The position numbers and the translations under genes are program-made. Under the pieces are notes generated by a model. That model worked only from the letters and a program-made list of their open reading frames with translations, did no database searches and had not been told where the DNA came from. DNA of 7,521 nucleotides from Promethearchaeia archaeon (GTDB taxonomy: Archaea; Asgardarchaeota; Lokiarchaeia; Sigyniarchaeales; SOKP01). Below, piece by piece: positions 1 to 7,521 of the stretch. The stretch's first letter is position 1. Every line of letters begins with the position of its first letter. The stretch lies in NCBI GenBank assembly GCA_046497275.1, contig JAWOFX010000102.1, forward strand, positions 1-7,521, in the 5' to 3' direction.

Positions 1-25
1 AAATTCTTGAGTTTATAAGATAACA
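1..25 (+). repeat. Left arm of a 25-bp inverted repeat (partner at 2017-2041)
   Basis: 1-25 AAATTCTTGAGTTTATAAGATAACA versus reverse complement of 2017-2041 AATTTCTTGAGTTTATAAGTTAACA: 23/25 identical, with a perfect 16-bp core (4-19 / 2023-2038). May extend left of the window. Confidence 0.85.
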
Positions 26-175
26 TTTTTTTTATAATTTTAATCTTCTTAATTCATTGTATGACGACGACATTTTTTTAACTTTCTTCATTTTCATTTT
101 CATTCCTAAATATTCCTTAATTCTTGACGAATAATCCATTCATTTCACGTAGCAATATTCCTCATTTCAAGATTA

Positions 176-189
176 GTGTAGTGCCTAAC
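176..189 (+). repeat. Imperfect 14-bp direct repeat, left copy (partner at 1938-1951)
   Basis: GTGTAGTGCCTAAC (176-189) versus GTGTAATCCCTAAC (1938-1951): 12/14 identical, on either side of the transposase ORF. Confidence 0.5.
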
Positions 190-244
190 AATCGAACTAT
201 CATCCTTAGTTAAGACTTATTAATAATATGAAATATCCGATTAT

Positions 245-252
245 TTTAAATA
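245..252 (+). promoter_or_regulatory. Archaeal TATA-like box for a probably leaderless transposase transcript
   Basis: TTTAAATA ending 23 nt before the ATG at 275, with no obvious Shine-Dalgarno motif. AT-rich background lowers specificity. Confidence 0.45.
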
Positions 253-274
253 TGCGTATGACCTAATATATACC

Positions 275-1927
275 ATGGTTCATTTAATCAAAAAAGTAAT
301 TAAAGGCAATACCTACCTTTATCTTGCAGCGAGTGCCCGAATTGATGGAAAACCGAAAAGAATTTGGCAAAAATATCTGGGTCCCGAAGATAAATACAAT
401 GAATTAACGAAATTGATGATGGAACCTGCGCCAAACATAACAACGCTTGATTTTGGACTCCCGATTGCACTCTTACAATTAGTTAAAAAACTCGAGCTCA
501 TTGAGATTATTAACGAATGTACGAACAAGCGATCCCAAGGTCTCTCTGTAGGGCATTATATTGTTTTGGCAGCTATTAACAGGTGCGTAAAGCCTACCTC
601 TAAGGCAAAACTGCGCCGCTGGTTCGAGCACACCGCCCTTTTCAAGGAATTTCCGTCCATTGACACCTATTTAGATTCCATGGCATATACGAATCATTTC
701 AAGTACTTAACTCCTGATGTCATCGAGAAGATCGAAGTATATATTAATAAGAAGTTAATTGAAGAATTTAATGTGTCCATGAACACGTTGTTTTATGACC
801 CGACTAATTTCTTTACTTACATCAATCCAAATGAGGGTGTGGAACTTCCAAGACACGGTCATTCTAAGGAAAATCGATTCACGCTCAATTTGGTGGGATT
901 GACCTTGTTTTGTACGAAGGATGGGGGGCTGCCAGTATTTCACGATATCTATCCCGGAAATGTTCAAGATGCTAAAGCATTCAAAGAACAAGTTCCGCAC
1001 TTACTTGAGGGGTTAAAGCGAGTGAATATCGATCCCGAGGAGATTTGCCTTGTATTTGATAAGGGAAACCTTTCTCCGGAAGCTTTTGAGCAAATCAAAG
1101 ATGCTAATATTCGGTTTATCTGTTCCATCCGTCCTAGCACGCAAAACGAATTTGACGAGTTAACACCTGCCGATTTTCCACTCAAAAAACTTCCGAATGG
1201 AAAGGAGATCGGCGTCTTAGAATTTGAACGGCAACTATACGGAATAGGTGGCAGACTTTTGGTGGTGTATAATCCACGCATGAAAGCATGGCAAGAAAAA
1301 AATCTCAAGGTAAAACTCGAAAAGAAAATTAAAACTGTTCACGAATGGTTTACTGATCGTCTGAACGTGAAAAAATGGAGAAAACCGGAAAATGTTGAGA
1401 AAAAAATAAAAAGTATCCTTAAGACCAAGAAACATCTCGAATTAGTGGATTATTCCGTTTCTGGGACATTTGGAAATGTCTCGTATCATATAACTCTCAA
1501 TGAAAAGGCACTGAAAAACCATCTGGATACGCTCGGGAAGAGCTTTTTTCTCTCCAACCATCCCACTATGGCACCCTTAGATCTCGCATGGGTATATCGG
1601 CAACAGTACACGGTAGAAAGAGCATTTAAATACATAAAATCCCCTCATCTCCTCTCCATACGCCCGATGTTCCATTGGACGGATGATAGTATCCGCGGGC
1701 ATTTATTCACCTGCGTACTTGGACTATTACTTTTAACGCTCTTGACCCGAGAAATCCAACTCGGTTTTAAACAAATGAGTCTTTGGAATATCGTGGATCT
1801 TCTTTCAGAAATCGAATTAGCAATTGTTGATTACGAGGGGTCCAAAAAGACCATCAAAAAACTTGTTGAGATCTCTTCAGAAGCTACGGAATTGTCTCAA
1901 TTTTTAGAGCTCGAAGCATTTATATAA
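275..1927 (+). CDS. IS1634-family DDE transposase (550 aa)
   Basis: N-terminal KKVIKGNTYLYLAASARIDGKPKRIWQKYLG; catalytic-type motifs LFYDPTNFF (D1), GHSKENR, LVFDKGN (D2), YRQQYTVERAFKYIK (E; YREK-like with Q) and RPMFHWTDDSIRGHLFTCVLG. No internal stops or frameshifts. Confidence 0.93.
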   Translation: MVHLIKKVIKGNTYLYLAASARIDGKPKRIWQKYLGPEDKYNELTKLMMEPAPNITTLDFGLPIALLQLVKKLELIEIINECTNKRSQGLSVGHYIVLAAINRCVKPTSKAKLRRWFEHTALFKEFPSIDTYLDSMAYTNHFKYLTPDVIEKIEVYINKKLIEEFNVSMNTLFYDPTNFFTYINPNEGVELPRHGHSKENRFTLNLVGLTLFCTKDGGLPVFHDIYPGNVQDAKAFKEQVPHLLEGLKRVNIDPEEICLVFDKGNLSPEAFEQIKDANIRFICSIRPSTQNEFDELTPADFPLKKLPNGKEIGVLEFERQLYGIGGRLLVVYNPRMKAWQEKNLKVKLEKKIKTVHEWFTDRLNVKKWRKPENVEKKIKSILKTKKHLELVDYSVSGTFGNVSYHITLNEKALKNHLDTLGKSFFLSNHPTMAPLDLAWVYRQQYTVERAFKYIKSPHLLSIRPMFHWTDDSIRGHLFTCVLGLLLLTLLTREIQLGFKQMSLWNIVDLLSEIELAIVDYEGSKKTIKKLVEISSEATELSQFLELEAFI

Positions 1928-1937
1928 ATTGTTTTTT

Positions 1938-1951
1938 GTGTAATCCCTAAC
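1938..1951 (+). repeat. Imperfect 14-bp direct repeat, right copy
   Basis: GTGTAATCCCTAAC, 10 nt after the transposase stop; 12/14 match to 176-189. Confidence 0.5.
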
Positions 1952-1997
1952 TTTTTTATCACATTTATAGATAATGCCATCTTTCATAGTTATAGAG

Positions 1998-2036
1998 AAA
2001 AAAAAACTTGAGTTCTTGTTAACTTATAAACTCAAG
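1998..2036 (-). terminator. Hairpin plus T9 terminator-like element downstream of the GPH transporter
   Basis: On the minus strand, 19 nt after the stop at 2056: CTTGAGTT-(14 nt)-AACTCAAG (8-bp stem, 2007-2014/2029-2036) followed directly by nine T (A-run 1998-2006). Confidence 0.6.
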
Positions 2037-2041
2037 AAATT
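2017..2041 (-). repeat. Right arm of the 25-bp inverted repeat (partner at 1-25)
   Basis: TGTTAACTTATAAACTCAAGAAATT; its reverse complement matches 1-25 at 23/25 positions. Confidence 0.85.
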
Positions 2042-2055
2042 ATATATTTTTTTAA

Positions 2056-3447
2056 TTACATCGTCTCTTTTCGTTTTTTATCATGCAAGTCTTCCTTTAA
2101 TCTTTCATTTTCAGCAACTCTTTCTTGAGTCAAAGGATAGAAATATAGCAAAATTAACGCAATTACCAATACAATTACTGGCCAGTAAATTTGGACAATT
2201 GGAAGTATTATTGGTCCTTGAGCAGGATCTCGAAGCTCATAATCTCCCCACCCTGCCCCACCAAAAACTAAAGCAAGAACGATAAGATTTATGGCACCAG
2301 ATAATCTATTAAATAATGCAACCACTCCGTAATAAGCTCCTTCTCTTCTTACACTAATACCGGAACGTACTTCATCATCATCAATCAACTCGGCTATTCC
2401 TTGATCATAAATATATAAAGACCCCCCAAGCCCAATTCCAACGAATATAATGAATATGTATGCAGTTAATTCATCGGTTGCAAATAGAAATAAGAGAAGA
2501 GAGGCTGCCCAGAATCCTGCTGCCATCATATAAGACTTTCTTACTCCAAATCTCTTTCTTAAGTACATCCAAAGAGGTGTTGAAGCTGCGGAAACAATGA
2601 GACCAACCAGCATTATTAAACCAGGATCCTCTGAATTAAGTAATTCATCGGCATATATTGGTATTACAGTTGGAAGAATTCCATAAACAATGAAAATCGC
2701 AAGGGCTATAACACAATAAATCATAAATGCTTTATTCTTAAATGTGATTTTATAAGATTCTTTCCAACTTGGTGCATTTTCTACGTCTTTGGAAAACTCC
2801 TTTCTTTCGAAGCATCCGAATTTTATCATAATCCCTATGGTTACACCCACAATAATAGCTGCAACGATACCATTAATTACATAAGGCATTGGATTACCTG
2901 CAACAGGAGCCCCAACTATGATTTCCGGTAGTAAAAAAGCTAAACCAACCCCCAAAATAGTGAATATATTTCTCCATATTCCTAATGAACTTCTATCTTC
3001 CATCGTAAGGAACATTTCAGGCCATAATCCATTAAAATTAACTGTATACGTTGTAAAAACTAAATCAAAAACAATTAAAATTATTACTAAATACAAGAAG
3101 GTCAAGAAATCATTTCCGGTTGGAGGTGTCCAGACTAATATCATTAATATACAGAGTGGAATCGTTGAGATATAGATCCATGGTTTTCTCCTTCCCCACT
3201 TTGTTTTTGTTCGATCTGATAATACGCCAATAAGAGGATCATCGATAGCATCCCAAATTGAATAGATAACAAATGCTAATGCGTACCAATAAATACTTAG
3301 ACCAATTACTGTATAATAAAATGTGAATCCAAGGAATAGAAAACTCTGTAGTGAAAGATTGTCCGCGAGTGTACCATTTGCGTAAGCAACACGAGTACCA
3401 AACGAAGTCTCTAAACCAATTTCTTTTTCAGATTTTTTTTGAGACAT
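2056..3447 (-). CDS. MFS transporter, glycoside-pentoside-hexuronide (GPH/MelB-like) cation symporter family (about 463 aa)
   Basis: Many hydrophobic segments consistent with a 12-TM MFS fold; GPH motifs WDAIDDPLIGVLSDRTKTKWGRRKPW and DDDE...RREGAYYG; C-terminal YPLT. Start moved from 3519 to the ATG at 3447 (MSQKKSE) because the extra 24 codons run through low-complexity A/T tracts and a TATA-like box lies about 22 nt upstream of 3447. Confidence 0.9.
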   Translation of the reverse strand: MSQKKSEKEIGLETSFGTRVAYANGTLADNLSLQSFLFLGFTFYYTVIGLSIYWYALAFVIYSIWDAIDDPLIGVLSDRTKTKWGRRKPWIYISTIPLCILMILVWTPPTGNDFLTFLYLVIILIVFDLVFTTYTVNFNGLWPEMFLTMEDRSSLGIWRNIFTILGVGLAFLLPEIIVGAPVAGNPMPYVINGIVAAIIVGVTIGIMIKFGCFERKEFSKDVENAPSWKESYKITFKNKAFMIYCVIALAIFIVYGILPTVIPIYADELLNSEDPGLIMLVGLIVSAASTPLWMYLRKRFGVRKSYMMAAGFWAASLLLFLFATDELTAYIFIIFVGIGLGGSLYIYDQGIAELIDDDEVRSGISVRREGAYYGVVALFNRLSGAINLIVLALVFGGAGWGDYELRDPAQGPIILPIVQIYWPVIVLVIALILLYFYPLTQERVAENERLKEDLHDKKRKETM

Positions 3448-3468
3448 GAATTTATTTTGTTTTTCTTT

Positions 3469-3476
3469 GTATAAAA
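3469..3476 (-). promoter_or_regulatory. TATA-like box for the GPH transporter
   Basis: TTTTATAC on the minus strand about 22-29 nt upstream of the ATG at 3447. Confidence 0.35.
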
Positions 3477-3625
3477 AATTAAAATCTATTGAGAATTTTT
3501 TTAAAAAAAAATCCAACAATATAAAGAGAGAATAAATTTTATTTAAATGCTGTAAAAATAGGAAAAGAATTTAGTCTTTATGAATTAATAATAATTAAAT
3601 TACACCTTTCGATGTGATATTTAAT

Positions 3626-4591
3626 ATGACAGATTGGAATTTACCTCCGCAAGGAGGACATATGGATTTACCTGATGGCATATATCTTCAAACTATGTCG
3701 ATTAAGGAAATAAATGACCGATTAAAAGAAAATGATATAATTATCATTCCTATCGGTTCTACCGAAAATCACGGACCTGCTGCGTGTATAGGAGAAGATA
3801 CATTTCTTGTGACAAGAATGGCCGAATTAATCGCCCAAAAAACAGGATGTACCGTTGCAGAGCCGATTTGGTACGGAAGTCATCCTTATCATCATGTTGG
3901 AATGCCTGGTTCTATTATTGTGCCTGAAGAGATTTTTAAAGGGATGATTCGAGCTGTAATTGCTGGATTATGGAACATGGGATTTCGAAAACAGATATTA
4001 TTAAACGGACATGGACAAGAGTACGTGATCCCATCAGCTATTCATGAATGGGCGAAAAACTATCAATTACCGGCCGTTCTCTGCAATGTGAATTGGTATC
4101 ATGCAATTCCTCAACAATGTATGGATCGAGAACATGGTGGTCCATTCGATACCCCTTTTATACATGCGGACGAGGCAGAAACCTCATTTTCGATGGCTCT
4201 CTTTCCAGAAATGATACATATTGAAGAAGCAGCAGATAATGAACCTCAAGGTTGGATGCCAGAGGGACACGTTGATAAAGCGGGGAATATTTATCAAAGA
4301 CCCATAAAGTGGTATGGACAAGTAGGATTTGGACCAATTGAAATCTCCGCTTATCCTGAGGGAAATGTTGGTAGTCCAAGTAAAGCATCATTGGAAAAAG
4401 GGAAACCTGGCATAGAAGATCTCTTAGATTACTTAGAAAAATTAGTTAATGATATTTTAGAGACGTTTCCACCCGGTAAATTGCCTCCTATAGAAGGAAT
4501 AACTCAAAGAGATCCAGAAGAGGTAAAAAGATATATTAAAGGTCCTCTAAAAGGGGGAAAAAGTATTTATGAATTACGCTATCCGCCCTAA
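3626..4591 (+). CDS. iolN: 3-dehydro-scyllo-inosose hydrolase (IolN-like, creatininase/amidohydrolase family; about 321 aa)
   Basis: Creatininase-fold metal motifs PIGSTENHGP, GEDT, NGHGQE and HADEAETS, plus long blocks I recognise from Thermotoga IolN (GEDTFLVTRMAE, EPIWYGxHPYHHxGMPG, WNxGFRKQILLNGHGQE, NWYHAI, TPFIHADE, GHxDKAGN, AYPEG, LLDYLEKLV). Start set at ATG 3626, preceded by GTGAT, rather than GTG 3614. Confidence 0.85.
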   Translation: MTDWNLPPQGGHMDLPDGIYLQTMSIKEINDRLKENDIIIIPIGSTENHGPAACIGEDTFLVTRMAELIAQKTGCTVAEPIWYGSHPYHHVGMPGSIIVPEEIFKGMIRAVIAGLWNMGFRKQILLNGHGQEYVIPSAIHEWAKNYQLPAVLCNVNWYHAIPQQCMDREHGGPFDTPFIHADEAETSFSMALFPEMIHIEEAADNEPQGWMPEGHVDKAGNIYQRPIKWYGQVGFGPIEISAYPEGNVGSPSKASLEKGKPGIEDLLDYLEKLVNDILETFPPGKLPPIEGITQRDPEEVKRYIKGPLKGGKSIYELRYPP

Positions 4592-4608
4592 TTTAAAATT
4601 CATCAATG

Positions 4609-4622
4609 TTTCTTTTTCTTTT
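4609..4622 (+). terminator. Archaeal-type T-rich terminator candidate after iolN
   Basis: TTTCTTTTTCTTTT 17 nt after the stop codon, in the gap between convergent genes. Confidence 0.35.
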
Positions 4623-4645
4623 AAATATTTGAGGAGTCCTAAATA

Positions 4646-5119
4646 TTATTCAATTTCTGACCCACAATAAGGACAATATATACTAGATTCGTCTGTATAT
4701 ACTCCACATCGTGGACAATATTTAGTTTTATTTTTTAGGACTTCCTTAACAGGATAGCTTTTAAAGTGACCACTTTTAGATGAGAATAACCCTTTTATTT
4801 TTCCAGATCCTCTTAAATCAAAGATAATGTCTCTTAAATCTTCTCTTGGAATACCTGTTTTTTGAGCAATTTCCTCTACAGAGACATTAGGATCCGATTT
4901 AAATTCTAAAATCACCTTATTCTTAAACCTTTCTCTATTTTGAAGAGCAAATAATTCATACCCTACAATAGTTAATCCTACCGCAATTAAAAACCATCCT
5001 CCCCACGATTTCAAGGACCAATTAATGAATATATAAATCCCCCATATAAAGAGCGCTCCTGCAATAAACAATAATAGAATTGACAAAGTTTTGTATCGAT
5101 TTCTCTTTCTATACTGCAT
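4646..5119 (-). CDS. Membrane-anchored winged-helix (PCI-like) + zinc-ribbon protein, paralogue A (157 aa)
   Basis: Two N-terminal hydrophobic segments; HTH/WH-like SVEEIAQKTGIPREDLRDIIFDLRGSGKIKGLFSSKSG; C-terminal YCPRCG...YCPYCG. GTGAT motif 3 nt before the ATG. Collinear with 5758..6315. The CDS is secure; the domain identity is inferred. Confidence 0.8.
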   Translation of the reverse strand: MQYRKRNRYKTLSILLLFIAGALFIWGIYIFINWSLKSWGGWFLIAVGLTIVGYELFALQNRERFKNKVILEFKSDPNVSVEEIAQKTGIPREDLRDIIFDLRGSGKIKGLFSSKSGHFKSYPVKEVLKNKTKYCPRCGVYTDESSIYCPYCGSEIE

Positions 5120-5144
5120 AATATCACGTCTAATTATACGGTTA

Positions 5145-5152
5145 TATTTAAA
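5145..5152 (-). promoter_or_regulatory. TATA-like box for paralogue A
   Basis: TTTAAATA on the minus strand ending about 26 nt before the ATG at 5119. Confidence 0.4.
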
Positions 5153-5321
5153 TATTTGAATTTTTCATTTTAAAACTAGGGTTTATAGATTATTGAGAAA
5201 GGAAAAGAAACTGGGAATTTATATCTAGTTTTTGGACAAATAGAAAATTATATTAATTCATTCGCTTTTGTATTATAATAACTAAGTATCATCAGTAATG
5301 ATGGATAATTTAGATTAAAAG

Positions 5322-5678
5322 ATGACTGTAACTTTCGATCTTGACTCTATTCTAGAGAATTTGATGGACAAATTAGGGGAGAAAATATATTTTATTATTA
5401 TCTCTTCAGAAAATGGGGTTGTTATTAAGTCATATATCAATGAAGATGAATTTAATAAATCAGCTATAAGTTTAAATATATCTCAAGTTTATGAATCTTC
5501 TGAAGAGATAACGGATTCAATTGGAATCCATAAACCTGATTTTACGCTTATTCATAGTGATAATTTTTATATCTTATCTATGAAACTCTTAGATAATATT
5601 TTCATCTTATTAATGGAAGATCAAGTAGATTTAGGATTAGTGTTTCAAATTATTAATAGTTGTATTATCCCTTCTTAA
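5322..5678 (+). CDS. Roadblock/LC7 (MglB/LAMTOR-like) domain protein (118 aa)
   Basis: Size and pattern helix - FIIISSENGVVI (two strands with a G turn) - helix - three strands (FTLIHSDNFYILSMKLLDNIFILLM) - C-terminal VDLGLVFQII helix match the Roadblock fold. Confidence 0.75.
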   Translation: MTVTFDLDSILENLMDKLGEKIYFIIISSENGVVIKSYINEDEFNKSAISLNISQVYESSEEITDSIGIHKPDFTLIHSDNFYILSMKLLDNIFILLMEDQVDLGLVFQIINSCIIPS

Positions 5679-5679
5679 A

Positions 5680-5697
5680 CAGTTATTTCAATAACTG
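5680..5697. promoter_or_regulatory. Perfect 8-2-8 dyad: candidate operator or small terminator hairpin
   Basis: CAGTTATT-TC-AATAACTG, 1 nt after the Roadblock stop and just before TATTTAAAT (5701-5709). Confidence 0.5.
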
Positions 5698-5757
5698 GTC
5701 TATTTAAATTTATTATTTTTAAAACATTTTAGCTTCTTAGAAATAAAAAAATAAAAT

Positions 5758-6315
5758 GTGATAAAGTTGAAGTATAAACGTAATCAATACTCAGAAGGCT
5801 CTTCGATATGTGCGATTATTATCGGTGCAATTTTTCTTTATTGGGGATTAAGGTATTATATTACTCCCAATATTCTGGATCCTCGTTGGTGGGTCTGGAA
5901 CTGGTGGCCACTCATTTTTCTTATAATAGGTGTTTCAATATTAGCAAGTCAATTTGCTGCTTTGATAAACCGTAGTAAATTAAGAAAAGTTGTAAAACAA
6001 GAATTTTTCAACAATCCAAATGCTTCAGTTGAAGAAATAGCTGCTAACACGGGTATTTCCATAAAAGATATACGAGCAATCATATTAGATCTTAAAGCTT
6101 CCGGAGAATTAAAGGGTAGATTTTCCTCATCAACAGGACAAATGAAATATACAGAAGTCCAGATGAAGGGAACTCCTCAGCCTATACCAGATCAAGGCAT
6201 AACTCCCCCTCCAGAGCCTAAAAAAGCAAACTATTGTCCAAATTGTGGAACTCCGGTTAATAAGGAAGATGCGATCTATTGTCAATATTGTGGCGCGAAA
6301 TTAAATTCAGAATAA
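5758..6315 (+). CDS. Membrane-anchored winged-helix (PCI-like) + zinc-ribbon protein, paralogue B (182-185 aa)
   Basis: Two hydrophobic segments; ASVEEIAANTGISIKDIRAIILDLKASGELKGRFSSSTG; Pro-rich linker; YCPNCG...YCQYCG. The start may be TTG 5767 (LKYKRNQY aligns with MQYRKRNRY of paralogue A), in which case GTGAT at 5758-5762 is the ribosome-binding site. Confidence 0.82.
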   Translation: MIKLKYKRNQYSEGSSICAIIIGAIFLYWGLRYYITPNILDPRWWVWNWWPLIFLIIGVSILASQFAALINRSKLRKVVKQEFFNNPNASVEEIAANTGISIKDIRAIILDLKASGELKGRFSSSTGQMKYTEVQMKGTPQPIPDQGITPPPEPKKANYCPNCGTPVNKEDAIYCQYCGAKLNSE

Positions 6316-6427
6316 TTAGCACTTTTAATCTTATTTCTTTTAATATCTTTTACTTAATTCAACCTTAATTATATTAATGAAAATTATATATAATTAAAAA
6401 GCAATCTAGGTAAAACTGCTTTTCTTC

Positions 6428-6477
6428 ATTGATTTAGATTGATTTAAATAGTCTTGGTCTATTTTATTATTGATTTA
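6428..6477 (+). repeat. Three copies of ATTGATTTA
   Basis: Copies at 6428-6436, 6438-6446 and 6469-6477 in the intergenic region upstream of ORF 6541. Confidence 0.5.
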
Positions 6478-6540
6478 TTTTTCATTTTAAGATATCTGTT
6501 TTAACTCCATAAAAAGATCAGGGTATTGAGGTTGTAGCTT

Positions 6541-6837
6541 ATGAGTGATATAGATAATCAGATTGAGAAATACGTAAAATATTTTAAGAAAAAAAAGAAT
6601 TTAGATTCGAAAAAGAAAGAGGAGATTGATAAAGTTCTTATCTCCGATAAATATTTTGAATTTATTGATAATGTGTATAATTATTTTAATTCAAAAAAAG
6701 GATCTAACTCGCAAGAAAATAAAGAACGTTTAGCTATTGAGTGTTATTTAGATGCTGATGAAGCAATAACTCACTTTTGGAAAGAATTATTGGGAAATAA
6801 CCTAACTGAAGAAATTCGTGCACATTTAAAAATTTAA
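6541..6837 (+). CDS. Hypothetical small charged, probably helical protein (98 aa)
   Basis: ATG start with GAGGT (6528-6532) 8 nt upstream; fills the gap between genes; natural-looking amphipathic composition. No family recognised. Confidence 0.7.
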   Translation: MSDIDNQIEKYVKYFKKKKNLDSKKKEEIDKVLISDKYFEFIDNVYNYFNSKKGSNSQENKERLAIECYLDADEAITHFWKELLGNNLTEEIRAHLKI

Positions 6838-6972
6838 TAAAATTTTCTATTATTATTTGATTTCTAACAACACATATCGATTTACATTTTATAATTTCTA
6901 TTTTCTTTATACCTATATCCAATTTAAGAAAGAATTAATAAAAAATAAAAAAAGATTAAATTTTGCTTATTT

Positions 6973-7521
6973 TTAAGTCTCTGATTCATTAGGTATTGAT
7001 TCTCCTAATTCACTCAGATATTTCTTCCGTCTTTCCTCATGGATTTTAACCAAGGCGCTTTTCATTTCGTCAACAACTTCTCCAGTTAGGGGATAAAAAA
7101 TTACCCAGATGATAAAACCAAATAGAGCTACCAATCCAGGAATAAGTCCCATCGCAATATTTACACCGAGGAATGCATTAAATGATCCCATAATTGGTGT
7201 TAATCCTAATCCCTCAACATAGATTAAGCCAAATATTGTCATGAGAGTTGTGGGAGTTGCTAATGCAACACTAATCATAGGTTTGCTAATTAGAGGACCA
7301 ATACCGGCATATAATCCTTCGCGTCGTTCCCCTGATATCTTCCAAAAGTCATAATCAATTGTATCAGCTCGCATCGGATTGTGGAGAATGAAGTCTCCAG
7401 CAAACGCAAGAAACACTATTGAAAATCCAATGCATAATAAATACCATAGACCCGTAAAAGCAAGAGTAAAACTAAGTATAAATCCCAAAGCTAAGACTCC
7501 TTGATTAAAACTTAACGCTTT
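6973..7521 (-). CDS. Second GPH-family MFS transporter, 3' part only (5'-truncated by the window edge)
   Basis: The frame is open to position 7521 (KALSFNQGVLALGFILSF...), so TTG 7488 is internal. GPH C-terminal motif ADTIDYDFWKISGERREGLYAGI and a YPLT tail as in 2056..3447. Confidence 0.88.
   Translation of the reverse strand, partial: KALSFNQGVLALGFILSFTLAFTGLWYLLCIGFSIVFLAFAGDFILHNPMRADTIDYDFWKISGERREGLYAGIGPLISKPMISVALATPTTLMTIFGLIYVEGLGLTPIMGSFNAFLGVNIAMGLIPGLVALFGFIIWVIFYPLTGEVVDEMKSALVKIHEERRKKYLSELGESIPNESET

Follow-up and report, generated by a model that had tools for sequence, protein, structure and literature searches.

The gene at positions 3626–4591 of the DNA analyzed here is, on sequence criteria, a genuine IolN-family metal hydrolase. 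We consider it probable that this gene belongs to an iol cluster conserved in one Lokiarchaeia family, and that the adjacent transporter gene, GPH1, is an inserted and now orphaned importer that does not carry inositol. A near-complete inositol catabolic module of the Thermotoga type is carried by this family, so that inositol, derived from eukaryotic and archaeal lipids or from phytate, joins the concrete heterotrophic substrates on which these sediment archaea are predicted to feed.

Window layout and identity of IolN

The window, by which we mean the whole analyzed stretch of DNA, is the complete 7521-bp contig C52 of a 188-contig Promethearchaeota MAG with a genome completeness of 98.9 per cent. 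The probable Asgard host proposed by the initial annotation agrees with the origin of the nearest proteins and loci, which are those of Promethearchaeota/Lokiarchaeia MAGs. The window has the following features:

1–2041, plus strand: IS1634-family insertion sequence (NF033559, DDE_Tnp_1, terminal inverted repeats)
2056–3447, minus strand: GPH1, intact GPH/MFS_2-family cation symporter of 463 aa (PF13347, TIGR00792)
3448–3625: GPH1-iolN divergent spacer of 178 bp, very AT-rich (from the sequence)
3626–4591, plus strand: iolN, 321 aa, creatininase fold, 3-dehydro-scyllo-inosose (diketo-inositol) hydrolase family (NF041098, PF02633)
4646–5119, minus strand: Tz_a, membrane protein with a C-terminal zinc ribbon (Zn_Ribbon_1)
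5322–5678, plus strand: orf118, small conserved protein with no Pfam/NCBIfam match (from synteny)
5758–6315, plus strand: Tz_b, a paralog of Tz_a with TM and zinc ribbon
6541–6837, plus strand: orf98, small conserved ORF, near iolN in some relatives
6973–7521, minus strand: GPH2, C-terminal 182 codons of a second GPH-family gene (PF13347, 44 bits)

As first described, GPH1 and iolN lie head to head, and the gap between them (3448–3625) is exactly 178 bp. The reported lack of dehydrogenase, epimerase, and ABC genes in the window was borne out when all eight ORFs were searched against Pfam and NCBIfam. Searches for Rfam families and tRNAs likewise found nothing in the window. Since the window is an entire contig, a gene missing from it says little.

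Homologs of Tz_a come after iolN in most Asgard loci, which looks like conserved synteny without an evident link to inositol. Beyond iolN and Tz, most of these loci also have a homolog of orf118 (49–82 per cent identity). GPH2 is a distant relative of GPH1 (24 per cent identity) and is completed by contig C177 to 500 aa, the ends of C52 and C177 overlapping by exactly 191 nt. We rejected GPH2 (6973–7521 plus C177) as a GPH of the iol type, as it has only 23–25 per cent identity to the iol-linked clade of GPH proteins described below.

The longest ORF for iolN spans positions 3614–4591, but translation probably begins at the ATG at 3626; the resulting N-terminus, MTDWNLPPQGGHMD, is conserved among relatives. 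The IolN product matches the NF041098 equivalog model over positions 1–307 of 307 with 527.3 bits (cut-off 245), a cut-off that T. maritima alone exceeded among 14 control genomes. It also matches PF02633 (168 bits), whereas it stays below the cut-offs of other families of this kind (creatininase TIGR04448, 91 bits vs 235; MftE, 46 vs 172; ArfB, 30 vs 180). Residues E35, H37, D46, H117, E120, H168, D170, E171, and E173 are invariant in 12 of 12 archaeal and bacterial IolN sequences, an alignment that takes in the window protein, where all invariant columns are kept. The motifs STE-x-HG, D, NGHG, and HA..E align with the metal site of creatininase 3no4.

In a tree reconstructed with a quick method and without Thermotogota, the window IolN lies inside the starred Asgard clade of the IolN group, from which creatininase outgroups are split off by a 99* branch. 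The tree has one Asgard clade, whose closest neighbors are Bathyarchaeia, followed by bacteria; the branches are short. Because the equivalog score covers the full model and the protein falls within an Asgard IolN clade far from generic creatininases, we agree with the original identification of the protein as IolN rather than as a generic creatininase or MftE. Its homology to the Thermotoga maritima enzyme predicts that it opens the ring of 3-dehydro-scyllo-inosose to yield 5-keto-L-gluconate; the chemistry of the IolG-IolM-IolN-IolO pathway is attributed to Rodionova et al. (2013, Environ Microbiol 15:2254), as cited in PMC5931981, and is also taken from PMC12632266.

The iol cluster in this genome and its relatives

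The initial annotation had further suggested that this archaeon may degrade inositols by the route known from T. maritima, and the genome agrees with that suggestion in part. IolM is present on contig C107 (NF041097; 507 bits vs a cut-off of 450). The same contig has a full-length iolO-like gene, whose best match is NF041099 at a score below the cut-off (232 bits vs 300); a relative of IolO at 35 per cent identity has been shown to have epimerase activity (PMC12632266). The part of the suggestion that did not hold concerns iolG, for which the genome has no equivalog: the best TIGR04380 match has 154 bits vs a cut-off of 355, while the bona fide IolG of relative L073 reaches 462 bits and, as a query, finds at most 27 per cent identity in this genome. 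The position of IolG is occupied here by Z2, a threonine/sorbitol-dehydrogenase-like Zn-ADH, and entry of myo-inositol would thus depend on this candidate or on another oxidoreductase. Myo-inositol-1-phosphate synthase was not found in this genome, so any inositol used must be imported. Of the Thermotoga downstream route, UxaE and UxuA were not found in the genome; a UxaA-like dehydratase and KDPG aldolase are present.

Contigs C149 and C107 are joined by an exact 191-nt overlap and together carry the genes in the order Z2 (−), MFS (+), Crea2, DegT, IolM (+), and IolO (−). With Z2 and iolM beside it, the MFS_1 gene is located where the importer canonically lies. A DegT aminotransferase gene and a second creatininase-like gene (Crea2) adjoin iolM.

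In a sample of 201 Asgard genomes, one Lokiarchaeia family had iolN above the cut-off in 26 of its 40 genomes; elsewhere in the sample, hardly any family had it. An iolO-like gene lies near iolN in most of the Asgard iolN loci (57/65), and iolM, an iolO-like gene, and iolN are all present in 46 of the 65. Typically, a gene for IolG or a Zn-ADH is divergent from the gene for a GPH or MFS importer, which is followed by iolM and, further on, by iolO, itself divergent from iolN. Dehydrogenases and importers are combined as IolG with the iol-linked GPH (11 loci), IolG with MFS (9), and Z2 with MFS (11). Genome G004, which is of the same genus, has the uninterrupted order Z2-MFS-M-O-N and an IolN that is 91 per cent identical to that of the window. 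An M-Z2-N-O module without IolG is also found in Bathyarchaeia and Bacillota. Horizontal transfer has probably spread the iol module among these Asgard archaea, Bathyarchaeia, and anaerobic bacteria. Neither the window nor the annotated relative L073 contains ABC genes, and the initially noted lack of ABC uptake extends to the Asgard clusters, the carriers of which are of a secondary type (GPH or MFS). Full-text searches of a limited literature collection turned up no work on how Asgard archaea or Lokiarchaea catabolize inositol.

In 13 genomes, the gene between iolG and iolM belongs to a dedicated GPH clade, the members of which are 63–91 per cent identical to one another. This clade is a better candidate for the inositol importer than GPH1; we know of no GPH member that carries free inositol. 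The GPH-clade importer, the MFS importer, and the Zn-ADH at the IolG position are all candidates for new specificities. On a more far-reaching reading, the oxidative inositol pathway of this one Lokiarchaeia family would be modular and acquired by horizontal transfer; the dedicated clade would be the first GPH-type carrier of free inositol, Z2 would replace IolG non-orthologously, and a GPH1/PIG-L gene block (see below) would have been inserted in this genus to feed in an N-acetyl-glucosaminyl-inositol-like glycoside. We hold that combination of claims to be rather unlikely.

The Z2-type cluster of this genome might instead serve another cyclitol or a sugar acid, degraded via 5-keto-L-gluconate or a related diketone, with myo-inositol not used and the substrate of IolN non-canonical. 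Such a role would suit a genome that has no IolG equivalog and in which a threonine/sorbitol-dehydrogenase-like enzyme is found in its stead, as well as the occurrence of the IolG-free module in Bathyarchaeia and Bacillota and the presence of DegT and Crea2 next to iolM. However, IolN and IolM both score above their equivalog cut-offs, IolN is 80–91 per cent identical to copies that are clustered with bona fide IolG, and IolG and Z2 interchange at one position in otherwise identical clusters, the shared position suggesting an equal step. We regard a cluster for something other than myo-inositol as improbable.

Insertion of GPH1 next to iolN

The longest ORF for GPH1 spans positions 2056–3519, and its likely start is the ATG at 3447, at whose Met all orthologs begin (100 per cent coverage). 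GPH1 matches PF13347 with 206 bits (cut-off 27) and TIGR00792 with 175 bits (cut-off 231). Its orthologs are 53–89 per cent identical. In six genomes (G005, G006, G012, G013, G019, and G030), the orthologs are always accompanied by a PIG-L gene and then a G1PDH-like gene, with no iol genes within 8–10 kb. The linkage of transporter and iolN, expected by the initial annotation to recur in relatives, is absent except in a single same-genus genome: GPH1 adjoins iolN in just one of the 65 Asgard iolN loci, that of congener G002. There, iolN is divergent from GPH1, beyond which lie PIG-L (656 aa) in the direction of GPH1, the G1PDH-like gene (347 aa) in the opposite direction, iolO in the direction of GPH1, and iolM in the opposite one.

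The divergent neighbor of iolN is iolO in canonical loci but GPH1 in this genome and in G002. Only this genome and G002 have GPH1 between iolO and iolN, in the former case via a putative junction of C107 and C52. Compared with G002, contig C107 stops at about the expected start of the G1PDH-like gene. Unlike C149 and C107 or C52 and C177, which share exact 191-nt ends, C107 and C52 have no end overlap, so their putative junction is drawn from G002 synteny.

The space in which the PIG-L and G1PDH-like partners of GPH1 would be expected is taken by the IS1634 element, and neither partner gene is detectable in this 98.9 per cent complete genome. The transposase ORF of the element (275–1927; DDE_Tnp_1) matches NF033559 with 280 bits (cut-off 100), and its 25-nt terminal inverted repeats (1–25 and 2017–2041) are 92 per cent complementary. 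The left repeat forms the very start of contig C52, and 14 bp separate the end of the right repeat from the stop codon of GPH1. The assembly has one IS1634 copy.

We propose that iolN belongs to the iol cluster conserved in one Lokiarchaeia family, of which contigs C149 and C107 carry the part with Z2, MFS, iolM, and the iolO-like gene. On this view, a foreign block of three genes (GPH1, a PIG-L/ceramidase-like amidase, and a G1PDH-like dehydrogenase) entered between iolO and iolN in an ancestor of this genome and G002, creating the divergent GPH1-iolN pair. In this genome, IS1634 now lies 14 bp beyond the GPH1 stop codon and both enzyme genes of the block are gone, leaving GPH1 as an orphaned importer. 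The analysis itself shows the family membership, the synteny, the insertion, and the anatomy of the IS; the enzyme chemistry, the direct junction of C107 and C52, and the substrate of GPH1 are deduced. Because iolM, iolO, and iolN are adjacent in relatives, the "rewired architecture" of the initial annotation is largely contig fragmentation and a recent insertion; reading apparent rewiring as a contig break, a recent insertion, and an IS is the corrective value of the analysis, and GPH1 beside iolN should not carry the annotation of an inositol carrier.

GPH1 had been suggested to be an importer of inositol, inosose, or an inositol derivative. If it were dedicated to inositol, inosose, or a simple derivative, with the 178-bp divergent promoter region driving its expression jointly with that of iolN, one could understand that the head-to-head pair is conserved with G002, that GPH1 is intact, and that a genome without myo-inositol-1-phosphate synthase must import its inositol. 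GPH1 also falls in the same sub-branch of the GPH tree as the clade found between iolG and iolM (13 Asgard loci), but the two are paralogs: GPH1 is only ~40 per cent identical to the iol-linked clade, far from the identity among members of that clade, and the gene of this genome that is closest to the clade is another GPH, located between two GH29 fucosidases. Moreover, the orthologs of GPH1 in six genomes have PIG-L and G1PDH-like genes as neighbors and are not near iolN, and the canonical importer position is already filled by MFS_1. A regulatory motif common to the iol spacers was not found. The 10-mers and 12-mers that the GPH1-iolN spacer shares with the Z2-MFS, Crea2-DegT, DegT-iolM, and iolO-upstream spacers did not exceed shuffled controls, palindromes in iol spacers are A/T runs only, and the 178-bp spacer resembles its counterparts in G002 and G004 only slightly. 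A dedicated, co-regulated importer is therefore decidedly improbable, and GPH1 is probably not the inositol importer of the pathway.

The usual partners of GPH1 point to a different cargo. The 656-aa PIG-L protein that accompanies the GPH1 orthologs has an N-terminal neutral-ceramidase-like region and a PIG-L domain closest to archaeal diacetylchitobiose deacetylases (8bgn/3wl4/3we7). We infer that GPH1 most likely transports an N-acetylated amino-sugar glycoside, for instance chitobiose. It is very doubtful that the GPH1/PIG-L/G1PDH-like block handles an N-acetylglucosaminyl-inositol-type glycoside, was selected at this site for feeding inositol to IolM/IolN/IolO, and has since lost its enzymes by an IS-associated deletion. 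In favor of such a role, GPH carriers are typically glycoside movers, deacetylases of GlcNAc-inositol and GlcNAc-PI are members of the PIG-L family (MshB and BshB models gave weak matches), and G002 has the complete block inside its iol cluster, but the best PIG-L relatives are diacetylchitobiose deacetylases and not MshB (E = 9e-4), the block is unlinked to iol genes in six other genomes and has no visible inositol-freeing glycosidase, and the deacetylase gene is missing from this genome.

Comparison with known systems

Asgard IolN proteins are already named as such by NCBI. The Asgard proteins called "3-dehydro-scyllo-inosose hydrolase" there are equal in length and 68–92 per cent identical to the window IolN. 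Those of Promethearchaeia/Promethearchaeota, Helarchaeota, and Hodarchaeota share a clade with it, whereas that of Njordarchaeum groups with the Bathyarchaeia set instead. More remotely, the Pseudomonas putida creatininase and its relatives (1j2t, 3no4), MftE, and ArfB belong with the window IolN to Pfam family PF02633, and creatininase-type relatives align with IolN at the metal site (E-x-H, D, H, and H/E). However, the creatininase-type structures have only 48–57 bits to the window IolN and are ~60 residues shorter; IolN is under the cut-offs of the creatininase, MftE, and ArfB families, and these lie outside the IolN clade.

GPH1 has the MFS_2 architecture of the GPH family (TC 2.A.2; MelB, UidB/GusB) over its whole length, and its best NCBIfam matches are gph, the glucuronide carrier, and MelB, yet it remains under the TIGR00792 cut-off. 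Among solved structures, the PIG-L domain is closest to Dac of Thermococcales (8bgn, 3wl4, 3we7); unlike Dac, the Asgard PIG-L protein has the extra N-terminal neutral-ceramidase-like region, and its gene is absent from the genome of the window.

A further comparison is with T. maritima. The equivalog HMM for its IolN (TM0413) is matched full length by the window protein, which has the creatininase fold with conserved metal-ligand motifs. The T. maritima pathway also has counterparts in the IolM and the putative iolO-like epimerase of this genome, the genes for which are adjacent to iolN in relatives. The archaeal system differs from that of T. maritima in that no IolK kinase was seen and IolG is lacking in this genome, with a Zn-ADH in its place, and in that its host is an archaeon, with secondary GPH/MFS carriers instead of an ABC system.

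The hydrolase gene of the window and its family

The window spans contig C52 from end to end (7521 bp); the contig comes from a MAG (G000) of 3.85 Mb in 188 contigs that is 98.9 per cent complete. The initial annotation had guessed an Asgard host, correctly, since the closest proteins and loci are all from Promethearchaeota/Lokiarchaeia MAGs, and had described a GPH symporter gene and a hydrolase gene lying head to head with a 178-bp gap, a spacing that is exact by ORF coordinates. Those two genes were delimited from ORF lists and the sequence, and the other genes listed here by ORF together with domain and profile scans; Rfam and tRNA scans detected no RNA genes in the window.

Features of the window
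1-2041: IS1634 element with 25-nt inverted repeats
275-1927: IS1634 transposase
2056-3447, minus strand: GPH/MFS_2 gene (GPH1), stop codon 2056-2058, likely start ATG 3447
3626-4591, plus strand: creatininase-fold gene (iolN), likely start ATG 3626
4646-5119 and 5758-6315: two membrane/zinc-ribbon paralogues
5322-5678 and 6541-6837: two small unknown ORFs
6973-7521: a second, distant GPH gene, C-terminal part only

Read from ATG 3626, the hydrolase has the N-terminus MTDWNLPPQGGHMD, which is conserved among relatives. Its proposed membership in IolN is borne out by profile comparison: the protein matches the NCBIfam equivalog model NF041098 along its full length (positions 1-307 of 307) at 527 bits, where 245 is the cut-off, and lies far under the creatininase, MftE, and ArfB cut-offs. 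In a representative library of 1.84 billion proteins, nearly the whole IolN family forms one 50 per cent cluster, followed by generic creatininases at approximately 30 per cent identity. No solved structure of an IolN was found; the creatininase metal-site motifs are alignable and invariant across 12 archaeal and bacterial sequences.

In a tree of 104 sequences, built by a quick method and without any Thermotoga sequence, the window protein groups with 64 of the Asgard copies in a single starred clade (65 rows). The neighbor of that clade is a Bathyarchaeia/Nitrososphaerota group that also contains the Njordarchaeum copy; next out, on short connecting branches, are Bacillota, Dictyoglomota, Aerophobetes, Armatimonadota, and Brocadiia. 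Thermococcus copies (47 per cent identity) and a second, 'type-B' IolN (54 per cent), present in three same-genus genomes, branch deeper. Among 201 evenly sampled Asgard genomes, 30 encode an IolN over the cut-off; the family to which the window belongs, represented by 40 genomes, accounts for 26, and the other families contribute almost none. This patchy distribution, combined with cross-domain identities of 65–69 per cent, points to horizontal spread of IolN.

The type-B protein, which is less similar to the window IolN than the bacterial copies are, occupies the usual iolM-iolO-iolN position in G006 (locus L044), G005 (L045), and G001 (L046). In G001, a truncated type-A iolN (L046, 254-706) directly adjoins the type-B gene, suggesting in-place replacement by a xenolog.

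Asgard homologs are already named 3-dehydro-scyllo-inosose hydrolase in NCBI records; a search of the available full texts found no paper on inositol catabolism in Asgard archaea or Lokiarchaea.

Other inositol pathway genes in the MAG

The initial annotation had proposed inositol degradation by the Thermotoga-type route, whose chemistry we take from Rodionova et al. 2013, as cited in PMC5931981, and, for the IolO-type epimerase, from PMC12632266. Contig C107 carries iolM (NF041097, 507 bits; cut-off 450) and a candidate for iolO, a full-length iolO-like TIM-barrel epimerase gene (NF041099, 232 bits; cut-off 300). Exact 191-nt end overlaps link C107 with C149, and C52 with C177. Across C149 and C107, the order is a Zn-ADH gene, Z2 (-), an MFS_1 carrier (+), a second creatininase-like gene (-), a DegT aminotransferase (+), iolM (+), iolO-like (-), and the contig end. 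The search for iolG failed: the genome-wide profile search returned no equivalog (top match 154 bits; cut-off 355), and a relative's bona fide IolG (L073) matched nothing in the MAG above 27 per cent identity. For the downstream steps, a UxaA-type dehydratase domain and KDPG aldolase are present, and UxaE and UxuA were not found. Nor was the myo-inositol-1-phosphate synthase domain (PF01658) found in this MAG, which retains inositol-related genes; any inositol used would therefore need to be imported.

Immediately upstream of iolM, in this MAG only, lie the distant second creatininase-family gene (ArfB-like, 52 bits) and the DegT/DnrJ/EryC1 aminotransferase gene (locus L012 on C107, 3-893 and 1028-2263). 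Because inosose aminotransferases belong to the DegT family, an aminocyclitol link is conceivable.

The GPH1 carrier and its module

Conservation does not support the suggestion that GPH1 imports inositol. Its linkage to iolN recurs only in same-genus G002, and its orthologs (53–85 per cent identity), spread over six further genomes from at least five genera, all lack iol genes within 8–10 kb. In all six (L139, 8963-16048, on C4 of G006; also L140, L141, L142, L143, and L144), the GPH1 ortholog is followed by a PIG-L and a G1PDH-like gene, and in three of them a Gfo/Idh/MocA oxidoreductase and a DegT aminotransferase come next. The 656-aa PIG-L protein fuses a neutral-ceramidase-like N-terminal region to a chitobiose-deacetylase-like domain, the nearest relatives of which are archaeal diacetylchitobiose deacetylases. 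The module looks like an uncharacterized pathway by which amino-sugar glycosides are taken up and processed. An N-acetylated amino-sugar glycoside is the likelier cargo of GPH1, which would then be an orphaned carrier. Next to the module in G006 lies a gene (L139, 7231-8733) for a 500-aa protein that fuses an actin domain to C-terminal double zinc ribbons.

The supposed 'rewired architecture' is for the most part the product of a fragmented assembly and a recent insertion. Same-genus G004 has an uninterrupted Z2-MFS-iolM-iolO-iolN order, with an IolN 91 per cent identical. The G002 order, over two contigs, is iolN <-> GPH1 -> PIG-L/ceramidase-like -> <- G1PDH-like (347 aa), iolO ->, TrmO-like, <- iolM, which places a three-gene block between iolO and iolN. 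Neither the PIG-L nor the G1PDH-like gene could be detected in G000, where orthologs of the oxidoreductase and aminotransferase are on another contig. The right end of the IS1634 element lies 14 bp from the GPH1 stop, C52 begins exactly at its left end, and C107 ends approximately where the G1PDH-like gene would start in G002. On the simplest reading, a recent ancestor would have gained the GPH1 block by insertion inside its iol cluster; G000 would then have lost the block's two enzyme genes in association with the IS, and the contig would have broken at the IS.

Inositol clusters of Asgard relatives

Among 65 Asgard iolN loci, iolO-like is near iolN in 57, canonically just upstream and on the opposite strand, and iolM, iolO, and iolN occur together in 46. 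Downstream of iolN, nearly all loci carry one or two TM/zinc-ribbon paralogs and a 118-aa unknown protein; the order and orientation of these genes (window 4646-6315) are rearranged in the window's genus relative to other genera. Between iolO and iolN there is often a gene for a 272-aa protein that matches nothing in Pfam or NCBIfam (L073, 7098-7916, and about 14 other loci; homolog at G000:C109:28960-29757). For this protein the ESM Atlas offers only a lead, to cupin-like clusters, and this brings to mind IolB, the cupin of the classical inositol pathway.

Upstream of iolM is a divergent pair of first dehydrogenase and carrier: IolG and GPH (11 loci), IolG and MFS (9), or Z2 and MFS (11). In MAG ABR06 (L073), IolG exceeds the equivalog cut-off (462 versus 355 bits), and the GPH gene lies between the IolG gene and iolM. 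The iol-linked GPH proteins are monophyletic (99*) and 63–91 per cent identical among themselves; GPH1 is only about 40 per cent identical to them. The nearest G000 gene to this clade is another GPH, which has GH29 alpha-L-fucosidase genes on both sides (L137 on C55, 73-4830), so this is probably a fucoside uptake locus. The canonical importer position in G000 is filled by the MFS_1 protein on C149; for the other Asgard genomes, the iol-linked clade remains attractive as the inositol carrier. Judging from the carriers upstream of iolM, the Asgard cluster thus uses secondary carriers, the GPH type being a recurrent member, whereas Thermotoga uses an ABC system.
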